From an uncultured Actinomycetota bacterium (lineage in GTDB: Bacteria; Actinomycetota; Actinomycetes; Propionibacteriales; Nocardioidaceae): 64,000 nt of DNA. The notes beneath the pieces were generated by a model. That model worked only from the letters and a program-made list of their open reading frames with translations. It did no database searches and was not told the DNA's origin. Positions 1-64,000 of the stretch are shown here, in pieces. The stretch lies in assembly GCA_963818365.1 (NCBI GenBank), contig CAWFRT010000005.1, positions 4,920 to 68,919 of the forward strand, read 5' to 3'. Positions within the stretch are counted from its first letter, which is position 1. Every line of letters starts with the position of its first letter. Position numbers and translations under genes: made by a program.

Positions 1-251
1 ACCCGGCGGACGGGTTTGCCTTCGGCGTAATAGGTCGCCATCGAGGTGTTGTCGATGTCAAAGTTGATGGCCAACATGGTGCCGCCCGCGGCGACCCGGT
101 CGTCGACATAGTGACCAGACCCGGCCATCGCCACGCGGACGTCGTGGCGCCACTCCCGTTTGGAGGGCATCGAGTCACCGGCGTACGCCGAAGGAGTAGC
201 GGCGAAGAAGGTCAGCAGACAGATGGCGACGGTGAGCACTCGACGGGTCAT
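1..251 (-). CDS. Secreted HAD-family (class B-like) acid phosphatase, runs off the window edge
   Basis: Manual translation MTRRVLTVAICLLTFFAATPSAYAG...LAINFDIDNTSMATYY: signal peptide plus DxD motif; not in ORF track because it is partial. Confidence 0.7.
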   Translation of the reverse strand, partial: MTRRVLTVAICLLTFFAATPSAYAGDSMPSKREWRHDVRVAMAGSGHYVDDRVAAGGTMLAINFDIDNTSMATYYAEGKPVRR

Positions 252-398
252 GCCTCGATCCTCCCGTGCCGGTCGTCGAACGCCAAGCGCCAGGCATGGG
301 TCGACGGACCCAGGGCACGAGGTGGCGGGTGCGTTTGACAGGTCAAGTTTCGATCTAGACCTGTCAAACACTCCCGCCGACGTCGTACGACGTGGTGC

Positions 399-839
399 TT
401 AGCTTTCGAGCGCGGCGTCCAGGGTGATCTCGACTCCGGTGAGGGCTTTGCTGATCGGGCACGTTTCCTTGGCGGCCTGGGCGGTGGCGACAAATGTCTC
501 CGCATCCATGCCCTCGACCTCGCCGCGAACGGTGAGGGCGATGCCGGTGAGTCGGAAGCCGCCAGCAGGATCCGCGCCAAGCGAGACATCGGCCTGGACA
601 TCGAGCGAGATGGGAGTGCCTCCGGCCTCGGCGATCAGTGCGGAGAACTGCATCGCGTAGCAAGAGGAGTGAGCCGCGGCCACGAGCTCTTCGGGGCTGG
701 TGGTGCCGTCGGCGTTGTCGGCTGCCCGCTTCGGGAACGACACATCGAAAGTTCCGACACCGGAGCTGCTGAGCTCGACCTGACCGGAACCATCTGCCAG
801 GCCGCCGTTCCAGGCGGTGCGTGAGGTGCGTGTAGGCAT
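399..839 (-). CDS. OsmC/Ohr-family peroxiredoxin
   Basis: MPTRTSRTAWNG start, TSPEELVAAAHSSCYAM and CPISKAL two-Cys motifs. Confidence 0.92.
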   Translation of the reverse strand: MPTRTSRTAWNGGLADGSGQVELSSSGVGTFDVSFPKRAADNADGTTSPEELVAAAHSSCYAMQFSALIAEAGGTPISLDVQADVSLGADPAGGFRLTGIALTVRGEVEGMDAETFVATAQAAKETCPISKALTGVEITLDAALES

Positions 840-893
840 GCGATTGCTCTCTTTCGGTTGGGGTGCGCTGACCCCAGTGAACACCTTAATTAA

Positions 894-905
894 CTTGTGC
901 ACAAG
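894..905. promoter_or_regulatory. Probable MarR/OhrR operator
   Basis: Perfect palindrome CTTGTGCACAAG in the AT-rich gap between divergent osmC and MarR genes. Confidence 0.55.
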
Positions 906-969
906 ATACCTGTCCACAAGTTACACTCGAGGTGTGGAAACACGGTTGCATCGCGCCTGTTGTGAGCCG

Positions 970-1389
970 GTGTTAGCCGACCTGCTCTGCTTTGATCTGT
1001 ACGCCGCGTCGCGGACGTTGACGCAGCGCTATCGCCCACTGCTCGACAAGCACGGGCTGACCTATCCGCAATGGCTAGTGTTGGTCGAACTTTGGAGTGC
1101 CTCGCCCCGAACGGTGAAGGATCTGGGCTCTGACCTGCTGCTCGATCACGGCACTCTCACACCGCTCTTGCGACGAATGGAAGCCAATGGCTTGATTCGG
1201 CGCGAGCGTTCGTTGACTGATGAGCGCTTTGTCGAAGTGTCCCTCACCGCATCGGGGGAAGCCCTGCGTGGAGAGGCGGCCGCCATCCACTGCGAGATCG
1301 GCGAGTCCCTTGGGCTCACCAGCGCCCAGGTGGTCGCGCTGCAGCGCACGCTACGAAAGATCGCTGGCCGCAACCATGTCCGAAGCTGA
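970..1389 (+). CDS. MarR-family regulator, OhrR-like
   Basis: LCFDLYAASR (OhrR-type reactive Cys), GLTYPQWLVL, winged-helix; divergent from osmC. Confidence 0.88.
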   Translation: MLADLLCFDLYAASRTLTQRYRPLLDKHGLTYPQWLVLVELWSASPRTVKDLGSDLLLDHGTLTPLLRRMEANGLIRRERSLTDERFVEVSLTASGEALRGEAAAIHCEIGESLGLTSAQVVALQRTLRKIAGRNHVRS

Positions 1390-1424
1390 CCTTGATGAAG
1401 CCGGATAAGCCGGCGAAGACCGGA

Positions 1425-1497
1425 GGTTTCGAGACGCTCGCTGCGCTCGCTCCTCAACCACCAAGGGAACGCTCGAGACGCCTCGCTCCTCAACCAC
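1425..1497 (+). repeat. REP-like element (GGTTTCGAGACG...CTCCTCAACCA) plus a partial second copy
   Basis: Same head and tail as copies at 3495, 17075, 37056, 40290 and 58000. Confidence 0.8.
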
Positions 1498-1524
1498 CGA
1501 GACGGCGGCCCGTAGGCTGGCGGG

Positions 1525-2262
1525 GTGCGTGAGGACCGTTCTCTGATCCTGAGAGCGCTCGCGCCACGATTCATCGGCATCCACCTCCTAGCGATCGTGC
1601 TGGTGGGTCTGGCGGTGGGCCTGGGCTCGTGGCAATACTCGGCCTACCAAGCAGACCGCAACGCCGCGGCAAGGTCGCTGATCGACGCAAAGCCGGTCCC
1701 GATCGCAGAGGTGTTTGGTCCTGACGACCCCTTTCCGGGCAACGACAACGGCAGACCACTTGAGGTCACCGGCGAGTGGTTGCCTCTGGCCACGCTGATG
1801 GTGGCGAACCGCGAAAAGTCAGTCGAAGACGACACCCTGGGCTATTGGATCGTCACGCCCATCGCGGTGGGAGGGCCCGACGGTGCCGCTTTCCCCGTCG
1901 TCATCGGCTGGGCCGAAGAGCCGACCTTAGAACGCGAGTTGCCGCAAGGAGCGGCTGACGTCGTCGCATGGCTGCAACTCCCCGAAGCCGGCGTGGATCC
2001 GGACGAGGACCCCGCAGACAACGTCGTACCCACCCTCCGCATTGCGGAATTCGTCCAACGGCTCGACCGCGATGCCTATGGCGGGTTTGGCATCGCGACG
2101 ATGCCAGCAGCCGGACTCGAGCCGGTCGACGTGAATCAAGAGACCCAAGCCGACTGGTCCACCGGAGCGCGGAACCTGTTCTATGCCTTCGAGTGGTGGT
2201 TCTTCGGCGGCTTTGCGGTCTTCGCCTGGTGGCGCTACCTGCGTGATGAACTCAGCGAGTAG
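1525..2262 (+). CDS. SURF1-family membrane protein
   Basis: N-terminal TM with LGSWQ, C-terminal RNLFYAFEWWFF. Confidence 0.85.
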   Translation: MREDRSLILRALAPRFIGIHLLAIVLVGLAVGLGSWQYSAYQADRNAAARSLIDAKPVPIAEVFGPDDPFPGNDNGRPLEVTGEWLPLATLMVANREKSVEDDTLGYWIVTPIAVGGPDGAAFPVVIGWAEEPTLERELPQGAADVVAWLQLPEAGVDPDEDPADNVVPTLRIAEFVQRLDRDAYGGFGIATMPAAGLEPVDVNQETQADWSTGARNLFYAFEWWFFGGFAVFAWWRYLRDELSE

Positions 2263-2311
2263 CGTGACGTGGCCGCAGCAGTTGATAGGGCCGGGCCGGT
2301 AGGTTTGGCGC

Positions 2312-2647
2312 GTGCGCAACCTCTACTCCGTCTACCGAATCCTCGCCTGGATTGTCGGTGTCCTACTCACCGTTGGCACGTTTGTCGCCTTGCCGTTGAA
2401 GTACCTGACCCCCGACGGCTCGACCCTGCAACAGTTCGGTGAAGCCCTGTGGCCGCTGTGGATCATTCACGGTTGGGTTTACATGGTCTATCTCGTGGTG
2501 GCGTTCTTTTTGGCCCGCAAAGCGCGGTGGACCCTGCCGTTCACGCTGCTGATGTTGTTGGCCGGGACGGTGCCAATTCTGATCTTTATCGTTGAACGCC
2601 GTGTCGCCACGAAGATGTTGACCGAACACCCCGAGTTCGTGGCCTAA
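2312..2647 (+). CDS. DUF3817-like small membrane protein
   Basis: YRILAWIVG, HGWVYMVYL, LLAGTVP pattern; follows SURF1 as commonly seen in Actinobacteria. Confidence 0.8.
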   Translation: MRNLYSVYRILAWIVGVLLTVGTFVALPLKYLTPDGSTLQQFGEALWPLWIIHGWVYMVYLVVAFFLARKARWTLPFTLLMLLAGTVPILIFIVERRVATKMLTEHPEFVA

Positions 2648-2651
2648 GCCA

Positions 2652-3476
2652 GTGCTGACGACTGCGTTCGTCCTGGGTGGCGGCGGGGTGCTGGGCGCGG
2701 TCGAAGTGGGCATGCTCCGAGCCTTGCTCGAGCGCCAGATCATTCCCGACTTGGTGTTGGGCACGAGCGTCGGCGCCCTGAACGGCGCTTTCGTGGCCAG
2801 TGACCCGACTCTTGCGGTGACTGATCGATTGGTCGAGTTGTGGTCAGAAGCGTCCCAAACCGGTGATGTGTATGGCGACCGCCCACTGAAGACTATGCGA
2901 CGAGCCGTCTCTAGCCGCACCCACATTTACTCGTCAGACGGCCTTCGCACGCGCTTGGCGGAGGCGTTTGGTGATGTTCTTCTCGAGGACCTGCCAGTGC
3001 GCTTCCAGGTCTGCGCGGCCAGCATCGAGCGAGCCGCCGAGCATTGGTTCGAGACCGGCTCGGTCGTAGATGCGGTGTTGGCCAGCGCGGCCGTTCCCGG
3101 CCTCCTTCCGCCCGCCAAGGTTGGCGATGAACATTTCCTTGACGGTGGGATCGTGAACTCGATCCCGCTTGGGCGCGCCGTACAGCTGGGGGCTCAGCGG
3201 ATCTTCGTGCTCCAGGTGGGCCGCATCGATCGCCCGTTGGCAGCCCCCCACAACCCGTTTGAGGTCGCCCGGGTCTCCTTCGAGATCGCGCGCCGACACC
3301 GGTTCAACCGTGAGTTGGCCGAGGTGCCCGAAGGCGTCGAGGTCCATGTGCTGCCCGCGGCCGGCACTTCCAGCAAAGACGACTCCGTGTTTGCCTACCG
3401 TGATTTCTCGGCCGTTCTGAAGAAGATCGATGCCACCGCTCAAGCTTGCCGGTCATACCTCGACGACCTTGGCTGA
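2652..3476 (+). CDS. Patatin-like phospholipase
   Basis: GGGGVLG, GTSVG nucleophile elbow, DGG motif. Confidence 0.93.
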   Translation: MLTTAFVLGGGGVLGAVEVGMLRALLERQIIPDLVLGTSVGALNGAFVASDPTLAVTDRLVELWSEASQTGDVYGDRPLKTMRRAVSSRTHIYSSDGLRTRLAEAFGDVLLEDLPVRFQVCAASIERAAEHWFETGSVVDAVLASAAVPGLLPPAKVGDEHFLDGGIVNSIPLGRAVQLGAQRIFVLQVGRIDRPLAAPHNPFEVARVSFEIARRHRFNRELAEVPEGVEVHVLPAAGTSSKDDSVFAYRDFSAVLKKIDATAQACRSYLDDLG

Positions 3477-3494
3477 GGAGGTCGGTTGAGGCGG

Positions 3495-3531
3495 TTGGTT
3501 GAGGAGGTCGCGCAGCGACCGTCTCGAAACC
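3495..3531 (-). repeat. REP-like element
   Basis: Reverse complement reads GGTTTCGAGACGGTCGCTGCGCGACCTCCTCAACCAA. Confidence 0.85.
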
Positions 3532-3601
3532 TGCTGAGCCAAGAGGCCGCTCGGACCACCTAACCGAGCAAATTGCCAACTTTGGACGCCAAAAGTGGGA
3601 G

Positions 3602-3865
3602 TTAGCTGGCCCGAGTGGCCCCAGCACACGCGAGTGGCGTGCCGTCGCGATAGGTGACTGGGCCGTGGTTTCCGAAGGTGTCGAAGCGGACTTCGGGCGA
3701 ATCTCCGGCGCCATAGCCAAAAGTAAGCACGAGCACGTCGTCGGTGATTTCGCACGAGGCAAAGCGTTGTGGGGCATCACGTGTCAGCGCGAAGTAGCCA
3801 ACCGTCGCGACAAGGAGAAGCGAGCCGGCCAGCCCCGCAAACGCAAGCCTTCGGTATGACGCCAC
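3602..3865 (-). CDS. Small hypothetical exported/membrane protein
   Basis: N-terminal hydrophobic stretch; ORF only. Confidence 0.45.
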   Translation of the reverse strand: MASYRRLAFAGLAGSLLLVATVGYFALTRDAPQRFASCEITDDVLVLTFGYGAGDSPEVRFDTFGNHGPVTYRDGTPLACAGATRAS

Positions 3866-3894
3866 CAGGTGAGTGTAGGCACTAGGTTCAGCCT

Positions 3895-4908
3895 GTGACC
3901 CGAGTCCTCCAGCGAGTGGTGCTGTCGCCGTTGCTGGTGGCCCTCACGGTGTTGCTGTGGGTGACCCTGCCGCTGTGGATGTTGATTGCCGCCGCGTTTT
4001 CGCCTTTGCTGCCCGGCCACTGGCGGGTGTTGCGGGTGGCCTGGCTGGCGGTTCTTTATCTCACCTGCGAGGCGGTCTTGCTGGTGACTCTGTTTGGGCT
4101 CTGGGTGGCTTCCGGCTTCGGCCTGCGGATTCGTACGCCGTACTTCGAAGGCATCCACTATGAGCTGGTGCAGATGGCCATGTGGGTCTTCTTCACCGAG
4201 GCCAGGCGGGTGATCAAACTCGAGATTGAAACCGTCGGCCCGACCCCCAATGCTTTCCCGGGCCGTCCGTTGCTGGTGTGTTGCCGCCACGCCGGGCCGG
4301 GCGATTCGTTCACCTTGATCCACGCGTTGATGAGTTGGTATGGCCGCGAGCCACGCGTCGTACTCAAGGACACGCTGGCGTGGGATCCCGCCATTGGGGT
4401 GATCCTGCATCGCTTGCCGGCCAGGTTCATCTCGCCGAATCCCAAGGCGGGCAACGACGTCGAATCGCAGATCCGGGAACTGGCTCAGGGCCTGGACCAC
4501 AATGATGCGTTCGTGATTTTTCCTGAAGGTGGCAATTTCACACCTGCCCGCCGCGAACGCGGGATCGCGCGACTGCGCAAGCTCGGCTTGGAGAAGATGG
4601 CTGTTCGAGCCGAGAACATGACTAGCGTGCTCGCCCCACGACCGGGCGGGTTTCTGGCGGCCTTGGACGCCGCGCCAGATGCCGACGTAATCATCGTTGC
4701 CCACACCGGCATGGACCACGTACTCACCATCGGTGACATTTGGCAGTCCCTGCCGATGGACAAGAGGATCATCATGCGCTGGTGGCAGGTGCCTCGGGCT
4801 GAGATTCCCGAGGGACGTGACGAGCGAATCGAGTGGCTGTTTGCCTGGTGGGAGCAGGTTGACGATTGGATCCAGGAGCATCGTCCGCAGGATCTTGGGG
4901 ATCGCTAG
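3895..4908 (+). CDS. PlsC-type 1-acyl-sn-glycerol-3-phosphate acyltransferase family
   Basis: RHAGPGDS (HxxxxD), IFPEGG, N-terminal TM helices. Confidence 0.88.
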   Translation: MTRVLQRVVLSPLLVALTVLLWVTLPLWMLIAAAFSPLLPGHWRVLRVAWLAVLYLTCEAVLLVTLFGLWVASGFGLRIRTPYFEGIHYELVQMAMWVFFTEARRVIKLEIETVGPTPNAFPGRPLLVCCRHAGPGDSFTLIHALMSWYGREPRVVLKDTLAWDPAIGVILHRLPARFISPNPKAGNDVESQIRELAQGLDHNDAFVIFPEGGNFTPARRERGIARLRKLGLEKMAVRAENMTSVLAPRPGGFLAALDAAPDADVIIVAHTGMDHVLTIGDIWQSLPMDKRIIMRWWQVPRAEIPEGRDERIEWLFAWWEQVDDWIQEHRPQDLGDR

Positions 4909-4932
4909 CGGCTGGAACTGCCACCTAAGTGT

Positions 4933-5334
4933 CTAGGCGGAAGGCCCTTGGGTGCTCGCTTCGGAGTCGGCTGCCTCGGCAGCAGTGGTGGCCGCGTCAC
5001 TTGAGTCAGTTGGCGTCAGGTCCGGCGTCGGCGGAGTGTATGACGACTCCCAGTTGTCGCTCGCGCTGCCGCTTTGTAGGCGCTTCCAGAGAATCGCGGC
5101 CGCGGCCGCGATGCCACCAAGGAGCAACAATCCCAGCCAAGTGCCGGCGCGCTTACGTCGTGGCTTGGCGGGTTTCGAATCAGTCGCCTCGAGGCTGGGG
5201 TCGACTGCCTGAGCAGCCGGGGTTTCGTCGTCGGATGAGAATGCTGCAGCCAACACCGAATTGACCTGTGGCAGGACGACCTCGGCGATCTCTGCGGCCG
5301 TGTCCATAAAAGATTTGGTCTTGTCGCTAGCCAT
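4933..5334 (-). CDS. Hypothetical single-TM protein
   Basis: GGAGG RBS before ATG; basic patch, then TM, then acidic low-complexity tail. Confidence 0.65.
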   Translation of the reverse strand: MASDKTKSFMDTAAEIAEVVLPQVNSVLAAAFSSDDETPAAQAVDPSLEATDSKPAKPRRKRAGTWLGLLLLGGIAAAAAILWKRLQSGSASDNWESSYTPPTPDLTPTDSSDAATTAAEAADSEASTQGPSA

Positions 5335-5553
5335 TTCGGGCTCCTCCATCACAATGGTGTCAAGCGCTCTTCACTGCTCAAGCGTAGTTGCTGGCAATCT
5401 GGTCGACCCAATCTGCCGGGCCAAGTTTCTAGCCCAAACCTCTGGCCGGGCGCCGCAAGTCTTGGCCAGCATGGCAGGATCGTGGTGCGACGAGCCAGCG
5501 ACCACTCGTTGGACGTCCCCCGAAACAGACCCATACCCACGTGAAAGGCAGTC

Positions 5554-6066
5554 ATGGCTGACCTGCAAGCAACCCTGAAGACTAACCAGGGTGACATCAC
5601 CATCAATCTCCTTCCCAACCACGCACCAGCAACCGTCGAAAACTTCGTCGGTCTGGCCGAGGGAACCAAGGACTACAACTCCGGCAACGGTCGCACCGGC
5701 AAGTTCTATGACGGCCTCGGGTTCCACCGAGTCATTGAGGGTTTCATGATCCAGGGCGGCTGCCCGCTGGGCACCGGCACTGGCGGCCCGGGCTATACGT
5801 TCAAGGACGAACCCCACCCCGAGTTGATCTTCGATCGCCCCTATCTCTTGGCCATGGCCAACGCTGGTCCGGGCACCAATGGTTCGCAGTTCTTTGTCAC
5901 CTTGGCGCCCACCACTTGGTTGAATCGCAAGCACACCATCTTTGGTGAAGTTGCCGACCAGGCCTCTCGCGACGTGGTCGACGCCATCGGTGCGACGCGG
6001 GTCGGCGGCGGCGACAAGCCGGTCGAGCCGGTCATCATCGAAACAGTGGAAATCACCCGATCCTGA
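5554..6066 (+). CDS. ppiA: Cyclophilin-type peptidyl-prolyl isomerase
   Basis: FHRVIEGFMIQGG, AMANAGPGTNGSQFF, HTIFG. Confidence 0.97.
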   Translation: MADLQATLKTNQGDITINLLPNHAPATVENFVGLAEGTKDYNSGNGRTGKFYDGLGFHRVIEGFMIQGGCPLGTGTGGPGYTFKDEPHPELIFDRPYLLAMANAGPGTNGSQFFVTLAPTTWLNRKHTIFGEVADQASRDVVDAIGATRVGGGDKPVEPVIIETVEITRS

Positions 6067-6118
6067 CGGCTCGGATGTCAGCTTGACCTATGAACCGTGA
6101 ACCTATGAGCCGAGATCA

Positions 6119-7045
6119 ATGACCGAGCCGCCCGCCGCTGAGTCGACCTCGCAACCGCCCGTGGGACAGACGTGTTATCGGCATGCTGACCGAGAGACCT
6201 ATATCCGGTGTCAGCGCTGCGATCGCCCAATTTGTCCTGATTGCATGCTGGACGCTTCGGTGGGTTTTCAGTGCCCGAATTGCGTCAACGAGGGTGTGAA
6301 GTCGACGCGGCCGATTCGTACGACGTATGGCGGGGTGCGGCGCGGCAACCCCGCCATCACGTCGTTCGTGCTGATTGGCATCAACGTGTTTGTGTGGGCC
6401 GCGATCATGGCCACCGGTGGCAAAGAGAGTCCATTGGTCAGGTTGTTCGCCATCAAACTGGGTGGCTATTGCGTCGAAGAGCCGCGGGTGCCCGAGCAGA
6501 TCTGCAACATCGGTGGGCTTACGTGGAGCGATGGCGTCGACACCGGTGCCTATTGGCAGGTGATGACGAGCGTCTTCACCCACGAAGATGTGCTCCACAT
6601 CGCGTTCAACATGTTTGCGCTCTATCTCCTCGGACCGCAGTTGGAGGCGCTCATCGGGCGCGCACGTTTTCTCGCGCTCTATCTTCTTTCCGGTCTCGGC
6701 GGTTCCGTCGCGGTGCTGTGGCTTTCGCAACCCTATGGCCAAACCGTGGGTGCGTCCGGAGCGATCTTCGGCCTGATGGCGGGACTCGCTCTGGCCATCT
6801 GGAAGCGGGGAGGCAACCCCCAACCGATCCTGATCTGGATCCTGATCAACGTGATGATCACGTTCACTGGGCGCAACATTTCGTGGCAAGGCCATCTTGG
6901 CGGTTTCCTGACTGGCCTCGCAGTCATTGGCGTGATCACCTACGCCCCCCGCGAAAACCGCTCGCAGTACCAGGTGGCTGGCCTTACCGCGATCGGCGTA
7001 CTCCTTGTGCTGGCCATCTTCGTCCGCACCGCCACCTTCGCCTAG
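6119..7045 (+). CDS. Rhomboid intramembrane serine protease with N-terminal zinc-finger-like region
   Basis: CYRH...CQRCDRPICPDC, HIAFNM, GASGA, GHLGG. Confidence 0.95.
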   Translation: MTEPPAAESTSQPPVGQTCYRHADRETYIRCQRCDRPICPDCMLDASVGFQCPNCVNEGVKSTRPIRTTYGGVRRGNPAITSFVLIGINVFVWAAIMATGGKESPLVRLFAIKLGGYCVEEPRVPEQICNIGGLTWSDGVDTGAYWQVMTSVFTHEDVLHIAFNMFALYLLGPQLEALIGRARFLALYLLSGLGGSVAVLWLSQPYGQTVGASGAIFGLMAGLALAIWKRGGNPQPILIWILINVMITFTGRNISWQGHLGGFLTGLAVIGVITYAPRENRSQYQVAGLTAIGVLLVLAIFVRTATFA

Positions 7046-7086
7046 CCCGCCTGCTCGCGTTTGCGGGCTTCTTGCGGGCCGGTGTC

Positions 7087-7174
7087 GTTTCATCAAGGTA
7101 TGTAGGTGAGCCCTCACTTACCCATGTCTGCAGACCCCGGGAAGTGCAGCTTCGCCTGCATACCTTGATGAAAC
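7087..7174. repeat. 88-bp element with 20-bp inverted ends
   Basis: GTTTCATCAAGGTATGTAGG (7087-7106) vs CCTGCATACCTTGATGAAAC (7155-7174), 19/20 complementary. Confidence 0.75.
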
Positions 7175-7319
7175 TCCAGGGACCAGCCGCAGAGAGGCGC
7201 GGGACCGGCAGCCTAAGCAACGGGTTACACCAGTGTAATTCTCCACAGGTTTCTCCCCAGCTGTGGAAACAGGGGTACGCCGGGTGGAGGAGCCTCGAAA
7301 AGCTGGACTGATGGTGCCT

Positions 7320-7408
7320 GACCCACTCCCAGCGGGCGGCTTACTTCCGAGGGGCGCCCTACTCCCAGCAGGCGCCCTACTCCAGCGGGTGCCTTACTCC
7401 CAGCGGGT
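7320..7408. repeat. Five degenerate ~18-bp tandem units, the last containing the crgA stop codon
   Basis: Units GACCCACTCCCAGCGGGC / GGCTTACTTCCGAGGGGC / GCCCTACTCCCAGCAGGC / GCCCTACTCCAGCGGGT / GCCTTACTCCCAGCGGGT. Confidence 0.7.
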
Positions 7409-7858
7409 GGCGAAAGTGAAGCCCACGGCCATCAGCGCGATGCCGGCCAGGAGGTTCCAATTGCCGAGATCGTTCATAACCGGGATGTCTGAGAGATCGT
7501 TGCTGAAGACGTAGTAGGTGCAGATCCAGAGCAGGCCGATCAGGAAGCAGCCGAGCATCCCGACCACGACCCCACGACCGCGACCTAGCGGCGTCGACGG
7601 GTGAGCGCAGAGCGTGAGCCCGACCATCAAGGCACCCAAGCCGATGGCGTAGTTCCACTTCTTCAGATCGACAATGAACGCTGGACCGTCAGCCTTGACC
7701 CCCACCGCACTCGGGTCAACGCGGACGACGGTGTAGTAGTAGGCAGCCCACGCCAGACCAGCGATGATCAGCAACAGCGCGAGGACAAACCGCACGCTGA
7801 ATAGCCGTCCGCTGCTGGTGGGGTCTGCGAAAGCCTGACTCGCCTTAGGCTTGGACAC
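7394..7858 (-). CDS. crgA: Cell division protein CrgA
   Basis: C-terminal LGNWNLLAGIALMAVGFTFATRWE; canonical position next to DUF881. Confidence 0.9.
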   Translation of the reverse strand: MSKPKASQAFADPTSSGRLFSVRFVLALLLIIAGLAWAAYYYTVVRVDPSAVGVKADGPAFIVDLKKWNYAIGLGALMVGLTLCAHPSTPLGRGRGVVVGMLGCFLIGLLWICTYYVFSNDLSDIPVMNDLGNWNLLAGIALMAVGFTFATRWE

Positions 7859-7914
7859 GTGAGCTCCTCTAGATCGGTTCGGCGGATTACACGCCGCGGG
7901 CTAGCGTAGTCGCC

Positions 7915-8664
7915 ATGAGCAGCAACAGGTGGCGCTGGGGGACACCACTGATCCTTATCCTCTGCGGCGCGCTCTTCCCGATCAGCCGGGCAAACAGTGA
8001 TGGTGATGACTTGCGCCCCGGTCGATACACCGATCTGGCTGCCCTGACGAGCGCCGAGAAACAGTCTGTCGACCTGTTGACCGAACGTGCGGCTGCACTT
8101 AATGACGAGGTTACCAATCTCACGGCCGGTCTCAAGGATGTTCGAGTACGCCGTGAGCAACGCCAGGGTGAGTTGTTGAAGGATCCGGCCGGGTTGACGG
8201 AGCGAAGCGGCCCCGGCATCACCGTCATCCTCTCCGATGCCCCCGAGGAGGTCCGGGCGTCATCGACCAAAGAACCCAACGATCTTGTCGTGCACCAACA
8301 AGACATCCAATCGGTGGTCAACGCGATGTGGCAGGCCGGTGCCACTGCGGTGACCGTCGCCGGTCAGCGGATCGTCAGCACCACCGGCATTTCGTGTGAA
8401 GGCAACGCCGTAGTCATCCAGGACGTGCCCTATCCCCAGCCCTACGTCATCTCCGCAGTGGGTGACCAGGCCGCCATCGTGGCCGCGATTGATGCCCAAG
8501 CCCGCCTATCGGCCTATCGCTTTCAAGCCACCGACCCCGAGATTGCGATTGGCTGGCAACTCATCGAGGAAGCCGAAGTGGTGGCACCCGCGTTCGACGG
8601 CCTCATCGACATCTCGTTTGCCACGCCGATGGAAGTCAGCGACGGCAAAGAAGAATTGAAGTAG
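7915..8664 (+). CDS. DUF881 family protein
   Basis: VVHQQDIQSVVNAMWQAGA and QRIVSTT motifs; divergent from crgA. Confidence 0.9.
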   Translation: MSSNRWRWGTPLILILCGALFPISRANSDGDDLRPGRYTDLAALTSAEKQSVDLLTERAAALNDEVTNLTAGLKDVRVRREQRQGELLKDPAGLTERSGPGITVILSDAPEEVRASSTKEPNDLVVHQQDIQSVVNAMWQAGATAVTVAGQRIVSTTGISCEGNAVVIQDVPYPQPYVISAVGDQAAIVAAIDAQARLSAYRFQATDPEIAIGWQLIEEAEVVAPAFDGLIDISFATPMEVSDGKEELK

Positions 8665-8684
8665 GCCGAGCTTCACGTAGCCCC

Positions 8685-10436
8685 TTATGGCGACGGCGAG
8701 GCAGACGGGTCGGCTGAAGGCGATGGATCGACCGGGGCAGAACTCTCCGGGGGATCAGGCTCCGGGACGAACGTCGACACCACAATCGTGACGGGGGCAT
8801 TGAGCGGGGCGGTCTCTTCGGCGGCGGGTGACTGTTGAATGACAGTGCCTGCCGGCTCTGTCGTATTGCTGGACTCCACAACGTTCACCCGGAAGTTAGC
8901 GGCCTCAAGCTTCTTACGCGCTTCGTCCTCACTGAGCCCGATGACCGAAGGCACGACCTCCGGACCATCAGAGAAGTACGCCGTGATGACGGCGCCTTCT
9001 GCCACGGTCACACCAGCGCTGGGATCGGTTGAGATGACGATGCCTTGGGCGAGGTCGGACTCTTGCTCCTCAAACTTCACCTCAAGTTTTTGGGCCTCGA
9101 GGATGGTGCGGGCTTCCCGTCGGCTGATGCCGATCACTGACGGCACCGCCACCTCGGGCCGGCCGGTGGAGATGACCAAATCGACTGGCTCGTTCGGGTC
9201 GACGTAGAGATCGCGGTCGGGACTCTGACTGATCACGAAGTTGACCGGCACTTCGTCGTCGGGCTGGCGATCGAAGTCACCCACGACCAGCCCGGCCTCG
9301 CCAATCGCGGTGCGGGCTTCGTCTTCTGACAATCCGACCAGCGCGGGCACCTGCACTTGCTTGGACTCTTCCTCCATCAAACCGGGCAAGAATCGCCAGG
9401 CCGCCAACACCATGGCCACGATCAGGATGCCGAGGACCCACAGCCAGATCGCGCGACGGCGCTCATGATCAGGTTCCTCATCTATCGCCGGATCGAACAC
9501 GGCAGGAGACGTGGTGGTCGGAGTCGGCTGGGGTGGATAGTAGGTCGGCTCGACCACCTCCACAGGTGGGGCAGCCACTGGTCGGCCAGCCAAATAGCGC
9601 TCGATGTCGGTGCGCATGGCAGCGGCGCTTTGGTAGCGATCCTCGACCCGCTTCGCGAGCGACTTCATCACGATGGCGTCCAACTCGGCGGGCAGGTCCT
9701 CGTCGTGCATCGACGGTGGCGGGGCGATCTCACGCACATGCTGATAAGCCACCGACACCGGGCTGTCGCCCACAAACGGTGGTCGGCCGGCGAGCAATTC
9801 GTAGAGCAGGCAGCCGGTCGAATAGACGTCCGAACGCGAGTCGACGGTCTCCCCACGCGCCTGCTCCGGGGAGAGATATTGAGCCGTGCCGACAACGGCG
9901 GCGGTCTGCGTCATTCCAGCCGAGGCGTCGGAAATGGCTCGCGCGATGCCGAAGTCCATCACCTTCACGTCACCGGTGGGCGTAAGCATGATGTTGCCTG
10001 GCTTGATGTCGCGGTGGATGATCCCGGCTCGGTGGCTGTAGTCAAGGGCCGACAAGACGCCGCTGGTGATCTCCAAGGCCCGCTCGGGAAGGATCTTGCG
10101 ACCTTCGCGGAGGATCTCCCGCAGCGTTTTCCCGGCGACGTACTCCATCACGATGTAGGGCTGAGCCACGCCGTGCGGATCACTCGACGGCTCATCACCG
10201 GTGTCATAGACGGCAACGATGGAGGGGTGGTTGAGCGAGGCGGAGGCCTGCGCCTCGCGGTGGAACCGAGCCAGGAAGGTGGCGTCGCCGACCAGGTCGG
10301 TGCGCAGTCGCTTGACGGCAACGGCCCGCCCTAAGCGTGCGTCGATGCCCTTGCGCACCTCGGCCATGCCACCACGGCCCAGCAATTCGCCAAGCTCATA
10401 GCGGCCGCCGATGACGACCGGATCAGGGCTGCTCAT
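8685..10436 (-). CDS. pknB: Ser/Thr kinase PknB with PASTA repeats
   Basis: LGRGGMAEV, AVKRL, HRDIKPGN, DFG, one TM, three PASTA-like repeats. Confidence 0.97.
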   Translation of the reverse strand: MSSPDPVVIGGRYELGELLGRGGMAEVRKGIDARLGRAVAVKRLRTDLVGDATFLARFHREAQASASLNHPSIVAVYDTGDEPSSDPHGVAQPYIVMEYVAGKTLREILREGRKILPERALEITSGVLSALDYSHRAGIIHRDIKPGNIMLTPTGDVKVMDFGIARAISDASAGMTQTAAVVGTAQYLSPEQARGETVDSRSDVYSTGCLLYELLAGRPPFVGDSPVSVAYQHVREIAPPPSMHDEDLPAELDAIVMKSLAKRVEDRYQSAAAMRTDIERYLAGRPVAAPPVEVVEPTYYPPQPTPTTTSPAVFDPAIDEEPDHERRRAIWLWVLGILIVAMVLAAWRFLPGLMEEESKQVQVPALVGLSEDEARTAIGEAGLVVGDFDRQPDDEVPVNFVISQSPDRDLYVDPNEPVDLVISTGRPEVAVPSVIGISRREARTILEAQKLEVKFEEQESDLAQGIVISTDPSAGVTVAEGAVITAYFSDGPEVVPSVIGLSEDEARKKLEAANFRVNVVESSNTTEPAGTVIQQSPAAEETAPLNAPVTIVVSTFVPEPDPPESSAPVDPSPSADPSASPSP

Positions 10437-10530
10437 GAATCGATCTCTTCTCTTGGCCAATGGGTGGACCAGGGTTTGTCCATCCTAAGGATCGCCGGTG
10501 TCGACAGGCGCCACGGACTCACGGGCAAAT

Positions 10531-11991
10531 TCATGGGCCGATCACCGCCTCCATGACGGACTTGGCAATGGGTGCCCCGAGGCGCCCACCGGCAATCTCC
10601 TCGCGGGGATAGGAACTGGACTCCACCAACACAGCGACGGCCACCACCGGGTCGTCGGCGGGGGCGAACGAAACAAACCAGGCGTACGGCGGTCGGTCGT
10701 CGCTGGATTGTGCGGTGCCGGTCTTGCCCGCTACGGCGACGCCAGGGATCTGTGCCGCGCTGGCGGTGCCGGACTGAACGGTCGCGACCATCATGTCGGT
10801 GAGTTCGCGAGCGGTGGTTGCTGAGACGGCCCGCTGAAGTACGTCGGCCTCGGTCTTGTCGAGGGTGGTGTAGTCGGGTGCCTGCACTTCCTCGACGAGA
10901 TAAGGCCGGTTGAGTTCGCCGCCGTTGGCAATTCCCGACACCACCATCGCCATCTGCAGCGGCGTCGCCACGACATCGGACTGGCCGATCCCGGACATGG
11001 CCGTCTGGGGGGCGTTGAGGTTGGACGGATAACGCGAGATCCCCTGGGCGGGCAGATCCTCGAAGTAGCGGTCGTTAAACCCAAACGCTTCGGCCTGCTT
11101 GCGCATGGCCTCGGTGCCGAGTTCGTCAGCCAACGACAAGAACGTGACGTTGCAGGAGACGGCCAGTGCCTGAGTCAGGGTGATCTGGTCGCCGCCACAG
11201 TTGCCACCGTCATGGTTGGGGATATTGACCGTTGACTGCGGCAGATCAAACTCAGCCCCGCCGGGCACCAGCGAGTCGGCGTCGTACTTTCCTGATTCGA
11301 TTGCCGCAGCCGCCGTCACGAGCTTGAACGTCGACCCGGGAGGCAGTGCCGTTTGGATACCGCGGTTGAGCAGCGGTTTGGTGGGGTCATCGTTGAGTTG
11401 GTTGTAGGAATCAGTGACCTTGCCGATGTCGTGTGAGGCCAACCGGTTGGGGTCGAAGGTCGGACTCGACACCATGGCGAGCACCCGACCGGTGGAGGGT
11501 TCGAGCGCGACAACCGCTCCTTCGACATTTTCTCCCAAGTTCTTCAGGCCCTCGAACGCCGCATCCTGAGCTGCCTGATTGATCGTGAGTTGGACCCGGC
11601 CGCCCTTCGGGGACGAGTTTTGGATCAGGTCGACAAGACGGGTCACGAACAGTCGAGAATCTTGACCGGAGAGCACGTCGTTCTGGGTCTGCTCGATGCC
11701 CGTCTGGCTGAAGTAGGAGAAGTAGCCGGTGACGTGGGCAAACTTGAAGGGTGTGGGGTAGGTCCGTTGGAACTTGAACTGATCCTCGACGGCCACGCTT
11801 TCAGCGATTGGGTCGCGGCCGACCAGGATCGCGCCACGATCGCGCGAGAAGGCCGCGATCGCCACTCGCCGGTTCTTGGCGTCGCTATTGAGGCTCTCGG
11901 CCTGGACATATTGCAGGTAGGTGGCGTTGAGCATGAGCAGCAGGAACAGAACGAGGCAGAAGGTCGCCATCCTGCGGATCGGCTTGTTCAT
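10531..11991 (-). CDS. pbpA: Class B penicillin-binding protein PbpA
   Basis: STFK, SCN and KTG transpeptidase motifs. Confidence 0.95.
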   Translation of the reverse strand: MNKPIRRMATFCLVLFLLLMLNATYLQYVQAESLNSDAKNRRVAIAAFSRDRGAILVGRDPIAESVAVEDQFKFQRTYPTPFKFAHVTGYFSYFSQTGIEQTQNDVLSGQDSRLFVTRLVDLIQNSSPKGGRVQLTINQAAQDAAFEGLKNLGENVEGAVVALEPSTGRVLAMVSSPTFDPNRLASHDIGKVTDSYNQLNDDPTKPLLNRGIQTALPPGSTFKLVTAAAAIESGKYDADSLVPGGAEFDLPQSTVNIPNHDGGNCGGDQITLTQALAVSCNVTFLSLADELGTEAMRKQAEAFGFNDRYFEDLPAQGISRYPSNLNAPQTAMSGIGQSDVVATPLQMAMVVSGIANGGELNRPYLVEEVQAPDYTTLDKTEADVLQRAVSATTARELTDMMVATVQSGTASAAQIPGVAVAGKTGTAQSSDDRPPYAWFVSFAPADDPVVAVAVLVESSSYPREEIAGGRLGAPIAKSVMEAVIGP

Positions 11992-13415
11992 AGCTTCACC
12001 ACCTGAGTGGTCTCGCTGTCAGGGAGCAGCGTCCCGGTGTCGTTGGACAAGTCGGGCACCGGGCGGCGGGCTTGGTCGGAGATGCGCAGGAGGATGGCGA
12101 TGATCACCCAGTTGGCGACGAGGGAGGAGCCCCCTTGTGACAGGAAGGGCGTGGTGAGGCCGGTCAGCGGGATCAATCGGGTGACGCCGCCGATCACCAC
12201 GAAGACTTGAAGGGCGATCGTCACTGACAATCCGGTCGCGACCAATTTTCCGAAAGCATCACGGCACACCAGCGCGGCCCGGAGGCCGCGCTCAACGACC
12301 AGGACGTAACAGAGGATGACGGCCATCACCGCGGTCAGACCCAACTCCTCACCGATGGCGCCGATGATGAAGTCCGAGTGGGCGAAGGGGATGCGCTCCG
12401 GGCTGCCATTGCCGAAACCGCGCCCAATCAGCCCACCCCACGCCATGCCGAACATCGACTCGACAAGTTGATAACTCGCGCCGCTGTCGTAGGACCCCAT
12501 CGGATCAAGCCAGACGGCGACCCGATTCTGCACGTGAGGGAACAAGCGGTAGGCGACATAGGCACCGGCCACGAAGAGGGTGCCGCCCACCAGGAGCCAC
12601 CCCGGGCGTTCGGTGGCGACGTACAACATCACCAGGAAGAGGCCGAAGAACAACAGTGACGAACCGAGGTCCTTCTGAAAGACGAGGATGGCGAGGCTGA
12701 TCAGCCACATCACCACAATCGGGCCGAGATCGCGACCGCGGGGAAGGTCGACGAACAACACTCGCCGACCTGCCAACGCCAGCGCGTCGCGGTGCACGAC
12801 CAGATAGCCGGCGAACGCAATCACCAGCACGACCTTTGCGACCTCACCGGGCTGAAAACTGAAGCCGGCAATCTGAATCCAGATCCGAGCTCCGCGGATC
12901 TCGTTTCCGATGCCGGGGATCATCGGGAGCAGCAACAACGTGATGGTCAAGAGGAACAGGGTGTAGGTGTAGCGCTGCAGTACGCGGTGGTCGCGAACCA
13001 CGATGAGTGTCCCGATGAAGAGGACCACCCCCAAGGTCATCCAGATCAGTTGGCGCTGAGCAAAGTCATGCTCAGCACGGCCGGCCGCCTCAAAGGCCAG
13101 ATCAAGGCGGTGAATAACGGCTAAGCCCAGGCCGTTGAGCGCCGCCACGACAGGCAACAGCACGGGATCGGCGTACGGCGCAGTGAGTCGTACGACGATG
13201 TGTGCGGCGAGGATCAACGCGGCCAGCCAGCCGCCGTAGCCAAGGATGTCTGCCGGGATCTCACCCTCGACCCCGAGTCCGACCGCGGCATAAGCCCCGA
13301 TCCCGACTCCGAGCGCCAAGATGAGGAGGAAGAGCTCGGCTCCCCGCCGTTGGCGGTGGACGAAACCTAGAAAGCCGGGGGTGGCTTGATGCGCGCCTGG
13401 CGCAGAGGAACTCAT
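11988..13415 (-). CDS. rodA: RodA/FtsW SEDS protein
   Basis: QPGEVAK, DLG, HSDFI, GLTTPFLSQGGSS. Confidence 0.95.
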   Translation of the reverse strand: MSSSAPGAHQATPGFLGFVHRQRRGAELFLLILALGVGIGAYAAVGLGVEGEIPADILGYGGWLAALILAAHIVVRLTAPYADPVLLPVVAALNGLGLAVIHRLDLAFEAAGRAEHDFAQRQLIWMTLGVVLFIGTLIVVRDHRVLQRYTYTLFLLTITLLLLPMIPGIGNEIRGARIWIQIAGFSFQPGEVAKVVLVIAFAGYLVVHRDALALAGRRVLFVDLPRGRDLGPIVVMWLISLAILVFQKDLGSSLLFFGLFLVMLYVATERPGWLLVGGTLFVAGAYVAYRLFPHVQNRVAVWLDPMGSYDSGASYQLVESMFGMAWGGLIGRGFGNGSPERIPFAHSDFIIGAIGEELGLTAVMAVILCYVLVVERGLRAALVCRDAFGKLVATGLSVTIALQVFVVIGGVTRLIPLTGLTTPFLSQGGSSLVANWVIIAILLRISDQARRPVPDLSNDTGTLLPDSETTQVVKL

Positions 13416-14822
13416 GGCGATGCGCTCACGGATGGTGAAGGACTGGCACTGGGGCTCGCACTTGGCTCAGTGGCCTCGTTGATCGTGGGGTCGGCCACCT
13501 GTTGCTCGGCCAGACCATCGACGGTGCGTCGAGCTTCCTCAAGGTCACTGGTGGCGATGCCGCTGCGAACTTGCTCGGCGTCAAAGTCGGCGAGCCGGTC
13601 GATCGGGACGTCGGTCGTCTCGAACGCGCGGGAGAGGGTGATGACAGGGAGGTCAGCCTCGACCCCGCGGAAGATGGTGACGAAGCCGCCTTGCTCACCG
13701 ACGTAGTACTGCTGCTGGGTCCACGACCACGCCGCGGCACCGGCAATCCAGGCCATCCCCAAGACCACGGTGGTGACAAGGAGGCGGCGCAAGACACTAA
13801 AGCGGCGAGGAGGGCGGGGGGCGTAGCGAGCGGCTTCGGGGTCGGTCGAGGTAGTCGGGTGCCAAGGGTGGGACGACTGAGTTGACTGTGTCGTGGCCCT
13901 GCGGCGTGGCGCTGCCCGCTGGATTGGTGCTGGTGCGGGGCATCGAACCGCGCTGCGCTGCCACCCACTGGGCGGCATGGCGGAGTTGGCCTTGGTCGCG
14001 AGGATGTTCGGCGGCGGCTCCGACGACCACTGCGGCCTGCGGGCTGATCGTGTCGGCGGCCACGACGTCGGCGACGACACAAGTGATGTTGTCCGTCGAA
14101 CCCTCGGTCAGGCTCGCCTGAACCAGGGCGTGAGCCGCCTCCTCCGGCTCGCCTTCGGCCAGCAGCACGGTGAGCTGCTGGTCATTGAGTACGCCGGAAG
14201 CCCCGTCGCTGCAGATCAGCAGGCGATCGCCGACGGCGAGGTGGAGCCCGAAGAGATCGGGGTCCGCGTCGTGGACCCCGTCGATGGCTTTGAGGATGAG
14301 GTTTCTGTTGGGGTGGCTTCGGGCGCCCTCTTCGGTGAGCCGACCCTCGTCGATCAGGGACTGCACAAAGGTGTGGTCACGAGTGAGCTGACGGATCTCA
14401 CCGGCGCGCAGGAGATATGCCCGGCTGTCGCCGACGTGCCCGAACGTGAGTTGCTCACCGTCAAAGAGCGCCACCACGGCGGTGGTGCTGGTGCCGTTGA
14501 GAGCCGGCTCGATGTCAACGAGTCGGGCGATCCGGTCGTGGGCTCGGTTGAGCGCGGTCCCTACCTCGATCAGGGGGTCGCCGCTTGGGCGGATATCGAG
14601 GAGCCGGAGCTCATCAATCGCGGTCGCGGAGGCGAGGTCGCCTCGCACTGCGCCGCCCACACCGTCACATACCGCGAGCACCCACGGTCCGGCGTAGCCG
14701 GAGTCCTGATTGTCTTTACGCATTTGGCCGATGTCAGAGACGGCTGCGAAGTGGAGCCGGAAAGGCGCCGGCTGAAACTCTGCCGTCATCTCGTTCGGCG
14801 ACTCTGGGGGTGTCGTCGGCAC
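13412..14822 (-). pseudogene. pstP: PP2C phosphatase PstP, frameshifted (or assembly error): catalytic domain 13797-14822, TM/extracellular part in another frame
   Basis: SDIGQMRKDNQD, CDGVGG, CSDG, DNIT in one frame; DPEAARYAPRPP-TM-YYVG in a second frame; GTCGGTCG at 13841-13848. Confidence 0.8.
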
Positions 14823-14825
14823 TGG

Positions 14826-15290
14826 CTATTTCCTCAATTCGAGGACGGTCTTGCCGATCCGCACCTGGGCTCCGAGGGTGAGCGTAGTGGGTTGGGTGAT
14901 CCGGTTTGAGCCGAGATAAGTGCCGTTGGTCGAGCCCAGGTCTTCAACGAACCATTGGTCTCCGGATGCGGCAATTCGAGCGTGTCGGGTGGAGACGTAG
15001 TCATCCTCGAGCCGAATCGCCGCGTCAGAGCCGCGACCGATCAAGATGGGCGCCGCCGACAACGGAGCAGTAGCGCCAGCATTGCTGCCTTGGACGACGA
15101 AGACATGGGTGGGCGCTCCGCGTCGTGGCTTGGGAGTTTTGGCCGCCTTGACCCGCTTCTTGTTGTCTCGCTCAGTCGGCACGCGAGCCCCAAACATGTC
15201 CGAACGGATCACCGAGATCGCCGATAAGACAAAGATCCACAAAATCGCGAGGTAGGCGAACCGGACGAGGAACAGGGTCAACTCAGACAT
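14826..15290 (-). CDS. fhaB: FHA-domain protein FhaB/FipA
   Basis: N-terminal TM, IGRG, VSTRHA, DLGSTNGT. Confidence 0.93.
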   Translation of the reverse strand: MSELTLFLVRFAYLAILWIFVLSAISVIRSDMFGARVPTERDNKKRVKAAKTPKPRRGAPTHVFVVQGSNAGATAPLSAAPILIGRGSDAAIRLEDDYVSTRHARIAASGDQWFVEDLGSTNGTYLGSNRITQPTTLTLGAQVRIGKTVLELRK

Positions 15291-16020
15291 CCGCGACCTC
15301 ATCGATGCGGATCGTCATGGTGGTGTTGCCCACCTTGATCCAGGTGCCGTCAGTCGCCTCGGCGGTGGCGACCTTTTGGCCGTTGACGAGCATCCCGTTG
15401 GTGGAGCCAAGATCGTTGATCGAGATGGCACCTGAGCCGTCGCGGTTGGTTGAGCCTGCCGAAACCACAATTTCGATGTGTTTGCGACTCACCCCCGGGT
15501 CGTTGATCCGGATGTCGGCCTCAGCGCCACGGCCAATGATGACGCCGGGGGGGTTGAGGTGGTGTTGGGTGCCGTTGACTTCCAGCACGCCGCGCAGCAG
15601 ACGGGGGGCGGCTGCCTGCCGGTTTTGGTCGGCGTACGTCGCTCCAGTGACCTTGGCCTGAGCGCGGCTGCGCACGCGGAAGCGGCCCGTCGTCAGATCG
15701 TCGGCTGCCTCGAAAGCAATCTTCACCGGGCCAGGGAACACATAACTCTGCGCGTCGGCATGGTCGCGCAACTGGCGACTCAGTTCGCTGGCCATCGCGG
15801 AGTCATAGTCCGCCAATCGCTCCAGATCGGTCGCGCTCAGCTCGACCGAGAAGTCGTTGGGCACCAGACGACGGTCGCGGCTCAGGATCTGGGCGTTGTT
15901 GTCGACCTCTCGTTGGAGCGCCGCGGCAATCTCGACGGGTTGTACGGCGCTGCGGAAGGCGCGCGCAAACAATCCGGAGATCATCTGCTCCAGTTTGTTC
16001 TCGAACGCGGCGAAACCCAC
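15283..16020 (-). CDS. fhaA: FhaA (DUF3662 + FHA)
   Basis: FENKLEQMISGLFARAFRSAVQPVEI, GRG, SRKH, DLGSTNG; GGAGGG RBS before GTG. Confidence 0.93.
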   Translation of the reverse strand: MGFAAFENKLEQMISGLFARAFRSAVQPVEIAAALQREVDNNAQILSRDRRLVPNDFSVELSATDLERLADYDSAMASELSRQLRDHADAQSYVFPGPVKIAFEAADDLTTGRFRVRSRAQAKVTGATYADQNRQAAAPRLLRGVLEVNGTQHHLNPPGVIIGRGAEADIRINDPGVSRKHIEIVVSAGSTNRDGSGAISINDLGSTNGMLVNGQKVATAEATDGTWIKVGNTTMTIRIDEVADV

Positions 16021-16148
16021 ATGCCCTCCGTTTCTCCCTTGTGTGAACCCGACCCGACTGATCGTATCGGGGAAGCCCACCTGTCCCGGTGGTTGCGGCG
16101 CGCGTTTGGTCGCGACTCTCACGCTGGGATAACCTGGCTCCGCTTCAC

Positions 16149-16231
16149 GCGCGAGTGGCGGAACGGCAGACGCGCTGGCTTCAGGTGCCAGTGTCCGAAA
16201 GGGCGTGGGGGTTCAAATCCCCCCTCGCGCA
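16149..16231 (+). tRNA. tRNA-Leu(CAG)
   Basis: GCGCGAG/CTCGCGC acceptor stem, CTGGC-TTCAGGT-GCCAG anticodon arm, long variable arm, GGTTCAAATCC T-loop; CCA not encoded. Confidence 0.97.
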
Positions 16232-16236
16232 CACCT

Positions 16237-16278
16237 CACAACTCCCGGCCAGGGTTCCTGGCCGGGAGTTGTGCTTTC
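16237..16278 (+). terminator. Hairpin terminator after the tRNA
   Basis: 17-bp stem CACAACTCCCGGCCAGG/CCTGGCCGGGAGTTGTG, 3-nt loop, followed by CTTTC. Confidence 0.8.
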
Positions 16279-16398
16279 ACTGAAGCAGACCGTTTTGTCA
16301 CTCGGAGAACCGTAAATAGTTGACGATTTTCCTACTCGACAAAAGGCTCAGCGTGTAAAGTTAAGAAAACATCAAATTTTCACTCACATCGGAGTATC

Positions 16399-17067
16399 TT
16401 GACCAGCGTGCCGACAGTTCCAGCGCCCCGCCGCGGGCGCCCTCCCAAACACAGCCGTCCGGTTCTGCTCAATGCTGCCTCTCGAGTCTTGATCGACCGG
16501 GGGTATGGCGGATTGCGGTATCGCGATGTGGCTGAATCCGCTGGCGTGCCTGTGGCCAGCCTGCAACATTACTTTCCTAACCTTGCGGATTTGAGACGCG
16601 AGGCACTGCTCAATCAGGTGCACACCGAGGTGCGCAACTTGTCGGCGGATCTCGACGAGATCCCCGATGCCTGGGCGCGAGTGACCCACATCATTGCGTC
16701 GACGGTCGAGTTGGATGCTGCCAAGCGTAAGTCGGAGTGGACGCTCTGGCTCGAGTATTGGCGCGCTGCCGCGCACGATCCGGCCCTTGCTGAAGACAAT
16801 CTGCGTGAGCACGCCACGATCCAACGTCTTCTCGTCGCCGCGATCGATGACGGCGTTACCGCTGGGTTGTTCGAGCCTTTGGCGGAGACATCGAAGATTG
16901 CCAGCACCCTGTTGGCGATGGTCGACGGGTTTGGTCTTCGATTGGCGATCAACGACACCCAGGGCGTTGCAGAAGCCTCAGTCGAGGAGATAGAGGCTTA
17001 CGCCCGGATGATGCTCAGGGCTAACGCTGACTTGCCGTCGTTCCAGACGGACCACGCGAAGGTCTAA
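16399..17067 (+). CDS. TetR-family regulator (BetI-type C-terminal domain)
   Basis: RGRPP, GLRYRDVAESAGV, LQHYFPN, WLEYW. Confidence 0.92.
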   Translation: MTSVPTVPAPRRGRPPKHSRPVLLNAASRVLIDRGYGGLRYRDVAESAGVPVASLQHYFPNLADLRREALLNQVHTEVRNLSADLDEIPDAWARVTHIIASTVELDAAKRKSEWTLWLEYWRAAAHDPALAEDNLREHATIQRLLVAAIDDGVTAGLFEPLAETSKIASTLLAMVDGFGLRLAINDTQGVAEASVEEIEAYARMMLRANADLPSFQTDHAKV

Positions 17068-17074
17068 ACCTGGT

Positions 17075-17180
17075 GGTTTCGAGACGGTTGCTGCGCAACC
17101 TCCTCAACCAACAAAACGGCGGTTGCTGCGCAACCTCCTCAACCAACAGACGACGGTTGCTGCGCAACCTCCTCAACCAA
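17075..17180 (+). repeat. REP-like element with three tandem hairpin units
   Basis: GGTTGCTGCGCAACCTCCTCAACCAA three times between convergent genes. Confidence 0.88.
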
Positions 17181-17190
17181 CCGGTCTGAG

Positions 17191-17970
17191 TTAGTTTCCC
17201 GCCGTAGTGGCGTAAAGTGCGGCGCCAACGACTCCCGCTGTGTTGCGGAGTTTCGCGGGGATGATCGGGGTGTCGATCTTCACCAAGGGCAAGAACTCGT
17301 CGGCGTTCTTGCTGACTCCGCCGCCCACCACGATGAGCTCAGGGGAGAACAACTTCTCCAACGTGGAGTAGTACCTCGTCAGGCGCACTGCCCAGTCGGC
17401 GTAGGACAACCCTTCGGCGGTGCGCACGCTGCTGGCTGCCCGACTCTCGGCGTTGTAGCCGTCTATCTCGAGGTGGCCGAGCTCGGAATTGGGCACTAGG
17501 ACGCCGTTGTAAATGAGTGCGGAGCCGATGCCGGTGCCCAAGGTCGTCATGATGACCAAGCCCTGCTGGCCCTTCGCGGCGCCGTACCGCACCTCGGCCA
17601 AGCCGGCCGCGTCGGCATCATTGACGACGTGGACGTCGCGCTGAAGCTGCTCGGTGAAGATGGCGTCGGCGTCAGCGCCGATGAAGGACCGGTCGATGTT
17701 GGCGGCCGATCCCACGATGCCATGGCGTACGACGCCAGGGACGGTCACTCCCACTGGCGCGGTCGAACGGGGGAAGTGGCTGAGCAATTCGGCGAAGACC
17801 GCTGCGACGGCCTGCGGCGTGGCCGGCTTGGGTGTGGGGATCCGCACGCGGTCACTCGCGAAGTCGCCGGTGGCCAGGTCAACGGGCGCGCCCTTGATGC
17901 CCGTGCCGCCGAAATCGATACCGAAGGGATGCCCTGTTGTTGTTGCCGTGGGCTCTGCAATCGCAGTCAT
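17191..17970 (-). CDS. ppgK: Polyphosphate glucokinase (ROK family)
   Basis: [37 protein letters not shown]. Confidence 0.93.
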
Positions 17971-18375
17971 GGGCACCATCGAACAAGGCATCTGCCCGCG
18001 TGGCAACTTGACCGCGCCGATCAGTGCCGCGACAGATGGTTGTCAGGCGACTAGACAAACCCGTCGGCCTTGTCAAAGTCGCTAAGGAGACGTACGATTT
18101 TAGCGTTCGGTTGATTCAACCGAAGTCCCCAGACTAGGTGGGGGATCCGCTCCAAATGTGCTCTACGCCTCCCCCAGGCGGAATGCCTGTCTCGGTTGGA
18201 ACAGCTGGCCTGCCCCCCATGTTGCCTCAGTTCCGCGTCCTAGTCAGGTGAGTTTCGGGCTCGGATCCCCCACCCTTCTGCCGTCCGTTCGGCGCTCCTG
18301 TGGACAACGCGTGACACGCGCCGCGGTCTTGGTTGGATTTTCGTATGATGGTCACGATTTCGGTGGTGGGCCGAA

Positions 18376-18990
18376 ATGCTTCTGGGGGAGGCAAAGGATT
18401 TGGGGCATCAACTTCGCGGCGTCATTGTGGCCGCCGCAATGCAACTCAATACGGAGATCGGCTGGTCTGCCTTGACGATGGGCCGGCTTGCCGAACGTGT
18501 GGGGGTGAGTCGGCAAACCGTCTACAACGAAGTGGGCAGCAAGGTGCTGCTCGCCGAGCTGGTCAGGCAACGAGCGGCGCGCCAGCTCGGCTCGGTCATC
18601 GACGAGGCCTTCGCGCGCCATCCGGCTGACGTGGTGTCCGGCCTGAGATCAGCGGCCCAGGATTTCTTGCAAGCAGTCCAGGTCGATCCGACGCTGCAAG
18701 CAATCCTCGCCTCAAGCCAAGGCGTTCCGTCAGCGCAGCTGCCCTCCCCTGGGGTTGAGGCAGCGTTCTTGTTGAGCCAGACTGGCGAGTCCTTTCGTGC
18801 CAACTTGGAAGGATTCGAGGTGAGCTTGACGCCAACGGAGCGAGAGATCTTCATCGAAACAGCGATCCGACTTGTCTTGAGCAACGCCCTCCATCCCTCG
18901 GCGCCTGCGGACCAAGCCGCTGGTGGGATTGCTTGGGTGGTTTCCCGGATCGTCGGACTGCCTGACGCCGCCGTCTCCGCGCCGGGCTAG
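18376..18990 (+). CDS. TetR-family regulator
   Basis: LTMGRLAERVGVSRQTVYNEVGSK helix-turn-helix. Confidence 0.88.
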   Translation: MLLGEAKDLGHQLRGVIVAAAMQLNTEIGWSALTMGRLAERVGVSRQTVYNEVGSKVLLAELVRQRAARQLGSVIDEAFARHPADVVSGLRSAAQDFLQAVQVDPTLQAILASSQGVPSAQLPSPGVEAAFLLSQTGESFRANLEGFEVSLTPTEREIFIETAIRLVLSNALHPSAPADQAAGGIAWVVSRIVGLPDAAVSAPG

Positions 18991-19454
18991 TTGAGGCGCG
19001 CATACGAGGTCGCCAAGGCGGTGGCCACACTCATCCAGCCTGCATAAACCACGAGCCCCAGCCCTAGGCCAGGGGCAATTTGCCAAGCCAGGGCCACGAG
19101 CACCCAGGTCAATATGGCGGCCACCAAGAGACAGCCTGCGGCGGCCACCAGTTGGTGCGGGACATAAAAGAGATAGGCCCAGCCCAGGGCGAACGCCACG
19201 GAGACCACAAACACGCCCAGCATTGTGGTGGCAGTGTCCGGACCCTGGCGCGCTGACCAAACGCCAACGACGGCCAAGGCCAGGAAGTTCAGCGGCCAAA
19301 TCACCCCGAACACCACATCGGGTGGTTGGAACGACGGCTTCGACAAGGCGGCGTACCACCCTGGCTCGCTGGAGACCCACAGCGTCGAAAAGACAGCGTA
19401 GATAACGGTGACAGCAATGAAGCCGATGGCGAGGAGCGTCGAGCGATTCATCAC
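18987..19454 (-). CDS. tspO: TspO/MBR tryptophan-rich sensory protein
   Basis: WYAALSKPSFQPP, FGVIWP, five TM helices. Confidence 0.88.
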   Translation of the reverse strand: MMNRSTLLAIGFIAVTVIYAVFSTLWVSSEPGWYAALSKPSFQPPDVVFGVIWPLNFLALAVVGVWSARQGPDTATTMLGVFVVSVAFALGWAYLFYVPHQLVAAAGCLLVAAILTWVLVALAWQIAPGLGLGLVVYAGWMSVATALATSYARLN

Positions 19455-19498
19455 ACCACTCTGCCGGAGACGAACCAGCGGTCGACACCACGGTCCTA

Positions 19499-19557
19499 TT
19501 CAATCGATTGGTTGACTAAAAGGGAACCCCGTGATTGTATTCAACTCATCAGTTGAA
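19499..19557. promoter_or_regulatory. Two probable ArsR operators
   Basis: TTCAACT-CATC-AGTTGAA (19540-19557) and the related TTCAATCGATTGGTTGAC (19499-19516). Confidence 0.6.
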
Positions 19558-19581
19558 CTCGCGGCTTCAGGAGGCGCACCC

Positions 19582-19956
19582 ATGGGCGATGATTCGCTTT
19601 CGCGGATGTTCTCAGCATTAGCCGACCCGACTCGTCGCGATCTGGTGGCGCGCCTCACCACCGGTGACGCAACGGTCAATGAATTGGCCGCGCCGTACGA
19701 CGTGTCGCTCCAGGCGGTGTCTAAGCACATCAAGGTGCTACAGGAGGCCGGACTCGTGACCCGCAGTCGCGACGCCCAACGTCGACCGGTGCACCTTGAG
19801 GCCGAGGTTCTGGATCTCATGACGGGCTGGATCGAGCGCTATCGCCGTAAGGCGGAGGCCCAATACCAGCGACTTGACGTGGTTCTTGCCGAAATGGCCA
19901 CAACGGAAAACAACGACTTCGACAGCACCACTACCCACCAAGGAGCAGCATCATGA
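19582..19956 (+). CDS. ArsR/SmtB-family regulator
   Basis: FSALADPTRR, SLQAVSKHIKVLQEAGLV. Confidence 0.93.
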   Translation: MGDDSLSRMFSALADPTRRDLVARLTTGDATVNELAAPYDVSLQAVSKHIKVLQEAGLVTRSRDAQRRPVHLEAEVLDLMTGWIERYRRKAEAQYQRLDVVLAEMATTENNDFDSTTTHQGAAS

Positions 19957-20450
19957 ACACCACTGCGAGCACGGCGACCTCACCTCACACTCAAATCATC
20001 GTCAACCCGACGCTGCCGACGGTGGAGATCATCCGGGAATTTGACGCAGCCCCCGAACTGGTCTTCAAGGCCCACCTCGACCCTGAGTTGGTCGTGCAGT
20101 GGATGGGGCCTGATGATCTCACCAACGAAATCGACTATTGGGACGCCCGAGACGGCGGCAGTTGGCGCTACGTCGCGCGCCGCGGCGACGAGGCCTATTG
20201 GTTTCGGGGCTGCTTCCACGAAATCCGACCCAACCAACGGATCGTGCAGACCTTCATGTTTGAGGGCTACCCGGACGGTGTGGCGTTGGAATTCCTCAAC
20301 CTCGAGGCTCTTGAGGGTGGCCGCTGTCGCCTCCGCGCTGTGTCCCTGACCGATAGTTTCGAAGGCCGGGACGCCTTCGTCGCTAGCGGCATGGAATCCG
20401 GCGTTATCGCTGGTTATCTCAAGTTGGACCGGGTGCTCGCGGAGGGCTGA
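19953..20450 (+). CDS. SRPBCC/AHSA1-family ligand-binding protein
   Basis: REFDAAPELVFKAH, WMGP, GGSWRY; typical ArsR partner, 4-bp overlap. Confidence 0.9.
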   Translation: MNTTASTATSPHTQIIVNPTLPTVEIIREFDAAPELVFKAHLDPELVVQWMGPDDLTNEIDYWDARDGGSWRYVARRGDEAYWFRGCFHEIRPNQRIVQTFMFEGYPDGVALEFLNLEALEGGRCRLRAVSLTDSFEGRDAFVASGMESGVIAGYLKLDRVLAEG

Positions 20451-20507
20451 GCGTTACTTAGGGCCTAACCCGGTTGGCCCAAAGTGTAGTGACTTGCTAT
20501 TGTTAGG

Positions 20508-20606
20508 GCCGAGGGGAGTACTTCCCAACTCGTGCTCGGTCACTACGACGTCGCCATCGACGTCTCGGGCACGGACCCGCCAGCGCGGGTGAAGGAGACC
20601 TCAGGC
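20508..20606 (+). ncRNA. yybP-ykoY (Mn2+-sensing) riboswitch
   Basis: GGGGAGTA near the 5' end, GAGACC near the 3' end, closing GCCGAGG/CCTCAGGC pairing; directly upstream of a TerC/Alx gene. Confidence 0.75.
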
Positions 20607-20625
20607 GTCGACCTGAGGAGCCTTC

Positions 20626-21663
20626 ATGCTCTCTGCTGCAACCCCATCTGGCATCGATTCGATCGGCACCCCGTCGCTGTGGGCACTGATTATCGGCGCA
20701 GTTCTCGTGCTGCTCGCCGCAGACTTCGTCATCACGCGCAAACCCCACGAGGTCTCGATGGGCGAGGCCATCGGGTGGTCGGCGTTCTACGTCGCGCTCC
20801 CTCTTGCGTTTGGCGGCTACATCTGGCAGGTCTTCGGGGCCGAACGCGGTGTGGAATACCTCACGGGCTACGTCGTGGAGAAGTCGTTGAGTGTGGACAA
20901 CCTCTTTGTCTTCCTCCTCCTGCTCGGCGCCTTCGCCGTGCCACGTGAGCTGCAACAAAGGGTGCTGCTTTTCGGCATCATCGGTGCACTCGTGCTGAGG
21001 GGCATCTTCATCGCCCTAGGGGCGGCAGCCCTATCGGCGTTCGACTTTGTGTTCTTGATCTTTGGCGCAATCCTGATCGTCACCGGCCTCAAAATCCTCC
21101 GCGATGCGTGGCGGGGTCACGCACACGCCATTGACGTCGATTCGCTTCGCAGCGTCCGGCTGGTACGCCGGCTCATGCCGGTCACGGCTGACTATCGAGG
21201 CACGGCGTTGCTCACCCGCGTGGATGGACGCCGCGCGCTCACACCGCTGGCCTTGGTCGTGGTGGCGGTCCTCGCGACTGATGTTGTCTTCGCGGTGGAC
21301 TCGGTGCCTGCGGTCTATGGCATCACCGGTGATCCGTTCCTGGTTTTCGCCACTAACGCCTTTGCGCTGTTGGGCTTGCGGGCGTTGTACTTCGTGTTGG
21401 AGGGGGCGCTGAGCAAGTTGTCGCATCTCGGCTTTGGGTTGGCCGCGATCCTCGGGTTCATCGGCATCAAGCTGGGATTGCACTGGGGCCACCTGCAGTG
21501 GTCGAGCATCCCCGAGATCCCGACCGTCACCTCACTGTTGGTCATTGTTGGCATCTTGACCGTGACTGTCATGACCAGCCTGGTGGCCGACCGTCGGCGG
21601 ACTCGGCTAGAGGAGCGGGTGGGCGGAGACTTGAGCCCGTCGGAGGACCTCACGGGGCGTTAG
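20626..21663 (+). CDS. TerC/Alx-family membrane protein (Mn homeostasis)
   Basis: EKSLSVDNLF, DVVFAVDSVPA, TNAFALLGLRALYF. Confidence 0.93.
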   Translation: MLSAATPSGIDSIGTPSLWALIIGAVLVLLAADFVITRKPHEVSMGEAIGWSAFYVALPLAFGGYIWQVFGAERGVEYLTGYVVEKSLSVDNLFVFLLLLGAFAVPRELQQRVLLFGIIGALVLRGIFIALGAAALSAFDFVFLIFGAILIVTGLKILRDAWRGHAHAIDVDSLRSVRLVRRLMPVTADYRGTALLTRVDGRRALTPLALVVVAVLATDVVFAVDSVPAVYGITGDPFLVFATNAFALLGLRALYFVLEGALSKLSHLGFGLAAILGFIGIKLGLHWGHLQWSSIPEIPTVTSLLVIVGILTVTVMTSLVADRRRTRLEERVGGDLSPSEDLTGR

Positions 21664-22818
21664 TCCGAGCGCGGCTGCGGCTAGGACGATGTCGTCAAAC
21701 TCGGGCTCGGCGTTGACGACGCGCCCTTGGTGCCAGGCTCGCTTCACCCTGATTGGCTGAGCATCGACGTGGACCGTGACGATGTCTCTTGCGAGCACCG
21801 TCCGGTCGACTTGGTAGGTCCGTAGTCCGATGCTCGTGGTGGATTGAAAAACCAGATCCGTCAAACTGTCGATCCGCTCTGCGGGTGCGAGCACGTGAAG
21901 GGTGTGGGCCGGGCGACCCTTCTTCATCAGAATCGGAGTCAACCAGGCATCGGCTGCACCGGCGTCGAGCAGAGCCTGGATCGTGCCTGGCCAGAGGCGC
22001 GGGTCGAGGTCGTCGACGTTGGTTTCGAGGACGGTCATTGGGGCCAGGACGGTCACTGGCGCCTCGGCGGCCGCAGCGTCCCCAAGCGGTTCGCCGATCA
22101 CGAGTCGGCACACATTGGCGTGGCCCTCCGGGTCGGCACTGCCGGCGCCGATCCCGACGGTCGTGATGTCCATGGCCGGCATCGCGCCGAATCTTTCCGC
22201 CAACGTCACCAGCAGCGCCACGCCGGTGGGGGTGGCCAGCTCGATATCGACAGGCCCACCGCGGGCGGCCGCGCCCGAGGATCGCAATAGTTCGAGCACC
22301 GCCGGGCCAGGCACCCTCAGCAGGCCGTGTTGGGTTTGCACGCTGCCGCCACCGAGGGAGATGGGGCCGCCCACCACGCGGCGTACGCCCAAGTGCTCGA
22401 GTGCCACGAGGGTGCCGACAATGTCGGTCAGGCTGTCGAGGGCGCCGACCTCATGGAAGTGGACTAGGTGGGCGGCGATGCCATGGACTCGGCTCTCGGC
22501 GTCGGCCAGCAGTTGGAAGACCGCGATCGCCTGCGCAGTGACGGTTGTGGACAGGGCGGCGGCTTCGATTAGGTCGATGATCTCGCCCAATCGACGGGGC
22601 CGGCTGGAAGGCTGGGTTTCTACGAGCGCGTGAGTGGCGCGGAACTCGCCGCGGCGTACGTCGTCGGCAGTGACGGAAACCTGATCGCCCAGCCCGACGG
22701 CGTGCAGCGCGTCGATGACAACCGAGATCGGGGCGCCGGCATCGAGGCAGGCCCCAAGCAGCATGTCGCCGCTGACGCCACCGCGGGAGTCGATCCAGGC
22801 GACCAGTCCGTCAGCCAT
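21607..22818 (-). CDS. larC: LarC nickel-insertion protein (nickel-pincer cofactor)
   Basis: GVSGDMLLGA, HFHEVGALDS, ELATPTG, ETNVDD, MKKGRP, TTSIGLR, PEFDD. Confidence 0.93.
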   Translation of the reverse strand: MADGLVAWIDSRGGVSGDMLLGACLDAGAPISVVIDALHAVGLGDQVSVTADDVRRGEFRATHALVETQPSSRPRRLGEIIDLIEAAALSTTVTAQAIAVFQLLADAESRVHGIAAHLVHFHEVGALDSLTDIVGTLVALEHLGVRRVVGGPISLGGGSVQTQHGLLRVPGPAVLELLRSSGAAARGGPVDIELATPTGVALLVTLAERFGAMPAMDITTVGIGAGSADPEGHANVCRLVIGEPLGDAAAAEAPVTVLAPMTVLETNVDDLDPRLWPGTIQALLDAGAADAWLTPILMKKGRPAHTLHVLAPAERIDSLTDLVFQSTTSIGLRTYQVDRTVLARDIVTVHVDAQPIRVKRAWHQGRVVNAEPEFDDIVLAAAALGLTPREVLRRAQVSAHPLL

Positions 22819-23647
22819 GGGCGCGGCTTGCGCTGGCTTGATTCATCGACCCCGAGCGGAAACCCATCGGGTCTACTTCGACCCGATCAAAGCCCAAGAT
22901 GGTCGCGGTGATGGCCGGAAAGGCAGCCAGGGCTGGCACCAGGGCTAGGTCAATCTCGACCTTGGCCACCGCGCCGAGGTCGCGGACGCGGAGGTTGCGC
23001 ACCGGCAAACCTGCCGCCAGACAGGCCTGTCGTAGGTCGTGTTCGGCGCGTTCGACCCGGCCGAGTCGGGCGGGGGTGATGGTTAGGCCATAGGCAATTC
23101 GGCTCGAAAGACAAGCGGCGGCCGGTTTGTCGGCCGTGGTCAGCCCCCAATCCCGGGAGGCCTCGCGGACCTGCGCCTTGGTGAGCCCAGCGTCGCGAAG
23201 TGGCGTGATTGCCCCGCGCTGGGCGGCCGCCCTGATCCCTGGCCGAAATGGATCAACGGCGTCGTCGGCGTTCGTTCCGGTCGCGACTGCGTTGAGATTG
23301 AGCTGGGCGGCGAGCGGAGCGAGGATGTCGAGGAGCTCGGCCTTGCAGTGAAAGCATCGGTCGGGGCCGTTGGCGCGATAGCCCTCGCGTGACATTTCGT
23401 GCGTGGCCGGGGTCAGGTGACGCACACCGAGGCTGGCGGCGTACTTCGTGGCGTCAGCCAGCTCGGTGGCCGGGAGCGAGGAACTGACTGCAGTCGCCGC
23501 GACGACGAGGTCTGGGCCGAGGGCGCGGACGGCGGCGGCCAGGAGAAAGGCAGAATCTGCGCCGCCCGAGAATGCGATCAGGAGTGATCCGGACGCCCGG
23601 AGCCCCACGTCGAGCGTCGCCAACTGGTCGTGCAGAGCGGTCTTCAC
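22811..23647 (-). CDS. larE: LarE ATP-dependent sulfur transferase
   Basis: AFSGGADS PP-loop, RCFHCK, GTNADD, RPG, ACLSSR; GTGA overlap with larB. Confidence 0.92.
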   Translation of the reverse strand: MKTALHDQLATLDVGLRASGSLLIAFSGGADSAFLLAAAVRALGPDLVVAATAVSSSLPATELADATKYAASLGVRHLTPATHEMSREGYRANGPDRCFHCKAELLDILAPLAAQLNLNAVATGTNADDAVDPFRPGIRAAAQRGAITPLRDAGLTKAQVREASRDWGLTTADKPAAACLSSRIAYGLTITPARLGRVERAEHDLRQACLAAGLPVRNLRVRDLGAVAKVEIDLALVPALAAFPAITATILGFDRVEVDPMGFRSGSMNQASASRAHG

Positions 23648-24303
23648 GAAGCGTCCCGAGCATGCTTCAAGATGCGGATGGCCGCACACGCGGCGCCAAA
23701 GCCGTTGTCGATCCCGACCACGGTGATGCCCGGGCTGCAGGACGCGAGCATGCCAAGAAGTGCGGTGATTCCCTCAAGCCCAGAGCCATAACCCGTGCTG
23801 GTCGGGACCGCGATGATGGGCGCGCGGGTGAGGCCGGCAACCACGCTGGCGAGGGCTCCCTCCATGCCAGCCAGCACGATCACTACCTCGGCGGCGTCGA
23901 GGTGTGCTTGATGGGACAAGACTCGGTGGAGGCCTGCCACGCCAACATCAGCGATCAGTTCGGTGGCGAAGCCATAGGCCGCGAGGACGGCTTGAGTCTC
24001 GTGGGCAATCGGCAGATCAGCGGTGCCTGCGGTCAGCAGGGTGACATTGCCAGCTTGGCTGGCGGCTGGTCGCCAAGTCAGTGTCGCGAGCGAGCCGCCG
24101 ATGATGGTCGAGCCAGGGTTGATCGCCTGGGCGGCTTTGGATTGAGGCTCATCGGCCCGGGTGAGGAGGACCGGACCCGTGGTTTGTGCGAGTAACCCGC
24201 TGACCGCGGCGGCGCATTGTTCCGGAGTCTTGCCGGGAGCATAAACCGCCTCGGCAAGGTTCGTTCGTCCCTCGCGGGTCGGATCGAGGTGCAACTCGGG
24301 CAT
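23644..24303 (-). CDS. larB: LarB (PurE-like carboxylase/hydrolase)
   Basis: EAVYAPGKT, TAGTADLP, DVGVAGLHR, AGMEGAL, PTSTGYG, NGFGAA. Confidence 0.93.
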   Translation of the reverse strand: MPELHLDPTREGRTNLAEAVYAPGKTPEQCAAAVSGLLAQTTGPVLLTRADEPQSKAAQAINPGSTIIGGSLATLTWRPAASQAGNVTLLTAGTADLPIAHETQAVLAAYGFATELIADVGVAGLHRVLSHQAHLDAAEVVIVLAGMEGALASVVAGLTRAPIIAVPTSTGYGSGLEGITALLGMLASCSPGITVVGIDNGFGAACAAIRILKHARDAS

Positions 24304-24347
24304 GAGCCCATGGTGCCCTAGATCGATCGGCACGGGCCGGGCGAGCC

Positions 24348-24842
24348 TCACTGATCCGCGTCTAGTCGGACACAGTCGCCACACCGGCGTTCATGTCGCG
24401 CCGTCACCTGACAACACGTCGTACGCCGAAAAGTGGGGCCGAGCTCGCCAGTCCACGCGTCTGCCAAAGGTCTGCTCAGGAGCGCGTTGGTCGCGACGGC
24501 GAAGATGCGCGCGGTGTGTTCTGGGACTTCTTGGGCGAGGATCCCAGCACTCGAGGCGATCACCGAGGCCAGGTTTCCCCACAGAATTGGCTGCGTTAGG
24601 GTCCCGCGACTGGCTGTGGTCACGAGGTCGGTGAGCGGCCCGGAGACAGCCTTTTCGAGGGCCAGCGGATCTCCTGTTATGGCCGCTCGCAGAGCAGGCA
24701 GCACGATGGTGCCGGCTGCTTGGAGCGTGACGAGTGATTCGGCTGCCCCCTGTTTGATGTCGTCCACCGGCGTGTCGGTGAGCTGAGCGAGGGCGATGCG
24801 CTTGCGCGCGGCGCTGGCCAGGAAGGTCGCCAGATCGCTCAA
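24348..24842 (-). CDS. FhuF-like (2Fe-2S)-binding protein
   Basis: C-terminal RRTTCC-x10-CGDC motif. Confidence 0.72.
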   Translation of the reverse strand: MSDLATFLASAARKRIALAQLTDTPVDDIKQGAAESLVTLQAAGTIVLPALRAAITGDPLALEKAVSGPLTDLVTTASRGTLTQPILWGNLASVIASSAGILAQEVPEHTARIFAVATNALLSRPLADAWTGELGPTFRRTTCCQVTARHERRCGDCVRLDADQ

Positions 24843-25675
24843 GCCAGGATGTCCTGGAGATTGTGGGGAGTTTCTGCGCGGGCGAACGCGCGGCGGACAA
24901 GTTCACCGAAGACCAGCCCGAGGATCAGCCAGGTGATCAGGTGCAGTCCCAGCGAATACAGGCGGAAGTCGTAAAGGAGATCTGCCGGGAACCCGGGAAA
25001 GACGATGGTGCCCGCGTCGTCGGTCAGCGGAAGCGGGGTCTCGGTGGTTCTTGTGAGGCCGCTCATTGAGCCCGTGGTGGGGAAGAGGACCAACATTGCC
25101 GTCGCGCCTGCGAACCAAGTGGCCGCGCCGGCGAGGAGGCCGTTCGGCGTGGTGGATCGCTGCATCATTCGTCGGGCCACCCACACTGCGACCACCATCA
25201 GGGCCACCGAGGCAATGACGAGCAGCAAGTAGTAGCCACCTCGTGGTCGTGCGGTTTCGTCGAGCGAGACCGCTGGCGGATTGGCTGGGTATTTCAAGAA
25301 CGGCAGCAGATTTATCGCCACGAAGCCGGCGAGGGCAAGCAGGAACGCCAGGGCTTGGGGCGACACCTTCTCGAAGCGGCCAAGGCAGCCGGCATACACC
25401 ACTGAGAAGACTGCCCCCAGCGCGACGGCGTACCCAATGACGCCGACGGCGAGTCCCCAACCCGCTTGAGTGGCGCGACTGACGACAGCTTCTTCGCCGT
25501 GGGAATGGCCAGACTCTTGGGCGTGGGCCAGGGCGCTTTCGGCCGCAGCCCGGCCGGACTCAAAGTTGATGGCCTGGCCGATCAGTGGCTCGCCAACGAA
25601 GCGGGCATAACCGAAAGCAATCAGGCCAGCGACGAGGCCGGCCGCGAGACCATTGAGGACGAGGCGGCGTTCCAT
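24839..25675 (-). CDS. cbtA: CbtA putative cobalt transporter subunit
   Basis: GEPLIGQAINFE, HSH, LKYPANPPAV, DLLYDFRLYS. Confidence 0.9.
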   Translation of the reverse strand: MERRLVLNGLAAGLVAGLIAFGYARFVGEPLIGQAINFESGRAAAESALAHAQESGHSHGEEAVVSRATQAGWGLAVGVIGYAVALGAVFSVVYAGCLGRFEKVSPQALAFLLALAGFVAINLLPFLKYPANPPAVSLDETARPRGGYYLLLVIASVALMVVAVWVARRMMQRSTTPNGLLAGAATWFAGATAMLVLFPTTGSMSGLTRTTETPLPLTDDAGTIVFPGFPADLLYDFRLYSLGLHLITWLILGLVFGELVRRAFARAETPHNLQDILA

Positions 25676-25699
25676 TGGGCTATCCCCAGTGGTGGATGC

Positions 25700-25936
25700 T
25701 CAGTGACACGGGAAACCGAGGCTGTGGCGAGCGTCATGGAAGAGTTCGTGCAGCAGCAGCCCGTCACCGGTCACCGAGACGGAGCCCTGGTCGATACCAA
25801 GGAAGTAGATCGCGGCGATGCCCATCAAGAGCGCTCCCATGAACCACAGGCCGGTGATGGTGAGTGAGATCGGGCGGGCGCCGGCCCTGACGTTGAGTGG
25901 GCTGCTGGCTGCGGCTGACGGAGAGCTGGGGGGCAC
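25700..25936 (-). CDS. cbtB: CbtB putative cobalt transporter subunit
   Basis: One TM followed by HELFHDARHSLGFPCH. Confidence 0.92.
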   Translation of the reverse strand: MPPSSPSAAASSPLNVRAGARPISLTITGLWFMGALLMGIAAIYFLGIDQGSVSVTGDGLLLHELFHDARHSLGFPCH

Positions 25937-25976
25937 GTTTCACTCCTTCGAGGCGTAAGTATTATGAGAAACGTAC

Positions 25977-25992
25977 CTCTCCTATAGTAGAT
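25977..25992. promoter_or_regulatory. Candidate operator, copy 1 (cbtB/osmC-like divergence)
   Basis: CTCTCCTATAGTAGAT, 11/16 to GTTTACTATAGTAAAC. Confidence 0.45.
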
Positions 25993-26016
25993 TCGTCCAG
26001 AGCGGAGGAGGGGCTT

Positions 26017-26421
26017 GTGTCCGAACGAGTTGTCAGTGCGACGTGGTCGCCGGGACCGCTGAACACCACCGTGGAATTCGACACGCGGCAGACGATGCTT
26101 GTTGACGAGCCAGTCTCTGTGGGTGGGACGGGAATGGGCCCGCAGCCAACGGATCTCTTCATCGCATCGGTGGCGTCGTGCTTCACGTTGGCCTTGGTGT
26201 ACGCCGCGGGGAAGGCAGGCTTGTCGCTGACCTCAGTGGAGGTCGTGGTGACCGGCACCTATGCCGGACCACGTTTCTCCGAGATTGCCATCCATGCCGA
26301 GCTGGGCGGCGTACCCACTAGCGAGCGGGACGCCTTGGTCGCCTCCGCCGAGCGCTATTGCTATGTGACCAACACCCTCCGTCGCCCCCCAACGGTCACC
26401 ACCACCTCCACCTCCCGCTGA
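26017..26421 (+). CDS. OsmC-like family protein
   Basis: VDEPVSVGGTGMGPQPTDLFIASVASCF, ERYCYVTNTL. Confidence 0.85.
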   Translation: MSERVVSATWSPGPLNTTVEFDTRQTMLVDEPVSVGGTGMGPQPTDLFIASVASCFTLALVYAAGKAGLSLTSVEVVVTGTYAGPRFSEIAIHAELGGVPTSERDALVASAERYCYVTNTLRRPPTVTTTSTSR

Positions 26422-26513
26422 GGAGTCACGCAGATCCGGCGAGGCGTCACGTAAACCCGGCGAGGAGTCACGCAGATCCGGCGAGGCGTCACGTAAACCC
26501 GGCGAGCCGTCAC
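26420..26513 (+). repeat. 21-bp periodic array (ABAB plus half unit)
   Basis: GAGGAGTCACGCAGATCCGGC alternating with GAGGCGTCACGTAAACCCGGC. Confidence 0.9.
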
Positions 26514-26727
26514 CGTCGGATCGGCCGGCATGCCTGAACTGCTCAATGTCTGCTGATGTCGGGCCGCCAGACTTCCTTTAGCGCGAGCCAATCAACTGAC
26601 ATGGGCCATCCGCTGGTAGTCCGGATCGGGGTTTGTTGCAGGGAGGCCGGCTCGGCTGCAACAAGTCTGCAACGGCGCCGAGTTGGATGAATTCATCTCG
26701 GCTCCCCATCCCCCATGGAGGCGCACC

Positions 26728-27179
26728 ATGAGCAAAGTCGTTGTTGATACCGCAATTAGTGACGCCTCGTTGGGTTTACGTGACTCCTCGCCGGGTCTGC
26801 GTGAGCCTCGGCGGGTTTGCGTGACGCCTCGCCGGATCTGCGTGACGCCTCGCCGGGTGAGGCGTTGGCGAGCGTGCACTACTTGGCGGAGCGGCCATGC
26901 CGCTGTCGGTTCGCGCGGGATACGCAGGTGCACCACGATCAGTTGCTGCGCATCGCCAGCGATGGCGACGCCTTCTTCGAGTTGATGGAGTTGGCGGTCA
27001 CCTGGGGCGAGTTGGACTACTCCGAAATGCCGGTGATTCCGCCCAATCGGTGGCTTGAGTTCGTCGACTCCCACATGTGGGCCGATGGCGAGAAGGCCGA
27101 ACGAATGCTCGCCCTTGCCACCGATGTCGCGCTGGGTTCGGCACGCGCAACGGCTCGCCTGGAGCGGTCCGGCAGCTGA
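26728..27179 (+). CDS. Hypothetical protein with the repeat array in its 5' region; probably frameshifted, or starting near 26928
   Basis: GGAGG RBS and ATG at 26728; protein-like C-terminus (VHYLAERPCRC...LAVTWGELDYS) is in the -1 frame. Confidence 0.5.
26759..26856 (-). repeat. 21-bp periodic array, inverted relative to 26420-26513
   Basis: Five GTGAC(T/G)CCTC-type cores at 21-bp spacing; one unit (GTGAGCCTC) is 1 bp short. Confidence 0.88.
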
Positions 27180-27195
27180 CGTCGTACGCCGAAAC

Positions 27196-28179
27196 TCAAA
27201 CTAAGCCGGTGACCGTCTCCCGGTTGAGATCCAGCACCTCAACGCAATGACCCGCCGAAGCAAGGCCGATCAATCCCGAATCATCAACAACGCCGATCAC
27301 CTCGGCAGTGAGGTCACGCTGGTGGAACGCCTCGCGACAAGCGTCAACCTGTTCAACCGGGGTCGTCAGCAAGAACGCGTAGTTGGGGAAACAGGTCAGC
27401 CAGCGCGTCAACTCGACCCCATCCGGCACCGGCAAGGCGTCGAGGTCGACCCGGCAGCCATAGCGCCCGTGCTCCAAGAGCATCGCCAGGGAGCCCACGA
27501 GGCCGGCCATGCTGACGTCTTTGGCCGCCACCGCGGACCCCGACTCGGCGACCTCGGCCAACAATCGGATATCACCCGCGGCCTGCTCGGCGCGCTGGCG
27601 GAACCCCGCAAAGAACGGAAAGTCCGGCCGCATTTCGCCGACCAGCGAGCACGCCAAGATGACCGCGTGACCGGGCCGAACGTGAGTCATCGACAAGACC
27701 GCCTCCGCCCGGCCGAGCCCAAAGGCAGACAACGCAGGTGGACCGTCGGAGCGAGTCAGGTGCCCGCCGAGCAGCGGCACGTCATACAACTCGCAGCCGT
27801 AGCGAATTCCCCGCAAGATCTCACGGGCAGTCGTCTCGTTAGCCACGATGGTGTTCACGATGCCGGTCGGCCGCGCGCCCATCGCGGCCAGGTCGTTGAC
27901 GTTGGTCAGCACGGCCGCGATGCCGGCCCCGAACGGGTCGTGGGCGACAAAAGACGGCAACAGGGCCTCCCCGCAGGCCACCACAAACGAGTCATCAAAA
28001 GCAATTGCGGCACCGTCATCGCCGGGTCCGGTCAGCCAGTCGGATTTGTCGAAAACCTCCGAGACCAGGCCGATCGCCTGCTTGTCGCGGAGGCCGGCGT
28101 ACGCCGTCACGGTGGCAACTAGTTCGGTCAGTTGTGCGGCGCTGAGCCCGGGCCTCGAGGTGGTTCGGTCGCGTTGCAT
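27196..28179 (-). CDS. AIR synthase/selenophosphate synthetase-like protein (Sll0787/MSMEG_0567/NitF type); start uncertain
   Basis: GDDGAAI, TNVNDLAAMG, GGHL, KDVSMAG. Confidence 0.85.
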   Translation of the reverse strand: MQRDRTTSRPGLSAAQLTELVATVTAYAGLRDKQAIGLVSEVFDKSDWLTGPGDDGAAIAFDDSFVVACGEALLPSFVAHDPFGAGIAAVLTNVNDLAAMGARPTGIVNTIVANETTAREILRGIRYGCELYDVPLLGGHLTRSDGPPALSAFGLGRAEAVLSMTHVRPGHAVILACSLVGEMRPDFPFFAGFRQRAEQAAGDIRLLAEVAESGSAVAAKDVSMAGLVGSLAMLLEHGRYGCRVDLDALPVPDGVELTRWLTCFPNYAFLLTTPVEQVDACREAFHQRDLTAEVIGVVDDSGLIGLASAGHCVEVLDLNRETVTGLV

Positions 28180-28188
28180 ATAGGAAAC
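28173..28188. promoter_or_regulatory. Candidate operator, copy 2 (AIR synthase-like/comA divergence)
   Basis: GTTGCATATAGGAAAC, 12/16 to consensus. Confidence 0.5.
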
Positions 28189-28209
28189 GATAGATTTAGG
28201 ATCCGACAC

Positions 28210-28998
28210 ATGACAAGGCCAGGCTTCCTGTCACTCCCTGAGCGCGCTGAGAAGCCGCGTACGTCGGGTCTGACGCACGTCCTTGACAAGGGGCTCTCCG
28301 TCTCTGCCACCAGCGAATTGCTCCGGTCAGCGGGCAACTTTATTGACGTCTGGAAGTGGGGCTGGGGCACGGCTTACCTCGACCCCGACGTCCCTGTGAA
28401 ACTCAAGATGCTCGAAGGGGCGGGCATCAGCGCCTGCCTCGGCGGCACCATGCTGGAGATCTCGTGGCTGCAAGGCAAACACAAAGAGTGCCTGGACTGG
28501 GCGGCCGAGCTGGGTTTCCCGATGATCGAGGTGTCACGCGGAGTTGCGCCGATGACACTGGTGGAGAAGCGCGAACTGATTGAGTACGCCGTCTCGCACT
28601 TCACGGTGTTCAGCGAGGTCGGCAGCAAGGATCCGGCTTTCGACGTGGACCCGCAGGCATGGCGTGCGGAAGTCGTGTCTGACCTGGCAGCCGGCGCCTC
28701 GATGGTGGTCGCCGAGGGCCGCGAGAGTGGCACGGTGGGGCTGTATGACCCCGCGGGTGCGATTCGGCCGGACGTGGTGGAGGCAATCGCCGCGGTCGCG
28801 GGTCCGGATCGGATCTTCTTCGAGGCTCCGAAGAAGGACCAGCAGGCATGGTTCATTCGACACTTTGGGCCGAGCGTCAACCTGGCCAACATCGCCGCTG
28901 GCGAAGTGATGGGGCTGGAAGCCCTGCGCCTCGGCTTGCGTGCCGACACGGTCGCCCTAACCGGGGAAGGCGGGGCGCCAGGAGTTGGGGTGACATGA
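28210..28998 (+). CDS. comA: Phosphosulfolactate synthase (ComA family)
   Basis: GLTHVLDKG, DVWKWGWGT, LGGTMLE, IEVSRG, SEVGSKD, EGRESG, FEAP, LEALRLGLRADT. Confidence 0.93.
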   Translation: MTRPGFLSLPERAEKPRTSGLTHVLDKGLSVSATSELLRSAGNFIDVWKWGWGTAYLDPDVPVKLKMLEGAGISACLGGTMLEISWLQGKHKECLDWAAELGFPMIEVSRGVAPMTLVEKRELIEYAVSHFTVFSEVGSKDPAFDVDPQAWRAEVVSDLAAGASMVVAEGRESGTVGLYDPAGAIRPDVVEAIAAVAGPDRIFFEAPKKDQQAWFIRHFGPSVNLANIAAGEVMGLEALRLGLRADTVALTGEGGAPGVGVT

Positions 28999-29990
28999 GT
29001 GTGAACATCTATCCCGACAAATACCGCGGGGTTTCAGTGACCACTGTGGGCGGGGCCCTCGATCTTGAGTCCTTGCGGGCGTACTTCGTGGGAAAGCAGG
29101 CCTACTTCAAGACGAGGTACGCCGTCGTCAGCGGCACGGAAGGCGGTGTGCCTGCCACCGCCATCGTCCGCATTCACACCGCGGCGACCCCTTCAACTGG
29201 CGCCGTTCGGGGCGGACTATCTGGGGAGGGGGAGGGAGAAGGGGAGCTGTTTCTCCCGATCCTCGACGTCACCATGCTGGCTACCGCCGACGAAACGGTG
29301 GTCGTGGACGACCCCGAGATTGACACCGGTGTGCCCTCGGAGTTGGCCAGAGCCGCCCGTGAGCGAGCGCCGGGCTCTCGCGCGGTCGTCGTACACGGGC
29401 GCTATGAACACATCAGTTTCATCATCGACGCTCAACCCCTTCAAGTGCTCGTGCGCGAGGTGATTCCACCCGAACCCGCGAAACTCGTCGATCAGGCGGC
29501 CCGGGTCTTGGCCGTGCGCGAGGACTTGCCACCGATAGAGCTGATCCCCGATGTGGTGGATCTCCGCGAGGTGGCCGCGGCCCATCCAGCAGCGCACTAC
29601 CTCCTGCCTTGTCGAGGGTCGGGTTTCGTTCCTCAACAGTCCGAGCAGGGTGCCGCAGGCAACATCAAGATTGAATTCTTGGATGAACACCCAGCAGAAG
29701 GCGACTGGCTGATGCTGGGCTGCACGCGCTCGCAGCAGATCCACGGCGCGTTCTATGACCGCGATGCCCCCCAAGTGAGTTTCTGCCCCCTTGAACGGCC
29801 AGCCTCCCCCCTGTTGACGCTCACCAAATGTTGCCTCCAAGACGACGACATCGTGCGGGGAGACCACTCCGTGTCGGTGCCCTGGGGATCGTCGCTCGAG
29901 CGGGTGAGCGAGGCGCTCGAGGCGTTGGTGGCGCTGGCCAAAGATCAAGCCAGCACCGACCAACGGGTTCGCGCAGCGGAGGCGCTCTAG
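28995..29990 (+). CDS. Hypothetical Cys-containing protein translationally coupled to comA
   Basis: ATGA overlap; LLPCRGSG, LGCTRSQQIH, FCP, TKCCL. Confidence 0.75.
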   Translation: MSVNIYPDKYRGVSVTTVGGALDLESLRAYFVGKQAYFKTRYAVVSGTEGGVPATAIVRIHTAATPSTGAVRGGLSGEGEGEGELFLPILDVTMLATADETVVVDDPEIDTGVPSELARAARERAPGSRAVVVHGRYEHISFIIDAQPLQVLVREVIPPEPAKLVDQAARVLAVREDLPPIELIPDVVDLREVAAAHPAAHYLLPCRGSGFVPQQSEQGAAGNIKIEFLDEHPAEGDWLMLGCTRSQQIHGAFYDRDAPQVSFCPLERPASPLLTLTKCCLQDDDIVRGDHSVSVPWGSSLERVSEALEALVALAKDQASTDQRVRAAEAL

Positions 29991-31321
29991 TGGCGACCCG
30001 GATCAGCGACTCGGAGATGTATGCCCACCTCTGGACCGCCCCACAGTTGGACGGGTTGTTCGATGAGCGCGGTCGCCTGACTGTGTGGCTCACCATCTTG
30101 CGGGCGCTGGCCAAGGCGCAGGGCGAACTTGGGATCATCCCGACGCTGGCCGCCGGCGACATCGCCAAACTGACCGCCGCAGACCTCGACCTTGCGCTCG
30201 TCGCCGAGCACACCCGGCGTACGTCGCACTCGACGCTAGGTCTGATCCACGGGCTGCAAGCTGCGCTCCCAGAGGACGTGGCGCAGTATGCCTACTACGG
30301 CGCGACTGTCCAAGACGTCTCAGACACCTGGTTTGGCCTGGTGATGAGGGAGGTCGGTAGGCAGGCCAAGCTTGGGCTCGAGGAACTGCAACGGGGGCTG
30401 GTGTCGCTGAGCCAACAGCACCGCGACACGGTGATGCTGGGCCGCACCCATGGGCAGCCGGGCTCACCCATCACCTTCGGTTTCAAAGTGGCTTCGTGGG
30501 CTGATGAAGTGGGCCGCCATCTCGACCGGCTGGCTGAGGGACGCCCGCGCTGGGAGGTCGGCCAACTCGCTGGCGCGGTCGGTGTACTCGGCTTCTTTGG
30601 CGCACAAGGAACCGAGTTGCGGGCGCGGTTTTGTGCCGAGTTGGCACTCAACGATCCGGGCATTTCCTGGACGTCAAGCCGCGATCGGGTGGCTGAGTTT
30701 GGCGGCGTGCTAGCGATGATCTGCGCCACCTTGGCCCGAATGGGCAATGAGGTCTATGAACTCCAGCGCCCCGAGATCGGCGAATTGTCCGAGCCCCCCA
30801 TCGAGGGCGGCGTCGGCAGCATCACCATGCCGCATAAGCGCAATCCGGAGCGCAGTGAGCATCTGGCGACCCTGTCGAGGCTGGCTCGGGCGCAAGCCGG
30901 CGTCTTGCTGGAAGGCATGGAACATCAGCACGAGCGGGACGGCCGAGCCTGGAAGGCGGAGTGGATCGCGCTGCCGGAATTGTGTGAGTTAACGGTTGTC
31001 GCCGTGGGTCTGGCACAGCAACTGTTCCTTGACCTTGGCGTCCACCCCGATCGAATGGCCGCGAATCTCGCCGCCTCTGGGGTTGGGCCGCGGTCTGAGC
31101 AGTTGCTGGCGGCGCTGTCTGCGCGGATCGGGAAGCATCGCGCCCAAGCCTTGTTGCAGGAAGCCCTGGCCCAGGGTGCCGTCGAGGCCGACCTCGAGGA
31201 ACTGCTGATGAAGCACGGGGTAGCCGGCGAAGAGGTAGGCCAGTTGATGGCGACCTATCAGACCGGCGTCGCCGGGCAGATGGTCGACACCGTCCGCAGC
31301 AAGGGGCGCCGCAGTGATTGA
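29990..31321 (+). CDS. Adenylosuccinate-lyase-like protein (XcbD-like), non-canonical signature
   Basis: GATVQD, MLGRTHGQ, GSITMPHKRNP, HERD. Confidence 0.85.
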   Translation: MATRISDSEMYAHLWTAPQLDGLFDERGRLTVWLTILRALAKAQGELGIIPTLAAGDIAKLTAADLDLALVAEHTRRTSHSTLGLIHGLQAALPEDVAQYAYYGATVQDVSDTWFGLVMREVGRQAKLGLEELQRGLVSLSQQHRDTVMLGRTHGQPGSPITFGFKVASWADEVGRHLDRLAEGRPRWEVGQLAGAVGVLGFFGAQGTELRARFCAELALNDPGISWTSSRDRVAEFGGVLAMICATLARMGNEVYELQRPEIGELSEPPIEGGVGSITMPHKRNPERSEHLATLSRLARAQAGVLLEGMEHQHERDGRAWKAEWIALPELCELTVVAVGLAQQLFLDLGVHPDRMAANLAASGVGPRSEQLLAALSARIGKHRAQALLQEALAQGAVEADLEELLMKHGVAGEEVGQLMATYQTGVAGQMVDTVRSKGRRSD

Positions 31322-32339
31322 CGCGACCGACAAGGTGGCCAGCGCGAGATTGGCGCGGTTCGAGTTGCTCGCCGGGCCGACACCGCTCCAACGGTTGACC
31401 GCGATCGAGGCGTTGTGTGGGACCGGTCCACTCCTCGTCAAGCGCGACGATCTCACCGGGTTTGGAGTCGCGGGCAACAAGGCTAGGACGCTGGAATATC
31501 TCATCGGTGATGCCCTGGCTGGTGGCGCCGACGTGGTCGTCACCGGTGGTCGACCCGGCTCCAACTTCTGCTCGGCGACCGCGGCCGCCTGTGCCAAAGC
31601 TGGGCTTGAAGCCCACCTGGTGATGGCGCTGTCGCCCGGCGCCGTGCCGAGTTCGAACGTGAACTTGTCGGTCGCTTTCGGCGCGCAGATTGCCCCGGTT
31701 TCACCGACTTGTGACCTAGACGAAGCCATCGCGTCGTACGCCGACAGGCTGAGGTCGGCGGGCCGAAAGGTGTACGCCGTGCCGAGAGGCGGGGCCACGC
31801 CCATCGGTGCCTTGGGTTATGCCGACGCAGCCCACGAGTTGGCCGAGCAACTGTTCGGTGAGCCGGATCAGCCGATGCAGGTCGTGGTCGCAGTGGGGAC
31901 CGGCGGGACGGTCGCTGGGCTGCTGACTGGCCGCGGAGAATTGGGCGCGTCATGGGCGCTGGCCGGGGTTTGCGTGAGTTCGCCGGCGGCTGAAATGGCC
32001 GGGCGGATCACCCGAATAGCGGCGGGCTGCGCGGCGCTACGCGGCGCCCGTCCAGGGGTTGGTCTGACCCTGACCGATGCGCCTGGGGAGCACGGCGTAC
32101 TCACCAACGCGCAGCGTGATCTCGCCGACCTGGCGCTGCGCCACGAGGGGTTGTTGCTCGACAGCACCTACACGGCTAAGTCGTTTGAGCGCGCGGTCGA
32201 ACTGGCTCAGCGGACCACCCGGCCGACGGTTTTCTGGCACACGGGCGGCCTGCTGGGAGCGTTGGCACGCATCTCGACAGGCTCGACCAACCCCGAGGGA
32301 TCCAACCTCGGCGACTCGACCAACCTGGAGGACCGATGA
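31314..32339 (+). CDS. PLP enzyme of the D-cysteine desulfhydrase/ACC deaminase family (XcbE-like)
   Basis: TPLQ, KRDDLTG, GNKARTLEY, SN, GTGGT, LDSTYTAK, FWHTGG. Confidence 0.9.
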   Translation: MIDATDKVASARLARFELLAGPTPLQRLTAIEALCGTGPLLVKRDDLTGFGVAGNKARTLEYLIGDALAGGADVVVTGGRPGSNFCSATAAACAKAGLEAHLVMALSPGAVPSSNVNLSVAFGAQIAPVSPTCDLDEAIASYADRLRSAGRKVYAVPRGGATPIGALGYADAAHELAEQLFGEPDQPMQVVVAVGTGGTVAGLLTGRGELGASWALAGVCVSSPAAEMAGRITRIAAGCAALRGARPGVGLTLTDAPGEHGVLTNAQRDLADLALRHEGLLLDSTYTAKSFERAVELAQRTTRPTVFWHTGGLLGALARISTGSTNPEGSNLGDSTNLEDR

Positions 32340-33856
32340 CTAAGCGCGTGCGGGTGGCGGGGTCGGTGACCTCCAAGGCGGCACCGGAGTTGATCGCGTC
32401 AGGTTTTCAGATGGAGAACGACGACGCGCCCTACCTCCACGATGGCCTTAACCTGGCCGACATCGCGCACGTTTTGGACCTGTCACGCCGAGGGCTTTTG
32501 CCGGCGGACGCCGAACGGTCGTTGCTTGAGATCCTGCTGGAGGTCTGCGAGATCGACGCGGAGGACTTCCCTTACGATCCCCACCTGGGGGAGCCTTACA
32601 ACTCACGAGAGCACTACTTCGTGGAGGCGCTCGGGGATGCTGCTGGTTGGCTCCATGCGGGTCGCCCACGTCGGGAGGCGGCCAGGATTGCCCTGCGCCT
32701 GCGGCTTCGACGGCAACTCGTTGACCTAGTCCTCGACGTCGTCGCCTTTGGCACTCAGGTGTGTGACCTAGCGACCGAACATGCCGACACCCTGATGGCC
32801 GATCAGACGTATCTTCAACAGGCTCAGCCCTCCACCTTTGGGCACTATTTGCTCACTTTTGCCCACCCGGCCCTGCGCGACGCCGAGCGGCTCCTGGACG
32901 AGCTGAAACAGATCAATGCCAGTCCTGGCGGGGCTGGGTGCGTCAATGGCACACGTCTCCAAGACGATCGCGGCTACCTCGCAAACCTGCTCGGCTTTGA
33001 CTCCGTGATCACCCACACTCGCGATGCGATGTGGCGGGTCGATGACCTGATCGCCTTGCTTGCGACCACCACCTCGGTGGTTTCTAATCTCAGCAAGTTG
33101 GCCGAAGACTTGGAGATCTTTTCCAGCGCCGAGTTTGACTTCGTCGATCTCGACGACTCGTTCAGCCGCTCAAGTGTGCTGATGCCCAACAAGCGAAACC
33201 CCTATGCGTTGTCGATCGTTCGCGGCGCCTCCGGCGTGTTGATCGGCCGGCTCTCCGGCTTTCTGGCGGTCACGAAGAGTCCGTCGGCGCGTTCGGACAA
33301 CTTCATTTATGCGTACGGCGAGGTGCCCCGCGCGCTGGACTTAGCCGAGCGGGTGACAGCGCTGATGGCCGGTGTGGTGCGGACCCTGGTGGTGCATCCA
33401 GACCGAATGTTGGCGGAATTGGACCGCGGCTATGCCCAATCGACAGATCTTGCAGAGTTCTTCACGGTGAAACGCGGCGTGGACTATCGCACGGCCTATT
33501 ACGTCGTCGGAGACGCCGTACGACAAGCGAGTCGGGAGGGGATTCCCGGACGTTTGATCGGCGCCGAGATCATCAACCGGGCGGCGGCGGCTCGCACGGG
33601 AACACCGTGGGATGTCACCGACGAAGAACTGGCCGAGGTGTTGAAGCCGGAGTCGATCGTTGCCTCGCGAACCGCCGAGGGTGGCGCGGCCAAAGCTGTC
33701 GTGCTGGCCGGGGTCGAAGCCACCCGTGCTCGACTCAGCCTGATCGCGGAGCAGGCCGACCAGCGGTTGCGTGACTTCGACGCTGTCGAAGTTTCATTGC
33801 TGGCGCAGGCCCGCAGCGTTGTTGCTACCCCGTCAGTGAAATCAGAGGAGAAGTGA
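32336..33856 (+). CDS. Argininosuccinate-lyase-like protein (XcbC-like), non-canonical catalytic motifs
   Basis: TYLQQAQP (Tyr where THxQ has His), SSVLMPNKRNP, TDLAE. Confidence 0.85.
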   Translation: MTKRVRVAGSVTSKAAPELIASGFQMENDDAPYLHDGLNLADIAHVLDLSRRGLLPADAERSLLEILLEVCEIDAEDFPYDPHLGEPYNSREHYFVEALGDAAGWLHAGRPRREAARIALRLRLRRQLVDLVLDVVAFGTQVCDLATEHADTLMADQTYLQQAQPSTFGHYLLTFAHPALRDAERLLDELKQINASPGGAGCVNGTRLQDDRGYLANLLGFDSVITHTRDAMWRVDDLIALLATTTSVVSNLSKLAEDLEIFSSAEFDFVDLDDSFSRSSVLMPNKRNPYALSIVRGASGVLIGRLSGFLAVTKSPSARSDNFIYAYGEVPRALDLAERVTALMAGVVRTLVVHPDRMLAELDRGYAQSTDLAEFFTVKRGVDYRTAYYVVGDAVRQASREGIPGRLIGAEIINRAAAARTGTPWDVTDEELAEVLKPESIVASRTAEGGAAKAVVLAGVEATRARLSLIAEQADQRLRDFDAVEVSLLAQARSVVATPSVKSEEK

Positions 33857-35277
33857 TGTCGAGTCCTGTCGTCGAACTGCCCACCGAAGTGGAAGTTGTC
33901 AACATTGGGTTGCCCCTGTTTGGGGAGGCGGTGGCTGCCCAGGGTCGGCCCGTGGTGCAGGTGGATTGGCGGCCGCCAGCGGATGGAAACCTTGAGGTGG
34001 TGCGTGCGCTGACCCGCACGTTTGGCGTGCACGAGGGCGTCATCGAAGCAGCAAACGCGGAAGTGTTTCGTCGCCTCGACACCGGGGTCGCGATGCTGAC
34101 CGGGGTGGCGACGGCAGCCGATGTGGTGCCTGACATCGAGGGTCAAACGATTCTGCACTGCGGTCCCGCCATCGAATGGGTGGACGTGTGCGATCCGCTG
34201 CGTCGGTCGATGCGGGCCGCGGTGGTGGCTGAAGGTTGGGCTGCTGAAGTGTCCGACGCTGATCGGTTGTTGGCCGCTGGGGACGTCCGGCTGGAGCCGG
34301 CAAATCTGCATCAGATGTGTGTGCCGATGGCCACCGCGATCGGGCCTTCCTCGCCAGTCTGGGTGGTGGAAAACCGAGACGGCAACACAGTCGCCTTCTC
34401 GCCGATCAATCAAGGGCCGGGCGAGGTGCCCTGGTTTGGTCGGGAGACTCCGGAAGCGATTGAGCGGCTGCGGTTTCTACGCGACGTGGCCGGGCCGTTG
34501 CTGGGTCGAGTGGTCACGGGGACCGGTCCGATCGACCTGTTTGCGTTGGCCACGCAGGGCATTGCCATGGGCGACGACATCCACATGCGCACCCAGGCGA
34601 CCACCAATCTGCTGATCCGCAACCTCTTGCCGGGCATCGTCGAGCACGGGGGTGCGCGGGGCGTTGAGTTCGCGTCGTACCTCTCTGGGAACCACCTGTT
34701 CTTCCTCAATCTGGCGATGGCAGCGGCCAAGTCGCTGACCCTGTGGGCAGAGGAGGTGCCTCATTCGAGCATCGTCACGACCATGTCGCGCAACGGAACG
34801 GGTTTCGGGATCCGGTTGGCGGGCAACGACGAGTGGTTCCTCACCGAGGCACCGCCGGTGAGCGATGCGCTTTACTACTCCGGCCAGTCCGCTGAGACAG
34901 CAGCCAAGGACATCGGCGACAGTGCTGTTTTGGAGTTGGTGGGCTTGGGTGGTCCAGCTGCGGCCGGCTCACCCGCCGTCGCGGCGTTCCTTGGCGGGAC
35001 AATGGCAGATGCGAGAGCGGCCACGGAATCCATGATCGAGATCTGCCGCGGGCCGAGTTCGCGCTTCAAACTGCCGATCATGGACTTTCGGGGTACGCCG
35101 GTGGGAGTCGACGTACGTTATGTCGCTGAAACTGGCATCACCCCCAAGGTCAACACTGGCGTGCTCCACATCTCCGATGGGTCTGGCCAGATCGGTGCCG
35201 GTGTGGCTACGGCGCCGGTCAGTTGTTTTGTCGAAGCCCTCCTCGACCTCGACCGCCGACTCACCGCCGAGAAGTAG
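33853..35277 (+). CDS. DUF1116 (YlbE/AllG-like) protein with an N-terminal FdrA-tail-like segment
   Basis: ILHCGP, MGDDIHMR, NHLFFLN, MSRNG, DIGDSA, INT-like VNTG; N-terminal VNIGL...VDWRPPADG. Confidence 0.88.
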   Translation: MMSSPVVELPTEVEVVNIGLPLFGEAVAAQGRPVVQVDWRPPADGNLEVVRALTRTFGVHEGVIEAANAEVFRRLDTGVAMLTGVATAADVVPDIEGQTILHCGPAIEWVDVCDPLRRSMRAAVVAEGWAAEVSDADRLLAAGDVRLEPANLHQMCVPMATAIGPSSPVWVVENRDGNTVAFSPINQGPGEVPWFGRETPEAIERLRFLRDVAGPLLGRVVTGTGPIDLFALATQGIAMGDDIHMRTQATTNLLIRNLLPGIVEHGGARGVEFASYLSGNHLFFLNLAMAAAKSLTLWAEEVPHSSIVTTMSRNGTGFGIRLAGNDEWFLTEAPPVSDALYYSGQSAETAAKDIGDSAVLELVGLGGPAAAGSPAVAAFLGGTMADARAATESMIEICRGPSSRFKLPIMDFRGTPVGVDVRYVAETGITPKVNTGVLHISDGSGQIGAGVATAPVSCFVEALLDLDRRLTAEK

Positions 35278-35283
35278 AACAAG

Positions 35284-35322
35284 GTGGAGGAAATAGCGCA
35301 CCTGGTGCGCCAATTCCTCCAC
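35284..35322. repeat. ~40-bp palindrome, family P
   Basis: GTGGAGGAAATAGCGCAC-CTG-GTGCGCCAATTCCTCCAC. Confidence 0.85.
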
Positions 35323-35343
35323 TTAGCGAGCCCGAACTAGCCT

Positions 35344-36033
35344 GTGGCGGTGAACACGTCCTTCCGGTCCGGGGTGAGGACGGGGGCACCGTTCGGAATT
35401 GTCTCCTTCGTCCTCTCCGCCTCCTTCGGAGTGTTGGCTGTGCAGGCTGGGTTCTCGTGGTTCCAGGTGCTCGTGATGTCGGCCCTGGTGTTCGCAGGTT
35501 CGGCACAGTTCGCCATGCTTTCGATCCTCGCGGGCGGCGGCAGTGGAGGGGCGGCCGTCGGGGCCTCAGGGTTGATGAACAGCCGATTCCTGGCGATGGG
35601 GATCGCCTTGGCACCCTCGCTCCCGGGTCGGTGGTGGTCGCGGGCCGCACAGGGCCAGGCGGTGGTGGACGCCTCGTGGGCGATCGCCAACCGCGGCGAT
35701 GGCACCTTCGACCGCTGGCTGCTCTTCGGCACCACGCTCCCGCAGTACGTCGGGTGGGTGGTCGGCGGGACACTCGGCGCGCTGCTCGGGGATGGGCTCG
35801 GCGACACGGATCGGCTTGGTTTTGACGCCATCTATCCCACCTTCTTTCTGGCTCTGCTGATTGCCGAACTCCGGGATGCGCGGTCGAGAGGGGTCGCCCT
35901 GGCCGGTGCCGCCATCGCGTTGGCGCTGGTGCCATTCACACCACCCGGCATACCGATCCTCGCCGCGAGCGTGGCGGCTATCGTCGGCCTCTGGTCCCCG
36001 CCCGCGACAGTGCCCGAGATTGGGGAGGCGTAG
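35344..36033 (+). CDS. AzlC-family membrane protein
   Basis: MSALVFAGSAQFA, MNSRF, VVDASWA. Confidence 0.9.
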   Translation: MAVNTSFRSGVRTGAPFGIVSFVLSASFGVLAVQAGFSWFQVLVMSALVFAGSAQFAMLSILAGGGSGGAAVGASGLMNSRFLAMGIALAPSLPGRWWSRAAQGQAVVDASWAIANRGDGTFDRWLLFGTTLPQYVGWVVGGTLGALLGDGLGDTDRLGFDAIYPTFFLALLIAELRDARSRGVALAGAAIALALVPFTPPGIPILAASVAAIVGLWSPPATVPEIGEA

Positions 36034-36035
36034 CC

Positions 36036-36356
36036 GTGATGTGGGGTCCTGCCCACCTCTGGTGGCCAATCTTGGGTTGCATCGTGCTGACCGCGCTGAT
36101 TAAGGCCGCGGGCCCGATTGCCCTGGGAGGTCGGGAGTTGCCACGGGCGCTCACAGGTGTGGTTAGCCTGATGGCCCCCGCATTGATTGCCGCCTTGGTT
36201 GTTACTGCCGCTTTTGCCGATGGACAACGGCTGGGCCTGGGCGCACACACTGTGGGGCTCGCGGTTGCCGCAGTGTTCCTCTGGCGTGGCAAGTCTGTTG
36301 TGCTGGCCGTTTTCGTGGCGGTTGCCGTCACCGCTGCCTTGCGCGCCGCCTTGTGA
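36036..36356 (+). CDS. AzlD-family membrane protein
   Basis: LIKAAGP, APALIAALV; follows AzlC. Confidence 0.85.
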   Translation: MMWGPAHLWWPILGCIVLTALIKAAGPIALGGRELPRALTGVVSLMAPALIAALVVTAAFADGQRLGLGAHTVGLAVAAVFLWRGKSVVLAVFVAVAVTAALRAAL

Positions 36357-36991
36357 AGGCGCGAGTGTTCGCCGTGTTCGGCCGGGCGATCTATGTCGCG
36401 AACGGCGACTCAGTTCGAGTGCTCGTCGACCACCGCTCGCCGCGTGGACCGCTACATCTACGAGTGCGGAAACTGCCATCGCTCCAGGTTGAGGACGAGG
36501 TTCTCCTCACCGCCGGGCTGGCGGAATTCCCGGGTGGGTGCGTGAGGATCGAGGATCCATGGGTGGGTGAGCAGCCCTTGCGGGGGCTCGCCAGGCTCGA
36601 CCCACGGCAGTCAGACATCGCCGAACTGGCTGTGCGCGTCGGCGGGCGAGGGCCCGGACTGACTCCGCAGGGGGACGACGTTTTGGCCGGCGTACTTCTT
36701 GCCCGTTGGGGCGTCTGCGACGACACCGAACGGCGCGAGCTCCTGGCCATCGCGCTGAGCGTGGACACCAACCGGATTTCTCGCGCCTTCCTGGCGGCGG
36801 CGGCCGGGGGCCAATGCATCGAGCCAGCCCACGACTTGTTGGTTGCGCTGTTGGTCGGCGATGAACCAGCGGCCGGCAGGGCCCAGGCCGAGCTCACGTC
36901 GTACGGCGCGACCTCCGGTGTCGCGCTGGCGCGGGGGATTCGCGCCGAGGTTGCCAACGATGGGTTGCACTTCTTGACGGTGCTCGGGTGA
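36353..36991 (+). CDS. DUF2877 (YlbF/AllH-like) protein
   Basis: GRGPGLTPQGDDVLAG, TNRIS, GATSG. Confidence 0.85.
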   Translation: MKARVFAVFGRAIYVANGDSVRVLVDHRSPRGPLHLRVRKLPSLQVEDEVLLTAGLAEFPGGCVRIEDPWVGEQPLRGLARLDPRQSDIAELAVRVGGRGPGLTPQGDDVLAGVLLARWGVCDDTERRELLAIALSVDTNRISRAFLAAAAGGQCIEPAHDLLVALLVGDEPAAGRAQAELTSYGATSGVALARGIRAEVANDGLHFLTVLG

Positions 36992-37055
36992 AGCGGGAGT
37001 CCATTGCCGCGGCAGCGGCGACGGGCTGCGTGCGTTGGGCGTTCCGCGCTCATCA

Positions 37056-37227
37056 GGTTTCGAGACGGCGCTAGCGCGCCTCCTCAACCAACAAGCACAC
37101 GGGGCTAGCGCGCTTGCTCAACCAACAAGCACACGGGGCTAGCGCGCTTGCTCAACCAACAAGCACACGGGGCTAGCGCGCTTGCTCAACCAACAAGCAC
37201 ACGGGGCTAGCGCGCCTCCTCAACCAA
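37056..37227 (+). repeat. REP-like element followed by four 34-bp tandem copies
   Basis: CAAGCACACGGGGCTAGCGCGCTTGCTCAACCAA at 37092, 37126 and 37160, variant at 37194. Confidence 0.9.
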
Positions 37228-37241
37228 CTACCGGACCGGCG

Positions 37242-37868
37242 CTAGCTGAGGCTGATGTGGACGAGCTCGGCCACTGCGCGCCCGGAATTGGTCCAGGTGG
37301 CGGAGTGATCAGTGAGGAAATGCAGTGAATCGCCACGCTTAAGAGCGAAGTCACGGCCGCCGATTGTGGCGTGCACCGCTCCGGCAACCACGTGCACCAA
37401 CGACTCACCACCACGTGCGGGCGCATCCTCCAACACGGCGCCAGCGGGCAACTTGATCGTCGTACCTCTGGCGCGGAACCGAGCCGGTGGTCCGGAGATG
37501 AGTACGACGTCGGCGCCGCCACGATCCACCGGCTCGCCGGTGCCAGACGCCACATGCCAGACGTCATGGGGATCCTCGGGCTCTTCGCCAATGAGGTGGC
37601 TGATCGGACGCTTGAAGACGGTGGCCAGTTTGAGCAGAGTCGTGATCGTCGGCACCATGTCGCCGCGCTCGATCTTGTGGATCGAAGCGGCGCTCACTTC
37701 GGCAATCGCACTCATCTGTTGGAGCGACAACCCCAAGCCGGCCCGCATGTCGGCCAGCCGCGGACCAATCCCGGCTACGACCTCCTCAACGCTCAGGGCG
37801 CCCGTGTCAGTCGCGTTTTCCGGCGTGACTGAAGTGCTGGCGGCGTTTGCAGCACTGCCTCTAGGCAT
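37242..37868 (-). CDS. XRE-family HTH regulator with C-terminal cupin domain
   Basis: LSLQQMSAIAEVSAASIHKIERG...PTITTL; GGESLVHVVAG, GDSLHF. Confidence 0.92.
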   Translation of the reverse strand: MPRGSAANAASTSVTPENATDTGALSVEEVVAGIGPRLADMRAGLGLSLQQMSAIAEVSAASIHKIERGDMVPTITTLLKLATVFKRPISHLIGEEPEDPHDVWHVASGTGEPVDRGGADVVLISGPPARFRARGTTIKLPAGAVLEDAPARGGESLVHVVAGAVHATIGGRDFALKRGDSLHFLTDHSATWTNSGRAVAELVHISLS

Positions 37869-37882
37869 TTGCCTGTCCTCTC

Positions 37883-37914
37883 TTGACGTCCCACTCGCGT
37901 TTACTATGATAGAC
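37883..37914 (+). promoter_or_regulatory. Promoter (TTGACG-16-TATGAT) overlapped by candidate operator copy 3
   Basis: GTTTACTATGATAGAC at 37899-37914, 13/16 to consensus. Confidence 0.6.
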
Positions 37915-37984
37915 GACAACCTCACATAATGGACACGCCATCGCTGACGTGTTCGCCGGTCTCGTCAGGAGTGTCCATCAAGTT

Positions 37985-39319
37985 ATGAAGACAGTAGTCA
38001 TCGGTGGCGGTTCGGCAGGCACGGGCGCAGCCGGAGGGGTGAAAGCGGCCAATCCCGAAAACGAAGTCGTTGTTTACACCGACTTCCAGGACATCGCCTA
38101 CAGCCCTTGCGGCATCCCATTTGTGCACGGCAAGGAGATCGAGAGTTTCTCCAAGCTCTTCTTGGCCACCAAAGAGGACTACGTCAAAGCCGGCATCGAC
38201 ATCCACTACAACACCACCGTCACCAGCATTGATGTGAAGGCAAAGACCATCGAGGTCGAGGGCGAAGGAACGGTCTCGTGGGATCGGCTGGTCATCGCGA
38301 GCGGCTTCAAGTACGCCAACCCCGGCGTTCCGGGCGGGGATCTCGACGGTCTCTACTACATGAAGAACATCCGCGAAGCCGAGATCTGGGACAAGCGCCT
38401 CGACACGGTCAAGAAGGCCGTCGTGATCGAGGCCGGACCGCTGGGTGCGGAGATGGTGAGCGCCCTTGCCCACCGCGGGATCGAGACTCATGTGGTCGAC
38501 CCTCACCCGTGGGCGTTGAGTGAGATCGCCGACCCCGACATCGTGGCTCCCGTCGAACAGGCCTGGCGAGACCAGGGCGTGCACCTGCACTTCAACACCA
38601 AACTCGAGGCTTTCCTCGGCAGCGGAACCGTGACCGGGGTGCGTACGTCGGAGGGTGATATCGACTGCGACATGGTTGTCGTGGCGACCCACAAGACCCC
38701 TGACACCAAGTTGGCGACGGCGGCCGGACTCAAGATCGGCTCGACCGGTGGGATCATCGTCGGCAACGACATGTCCACGTCTGCACCCGGGGTGTGGGCA
38801 GCCGGCGACTGCATCGAAGTGGTCCTGGGGCAGACCAAGATTCCGATCCAGGGGCTCACGGGCTCGCATGCCTATTCGCAGGGGAAGGTCGCTGGCTTCA
38901 ATGCTGGCGGTGGGGCTGGCGGGAAGGTCTATTCGCCGGTCTACGTCCCCTGGGGAATGCTCGCGGCCAACCAGATGGTGGGTGGGGTTGCCCTCGGCGA
39001 AACGCTGGCCGCCAGTCTCGGCATCCCACACATTGTGGGCAGTGCCCAGGGGATCTCGCGGGCTCGCTACTACCCCGGCGTACAACCGGTGAAGATCAAA
39101 CTCCTCGCCGACCCGGCAACTCACAAGTTGATCGGGGCCCAGATGGTCGGCGGCGAAGGCATCAAGGAGCGAGCAGACTTCCTGGCGATGTGTGTGCGCA
39201 AGGGCATCACCCTCGAGGACCTAGCGACGATGGAGAACGTCTATTCGCCGGCGATCGGCGCCCTTAACGAACCCATCTCCGTGGCCGCGCAAAACACTCT
39301 CGCGGCGTTGAAGAAGTGA
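37985..39319 (+). CDS. FAD-dependent pyridine nucleotide-disulfide oxidoreductase, CoA-disulfide reductase/NADH oxidase type
   Basis: IGGGSAG, AYSPCGIPF single redox Cys, WAAGDC, GAQMVG, YSP dimerization tail. Confidence 0.88.
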   Translation: MKTVVIGGGSAGTGAAGGVKAANPENEVVVYTDFQDIAYSPCGIPFVHGKEIESFSKLFLATKEDYVKAGIDIHYNTTVTSIDVKAKTIEVEGEGTVSWDRLVIASGFKYANPGVPGGDLDGLYYMKNIREAEIWDKRLDTVKKAVVIEAGPLGAEMVSALAHRGIETHVVDPHPWALSEIADPDIVAPVEQAWRDQGVHLHFNTKLEAFLGSGTVTGVRTSEGDIDCDMVVVATHKTPDTKLATAAGLKIGSTGGIIVGNDMSTSAPGVWAAGDCIEVVLGQTKIPIQGLTGSHAYSQGKVAGFNAGGGAGGKVYSPVYVPWGMLAANQMVGGVALGETLAASLGIPHIVGSAQGISRARYYPGVQPVKIKLLADPATHKLIGAQMVGGEGIKERADFLAMCVRKGITLEDLATMENVYSPAIGALNEPISVAAQNTLAALKK

Positions 39320-39326
39320 TCCGCCG

Positions 39327-39584
39327 GTGAGTTTCTCAACGTGGTTGCGATCCAACTCGCAGCATTATCTAGTGGCGGCCTCGCAAGAGGAGATCGCTAA
39401 GCGTCACGGCGTACCCGGCCCAAAGCGGTACGGCGGCTTCTCGGAGTTCTTTTGGCTCAGCATCTTTGCTCCTCTCTATCGAATCCTCCCCTGGAAGTTG
39501 CGCCATGCAGTCATGCGCGGAATGCCTGGGAGTCACCGTCGGCATTGGGACTACCCCACCGACACCACAGGACCGGCGATATGA
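39327..39584 (+). CDS. Small hypothetical protein in the operon
   Basis: Protein-like composition (FWLSIFAPLYRILPW, MPGSHRRHW); 7 bp after the oxidoreductase stop. Confidence 0.7.
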   Translation: MSFSTWLRSNSQHYLVAASQEEIAKRHGVPGPKRYGGFSEFFWLSIFAPLYRILPWKLRHAVMRGMPGSHRRHWDYPTDTTGPAI

Positions 39585-39739
39585 CGCGCCGAGCCTGCCC
39601 CAGAACGGCGCTAAGCCGAACCCGCGCAGCCACGCGCATGCAGTTGCACCAGCTCGGCCCTAAGAAGAACGAACCCAAGAAGAATCAGCCCGAGAAGAAT
39701 CAGCCCGAGAAAATCAGCGCAGTGAGAGGAATCTGAAAC

Positions 39740-40225
39740 ATGCCAAAGACAGTCAACTGGGGACCCCCAGCGGTCGGTGAGTCCCTTTTCAACGACGAGA
39801 AGTTGTTTGAGGACATCAAGGCCAACGAAGGCGAAAAGGCCTTCATCTTCATTCACACGGTGCCTTACGAGGGCTCGGTCGCCCTGGTGAACCTGCTGAC
39901 CTCGACGCGACTTCGTCGCAAGGGTTTCGAAGTCAACATCATCCTTTATGGCCCTGGCGTGCTCCTTGCTTCGGGCACCCGCGGCTTCCCGACCATTGGC
40001 GCCGAGGCGTTCCCAGGTCACATGGCGATCAACAAGCAACTGGGTGTGCTGATGGACGAAGGCGCAACGATCTATGCCTGCCGTTTCGCCATGGGTGCTC
40101 TCTACGGCATGGGTGAGGATCAATTGATCCCCGGGGTGAAGGCATTCCACCCGCTCGACGTACTCGACTCGGCGCTCACCGCCTGGCGTGCCGGCGCCTT
40201 CCAGATGAACACCTGGACGGTCTGA
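39740..40225 (+). CDS. MSMEG_0572/Sll0783 (NitB, DsrE-like) family protein
   Basis: FIHTVPYEGSVALVNLLT, LYGPGV, AFPGH, IYACRFAMGALYG. Confidence 0.88.
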   Translation: MPKTVNWGPPAVGESLFNDEKLFEDIKANEGEKAFIFIHTVPYEGSVALVNLLTSTRLRRKGFEVNIILYGPGVLLASGTRGFPTIGAEAFPGHMAINKQLGVLMDEGATIYACRFAMGALYGMGEDQLIPGVKAFHPLDVLDSALTAWRAGAFQMNTWTV

Positions 40226-40243
40226 TCTAGATACCCTCCCGCG

Positions 40244-40283
40244 GACGTCATACGAAGTGGTGCGAACCATTTCGTATGACGTC
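40244..40283. repeat. 40-bp palindrome (18-bp arms, 4-nt loop)
   Basis: GACGTCATACGAAGTGGT-GCGA-ACCATTTCGTATGACGTC, one mismatch. Confidence 0.8.
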
Positions 40284-40289
40284 TTGCGG

Positions 40290-40360
40290 GGTTTCGAGAC
40301 GGCGCTAACGCGCCTCCTCAACCACCGGACGGGACGGCGCTAACGCGCCTCCTCAACCAA
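40290..40360 (+). repeat. REP-like element, two units
   Basis: GGTTTCGAGAC-GGCGCTAACGCGCC-TCCTCAACCA, then a second hairpin and tail. Confidence 0.85.
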
Positions 40361-40414
40361 CATGCAGGACGGCGCGCAGGCGCCGGCTCAACCGCCAACC
40401 ACGAAGGAGGAGCC

Positions 40415-41083
40415 ATGGACGGCATTGCTGACATGGGAGGAAAACCCGGTTGGGGGGCGGCCAAGCCGCCGGCCGCCGACGAACCTGTCTTTGCCGAGGA
40501 GTGGGAGGGTCGAGCCTTCGCGTTGGCGCTGTTGTCGATGCGCACGGCGGGCACCAACCTCGACTCGTTCCGTCACGCGTTGGATCGCCAACCACGCGAG
40601 AAATACATCGACGACGGCTATTACGGACGGTGGCTGCACGCTGCCGAACTGATGCTCGTCGAGTCCTCGATCCTGGCCCCGGATGCGGTTGAGGCCCGCG
40701 CCCGCAATCTGCGCGGCGAAGGTATCCCCGAGCCCGGCATCCCCGAGCCCAACAAGCCCGACTATGCCCCAACCGCGGCGGGTTCACTGCGACCGATCGA
40801 CGACGTGCCCGTCTTTGCCATCGGAGACCGTGTACGCGCAAAGGACATTAGCCCCGCCAAGCACACCCGACTAGTCGGCTATGTGCGTGGCCGCGAGGGT
40901 GTGGTGTCGCGGATCGAACCGTCAGCGCTGTTGCCCGACACTCACGCCACTTTCGAGGGCGAAAACCCGCAAAACGTCTATTGCGTCAGTTTTGACTCCC
41001 ACGAATTGTGGGGCGCCGACGCGGAGTCATTCACCTTGAACATTGATCTTTGGGAAAGCTATTTGGAGGCTGCGTCATCATGA
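40415..41083 (+). CDS. nthB: Nitrile hydratase beta subunit
   Basis: [50 protein letters not shown]. Confidence 0.95.
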
Positions 41084-41661
41084 GCGAGGAACATCTGCCG
41101 ATCCAACTTCGAACCGAGGCGCTGGAGCAACTGCTTGTTGAGCGGGGACTGGTCGATCCGTCGATCATGGACCGCTTCATCAGCACCTACGCCAACGACG
41201 TTGGTCCGCTCAACGGCGCCAAGGTCGTCGCGAAGGCCTGGACCGATCCGGACTACAAAGCCCGCTTGCTTGAGGAGGGCACCGCCGCGATCGGCGAGCT
41301 CGGCTTCAAGGGGCCGCAGGGCGAGCACATGGTGGTCGTGGAGAACACTGACGACACCCACAACGTGGTCGTGTGCACGCTCTGCTCGTGTTATCCGTGG
41401 CCGGTGTTGGGATTGCCGCCGAGTTGGTACAAAGACCCGGCGTATCGCTCGCGGGTCGTCCGCGAGCCTCGCGCTGTGTTGTCCGAGATGGGCCTCAACG
41501 TGCCCGCTGAGAAGGACATCAAGGTCTGGGACTCCTCCTCTGAGGTGCGTTTCTTCGTGTTGCCACAGCGCCCGGCTGGGACCGAGTCCTTGTCGGAAGA
41601 GGAACTGGCGGCCCTAGTCACCCGGGACGCAATGGTCGGCGTTGCCGAGGTGTCCGTATGA
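41080..41661 (+). CDS. nthA: Nitrile hydratase alpha subunit, cobalt type
   Basis: [21 protein letters not shown]; CTLCSC is the Co-type motif (Fe-type has CSLCSC). Confidence 0.97.
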
Positions 41662-42047
41662 CGTCCGCCTCCGGCGTACTCGACATCGAAGGGGTGGCCG
41701 CTCCTCCGCGCTCTAATGGCGAGTTGGTCTTTGGCGCCCCCTGGGAGAGCCGAACCTTCGGGATGGCGATGGCGCTGTATGACGCCGGCGCCTTCGCGTG
41801 GGATGACTTTCGCGATGCGTTGATCGCGCGGATCTCGGCCTGGGAGGCGGACCCGCCCGAGGGCGAGTGCTACTCCTACTACCAATGCTGGCAGGGTGCC
41901 CTCGAAGATGTGCTCGCGGCCAAGGGTCTCGTCACCCCCGACACGTTGGCCACCCGCGGTGCCGAACTGGCGGCTCGTCCCGCAGGCTATGACCACGGTC
42001 ACGATCATGGCGACGGGGACCACGACCACGGAGACCACCACCACTAG
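41658..42047 (+). CDS. Nitrile hydratase accessory/activator protein with His-rich tail
   Basis: [23 protein letters not shown], tail [17 protein letters not shown]. Confidence 0.9.
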
Positions 42048-42054
42048 ACGAACA

Positions 42055-42097
42055 GAGTGGAGGAAATAGCGCACCTGGTGCGCTATTTCCTCCACTC
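42055..42097. repeat. Perfect 43-bp palindrome, family P
   Basis: 20-bp arms GAGTGGAGGAAATAGCGCAC / GTGCGCTATTTCCTCCACTC, CTG loop. Confidence 0.92.
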
Positions 42098-42104
42098 TAA
42101 TCCG

Positions 42105-43067
42105 CTACCCCACCCGGCCGAGGGCGATAACGCAGCCCTGTCCGCACGGGTGGAGGGTTCCCTCCCAGCCACCGGCTTCCAGGAGTTGTCCGATGCGCTG
42201 CGCGGTGTGACAGCCGCGGTTGTGGACCTGACCCCAACCCAGCCGCACGGTTTGTCGCCCGTCGACTAGGGCATCCAGATCTCGGTCGAGGTCGCGGTCT
42301 CGTTGGTGCGACGAAGCATGGAAGAGGCGGCCATCGAGTTCAACGGTCAGCCCGAAAGGCTCGAAAGTGAGGTCGTCATAGAGCTTGCCAACGGTGCCAA
42401 CCCACGAGACCTGATGTAACGCCGGAGGCAATCCGTGAGGTCGTTGGACAAGGCGAACGAAGTCGTTTTCCAACACCGAGTGGGTCCCCATCGCAACGTC
42501 ATTGAGGATGCCGATCAGCCAGTCGCGTCGCCGCAACCGCGGACGTTGGTGTAGCGCGGCCAGCAACCGCTCGGGCGTCGTACGCCGTGAGCGGCAGGCG
42601 TCCGCAACCACCTCAAGGGCGTCCATCTCGAAGGGCTGCTCGGCGGCAACATCGAGAACCGCCTCTTCAATCCGCACCCGAGGAGGGCTGCCCTCTCGGA
42701 CGCGGTCGTCAAAGTCGCCCTGTCGGCAGATGACATAGCCGGTTCGCGATTTGACCCGTCTCCCTTGCGAGACCGTGATCGTGATCGGGTCGGCGTCACG
42801 TTCGGGGTGCCAGCCCGGACCGTTGGCGACCCGCAGGGCAGATGTCTTGCCGAGCGCGGCCGGGGCATAGAACAACGTGCCTGCCCACGCCCGTTGTATC
42901 CAGGTCGGCTGACCTGTGTGGTTGATGAAGACCCCGGGCATCAGCCGCACCAGTTGGCGCCTCCGGAGCATTCGATCGAGCGCAGGCTTGGTTACACCGA
43001 TCGCCACCAGCTGTCGGCGAGACACCACACCGTTTTGGTCTGCGAAGAGTTGTCCGAGGGCATTCAT
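42105..43067 (-). CDS. AbiEi-antitoxin-like N-terminal domain plus DUF559/Vsr-like nuclease-fold protein
   Basis: QNGVVSRRQL, LVRLMPGVF, HSVLE, VELDGRLFH, DRDLDRD, TVRLGW. Confidence 0.8.
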   Translation of the reverse strand: MNALGQLFADQNGVVSRRQLVAIGVTKPALDRMLRRRQLVRLMPGVFINHTGQPTWIQRAWAGTLFYAPAALGKTSALRVANGPGWHPERDADPITITVSQGRRVKSRTGYVICRQGDFDDRVREGSPPRVRIEEAVLDVAAEQPFEMDALEVVADACRSRRTTPERLLAALHQRPRLRRRDWLIGILNDVAMGTHSVLENDFVRLVQRPHGLPPALHQVSWVGTVGKLYDDLTFEPFGLTVELDGRLFHASSHQRDRDLDRDLDALVDGRQTVRLGWGQVHNRGCHTAQRIGQLLEAGGWEGTLHPCGQGCVIALGRVG

Positions 43068-43118
43068 CGGTCCAGTGTGTGCGAATCGGCCGACCCAAGG
43101 CGCACGAGCCCCGCTGCC

Positions 43119-43143
43119 TGTGGATGAACCCGCGTGTGGATAA
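43119..43143. promoter_or_regulatory. Two DnaA-box-like 9-mers upstream of the AbiEi/DUF559-like gene
   Basis: TGTGGATAA (43135-43143, reverse complement of TTATCCACA) and TGTGGATGA (43119-43127). Confidence 0.5.
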
Positions 43144-43148
43144 CTAAC

Positions 43149-43185
43149 TGGAGGAAATGGCGCATCTGGTGCGCTATTTCCTCCA
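43149..43185. repeat. Palindrome, family P
   Basis: TGGAGGAAATGGCGCA-TCTGG-TGCGCTATTTCCTCCA. Confidence 0.88.
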
Positions 43186-43369
43186 ACTTAGTCGCCGGAA
43201 AGTTGAGGCTCGCTGATTTAGCGCGTGAATGTGGTCATGGCGACCGTCCAGCTGCGCAACTATGACGCCGCGGCCCATGGCGCTCCGCGGCAGCGAGGTG
43301 CCGATTCGACCCATGCCACGCCTGGCGCGCACCCAGGCGTCGAGTGCGTCGTCGACGTCACGGGCTGAA

Positions 43370-43696
43370 ATGGATGGTTTGATCGCCACCGCAATGGGGC
43401 TCTTCAAGATTGCGGCCGTCGTCGCCGCGACTCTCGCCTCGTCGTGGGCTCTCTTTATGTTCGGCTACTCGAACCCCGAACTGGCTGCGCAGTGGCTGCC
43501 GCGCTTCGATGTTGTCACCAGACACCTTTGGGGGCTGGGCGTCTTGCTCGCCCTATTGGGGCTGAGCATCGGTGCATCGACGAGTCTCATTGCGCGACGG
43601 ATAGGCCAGTCAGCGTGGGCCTTGGTGCCGGGCCTCTGGGTGGTGGCTTGCTTCGCCGTCCTTCTGCTCGGTCCGCATTCCTCGTCGGGTTCCTGA
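43370..43696 (+). CDS. Small hypothetical membrane protein (about three TM helices)
   Basis: Hydrophobic ORF lying between two family-P palindromes. Confidence 0.55.
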   Translation: MDGLIATAMGLFKIAAVVAATLASSWALFMFGYSNPELAAQWLPRFDVVTRHLWGLGVLLALLGLSIGASTSLIARRIGQSAWALVPGLWVVACFAVLLLGPHSSSGS

Positions 43697-43717
43697 CTCT
43701 GGTGGATAACAACTAAC

Positions 43718-43754
43718 TGGAGGAAATGGCGCACCAGGTGCGCTATTTCCTCCA
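43718..43754. repeat. Palindrome, family P
   Basis: TGGAGGAAATGGCGCAC-CAG-GTGCGCTATTTCCTCCA. Confidence 0.88.
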
Positions 43755-43774
43755 CTTAAGTGTCGACCGCCTCC

Positions 43775-44956
43775 TCAGCCGGCGGAAGGGTCGCCGTACA
43801 ACTCAAGGTGGCGGAGGGCGCTGCCGGTCCAGGAATACTTCTCGGCGACGGGTCGCCCGCCCTCGACCAGCCGCGCGCGCAACTCACCGTCGATCGCGAC
43901 TCGCTCCAACGCATCGGCCAGCGCCAGATGATCGGCCACAGCAGGCATCAACGCAGACACCCCGTCGACCAAATATTCGCCGAACACATCAATGTCAGAG
44001 GTCACCGCGGGCCGCCCAGCCGCCAACGCTTCCAGCACCGCGAGACCCCAGCCTTCGTTTGTCGACGGATAGGCGAGCGCGTCGCAGGCGTGATACCAAC
44101 CCACCAACTCTGACTCCGGCACAGTGCCGAGGATGATCACGTCTTTGTCCAACGCCAAACCCAACTCGTCGATCTCGCGCAGGCAATTGTCGCGATAGGC
44201 CGCATAGTCCTGAAACGAGTGACCACCCAACACAGCGACAGCTGGCGGCGAAGGCATCCGCGACTTCAACTCCGCGAGCGCCCGCACGAGATGGATCGCC
44301 CCTTTGCGTGGCTCGAGGCCGCCGACGGCAAGGAACAAGAAGCGATCAGGGGGGATGCCGGTGCGCGCCCGCAACTTTGCAACCAAGTCATCGTCAGCGG
44401 CCGCAAACCGCGGCAGATCCACTCCGTTCCACACCACTGATGCCTCAACCCCATAGTCCGCCAGCAACAATTGGCGCCAATGATCGCTGACCACGAAGAC
44501 CTGATCGGGTTCGTGGATCGCGGCGATCTGGCAATCGATGAGGGCCTGCGTGGTGAAGTCGTCGACGTGATGAACGGTGCGTACGACGCGCACGGGAGTG
44601 TCGCCGTGAGCGATCTGGGCCTCCCTCACCCGCACCGCCGCCCGCGCAGAAATGCAGTCCTGGGTGTGCAGGATGTCGAATCCTCCGACGGCCCGTTGCA
44701 ACCCGACCTCCAGGGCATCAATGCTGGCGAAGACCTTCTCTTCCAAGGTGCCTACATCGCCGGGAGCGGGGAACACCAGCGTCGGAGCAGCGACCTCCCG
44801 ATAGAAGCCCACCTCCGGATCGCCGAGCGTGATGATCGTGACATCCGCACCCGCGGCGTACATCGCCTCGCCCAACGCGAGAGTGTGCACCACCCCTCCG
44901 CGAGGTTTGGTGGAGTAGGTGATTAGCGCTATCCGCGGGCCAGATCTCTCGGGCAC
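43775..44956 (-). CDS. MSMEG_0565-family GT4 glycosyltransferase
   Basis: IALITYSTKPRGGVVHTLAL, LHTQDCIS, TVHHVDDFT, GGLEPRKG, EGWGLAVLEALA. Confidence 0.92.
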   Translation of the reverse strand: MPERSGPRIALITYSTKPRGGVVHTLALGEAMYAAGADVTIITLGDPEVGFYREVAAPTLVFPAPGDVGTLEEKVFASIDALEVGLQRAVGGFDILHTQDCISARAAVRVREAQIAHGDTPVRVVRTVHHVDDFTTQALIDCQIAAIHEPDQVFVVSDHWRQLLLADYGVEASVVWNGVDLPRFAAADDDLVAKLRARTGIPPDRFLFLAVGGLEPRKGAIHLVRALAELKSRMPSPPAVAVLGGHSFQDYAAYRDNCLREIDELGLALDKDVIILGTVPESELVGWYHACDALAYPSTNEGWGLAVLEALAAGRPAVTSDIDVFGEYLVDGVSALMPAVADHLALADALERVAIDGELRARLVEGGRPVAEKYSWTGSALRHLELYGDPSAG

Positions 44957-46512
44957 TACAGGACCTTCTTCACCAGAGCGGGGTCGCGGGTCGCAATAGC
45001 GCCCGCTGCCAACGCCGCCCGGGCGGCCGTCTCGGTGACGATGCAGCCAGCGGCTTCCAGGGTGGACCGTTGGGCGGCGAAACCCTGCGGATCCTGGTCG
45101 GTGCCGAGGACGTACGCCACGACTTGAGCGCCCCCGGCATCGTGAATCTCACGACAAGCCGGGGCAAGCTGTCCGGCGGGATCATCGTGGGACCCATAAC
45201 CGATCACCACGTCGAGCAGGATCGCTGCCAGGTCGGACTCTTGACCGGCCTCGCGTAGCAGCTCCAATCGAGCCTCCGGGTCGATCATCGGGTGTGGCCG
45301 ACCTTGGGTGTATTCCTCCTCGCCAAGATCCAAACAGATGTGCGAGCCTGCCGGGGCCGGGACATGGAGGGACTTGTCGAGCGGGGTGTTTGACCAGACC
45401 TTGCCAAGAATCGGCCCCAGGATGGTTAGTGCTTCGTAGCACAGTGTGCCGCCCGAATAGAGGCCCCGCACCAGCGTCTGCTCTTCGCGAAGTCTTCCCA
45501 GGGAGTGGGTGATGGAGCTTTCGAGTGAACCCACCACATCAGGCACTTCGTCGCCGAGCAACCGCAGCGTTTCGAGCACGCCTGCCTCAAGCGTCGCGGC
45601 CACGCGAGCCGTGGACGGTAGCTCAAAGGAGGCTGTCGTGCCGACGTACGCCGCCACAAAAGGCATGTCGCCAGCCTCGGCGATCACTGCCCTGGCTACG
45701 TCGTCGGCGGGGGGCTTCGACACAAAGAGGATGGCTTCGACGTCATCGCGGGCTCGCAGCGACGCCACCGCCAGCCGGGCCATCCGGCCGTCGACTTCGG
45801 CGTTGAGGTCGCGCCCACCCAGCCCGATCACGGCGATCACACCCTCGCCAAATCGGTCGAGCAAACTCATCGCTTCCTGGGCGCCCGTGCCGGCGGCCGC
45901 GATCACGCCGATCCGGCCAGGCTTCACCACGTTGGCAAAGCCAAGCCCGGTCTCGCCCAACATCGCGGTGCCCGCGCCCGGACCCATCACCAGCCGCCCA
46001 AGCGCACGGGCCCGGTCCTTGAGTTCGATTTCAGCATCGACCGGGATGTTGTCGCTAAAGAGCAACACGTCGAGCCCAGCCGACAGCGCCTTGTGGGCCT
46101 CAAGCGGGGCATAGTCGCCGGGCACAGAGATGACGGCGACATTGCTGCCGGGTTGGGCTTCGATGGCGGCCCGCAGAGAGCGAGGGCTGGCCACCGGGCC
46201 GGACGCAGCCGATTCACGCGTGCTGAAAACGGCGGTTTCGGCAGCGTCCAGGGCCGCCGCGACAACTTCATCTGAAGCAGAGCGCACCGCAAAGAAGAGA
46301 TCGTTTCCGCCGGCCGGCTCGATCGACGCCGTGTCGAAACCTTCGGCTCGCAATTCCTCTAGATTGGCGGACGTCGCCATCGCGACCGCCGTCCATTCGA
46401 CTCCGGCAACGGCATACATTGCCCGCGTTCCCGAGAGTTGCACCACCGAGTCGACGTAGGTGTCGCGGAACACCTTGAGGGCCCGATTGCTTGCTGCGCT
46501 TTCCCGGCTCAT
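44956..46512 (-). CDS. fdrA: FdrA-family acyl-CoA synthetase-like protein (AllF-like)
   Basis: YVDSVVQL, ISVPGDYA, FSDN, MGPGAGT, GLYSGGTLCYE, DLGEEEYTQGRPHPMIDP. Confidence 0.9.
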   Translation of the reverse strand: MSRESAASNRALKVFRDTYVDSVVQLSGTRAMYAVAGVEWTAVAMATSANLEELRAEGFDTASIEPAGGNDLFFAVRSASDEVVAAALDAAETAVFSTRESAASGPVASPRSLRAAIEAQPGSNVAVISVPGDYAPLEAHKALSAGLDVLLFSDNIPVDAEIELKDRARALGRLVMGPGAGTAMLGETGLGFANVVKPGRIGVIAAAGTGAQEAMSLLDRFGEGVIAVIGLGGRDLNAEVDGRMARLAVASLRARDDVEAILFVSKPPADDVARAVIAEAGDMPFVAAYVGTTASFELPSTARVAATLEAGVLETLRLLGDEVPDVVGSLESSITHSLGRLREEQTLVRGLYSGGTLCYEALTILGPILGKVWSNTPLDKSLHVPAPAGSHICLDLGEEEYTQGRPHPMIDPEARLELLREAGQESDLAAILLDVVIGYGSHDDPAGQLAPACREIHDAGGAQVVAYVLGTDQDPQGFAAQRSTLEAAGCIVTETAARAALAAGAIATRDPALVKKVL

Positions 46513-47480
46513 CGGCTGCTCGCAAGAGAGTCGGCCAGCACGATGGTGGTCCCGACGCCGCGCGAATCGTCAGCAGTGGAGTCCAAGGCGTCCGCCACCA
46601 GTTCGGGCGAAGTGATGATCGCTCGCCTGCCGCCGTTGCGGACAAAGCTGATCGCCGCGCGCACTTTGGGGCCCATCGAGCCCTCCGGGAACTGGCCTTC
46701 GTCGAGGTAGCGCTCGGCTTCCACACTGGTGATGACGTCCAGATATCTGACTGTCGGCTTGCCGAAGTCGATCGCCACCTTCTCCACACCCGTGACCAAC
46801 ACCAAGGTATCAGCGCCGATGGAGGAGGCAACCTGCTCGGCGGCGTAGTCCTTGTCAACGACGGCGTCCACGCCGACGTAGCCATCCACGCGAGAAACCA
46901 CCGGGATCCCGCCGCCGCCAGCGGCAATCACGACCGCGCCAGAGTTCACCAGGGTGCGGATCGCGGCGCTTTCGACGATCGAGATCGGTCTCGGGGAGGG
47001 TACGACGCGACGCCAGCCGCGACCCGAATCCTCAACCATCGTCCAACCACGATCGGTTGTGAGCGTCTTCACCTGATCCTCGCTGAAGAACGGTCCAATT
47101 GGCTTAGTTGGCCGGGTGAAAGCAGGATCATCGGCGGCAACCACGGTGTGGGTGACCACTGCCACCGCCTCGACTTGGCCGTGCGAGGCGCGGCGCAAAG
47201 AGAGGGCAATCATGCTGCCAAGGTAGGCCTCGGTCATGGCGCCAAGGGTGAAGAGCGGCTGAGCCGGGACCAAGTCAGCACCCTCTTCCTGCTGAATCGC
47301 CAACGAGCCGACCTGTGGTCCGTTTCCATGCACGACCGCAACATTCCAGCCTGACTGGATGAGGTGGTTGATGCCGTGGGCCATGGCGAGGGAGTTGATC
47401 TCCTGCTCGTCGTACGTCCCGCGTTGACCCTCCTTGGTGAAGGCGTTGCCGCCCAGGGCGACCACCACAGAACGACGCAT
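46509..47480 (-). CDS. Carbamate kinase
   Basis: VVALGGNA, HGNGPQVG, PTKPIGPF, RRVVPSP, GGGGIP, DAVVDKD, GSMGPK. Confidence 0.95.
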   Translation of the reverse strand: MRRSVVVALGGNAFTKEGQRGTYDEQEINSLAMAHGINHLIQSGWNVAVVHGNGPQVGSLAIQQEEGADLVPAQPLFTLGAMTEAYLGSMIALSLRRASHGQVEAVAVVTHTVVAADDPAFTRPTKPIGPFFSEDQVKTLTTDRGWTMVEDSGRGWRRVVPSPRPISIVESAAIRTLVNSGAVVIAAGGGGIPVVSRVDGYVGVDAVVDKDYAAEQVASSIGADTLVLVTGVEKVAIDFGKPTVRYLDVITSVEAERYLDEGQFPEGSMGPKVRAAISFVRNGGRRAIITSPELVADALDSTADDSRGVGTTIVLADSLASSR

Positions 47481-47552
47481 TTGCGGGCCTTTCAGTTCAC
47501 TTGGCCGACGGGATTCGGCTGGCTAAACGCCGCATCTCAGGGATCGAAAGTG

Positions 47553-47588
47553 TTGGACAATACGACGTTGACGTTTACTATAGTAAAC
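47553..47588 (+). promoter_or_regulatory. Promoter (TTGGAC-17-TACTAT) with perfect 16-bp operator palindrome, copy 4; probably a leaderless mRNA
   Basis: GTTTACTATAGTAAAC at 47573-47588, immediately before ATG 47589. Confidence 0.7.
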
Positions 47589-47966
47589 ATGACGGAAGAA
47601 GCGGTGCAAGCAACAGACGCCCCCGCACCCATCGATCCACGTCGTATCGCCGAGACGCTCAAAGTGGCGCGTTGGCGCGAAGCCGAGGACCGGGTCTACC
47701 CCCTGGTGATGGTGGATCCCGCGCTTTATCAGGCGGCGGTGGCAGCCGTCGCAAAAATTTGTGAAGTGGTTCGAGAACGAGGTCTTTCGCGCGCTGAGTT
47801 GCTGGCACTGAACAGCCACGAAGTTGCCGCCAGCGTCTTAGTTGACCCCGAGCTCTATCAGCAGGTGACCGGGCTCAACGGCTCGGCTGGTTTGTCTGCT
47901 GCCACCCTCGTCGAGGCTGCCCTCGCCCAAGTCGCGTCCTTCACACCCTCAGGAGATACCCCATGA
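47589..47966 (+). CDS. Hypothetical protein heading the radical SAM operon
   Basis: RWREAEDRVYPLVMVDPALY; ATGA overlap with the radical SAM gene. Confidence 0.7.
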   Translation: MTEEAVQATDAPAPIDPRRIAETLKVARWREAEDRVYPLVMVDPALYQAAVAAVAKICEVVRERGLSRAELLALNSHEVAASVLVDPELYQQVTGLNGSAGLSAATLVEAALAQVASFTPSGDTP

Positions 47967-49108
47967 GCCAGCAGGTCTCTGACGTCATTCCCACCACGCT
48001 GGGCGAGTTGATCGCCGACCTGCAAGCAGTGGGCATGCGGACTCGGAGTGAGGTCGAGCGTCGAGTTGGTGGGGCCGGACCTACTGATGTCGGGATGTTT
48101 TGGGTCGAGGGGATTGGCGTCACGATTCCCACCACGAGCAACGAGGCCAAGCACTCGCCGTACTCCTTGGAGGTCGAAGACGAGGGTACGGCGATCTATC
48201 GCGACGGTGTTCGGCTGGCCTCGGCGCACGGCGAGCGGCGGCCCAAGTTTTATGACCTGGAAACTGCCGACGGGGTTCCCTACTGGCAGATCGCACTCCT
48301 CCATCTCGACTCGTTGGCCAGCACCGTCGTCCAGCACTGTTCCTACTGGGGGAACGCCGATCAGTGCGGCTTCTGCGGGATCGGCCTGTCGCTGGATTCG
48401 GGGCGGACGATCGTCAAGAAGTCGCCAGCTCAGTTGGCCGAGGTTGCGGTCGCCGCGCGTGACCTGGATGGTGCCGTGGATGCGACGCTCACGACCGGGT
48501 CATCGAATGGCCGCGATCGTGGGGCGTTGTACGTCGCGAAGTGTGGGCAGGCGGTCAAGGAGGCCGCTGGTTTGCCGGTCGAGGTGCAGTTTGAGCCGCC
48601 GTTCGACCTCGACGTGATTAACCAGGTCGGCGGCATGGGGATCGACTCGGTCGGCATCCACATCGAAACTTTTGATCCTGCGGTGTTGGCGCGGGTGGCT
48701 CCTGGGAAGTTCCGGACCGGCATGGAGCGCTACTTCGAGGCGTGGGAGCGGGCGGTGTCAGTCTTCGGCTCGGGCCAGGTGTCGACGTACGTCATTCTGG
48801 GGATGGGTGAGGACCCTGAACTCACTATCGAAGGCTGCAAGCGAGCCGTCGACATCGGCGTCTATCCCTTCATCGTGCCGATCCGGCCGGTGGTCGGGAG
48901 CCTGCTCGAAGACATCGTCCCGCCGACCTCGGACTACACCGAACCGATCTATCGCAAGGTCGCGACCTACATGGCTGAGCGCGGCATGGACGCTTCGCAG
49001 GTCTCGGCTGGGTGCGCGCGTTGCCAGGCGTGTTCGGCGATCAACTCGATGAAGACGGACACGCCTTTGGTGTTGCTTGGCCCAACCCGGACGGCTGAGA
49101 GCGCCTGA
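47963..49108 (+). CDS. MSMEG_0568-family (NitD-type) radical SAM protein
   Basis: IALLHLDSLASTV, CSYWGNADQCGFC (Cx8Cx2C), TLTTG, GIHIE, STYVILGMGE, C-terminal GCARCQACS. Confidence 0.92.
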   Translation: MSQQVSDVIPTTLGELIADLQAVGMRTRSEVERRVGGAGPTDVGMFWVEGIGVTIPTTSNEAKHSPYSLEVEDEGTAIYRDGVRLASAHGERRPKFYDLETADGVPYWQIALLHLDSLASTVVQHCSYWGNADQCGFCGIGLSLDSGRTIVKKSPAQLAEVAVAARDLDGAVDATLTTGSSNGRDRGALYVAKCGQAVKEAAGLPVEVQFEPPFDLDVINQVGGMGIDSVGIHIETFDPAVLARVAPGKFRTGMERYFEAWERAVSVFGSGQVSTYVILGMGEDPELTIEGCKRAVDIGVYPFIVPIRPVVGSLLEDIVPPTSDYTEPIYRKVATYMAERGMDASQVSAGCARCQACSAINSMKTDTPLVLLGPTRTAESA

Positions 49109-49581
49109 TGAATGCGTCGAGTTCGGCAGCGGCGGCACCCGAGGTGTCGTGTCGAGCAGCGTCGACCTTGGCTGAACTCCAGGCGCATCGGGCGGTTCGC
49201 CATGCCGTGTTTGTCGTCGAGCAAGAGATCTTTGCAGGCGACGACATCGACGAACACGACGATGATCCACGCACGGTGCACGTCGTCGGCATGATTGGCG
49301 ACCAACCTGGCGGCGCAGTGCGGCTCTATCCCCTCGATGACGAGGGCGCACGTTGGCAGGGCGACCGACTCGCCGTACTCCCTGAGTTTCGGGCAGCTGG
49401 CCTCGGTGGACCACTGGTGAAGTACGCCGTTGCGACGGCGGCTGCTGCCGGTGGGACTCACATGGTTGCCCACATCCAGACCCCCAACGTGCGGTTCTTC
49501 GAATACCTCGGCTGGGAGGCCGACGGGGAGCAGGAAATCTACGTCGGTCGAACCCATCAGCCGATGATCATCCGCTGGTAG
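49108..49581 (+). CDS. MSMEG_0567/Sll0786-type (NitE) GNAT acetyltransferase
   Basis: RHAVFVVEQ, GAVRLYP, WQGDRLAV, AHIQTPNVRFFEYLGW. Confidence 0.9.
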   Translation: MNASSSAAAAPEVSCRAASTLAELQAHRAVRHAVFVVEQEIFAGDDIDEHDDDPRTVHVVGMIGDQPGGAVRLYPLDDEGARWQGDRLAVLPEFRAAGLGGPLVKYAVATAAAAGGTHMVAHIQTPNVRFFEYLGWEADGEQEIYVGRTHQPMIIRW

Positions 49582-49593
49582 ACCCCCCCGCGC

Positions 49594-49677
49594 GAGGAGT
49601 CACGAAATCCCGCCGAGAAGTCGCGCGGACTGGCCGAGGAGTCACGAAATCTGGCCCAAGAGTCACGAGGTCTAGGC
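49594..49677 (+). repeat. 21-bp periodic array, four units
   Basis: GAGGAGTCAC-type cores at 49594, 49615, 49636 and 49657. Confidence 0.85.
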
Positions 49678-49749
49678 GATGACGACACACTCGATCCCGG
49701 CGCTCAACCTGGTCGGTGCGTCGGCGAAGCTGCGGCTCGCTGCGGTTGC

Positions 49750-49860
49750 GCCCAATCCACGTGACTCCTCGCGCGGATTTCGTGACTCCTCACCCAATCC
49801 ACGTGACTCCTCGACGCAACTACGTGACTCGTCGGCCGAATTACGTGACTCCTCACCCGA
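49750..49860 (-). repeat. 21-bp periodic array, five units, inverted
   Basis: GTGACTC(C/G)TC at 49761, 49782, 49803, 49824 and 49845. Confidence 0.88.
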
Positions 49861-52800
49861 TGCGGCCAGTGCGGGTGCGCCAAAGCGCGGGAAGCCGGCC
49901 ATCGGCGAGGAACTTGGCGCGGCGTTCGACTGGCAACGCATCAGCCAGACGCAAGATCGCCGCCCAAGACTCAGCCTCGCCGCCCAGTTGAGCGACTAAT
50001 TGATCCGAGCCCAATTCACCGGCCTTGACGGCCGCCTCTTCAGTGCTGCCGAGGTGGGATAGTGCGAGCGCTTCATACTTCCTCGAGGAGTTCGCTCGCG
50101 CCAGCACCAATAGTTCTTCCGCTCGCGGCGGCTCGAATCGGGCCTGCATCTCCAGCAACCGCATGTGTGCCCGAGCCCGGAAGGGCAGCGGTACCTCCAA
50201 GAACGCAAATGCCCGCTCGACCCGAGACCCAGCGCTATCGAAATCGCCAACGACGAGTTCACACTCCGCCAACGCCAGCACGGCGTGCAAGCCCTGCTCC
50301 AATTCCAGCGCGCCACCGCCGCGTTCGGCCGAGGCAACCGCCCGCTCAGCCACCATCTGGGCCTGCGCATGCTCGCCCAACTCGCGCCACAACCACGACG
50401 TCGTCGTGTCGATCCCAGCGCTGTAGTAGTCGGTGCCGTGGTCATCAATCAGCTTCCGGGCACGCTGGAGACTGCGCAACGCCCCCTCAAAGTCACCCGT
50501 GTCACCCAGTGAAAGTGCCGTAAAGAACAGTGATTGCAGCAGGGAACGGAAGAGCCCGTTGGAGCGACACAGAACGATCGCCTGTGCGAGAGTACGACGG
50601 GCCTCGTCGAAGCGGTCGACGTGTTGCAACACCGCGCCCCGAAAGGTCAGCGCCTGCGCGGCAATCTCATCATCGGGCCGTTCGGAAATCACCTGCTCGT
50701 AGGCCTCGGCCGCCCCCCGATAATCGCCATCCCAGTGACGCACTCGACCCAGCAGCAGGGCAGCCGAGCGAGGTGCGCCCGGCGCAGCCGCGGCTGCCTC
50801 GGCCAGCCGGGTCGCTCGGTCGGCCAGGTCAGCAGCAGTCATGGCATCACGAGCAAATAGCGCCGTCCATCCCAACTGCTCCAAAGCGCGGGCTTCTAAC
50901 ACGTCGTCATACAGCGATCGGGCAATCTCCAGCGCGCGCTCCTGGTCGTCGTGCGCATCCTGATAGCGACCCAACTCGCTGCGGATCTGGCCTCGACGGA
51001 GCAGCGTGTCGGCCAGCGCGGGCGGATCTTCGACGTGCTCGGCTGCGTGGAGCGCCAAACCCAGCAGCCGCTCGGCCTCGACATTCGACAACGCTTGATG
51101 CGCGAGCTCACCGGCCGAGCGCCAGGCTCGAGCCGCTTCGGGCCAGGCCTCCGCGGCTGCCCAATGGCGAGCTGCGGCCTCAGGCTGGCCGCTCATCACC
51201 AACGCGGCGCGGCGATGGCGGTTGATCCGGGTCGGCTCGGGAATTTGTCGATAGAGGACTTCGCGCAAGATCGTGTTGGAGAAGCCAAAACTTGTGCGAT
51301 GAGTGATCAGCAATTGCGCACGCAGCGCAGCCTTCAGCAGCGAGGCGCAATCCTCCACCCGCATCTGGCCCAACCCAGAGACCTCGTCGAGAGTGAACTT
51401 GTTGCCAAATACTGCGCCCAGTTGGAGCACTTCAATCACGTCCGGCGGTACGACGCCCAGCCGTGCTGTGATCGCGGCCCGCAGCGAGTCGGGCAGAGGC
51501 ACCGAATCGGCGTCCTGATTGAGCGTCTGCCCATGCCTGACCAACTCGGCCAAGTAGAGCGGGGAACCGTTGGTGAGCGCCAACATTCGCGCCGGATCCT
51601 GACTGGAGTTATGCAGGCGTAGGTAGGCCGACACCCCCGCCAGATCGAACTCCCGAGGCTCGACGATGCGCGCCGTACCCCCCAAGATCCCAACGATCCG
51701 ATCCCCGTCGGAGGCCAGCGCCGAGCCCACAATCAACAGCCGATGTCCCTCGGCGCGTTGCGCCAAGAAGGCCAGCGCCTCCAGGGTGGCGTCGCTTGCG
51801 TTGTGTAGCGATTCGACCACGAGCAGGAGGGGTTCTTGCCGCGCCAACCCAAGGAGTACGCCGGCCAATGACTCGAGCACGCGCCGGTGATGTGTCTCCG
51901 GGAGATAGTGGTCGTAGTCGACCGGACCGAGAATCGCCGTGATGTCGGGGATCAGGTCGGTCAGCGGAGCTGCCCACTCGCGGAGCAACTCCCGCACCTC
52001 TGCCGGTGGACGCCCGAGCAGGACCGGACGCATGACATCCACCAGGGGCTGAAGAAAGAGCGATCGTTCGGACTCGCGGCACGTCGTACGCAACACCTGA
52101 GCACCCGACGCCTGCGCCCGCGCCACCACGTGATCGACCAGCACGCGCTTGCCCACCCCGACCGTGCCCAACACCAAACTCAGTCCTCCGTGGCCGGACA
52201 CGGTTGCTGACCAATGACCGATCAGCGCCTCAATCTCGGCCTCACGGCTCACCAGCGTTGAGTCGCTGCCGCTGCGCCGGGCCCGCGCGGTGACAGGGGT
52301 AGGCGGAAGGTCGGTGTGCAAGATCGCGAGGTAGAGCGACTGAGTTGTGCCGGCAGGATCGATGCCAAGCGAGTCAGCCAACGTCGTGCGCAGGCGCTCA
52401 TAGACCTGCAGCGCGGCGGCGGGCCGATCCGACTGTGCGTAGGCCGTCATTAGCGCACGGCAGGCATCCTCATCGAGAGGGTCATCATCGAGCGCGGCGG
52501 CCGCGCTGGCCTCGGCGGCGGGGAAGTCTGCGCAGGCCAAAGCCGCCGTCCAACGCAACGACCGGGCCCGGCGCAACAGCCGCCCACCGACCGCTCGGGT
52601 TTGGGTCACCCACTCGCTGTCAGCCTCGTCTGCCAAGACTGGGCCCGCCTGCAGAATCGTTTCGGCGGTGCCGGCGGCGTGCTCGGCCAGTCCGTACGAC
52701 GACGCGGCCAACTCCTCCTCGGCCACCGCGCAGCGAGCCTCGGCTTCAGCCAGATCGACCCGCAGCGCCTCGGAAGTGACCAGCGTGTAGCCGCTGGCGT

Positions 52801-53059
52801 CCCCCCTGATGGCCTCTGCTCCCAGCAACTTTCGGAGTCGGCTCACCAGGGCGGCAACGTTTCGCTCGGCCCGCGCCGGCGCGGCGGCCGGCCACACCGC
52901 TTCAATCAGGCTTGACATGGTGACGTTCTGGTCGTGACTGGTCGCTAGCCGTTTGAGCAAACGGGCTTCTTGGCCCCCAGGGGAGGGTCGAGTGAGACCC
53001 TCGATGGCGAACGCGCCAACAAGACGCAGGGTGTGCGCGGTGGGATGCGGAGTGGTCAC
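49853..53059 (-). CDS. Large BTAD/SARP-type regulator with AAA ATPase and TPR-like repeats
   Basis: N-terminal wHTH, DPLDEDACRALM (BTAD), LVSREAE, degenerate P-loop GTVGVGK, TNGSPLYLAE. Confidence 0.88.
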   Translation of the reverse strand: MTTPHPTAHTLRLVGAFAIEGLTRPSPGGQEARLLKRLATSHDQNVTMSSLIEAVWPAAAPARAERNVAALVSRLRKLLGAEAIRGDASGYTLVTSEALRVDLAEAEARCAVAEEELAASSYGLAEHAAGTAETILQAGPVLADEADSEWVTQTRAVGGRLLRRARSLRWTAALACADFPAAEASAAAALDDDPLDEDACRALMTAYAQSDRPAAALQVYERLRTTLADSLGIDPAGTTQSLYLAILHTDLPPTPVTARARRSGSDSTLVSREAEIEALIGHWSATVSGHGGLSLVLGTVGVGKRVLVDHVVARAQASGAQVLRTTCRESERSLFLQPLVDVMRPVLLGRPPAEVRELLREWAAPLTDLIPDITAILGPVDYDHYLPETHHRRVLESLAGVLLGLARQEPLLLVVESLHNASDATLEALAFLAQRAEGHRLLIVGSALASDGDRIVGILGGTARIVEPREFDLAGVSAYLRLHNSSQDPARMLALTNGSPLYLAELVRHGQTLNQDADSVPLPDSLRAAITARLGVVPPDVIEVLQLGAVFGNKFTLDEVSGLGQMRVEDCASLLKAALRAQLLITHRTSFGFSNTILREVLYRQIPEPTRINRHRRAALVMSGQPEAAARHWAAAEAWPEAARAWRSAGELAHQALSNVEAERLLGLALHAAEHVEDPPALADTLLRRGQIRSELGRYQDAHDDQERALEIARSLYDDVLEARALEQLGWTALFARDAMTAADLADRATRLAEAAAAAPGAPRSAALLLGRVRHWDGDYRGAAEAYEQVISERPDDEIAAQALTFRGAVLQHVDRFDEARRTLAQAIVLCRSNGLFRSLLQSLFFTALSLGDTGDFEGALRSLQRARKLIDDHGTDYYSAGIDTTTSWLWRELGEHAQAQMVAERAVASAERGGGALELEQGLHAVLALAECELVVGDFDSAGSRVERAFAFLEVPLPFRARAHMRLLEMQARFEPPRAEELLVLARANSSRKYEALALSHLGSTEEAAVKAGELGSDQLVAQLGGEAESWAAILRLADALPVERRAKFLADGRLPALWRTRTGRIG

Positions 53060-53164
53060 GAGCCGTCCTGAAACTACGAGATCACGATGTCGAGAGAATC
53101 TTCAGTATTGCTGGGCTTTCAATTGCTGTCACCGACTGGTCGATCCTGCCGGCGAGGTTTACGG

Positions 53165-53578
53165 CTAGGGCGCGACACCCAGTGTGGACAGCACAGCCCG
53201 GAGATAGGCCAGTTCGGCGCTGGTCTCGACATGGCGGGAGCTATCTGTCAGCGTCACGGCATACCCCTCCGCCGGAGGCGGCAAGGATTCCAAACTCACA
53301 AACTGCGCGCCAAGGAGTTCGCGCAGTTGGTGCTCCCAGGGCAACCAGACGACCTCGTCGGCATCGATCGAGTCCAGCGCCCACTCGGTCGTGCCGTTGA
53401 AACGGATCAGCCGACCGGTGGGAAGTTGTTGTACCTCGATGGTCATGTCGGCGATGACGAAGACCTGATCCAGGTCGCGTCCGGGGATGGAGAAGCGATC
53501 ACCGGGGGTGGGCTCCCAGCCTTGTCCGGCGGTCCGCAGCAGATGGGCGAGTTGGGTGGCCTGTTCGACAGCGATCAC
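53165..53578 (-). CDS. Conserved actinobacterial hypothetical protein
   Basis: WEPTPGDRF, FNGTTEWALDS, LPWEHQLRELLG; this family is often mislabelled CpaE. Confidence 0.7.
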   Translation of the reverse strand: MIAVEQATQLAHLLRTAGQGWEPTPGDRFSIPGRDLDQVFVIADMTIEVQQLPTGRLIRFNGTTEWALDSIDADEVVWLPWEHQLRELLGAQFVSLESLPPPAEGYAVTLTDSSRHVETSAELAYLRAVLSTLGVAP

Positions 53579-53712
53579 GGACTCATTGTGTCGTGCCGAT
53601 AAAGCCTCGAATTGCTTGTGCACCCAGAGCGTCAGGCTTACCCTTAGCGAGTGCGTATAACGAAACTCGAAGCATAATGCGCAACACAGGCGCCGAGACA
53701 TCGAAGGAGACG

Positions 53713-54528
53713 ATGCGCCGTCTCCTCGAGCATGCTCGCTATGAAGTGTTGCCGACCAAGACCATCGAGCAGAAGTTGCTGGACGGGGTGCCCACCGCTG
53801 TCCAGATCACCGTGACCGCCTCCCCGTCGGCTGGCCTTGAGACGACGCTTGCGATGACCGAGACACTCTCCGGCCACGGGTACGACGTCGTACCCCACCT
53901 CGCGGCGCGGATGGTGACCGGCCGCACTGAACTAGAAGAAATCGTCGCGCGCCTGCAAGCCGCTGGCGTCACGAGCATCTTCGTGCCAGGCGGCGATGCT
54001 CAGGCTGCGGGCGACTATGCCGACGCGCTCGCGTTGCTCGAGGATCTGACCGCGCTCGGATCGCCTTTCAAACACGTCGGCGTGACTGGCTATCCCGAAT
54101 CACACCCCACCATCAGCGATGACCTGACGGTGCAGTCGATGTGGGACAAGCGCAAACACGCGACACATGTCGTGAGCAACCTGACCTTTGATCCGGCGAT
54201 GATTCGCAACTGGCTTCATCGCCTGCGCACCCGTGGGGTGACGATGCCCCTGCTCCTCGGCCTACCCGGCCCCATCGATCGCGCCAAGTTGCTCTCGATG
54301 GCCACCAAAATCGGCATTGGCGAATCCACCAAATTCTTGGTCAAGCAGAAGGGCATCATGGCTCGGCTGGCCGCCCCGGGCGGCTTTACTGGTGAGAAAT
54401 TCCTGGAGAAGTGCGCGCCCGTGTTGGGGGAGCCGGGCGCTCTAGTCGAGGGCCTCCACCTTTACACCTTCAATCAGGTTGCCGAAACCGAGGTCTGGCG
54501 CCAAGACCTCCTCAACCGCCTCTCCTGA
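53713..54528 (+). CDS. metF: Methylenetetrahydrofolate reductase family
   Basis: YEVLP, TVTASP, VPHLAAR, GGD, GYPESHP, GLHLYTFNQ; AAGGAG RBS. Confidence 0.88.
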   Translation: MRRLLEHARYEVLPTKTIEQKLLDGVPTAVQITVTASPSAGLETTLAMTETLSGHGYDVVPHLAARMVTGRTELEEIVARLQAAGVTSIFVPGGDAQAAGDYADALALLEDLTALGSPFKHVGVTGYPESHPTISDDLTVQSMWDKRKHATHVVSNLTFDPAMIRNWLHRLRTRGVTMPLLLGLPGPIDRAKLLSMATKIGIGESTKFLVKQKGIMARLAAPGGFTGEKFLEKCAPVLGEPGALVEGLHLYTFNQVAETEVWRQDLLNRLS

Positions 54529-54544
54529 CCTGATTCCAAAGAGC

Positions 54545-54584
54545 GGGGAGTCCTTGGTTCACCTGGTGCGCCACAGACTCCCCC
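54545..54584. repeat. Degenerate palindrome sharing the family-P centre
   Basis: GGGGAGTC...CACCTGGTGCGC...GACTCCCC. Confidence 0.45.
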
Positions 54585-54603
54585 ATCTTTCGGGATTTCG
54601 CGG

Positions 54604-55113
54604 CTAACCCTGTCGGCGGGCGTAGGCAAACGTCATCTTCGCTCCCCGGCAGGTCTGCAGGGTGAGGTCGCCATGGATCAGGCCGTCGCTGCTTCCGCTC
54701 TTGCGGTTAATAACGTCGCGCGCATAGACCCGATACTTCAGGACCTTGCCCTTGGGTGTCGTGACGGTGATCTTCGAGCCGATCGGCAGCCACTTGTCCC
54801 ACCGCCAAAATCCGCAGCGATCGTGTCCGGCCAGCCAGGCGGGTTGGTCCGAATTTCCTGGCAATGAACCCCAGAACAAGGTGGCCTTGCAGCGGTTGAT
54901 CGTCGCTTGGCCGCCGCGGCTAATCGGCTTTGACCATCCCCGAACTTTCACCTGCCAGCGCTGTCTTCCCGCTCGGCTGGCGACCGGCTCCGTGGAGTCG
55001 AGCGGGAGCTGTACGACGGCAGGTGCAGTTGGCACGCCTGTGGTCTCCGCAGGCGCCACCGAGACGAGAAATCCACCGACGAGGACCGTGGCCACAATGA
55101 GGATTCGACGCAT
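54604..55113 (-). CDS. Exported sortase-fold protein (class F-like)
   Basis: Signal peptide, WLAGHD and LTLQTC catalytic-type motifs. Confidence 0.65.
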   Translation of the reverse strand: MRRILIVATVLVGGFLVSVAPAETTGVPTAPAVVQLPLDSTEPVASRAGRQRWQVKVRGWSKPISRGGQATINRCKATLFWGSLPGNSDQPAWLAGHDRCGFWRWDKWLPIGSKITVTTPKGKVLKYRVYARDVINRKSGSSDGLIHGDLTLQTCRGAKMTFAYARRQG

Positions 55114-55388
55114 GGCGCAGTACCTCTCACGACGAGGCGAACGTCGCGGCTCACGCATCCCCCCACTGTGCTGAGACCCCGAAGGTCGCCAGTGGGCAAT
55201 CACTAGGAAAGGTAGCCGAGCCAGCCGCCCAACACAGCCGAATGGGAAAACTGGGCCGATCGAGGCGAAATCCCATGCCGTGGCCTAATTCAGTCGCCGC
55301 GCGTAGATAAACGTCGTTTGCGATCCGCGGAACATGCGGAAACGGCCATCTGGGCACGAGCATATGGTGGAAGAGCGGAGGGGTTTCT

Positions 55389-55973
55389 CTACCCTTTCTC
55401 CTCCACGAGTTCAACGAGCGCTCTTTCGAGCCCGGCATGCCCGGTGTCGACGATTGTCAATGGCAGACCGATCCGCTCAGCCGCTTCGTGGGCCAGTCTG
55501 GTCAATTCCTCATCAGGCTCTTGGGCCAGCCAGACCACGCGCGTATAGGACTTGAAATAGTCGTCGCGAAGCTCGGGATAGCGATCGAGACCCAACTCGC
55601 GGATCACGGTTCGGTGAAAGGACTTCACCAAGAAGTCGGTGAACACATAGGTGCCCGGCTGATCCTCGAAGAACTTCGCCAACCTTTCCGGGCCGGTGTA
55701 CACGTCATAGCAGTGCAATCCCGGCAACCGCTCGACCCCCAACTCGCCACACAACTCGTCGAGGGCGCCATACGTGCCGCAGTCGGCATACCCAATCAGG
55801 ACACGTTGGTGCGAGGCCAACAAGGGTGCCGCCACCTCTCGCACAGCGTCGGCAATGAGGTGCGGTTGGTTGTGGAGCAACGGCGGCAAGGGGTGTACGT
55901 CGAGTGCCCACCCCCGCCGTTCGGCGATCGTGGCGGCCGGCTGGGCCAGCGCCCCACACGCGATCAGAGCCAC
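55389..55973 (-). CDS. DUF1638-family protein
   Basis: LIACGAL, LHN, GYADCGT, HCY, TDFL, YTRVVWLAQ; start approximate. Confidence 0.8.
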   Translation of the reverse strand: MALIACGALAQPAATIAERRGWALDVHPLPPLLHNQPHLIADAVREVAAPLLASHQRVLIGYADCGTYGALDELCGELGVERLPGLHCYDVYTGPERLAKFFEDQPGTYVFTDFLVKSFHRTVIRELGLDRYPELRDDYFKSYTRVVWLAQEPDEELTRLAHEAAERIGLPLTIVDTGHAGLERALVELVEEKG

Positions 55974-56001
55974 CCCACCAGCCCCACGCCCAGATAGTCC
56001 G

Positions 56002-56046
56002 CCGAGAAAATCATGGTTTTCGAGTCCAAAACCATGATTTTCTCGG
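56002..56046. repeat. Perfect 45-bp palindrome (19-bp arms)
   Basis: CCGAGAAAATCATGGTTTT-CGAGTCC-AAAACCATGATTTTCTCGG. Confidence 0.88.
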
Positions 56047-56067
56047 TGGACTATCTGAGGGTGGGGG

Positions 56068-57996
56068 TTAGAAGGAGAGTTGGTCGACGAACTTGTCGTT
56101 GAAGTCTGCGCGATCGGAGAGTTCGACATACTTCACCTCCTCTAACAACGCCTCGGCGCCCGCGCGTTCGCGCAGGGACAGCAGGGCCATCTTCGCCCCC
56201 TCGCCGGCCACGTTGCCAGCCGAGACGATCCGCAGCACTGGCAGCTTGGGGACGAGGCCGATCCGGATCGCGGAGGCGGCGGAGAGATAGGAGCCAAACG
56301 AGCCAGCTAGCAGCACCTGTTGTACGTCGGAGTGCTCGAGACCAAGCTCTTCCAGCAGCAGTGTCCAGCCTGTCGAGATCGCCGCCTTCGCAAACTGCAA
56401 CTCGCGGACATCGCGCTGGGAGAGGTAGACACAGTCCTCAATAGGCGCGTCGGAAGTGGGGCGATGGAGGATGAAGACTCGTTCCTCACCGATCTTGGTG
56501 AAACGATCGGCCAGACCTGGGACAGCCTCGACGGCCGCGTCCTCGGTGATGAAACGGCCAGTGCTATCGAGCAAGCCCACCTTGACCAACTCAGCCACTG
56601 CATCCACGAGCCCTGAGCCGCACAGACCGCGCGGCTCGACATCGCCGATCACACCGAGCGTCACCGAATCGGGACCAATCTTGATGACCTCGATCGCGCC
56701 GTCAGCGGCCCGCATTCCACATCGGATGGCACCGCCCTCGAAGGCCGGACCGGCAGGGGCCGCTGTCGACAACAGGGTGTCGCCATTGCTTAGCACGATC
56801 TCGCAGTTGGTGCCGACGTCGATGAACAATCGGCAGCGCTTATCGCGGTCCATGCCGCTGGCCAGGATGCCAGCCACGATGTCGCCACCGACATAAGCGC
56901 CGAGCGAGGGAAAGAGCGCCACGCGTGCGCGCGGATGAATGGCTAACCCAATGTCGGTCGCCAGCAGGGTCGGGAAGGTGGCCGTGGTCATGATGAACGG
57001 CGCCACCCCTAGCGGCTCCGGGTCGATGCCGAGCAGCAGGGCGGTCATGGTGGCGTTGCCAGCGATCGCCACCTCGTAAACATGGGCCGGGTCGACGGAG
57101 CCTTCGACGCACACCTCGCTTGCCAACTCGGCAAGGGTGGCTGAGGCGGCCTCCTGGAGTGCCGGCAGCGCAGCCGGATCCATCATCGTCGCGCTGATCC
57201 GGGTGATGACGTCCCCGCCGAACGGCTGCTGCTTGTTGAGCATCGACGACACCGCCACCGGCGTGCCGGTCTCGAGATCGAGCAGAGTGGCGACCACAGT
57301 GGTGGTGCCGAGGTCGAAGGCGATGCCGTAGCGGATTGAGGAAGTGTCGCCGGGTTCGACATCGATCAGCTCTTCGTCGACGATCACTGCCGTGATCTTG
57401 AAGTCACCTTCGCGGAGTACGCCGGGGAGCCGCCGCAACACGTGGAGGTCAGCGGTCAACTCAAGGTCATCGATTGCCGCCAGGACGCGGGCCAAGTCGG
57501 TCCGTTGGTCAGCAAGCGACGGATCAGCCAACTCGACGTACCGCTTCTGGACTGCCGGTCGCAGGATCACCTGGCGACCAACACCGACTGTGGCGGCCTT
57601 CGGTCGCGTCATCAGCGGGGGAACTTCGACGGTGAGATTCTCGGTAGCTTTGACGAGGCACGCCAACCGCCAACCCTCGCCGAGCTCGGCTTCGGAGAAG
57701 GTACGCCGGTCGTGGGTGGTGATGGGGGTCGGAGTGTCGACCCGGATCTTGCACTTGCGGCAGGTGCCATGTCCGCCGCACGTGGAGTCGATGGCGATGC
57801 CGTTCCACGAGGCAGAGTCGAAGACCGTGACCCCTGGTGGCACCCGGATCGTCTTGGGGGTGACGTTGCCGGAGGTGTCGCGAACGCTGAAAGCCAACTC
57901 GACGCGACCCGTGCCGTCATGGGAAGTCACGGGTGGCGCGGTGGGGGCGATTAAGCCCTCACGGCGTACGTCTTGAAGTGGGTCGTTGTCACGCAC
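56068..57996 (-). CDS. ASKHA-domain reductive activator of corrinoid proteins (RACo/RamA-like) with N-terminal 2Fe-2S domain
   Basis: CGGHGTCRKC...RLAC, FDLGTTT, GGDVITRI, DVGTNCE, GPAFEG, GLCGSG, LAGSFG. Confidence 0.93.
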   Translation of the reverse strand: MRDNDPLQDVRREGLIAPTAPPVTSHDGTGRVELAFSVRDTSGNVTPKTIRVPPGVTVFDSASWNGIAIDSTCGGHGTCRKCKIRVDTPTPITTHDRRTFSEAELGEGWRLACLVKATENLTVEVPPLMTRPKAATVGVGRQVILRPAVQKRYVELADPSLADQRTDLARVLAAIDDLELTADLHVLRRLPGVLREGDFKITAVIVDEELIDVEPGDTSSIRYGIAFDLGTTTVVATLLDLETGTPVAVSSMLNKQQPFGGDVITRISATMMDPAALPALQEAASATLAELASEVCVEGSVDPAHVYEVAIAGNATMTALLLGIDPEPLGVAPFIMTTATFPTLLATDIGLAIHPRARVALFPSLGAYVGGDIVAGILASGMDRDKRCRLFIDVGTNCEIVLSNGDTLLSTAAPAGPAFEGGAIRCGMRAADGAIEVIKIGPDSVTLGVIGDVEPRGLCGSGLVDAVAELVKVGLLDSTGRFITEDAAVEAVPGLADRFTKIGEERVFILHRPTSDAPIEDCVYLSQRDVRELQFAKAAISTGWTLLLEELGLEHSDVQQVLLAGSFGSYLSAASAIRIGLVPKLPVLRIVSAGNVAGEGAKMALLSLRERAGAEALLEEVKYVELSDRADFNDKFVDQLSF

Positions 57997-57999
57997 GGT

Positions 58000-58036
58000 G
58001 GTTTCGAGACGCTCGCTGCGCTCGCTCCTCAACCAA
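58000..58036 (+). repeat. REP-like element
   Basis: Same sequence as the 1425-1460 copy. Confidence 0.85.
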
Positions 58037-58942
58037 CATTCGCGGCGGCTGCCTCGGCGGCGGCCTTCTCGGCAGCGGCCTTGGCCACCCGAGATCGGGC
58101 GATCCAGGAGGAGCCCCACTCGTCGTGCTGCAAGAACAGATCAGCAGCCTTGACCGCGTCGATGACCGATGTGGTGCGGGCATCCATGATGGCGCTAGTG
58201 AGCCCGGCCATCATCGCCATCGCCAAGAAGGTGCCGTTGAGTGCGTGCCGGTTGGGCATTCCAAAGCTCACGTTGGAGGCGCCACAAGTCATGTTGAAAC
58301 CATAGAGATCGCGGATCTGACGCATCGTTTCGAAGCCAGCAATACCCGACTCAGGAGCTGCGCCGATCGGCATAGCCAACGGATCGACCACGATGTCGGA
58401 CATCGCGATGCCATATTCGGCGGTGGCGATCTCCACGAACCGGGCTAGGTGGAACATCCGGCCCTCGGGCTCCATCGGGATCTCTTCTGGCCCATGGGGC
58501 AACACGATGACGGCGGCATCATGCTTCTTCACCAGCGGCAGGATGATCTCCATCCGGTCGTCTTCGACGGTGATGGAGTTGACCAGTGCGCGACCTTTGT
58601 AGGCCGCCAACCCAGCCTCCAGTGCCTCGACCACGGAGGAGTCGATGCAGATCGGTAGATCGGTGAGGCTCTGCACCATGGTGATCGCCTTGGCGAGGAC
58701 TTCGGGCTCGTCAAGCAGCGGCACGCCCATGTTGACGTCGAGGATGTCGGCGCCGGCCTCGACCTGCGACTTCACATCACGCTCGATCGCCGACATGTCA
58801 CCGGCACGCAACTGCTCCTGGAAAATCCGACGACCGGTCGGGTTGATCCGCTCCCCGATCAGGCAGAACGGGCGGCCGTGGCCAATGACAACTTCGCGGG
58901 TTGCTGACCGGATGACGGTCTCTTGCAACTCAGCCGTCCCCA

Positions 58943-58946
<4 letters not shown>
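58029..58946 (-). CDS. Pterin-binding methyltransferase (MeTr/methionine synthase folate domain)
   Basis: IGERINPTG, DVNMG, CIDSS, VNSI, DPL, GASNVSFG. Confidence 0.92.
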
Positions 58947-59631
<685 letters not shown>

Positions 59632-59635
<4 letters not shown>

Positions 59636-60459
59636 GCGGCACCCTCCTTGCTAGTGCGAACCTTTGATGTGGGGCGCGCGAGCAGCGCGGTCAGCCGCTC
59701 GGCTTGCTCGACCAGATAGCGGCCGAACGTCTCTTGGCCATCGCCCAATCTTCCGTCACCCAGACGGCCGTCGCCGAGACGGGTGGTGGGACCCGAGATG
59801 CCGAGGGCGGCGATGGTTTCGCCTCGGCTGTTGCGGACCGGGGCCGCGATGCCCGTCAGTCCGACTTCTAGTTCGTTGACAGTGATGGCAAATCCTTGAC
59901 GGCGTACGACGCCCAGTTGGCTCAGCAGTTCGCGACTGGTGGCGACGGTGAATTCGGTCAGCTGCTCCAGTTTGCCGGTGGGCATCGGGAGCACGTCGTA
60001 GGCGTAGAGCACCTTGCCGAGCGAGGAGGTGTGAGCCGGGACTTCGAGCTGGGTCCAGTCGCGGGTGCCGAGGAGATAACGCGCATCCACCTGAGCGACG
60101 TGGATGACGCGTTCGCCGCGGGCGACACCGAGGTTGACGGTTTCGCCGGTTTTGTCACCGATCGCTTCCAGAATGGGCAGAGCCAGCCGGGCCAACTCTT
60201 CCCACGGGTCGTGGCGAGCGGCGTACTGCCAAAAAAGTGGGCCGGCGACATAGCCGCCGTCATCGGTGCGTTCGACGAGCTCGGTGCGCTCCAGTGCGGT
60301 CAACAATCGGGAGGTCGTGGACTTGGGCAGCCCGCACTCATCGGCCAATTCGGCAAAAGCAACAGGGTCATCGGAACGAACGACGGTCGCGATCAGCATG
60401 GCAGCGCGATCAACGGCCTGGGTGCCTGTCCCCTGCCCAGCGAGTCCGTGCTCTGTCAT
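59632..60459 (-). CDS. IclR-family regulator
   Basis: QAVDRA, GLPKSTTSRLL, GETVNL, SSLGK, ALGISGP. Confidence 0.93.
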
Positions 60460-60478
60460 ACGACAATTCCACCACAAA

Positions 60479-60516
60479 GTTCCACAATATGGAACTTGTA
60501 TTCCACATCATGGTTC
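60479..60516. promoter_or_regulatory. Probable IclR operator(s)
   Basis: GTTCCA-CAATA-TGGAAC (60479-60495) and weaker ATTCCACATCATGGTTC (60500-60516) between divergent genes. Confidence 0.6.
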
Positions 60517-60555
60517 TGGCGGGCCACCGCCTGGGTCAGTGCTCGGGCTGGCACG

Positions 60556-61647
60556 ATGAGCAATGTGACCAGCGACCAAAGCCAGATCGTGCCGGTGCCG
60601 ACCAGCGATGCCATGCGTGCCGCCGCCCAGGCTTTCGTCGAGTGCCTCACTCGCGAGCAGCGCGCCATCGCCTGCCAACCTTTTGCCGATCACGTCGGGC
60701 GGATGGATTGGTCCTATTACCCGCGCCGATTTCCGGGGGTTTCGCTCGCCGACTTGAACCACCGCCAGCGCAAGGCCGCCCAGGTGTTGTTGCGCTCGGG
60801 CCTTAGCGCGTCGGCGTACGCCCGAGCCCGCCAGGTGATGGCGGCCGAGGACATTCTGGATGATCTGGAGGGGCGCAGCGCGACCGCGCATCGGGACGCT
60901 GACCTTTACTCCGTGACGGTTTTCATCAGCGGCGACCTGTTCTTTGAGCCGATCCGTGGTTGGCGGATTGAGGGTCACCACTTGTCGGTGAACTACACCT
61001 TCGATGATGCCGAGGCAGCTAGCACCGGGATCGCGGCCGCCACCCCGCTCTTCATGGGCAGCAATCCAGCCCGGATCACCCACGATGGCTTTGACATCTA
61101 TCGACCGTTTGGTGATGCCGAGGACTTGGGGCGCGACCTGCTGGAGTCACTCAGTCCGGCTGCGCGCGAGGTGGCCGTCATTCGTGCGGAGGCACCGGCC
61201 GACGTCGTACTCGCAAATTTGCCCCTGGTGGGAGATTCTCTGCCAGCGCTCGAGCTGCCGATCTTGCGGTGGTCTCTCGCCAATGGAGCCGACCGAGCAG
61301 CCTTCGAGGAGGTTCGCTTCACCAAGGAGCGACCACTTGGGATTGCCTACGCCGACCTCGAAAGCTCGGCGCGGCGCAAGATCGCCAAGTTGGTGGGTCA
61401 CTACGTCGGTCGTTTTCCGCCCGAGGCCCAATGGCCGGGCATGGGTTATCTGGAGGACCTGTGGTTCGCGTGGGCAGGGTCGCCTCAGGTGGGCGCGCCG
61501 CACTATTACCGTCTGCAAAGCCCAACACTGGTGGTGGAGTTCGACAACGTCCAGAACGGCGCTAATCACGTCCACACCGTCGTACGCCATCCCGACAACG
61601 ACTTTGCTGTCGCCACGCTTGGTCTGCATCACCTGCAACAGCACTGA
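60556..61647 (+). CDS. DUF3500-family protein
   Basis: WSYYP, RIEGHHLSVN, TPLFMG, HYYRLQSP, EFDN, NHVHTVVR. Confidence 0.85.
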   Translation: MSNVTSDQSQIVPVPTSDAMRAAAQAFVECLTREQRAIACQPFADHVGRMDWSYYPRRFPGVSLADLNHRQRKAAQVLLRSGLSASAYARARQVMAAEDILDDLEGRSATAHRDADLYSVTVFISGDLFFEPIRGWRIEGHHLSVNYTFDDAEAASTGIAAATPLFMGSNPARITHDGFDIYRPFGDAEDLGRDLLESLSPAAREVAVIRAEAPADVVLANLPLVGDSLPALELPILRWSLANGADRAAFEEVRFTKERPLGIAYADLESSARRKIAKLVGHYVGRFPPEAQWPGMGYLEDLWFAWAGSPQVGAPHYYRLQSPTLVVEFDNVQNGANHVHTVVRHPDNDFAVATLGLHHLQQH

Positions 61648-61934
61648 CCTCCCTCTCAACCGAACCCTGCGCCCGGCGTGTTGCGTATCCATTCGGAGGG
61701 AGGCCCAACTCGTCGAAATCCGGGGACACCAGGTCGATTGTTATCGGTGCAGCCAACCTGGCTGAAGTGATCGGCAAGCTCACCGATCAGGGAGTCGACC
61801 CGACGCTGGCCGGAGCCTTGCCCTCCATCGAGGGGGCCTGATGCCTCCGACAGCTTGCGAACCGATCGGCCGAGTCGCGCCGTACCCCTCATAAGAGCAC
61901 TCGATAAGCGGGTGTCGACGAGGGGAAAAGCATC

Positions 61935-63851
61935 ATGAAGTTTCAACACAGTACGACGGCGCTGGGAGTGGCCGCCTTGTTTGCAAGCGGGCTCGTGGTC
62001 GGCATGCCGACCGCAAGCCACGCGCTAGTTCCCACCACCGTGATCAACACCAACGACTCAGGGGTGGGGTCGTTTCGCCAGGCAATCCTGGACGCGAACA
62101 ACCCAGCACTGGCTTTCGACGAGATCTTTTTCGACATTCCCGGCGGCGGGCGTCAGGTCATCGCTCCGCTGACCGATCTGCCTGACATTACGGCGCCGGT
62201 CACGATCGATGGCTACACCCAGCCCGACGCCAGTCCCGCCACCAACCAGAACGACGCCGCGATCATGCTCGTGCTGGACGCGGCCTTGATGAGTGAAGGT
62301 CTGCAGATCACCACCGATGACACAACCGTGCGTGGGCTGGCCATTCGAGATGCCGTCAACGGCCTCTCGGGCGCCGGTGACGGGATCAAGATTGATGGTG
62401 ACAACAACACCATTGTTGGCAACTACCTCGGCATCCAAGCGGTCGGCGTAAACCCTGCAGGAAACGAAGGCCGAGGCGTCTTCGTCGAGGGTGACGGCAA
62501 TGCTATTGGGGGTACGACGCCAGCAGATCGCAACGTGATCTCCGCCAATGGTGAAGAGGGTGTGACGCTGCTGGGCGACGCCAACACGGTGTCTGGCAAC
62601 TACATCGGCACCGACGATTTGGGTGCCCTGGACGTCGGCAATGACGGCGACGGCGTCGACGTCGTCGGCCTGGACAACGTGGTGGGTGGGCCGACGGCGG
62701 GGGCCGGCAACGTCATCTCTGGCAACGCGCAAAACGGTGTCCGAGTTGACTCCGATAGCACTGGCACCGCGGTCCGACGCAACTCCATCGGCGTGGACGC
62801 AAGCGGCACTTTTGCGGTCGGCAACACTCTGGACGGGGTGGAAGCCGATGGCGCTGACACGGTGGTGGTGCACAACGTCATCTCGGCCAACCGAATCGGC
62901 GTTGTGGGCAATGCCAATGACGTGCGGGTGCTTGAGAATCAGATCGGCACCGATGCTGCTGGTGTGGTTGCGCTGGGGAACACCGCTGGAGGGGTCGACC
63001 TTGGTGGCGAAGATGTCGTGGTCGGCAGCCCGGGTCAGGGCAACCTTGTGTCCGGCAATCTTGGAGCCGGCATTGAACTCGGTGGCGCGGATCGAGCCGT
63101 GGTTCAGGGCAACCTGGTCGGGACTGACATTTCGGGATTGCTGCCACTCGGCAACGGTGCCGAAGGTATCGACCTCAGCGGCGCGGACGCGCTCGTCGGT
63201 GGGTCAGCAGCCGGCGCCGGCAACGTGGTGGGCGGCAACGGTGGTCCAGGGATCGCTTCCGGAAGCCCCAACGCCGTGATCCGCAAGAACGTCGTTGGTG
63301 GGGTTGGCATCGGCAATGCGGGGACCGGGATCATCGTCACGGATGGTCCGTCGCTGACCGTCAACAACACGGTGACCCGCAACGGCCAGGGTGGCATCCA
63401 CGTCCTCGGTCAGGATGAGCAGACGTTGTCCCGCAACCAGGTCTTCCTCAACGCTGGCCTAGGCATTGACCTGGAGGGTGACGGCTTGGTCGAGGTCAAC
63501 GACGCCGGCGACGTCGACAACGGTGCCAACGACCTGATGAACTTCCCGATCGTCAACACAGCGACCGTGGTGGCTGGCGGTACGTCTGTGACCTGGCAGA
63601 TGGTTGCCGGCTTGCCGAACACCGCCTTCACCGTGGAGTTCTTCGCCAGCACTGCCTGCAACCCGGGAGCGCCCAATGGCGAAGGCCAGCGGTTCTTGGG
63701 GTCACTGGTGGCCAACACCAACGGGGCAGGAAATGGTTCAGGCGCCGGGGTTGTGGGTGCGGCTGCGGTCGGGGAGGTCGTCACCGCGACGGCGACCGAT
63801 GTCGTCGACGGCTCGACATCGGAGTTCTCGGTCTGTACGCCGGTGGTGTAG
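61935..63851 (+). CDS. Secreted right-handed parallel beta-helix protein
   Basis: Signal peptide, NTNDSGVGSFRQAI, repeated GNYIGTD/NVISGN, NDAGDVDNGAN, TSEFS. Confidence 0.88.
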   Translation: MKFQHSTTALGVAALFASGLVVGMPTASHALVPTTVINTNDSGVGSFRQAILDANNPALAFDEIFFDIPGGGRQVIAPLTDLPDITAPVTIDGYTQPDASPATNQNDAAIMLVLDAALMSEGLQITTDDTTVRGLAIRDAVNGLSGAGDGIKIDGDNNTIVGNYLGIQAVGVNPAGNEGRGVFVEGDGNAIGGTTPADRNVISANGEEGVTLLGDANTVSGNYIGTDDLGALDVGNDGDGVDVVGLDNVVGGPTAGAGNVISGNAQNGVRVDSDSTGTAVRRNSIGVDASGTFAVGNTLDGVEADGADTVVVHNVISANRIGVVGNANDVRVLENQIGTDAAGVVALGNTAGGVDLGGEDVVVGSPGQGNLVSGNLGAGIELGGADRAVVQGNLVGTDISGLLPLGNGAEGIDLSGADALVGGSAAGAGNVVGGNGGPGIASGSPNAVIRKNVVGGVGIGNAGTGIIVTDGPSLTVNNTVTRNGQGGIHVLGQDEQTLSRNQVFLNAGLGIDLEGDGLVEVNDAGDVDNGANDLMNFPIVNTATVVAGGTSVTWQMVAGLPNTAFTVEFFASTACNPGAPNGEGQRFLGSLVANTNGAGNGSGAGVVGAAAVGEVVTATATDVVDGSTSEFSVCTPVV

Positions 63852-64000
63852 CCAGCCTGCTAAGGGTGGGTGGGCCGGACCGCTGTGGTGTGAGCGTGAA
63901 AAACGCGTTGCACCGTGGCGGTCCGGTCGCCATGCTGGTTGGATCGGCCGTTGCCAGCCAGCGCCGTTCGTCAGCAGATTGCCACCCAAGACAGGGGCTG

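What the first reader, a model, noticed from the sequence alone, without database searches (positions are those of the whole stretch)
42055..43754. AbiEi/DUF559-like gene and a passenger gene bracketed by three ~40-bp palindromes: candidate mobile or cassette-like element
Seen: layout P(42055) - nuclease-fold gene - P(43149) - membrane gene - P(43718), interrupting the locus between two convergent operons. P at 43149 and 43718 also share the flank GTGGATAAC(AAC)TAACTGG. Solo relatives lie at 35284 and, degenerate, at 54545. Two DnaA-box-like sites precede the gene. There is no transposase, integrase or toxin partner. Inference: this protein may maintain or spread its cognate palindrome, by analogy to RAYT/REP systems but with a different nuclease fold.
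Basis: partly seen in the sequence, partly recalled or inferred. Interest (0 to 1): 0.7.

Follow-up and report, generated by a model that had tools for sequence, protein, structure and literature searches.

The report
Nuclease gene framed by its palindromes
A gene for a DNA-binding nuclease sits between copies of its own 49-letter DNA palindrome, which is also scattered through this Nocardioides genome; its four sister genes each have a different palindrome. This looks like an undescribed repeat-plus-enzyme partnership resembling REP/RAYT but built on an unrelated enzyme.

Summary
Three near-identical palindromes (42052-42100, 43143-43192, 43712-43760) frame a 320-aa gene and a small membrane-protein gene. 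A solo copy lies at 35279-35327, and a copy of a different subtype at 54540-54588.

- **Protein:** an AbiEi-antitoxin fold fused to a Vsr/DUF559-type nuclease domain, with no toxin partner.
- **Paralogues:** the genome holds four, each framed by its own distinct palindrome.
- **Relatives:** 27 of 73 homologous loci in other Nocardioidaceae have matching palindromes on both sides (3 of 289 in mismatched pairs).
- **One repeat superfamily:** all palindromes share 2x23-bp arms around a 3-bp centre and a conserved CACCWGGTG core. This is the geometry of the known AbiEi operator.
- **Co-variation:** arm sequence tracks the protein's DNA-binding domain, not its nuclease domain.
- **Same locus, different species:** both flanking palindromes changed type together.
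- **Solo copies:** the two tested are absent from the same sites in close relatives, so they are not fixed terminators.
- **No RAYT:** the genome has no RAYT/Y1 transposase.

Best reading: a cognate protein-palindrome partnership. Binding is well supported by inference. Cutting, and spread of the repeat by the protein, is plausible but untested. I found no publication describing it; this scan has noted the same layout in many other genomes.

The parts
42052..42100 (.). P1: 49-bp palindrome (subtype P_A) just after the stop codons of the nitrile hydratase accessory gene and of the nuclease gene
   Evidence: covariance model 54.6 bits, E = 6e-14
42105..43067 (-). 320-aa gene: AbiEi-type winged-helix DNA-binding module plus AbiEi C-terminal domain, fused to a Vsr/DUF559/REase_MTES_1575-type PD-(D/E)xK nuclease domain
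   Evidence: Pfam AbiEi_4, 26.1 bits against a cut-off of 25. AlphaFold model pLDDT 92. Foldseek: 6y8q AbiEi prob 1.0; 3r3p, 3hrl and AbaSI for the C-terminus. REase_MTES_1575 in 19/60 and DUF559 in 2/60 homologues. Invariant E243, D245, G246, H250, R262, D263.
43119..43127 (-). DnaA-box-like site TCATCCACA, about 61 nt upstream of the start codon
   Evidence: A box TT[G/A]TCCACA (up to 1 mismatch) occurs upstream of 43/73 homologues, clustered 61-63 nt before the gene, against 2/73 on the opposite strand.
43135..43143 (-). second DnaA-box-like site TTATCCACA, abutting P2
43143..43192 (.). P2: palindrome P_A upstream of the nuclease gene, in the divergent region shared with the membrane-protein gene; candidate operator
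43370..43696 (+). Small membrane-protein gene (108 aa from this ATG; the longest ORF starts at 43229). A conserved neighbour, present or absent among relatives.
   Evidence: GC3 0.75. 46% identical homologue at the same relative position in L096. Absent in L095 and L097.
43702..43710 (-). Extra copy of the box (GTTATCCAC) next to P3, so the duplicated unit is palindrome plus box
43712..43760 (.). P3: palindrome P_A between the membrane-protein gene and the 3' end of the MSMEG_0565-family glycosyltransferase gene
35279..35327 (.). Solo copy of P_A between two same-strand genes
54540..54588 (.). Solo palindrome of the same superfamily but subtype P_B, the type that frames the paralogue at genome C4:164391-165347

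Best explanation
The gene encodes a site-specific DNA-binding nuclease whose cognate site is the 49-bp palindrome that frames it. Inferred steps: two protein molecules bind the two 23-bp arms through the AbiEi-type winged helix, as the AbiEi antitoxin does on its own operator. This brings the two Vsr/DUF559-type nuclease domains to the conserved centre CACC-W-GGTG. The upstream copy, together with the adjacent DnaA-box-like sites, probably controls the gene's own expression. Occasional nicking or cutting at palindromes would provoke repair or recombination between copies. That would keep copies of one subtype alike, seed new solo copies at gene ends, and add or delete palindrome-bounded modules such as the membrane-protein gene here. 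It works like a REP/RAYT partnership or a homing system but uses an unrelated enzyme. Shown here: the layout, its recurrence, the co-variation, the gene-repeat co-occurrence and the turnover of solo copies. Inferred: binding. Hypothetical: cleavage and protein-driven spread.
For: 1. All five paralogues in this genome (42-53% identical) are framed by their own distinct palindrome pair, and each subtype also has solo copies: 17, 6, 5, 3 and 2.
2. In 73 homologous loci from other Nocardioidaceae, upstream and downstream flanks match in 27, against 3 of 289 mismatched pairs; p = 5e-18.
3. 72 palindromes align without gaps over 49 columns. All 21 pairs covary, and G-T cells are only about a quarter of the unpaired cells, so the symmetry is at the DNA level.
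4. The geometry of 2x23-bp arms separated by 3 bp equals the experimentally defined AbiEi operator (PMC7319586). The N-terminal 200 aa fold like AbiEi 6y8q.
5. Arm distance correlates with distance in the wHTH domain (rho 0.30; partial 0.27; 0/2000 permutations). It does not correlate with the nuclease domain once the wHTH is controlled (0.08; 212/2000).
6. At the same glycosyltransferase/nitrile-hydratase locus, orthologues at 78-80% identity carry P_A. Those at 66-70% carry another subtype on both sides.
7. Covariance-model hits occur in 40/46 gene-bearing and 0/5 gene-less genomes of the genus; p = 2e-4, not corrected for phylogeny.
8. The solo copies after pgm and msrA are missing at those sites in relatives whose neighbouring proteins are 95% and 91% identical.
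9. Putative catalytic residues are invariant in 60 homologues.
10. The genome has no Y1/RAYT transposase.
Against: There is no biochemical evidence for binding or cutting. Copy numbers are low (2-17 per subtype), unlike classic REP expansions. Homologues in other families of the order mostly lack flanking palindromes (1 of 20 has a pair) while keeping the upstream box, so the palindromes are not needed for the protein's basic role. About half of the Nocardioidaceae loci lack a clear pair. At least one palindrome subtype in this genome has no cognate gene. The gene has stayed at this locus across species, so it is not a recently moving element. I found no clean empty site for a whole cassette. 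The co-occurrence test is confounded by phylogeny, and the model search scored only 24 candidates per genome. An earlier check in this scan on other DNA reported a pre-set test that went against the repeat going with the gene.
Confidence: 0.55

Rival explanations
1. Regulator only. The palindrome is an autoregulatory operator of the AbiEi type, and the downstream and solo copies are transcription terminators or further regulatory sites. The nuclease domain has some other task such as defence or repair, and the protein never moves or edits the repeats.
For: AbiEi proteins are known autorepressors that bind paired 23-bp inverted repeats. The upstream palindrome lies in the promoter region. 13 of 14 solo P_A copies lie within 3-65 nt of a gene's 3' end, and many carry AACAAAGT/ACTTTGTT outer arms that resemble a two-way terminator. 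Distant homologues do without palindromes.
Against: It does not explain why the copy after the stop codon has the same subtype as the operator in every paralogue. It does not explain why both changed together between orthologues, or why solo copies of the same subtype appear at non-orthologous sites in this lineage only. P1-P3 lack a T-tract and are not scored as intrinsic terminators. G-T pairs are not favoured, which argues against selection at the RNA level.
Confidence: 0.2
2. Cassette that lands on hairpins. The gene, with one palindrome, is a selfish cassette that integrates into pre-existing palindromes of the matching type by homologous or site-specific recombination or by homing. That leaves a palindrome on each side. 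Solo copies are landing pads, or scars left by excision. They are not products of the protein copying the repeat alone.
For: Palindrome-bounded modules come and go: [membrane gene + P] is present here and in L096 but absent in L095 and L097, which have exactly one palindrome there. A second P_A-X-P_A segment exists at genome C3:1649754-1650718. The cassette next to fba is absent in 12/12 other species, one of which has a solo superfamily palindrome at that spot. Arms of 22-25 bp are about the minimum for RecA-type pairing (own knowledge).
Against: Paralogues within the genome are only 42-53% identical, so there is no sign of recent cassette copying. No circular or empty-site intermediate was seen. 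It still needs a source for the first palindromes at new sites.
Confidence: 0.2
3. Classic REP/RAYT or IS200/IS605-type mobilisation. The palindromes are moved by a tyrosine HUH transposase elsewhere in the genome, and their association with this gene is secondary.
For: Resemblance of layout only.
Against: There is no match to Y1_Tnp (PF01797) in the 99%-complete genome, while the control genomes ring. Subtype-by-paralogue matching points to the AbiEi-nuclease genes themselves.
Confidence: 0.02

Closest known systems
REP/REPIN-RAYT systems (REP-associated tyrosine transposases) of Proteobacteria
   Same: A single-copy-type gene is flanked by its own palindromic repeat. The same repeat is dispersed outside genes. 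Different gene clades in one genome go with different repeat classes. The gene is largely inherited vertically rather than moving like an insertion sequence.
   Different: The enzyme is unrelated: an AbiEi winged helix plus a PD-(D/E)xK Vsr/DUF559-type nuclease instead of an HUH Y1 transposase. Copy numbers are low (2-17 per subtype). The repeats are perfect 49-bp two-fold palindromes that fit double-strand binding by two monomers, rather than single-strand hairpins with a guide tetranucleotide. The host is an actinobacterium.
AbiEi antitoxin of type IV AbiE toxin-antitoxin systems (S. agalactiae AbiEi, M. tuberculosis Rv2827c)
   Same: The fold of the first ~200 residues matches. The family is known to bind paired 23-bp inverted repeats in its own promoter. 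The site geometry matches (23 + 3 + 23 bp).
   Different: There is no AbiEii (DUF1814) toxin gene. A nuclease domain is fused to the C-terminus. The site is repeated after the gene and across the genome.
Vsr-like 'EDxHD' homing endonucleases (I-Bth0305I) and DUF559 proteins
   Same: A nuclease domain of the Vsr/DUF559 clade is joined to a separate sequence-specific DNA-binding module. The target is long and (pseudo)palindromic. The character is selfish or semi-selfish.
   Different: It is not intron- or intein-borne. The gene does not interrupt its target but is framed by two intact copies. The catalytic motif has not been mapped residue by residue.
Integron gene cassettes (attC)
   Same: Layout of short ORFs separated by imperfect or perfect palindromic sites; modules can be gained and lost.
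   Different: There is no integrase and no attC core sites. Here neighbouring sites are the same sequence, and one of the 'cassettes' encodes the protein that matches the site.

Membership tests
REP/RAYT (REPtron) | Enzyme is an HUH Y1 tyrosine transposase (Y1_Tnp, IS200/IS605-like) | tested here: not met
   The protein is AbiEi-like plus a PD-(D/E)xK nuclease. PF01797 has no match in the whole genome while the controls ring.
REP/RAYT (REPtron) | Gene flanked on both sides by its cognate palindromic repeat | tested here: met
   P1 and P2 frame the gene. All 5 paralogues are framed likewise. 27/73 homologous loci have matching flanks.
REP/RAYT (REPtron) | Same repeat dispersed outside genes in the genome; repeat class matches enzyme clade | tested here: met
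   17 P_A copies, all outside genes. Subtypes P_B to P_E have 2-6 copies each. Arms co-vary with the wHTH domain. Copy numbers are far lower than in typical REP families.
AbiE type IV toxin-antitoxin | AbiEi antitoxin fold with N-terminal winged helix | tested here: met
   Pfam AbiEi_4, 26.1 bits (cut-off 25). Foldseek 6y8q_A: E = 2.6e-5, prob 1.0, TM(target) 0.63.
AbiE type IV toxin-antitoxin | Adjacent AbiEii (DUF1814 nucleotidyltransferase) toxin gene in one operon | tested here: not met
   The neighbours are the nitrile hydratase accessory gene, a small membrane protein and a glycosyltransferase. None has a DUF1814 hit.
AbiE type IV toxin-antitoxin | Operator of two 23-bp inverted repeats a few bp apart in the promoter | tested here: met
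   The palindrome has 21-24-bp arms around a 3-bp centre, 49 bp in all, as against the AbiEi operator described in PMC7319586. Binding itself is not testable here.
Vsr / DUF559 / EDxHD nuclease clade | PD-(D/E)xK Vsr-like fold of the C-terminal domain | tested here: inconclusive
   Foldseek: 3r3p prob 0.95 (TM target 0.60), 3hrl, and AbaSI/PvuRts1I with E = 0.06-2. Pfam REase_MTES_1575 in 19/60 and DUF559 in 2/60 homologues. The window protein itself is below threshold. A profile search of PDB sequences found nothing.
Vsr / DUF559 / EDxHD nuclease clade | Conserved acidic/histidine catalytic residues | tested here: inconclusive
   E243, D245, H250 and D263 are invariant in 60 homologues within an ELDGxxFH...RDxDLDRDL motif. 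I did not superpose them on Vsr D51/H69/D97.
Homing endonuclease gene | Gene lies inside and disrupts its own target site; occupied and empty alleles exist | tested here: not met
   Intact palindromes stand on both sides. No clean empty allele for a whole cassette was found. Only the [membrane gene + P] module shows presence/absence.
Intrinsic (factor-independent) terminator | GC-rich hairpin followed by a T-run | tested here: not met
   P1-P3 were not reported by the terminator scan. Solo copies have only a partial T-rich tail, ACTTTGTT. Function in vivo is not testable here.
DnaA box | Match to the 9-mer TTGTCCACA / TTATCCACA | tested here: met
   TTATCCACA and TCATCCACA stand upstream of the gene. 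The box is present in 43/73 related loci and 17/20 distant loci, often as exact TTGTCCACA. The consensus is from my own knowledge. DnaA binding is not testable here.

The most novel reading that the evidence does not exclude
AbiEi-Vsr nuclease genes and their 49-bp palindromes form a previously unrecognised class of actinobacterial repeat-plus-enzyme element. In it, a modular nuclease is addressed by its winged helix to 23-bp arms and cuts at a conserved centre. This drives gain, loss and homogenisation of its palindromes and of palindrome-bounded gene modules. Specificity has diversified into many orthogonal protein-site pairs, even within one genome.
Probability: 0.35. Interest if true: 0.85.

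Novelty: new variant of a known kind. Interest (0 to 1): 0.72.

Why it matters
If the partnership is real, REP-like repeats in high-GC Gram-positive bacteria would have a dedicated enzyme of a fold not known to do this job. That would be a second, independent invention of the REP/RAYT logic. It would explain a large family of 'hypothetical' or 'AbiEi-domain' proteins: at least 1,174 relatives in the protein collection, present in 183 of 251 sampled genomes of the order. It would also account for long palindromes at gene ends in Nocardioides. It offers many natural, mutually orthogonal pairs of protein and 49-bp site, which is attractive for studying how DNA-binding specificity evolves, and possibly as tools. 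The conserved DnaA-box-like sites hint at a link to the replication state.

Tried and rejected
- **Exact-protein look-up of the window's protein:** not on record.
- **P_A pattern in public collections:** no match in the genome collection or in metagenome contigs. The subtype therefore looks lineage-specific, but no outside copies could be studied that way.
- **Empty site at this locus:** only two genomes of the genus have the glycosyltransferase, and neither keeps the nitrile hydratase next to it.
- **Empty sites for two other cassettes:** synteny is broken on one side in the relatives, both at the fba/lysA-like locus and at the BCCP/exonuclease locus. Only 'cassette absent' could be shown, not a clean junction.
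- **Orthologous solo site around window 35286:** the region is absent from the two relatives searched.
- **CCWGG/Dcm-Vsr idea:** CCWGG is not avoided in the genome (observed/expected 1.03-1.05). I dropped the idea as unsupported.
- **RAYT as the mobiliser:** no Y1 transposase.
- **Canonical terminators at P1-P3:** none reported.
- **Residual nuclease-gene remnant between P2 and P3:** no tblastn signal.
- **One script call did nothing** and was repeated.
Full report
**What is there**

The window is part of a 3.4-Mb, 62% GC genome (contig C5:4920-68919). The best relatives of its genes are Nocardioides species.

Between the nitrile hydratase operon (beta 40415-41083, alpha 41050-41661, accessory 41658-42047, plus strand) and an MSMEG_0565-family glycosyltransferase (43775-44956, minus strand) lie, in order:
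- P1 (42052-42100);
- a 320-aa gene on the minus strand (42105-43067);
- two DnaA-box-like 9-mers (43119-43127 and 43135-43143);
- P2 (43143-43192);
- a small membrane-protein gene on the plus strand (43370-43696);
- a further box copy (43702-43710);
- P3 (43712-43760).

The three palindromes are 92-97% alike. A pattern allowing 3 mismatches has no match in 100 shuffles. As single strands they would fold at -18 to -26 kcal/mol. The copy near 54545 is real but is a different subtype.

**The protein**

- Pfam finds only an AbiEi_4 winged helix at residues 6-48 (26.1 bits, cut-off 25).
- An AlphaFold model built on 60 homologues is confident (pLDDT 92, pTM 0.84).
- Foldseek matches the first ~200 residues to the S. 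agalactiae AbiEi antitoxin (6y8q, prob 1.0).
- It matches the C-terminal third, more weakly, to Vsr-like nucleases: the I-Bth0305I catalytic domain 3r3p (prob 0.95), the DUF559 protein 3hrl, and AbaSI/PvuRts1I.
- Among the 60 homologues, 46 hit AbiEi_4, 19 hit REase_MTES_1575 and 2 hit DUF559.
- The motif ELDGxxFH...RDRDLDRDL carries invariant E243, D245, H250 and D263. This is the kind of acidic/histidine set described for the Vsr/EDxHD clade (PMC3239194; PMC3424549 groups Vsr, DUF559 and 3r3p in one clade).
- There is no AbiEii toxin gene next to it.

So the protein is an AbiEi-like DNA binder fused to a probably active nuclease domain.

**The link between gene and palindrome**

*Within this genome.* There are four paralogues, 42-53% identical. 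Each is framed by a palindrome pair of its own sequence, 60-120 nt upstream of the start and 0-30 nt after the stop. Each has a TTATCCACA-like box between the upstream palindrome and the gene. Each subtype also has solo copies: 17 copies of P_A in all, and 6, 5, 3 and 2 for the others.

*Across relatives.* In 73 homologous loci from other Nocardioidaceae genomes with both flanks available, long palindromes recur at the same two positions. Upstream and downstream flanks of one locus match (score 25 or more) in 27 of 73 cases, against 3 of 289 for flanks paired across loci; p = 5e-18.

*One superfamily.* 72 palindromes align without a gap over 49 columns, with consensus ..G.GGTGG.TC.GA..CACC-W-GGTG..TC.GA.CCACC.C.. 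All 21 arm pairs show changes on both sides. 91% of cells are paired, against 27-40% when the partner is slid. These sequences were chosen as palindromes, so the pairing percentage is partly built in. The informative points are the amount of compensatory change and the conserved centre. G-T cells are only about a quarter of the non-Watson-Crick cells, which is about what neutral transitions would give. The symmetry therefore looks like a DNA-level property rather than an RNA-level one.

**Why I think the protein reads the palindrome**

- AbiEi is known to repress its own promoter by binding, as two monomers, two 23-bp inverted repeats separated by 3 bp. Rv2827c binds two such pairs (PMC7319586). 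The palindromes here have that geometry.
- Across 49 loci, the distance between palindrome arms correlates with distance in the winged-helix domain: rho 0.30, and 0.27 after removing the nuclease-domain distance, with 0 of 2000 permutations as high. It does not correlate with the nuclease domain once the winged helix is accounted for: 0.08, with 212 of 2000 as high.
- At the orthologous glycosyltransferase/nitrile-hydratase junction, metagenomic relatives with 80% and 78% identical proteins carry P_A (L098, L095). Relatives at 70%, 69% and 66% (L097, L096, L013) carry another subtype on both sides. Two independent terminators would not change in step like this.

**Do the repeats go with the gene, and are solo copies fixed?**

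I built a covariance model from the 72 palindromes. I searched 251 genomes of the order with it, and searched the same genomes with a profile of the protein family.
- Within the genus, 40 of 46 gene-bearing genomes have model hits and 0 of 5 gene-less ones do (p = 2e-4).
- Over the order, the figures are 62 of 183 against 3 of 68. Those three have single weak hits.
- Caveats: there is no phylogenetic correction. Only 24 candidates per genome were scored. An earlier check in this scan on other DNA reports a pre-set test that went the other way.

Solo copies are not fixed orthologous terminators, at least for the two I could test.
- The P_A copy 26 nt after pgm is absent after pgm in contigs whose Pgm is 95%, 88% and 87% identical.
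- The copy 3 nt after msrA is absent in four contigs with 84-91% identical MsrA.
- P_A was not found in any other species-representative genome or in the metagenome contig collection.

**Position of copies and module turnover**

- All 14 solo P_A copies lie outside genes, and 13 lie within 3-65 nt of a gene's 3' end. Most are extended by AACAARGT/ACYTTGTT. A terminator-like side role is therefore possible. However, P1-P3 lack a T-run and are not scored as terminators.
- The membrane-protein gene is real. It has a 46% identical homologue at the same place in L096.
- L095 and L097 have the order glycosyltransferase - one palindrome - boxes - nuclease gene, with nothing in between. The module [membrane gene + palindrome + box] is thus an insertion/deletion bounded by palindromes. 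This is what recombination between two copies would produce.
- A second P_A-X-P_A segment exists at genome C3:1649754-1650718.
- The cassette next to fba in this genome is absent downstream of fba in 12 of 12 other species. One of them has a solo superfamily palindrome at that spot.

**Limits of the pattern**

- In 20 more distant homologues from other families of the order, only one has a flanking pair, and of an unrelated sequence. Yet 17 keep a TTGTCCACA-type box upstream.
- The box is therefore the older, constant feature. It equals the DnaA-box consensus of high-GC Gram-positive bacteria (own knowledge). The palindromes are a clade-level elaboration.
- The genome has no Y1/RAYT transposase, so a classic REP mechanism is excluded.
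- CCWGG at the centre is not avoided genome-wide. I make nothing of the Vsr/Dcm coincidence.

**Conclusion**

The best-supported reading is a cognate protein-site partnership. An AbiEi-type binder fused to a nuclease recognises the 49-bp palindrome that frames its gene. I consider binding likely. Cutting at the conserved centre, and repair-driven homogenisation, spread and module turnover, are a reasonable but untested mechanism.

The rivals keep substantial weight: a regulator plus terminators, or a cassette that lands on pre-existing hairpins.

I found no paper that describes this arrangement. The nearest printed hint is that 'DUF559 domain-containing protein' is enriched among predicted inversion targets (PMC9881135). 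Notes of this scan show the same layout was seen and followed up in many other actinobacterial genomes. I consulted those notes only after reaching my reading, and they are not independent evidence.

Noticed in passing
genome C3:1649754-1650718 (outside the window): Two P_A copies 890 nt apart enclose a lower-GC stretch. It holds a secreted-protein-like ORF that seems frameshifted, with the signal peptide in one frame and the body in another. This is a second palindrome-bounded module without a nuclease gene.
   Followed up: partly
window 55996-56052; also genome C4:64050, C4:358407, C3:2006830: An unrelated family of very long palindromes (28-30 bp stems, GATAGTCCGCCGAGAAAATCATGGTTTT...). Another family is built on TCGACCCGGCYC...GRGCCGGGTCGA, with at least 7 copies. 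Neither was examined for a partner gene.
   Followed up: no
genome C4:692245-692350 (outside the window): Three tandem 36-nt repeats (GGTGGTTGAGGAGGCGCGCCAGCGCCGTACTTCCAG) follow the solo P_A after pgm directly. A related GGTGGTTGAGGAGG...CGTCTCGAAACC motif lies near the solo copy at C3:1928899.
   Followed up: no
genome C5:85837, C3:1590700, C3:1862578, C3:771590: A palindrome subtype of the same superfamily (GATGGCGGTAGATC.CAGTCACCAGGTG...) has four copies but no nuclease gene beside any of them in this genome. It may be an orphan subtype, or one served in trans.
   Followed up: partly
window 43119-43143 and loci L099-L118: The 9-mer TTGTCCACA, or a one-off variant, is kept 60-135 nt upstream of family genes even in other families of the order that lack the palindromes (17 of 20). 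This suggests control by a conserved host factor such as DnaA.
   Followed up: partly
genome C4:740914-742197: In paralogue D the reading frame runs through the downstream palindrome and stays open for 430 codons from stop to stop. In L096 the palindrome also overlaps the last codons of the gene.
   Followed up: no
genome C4:117-151 and the end of C5: Contig C4 begins with a P_A copy, and contig C5 ends about 230 nt after paralogue E. Assembly breaks seem to fall at or near these repeats.
   Followed up: no
window 41996-42047: The nitrile hydratase accessory protein ends in a His/Asp-rich tail ([17 protein letters not shown]) immediately before P1. Relatives L096 and L097 have similar His-rich ends.
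   Followed up: no
G096, G124, G152, G205, G225, G231; L124: Several family genes in other genomes carry in-frame stop codons or are truncated. One fragment (L124) sits next to a superfamily palindrome, so decay of the gene with survival of the repeat seems common.
   Followed up: no
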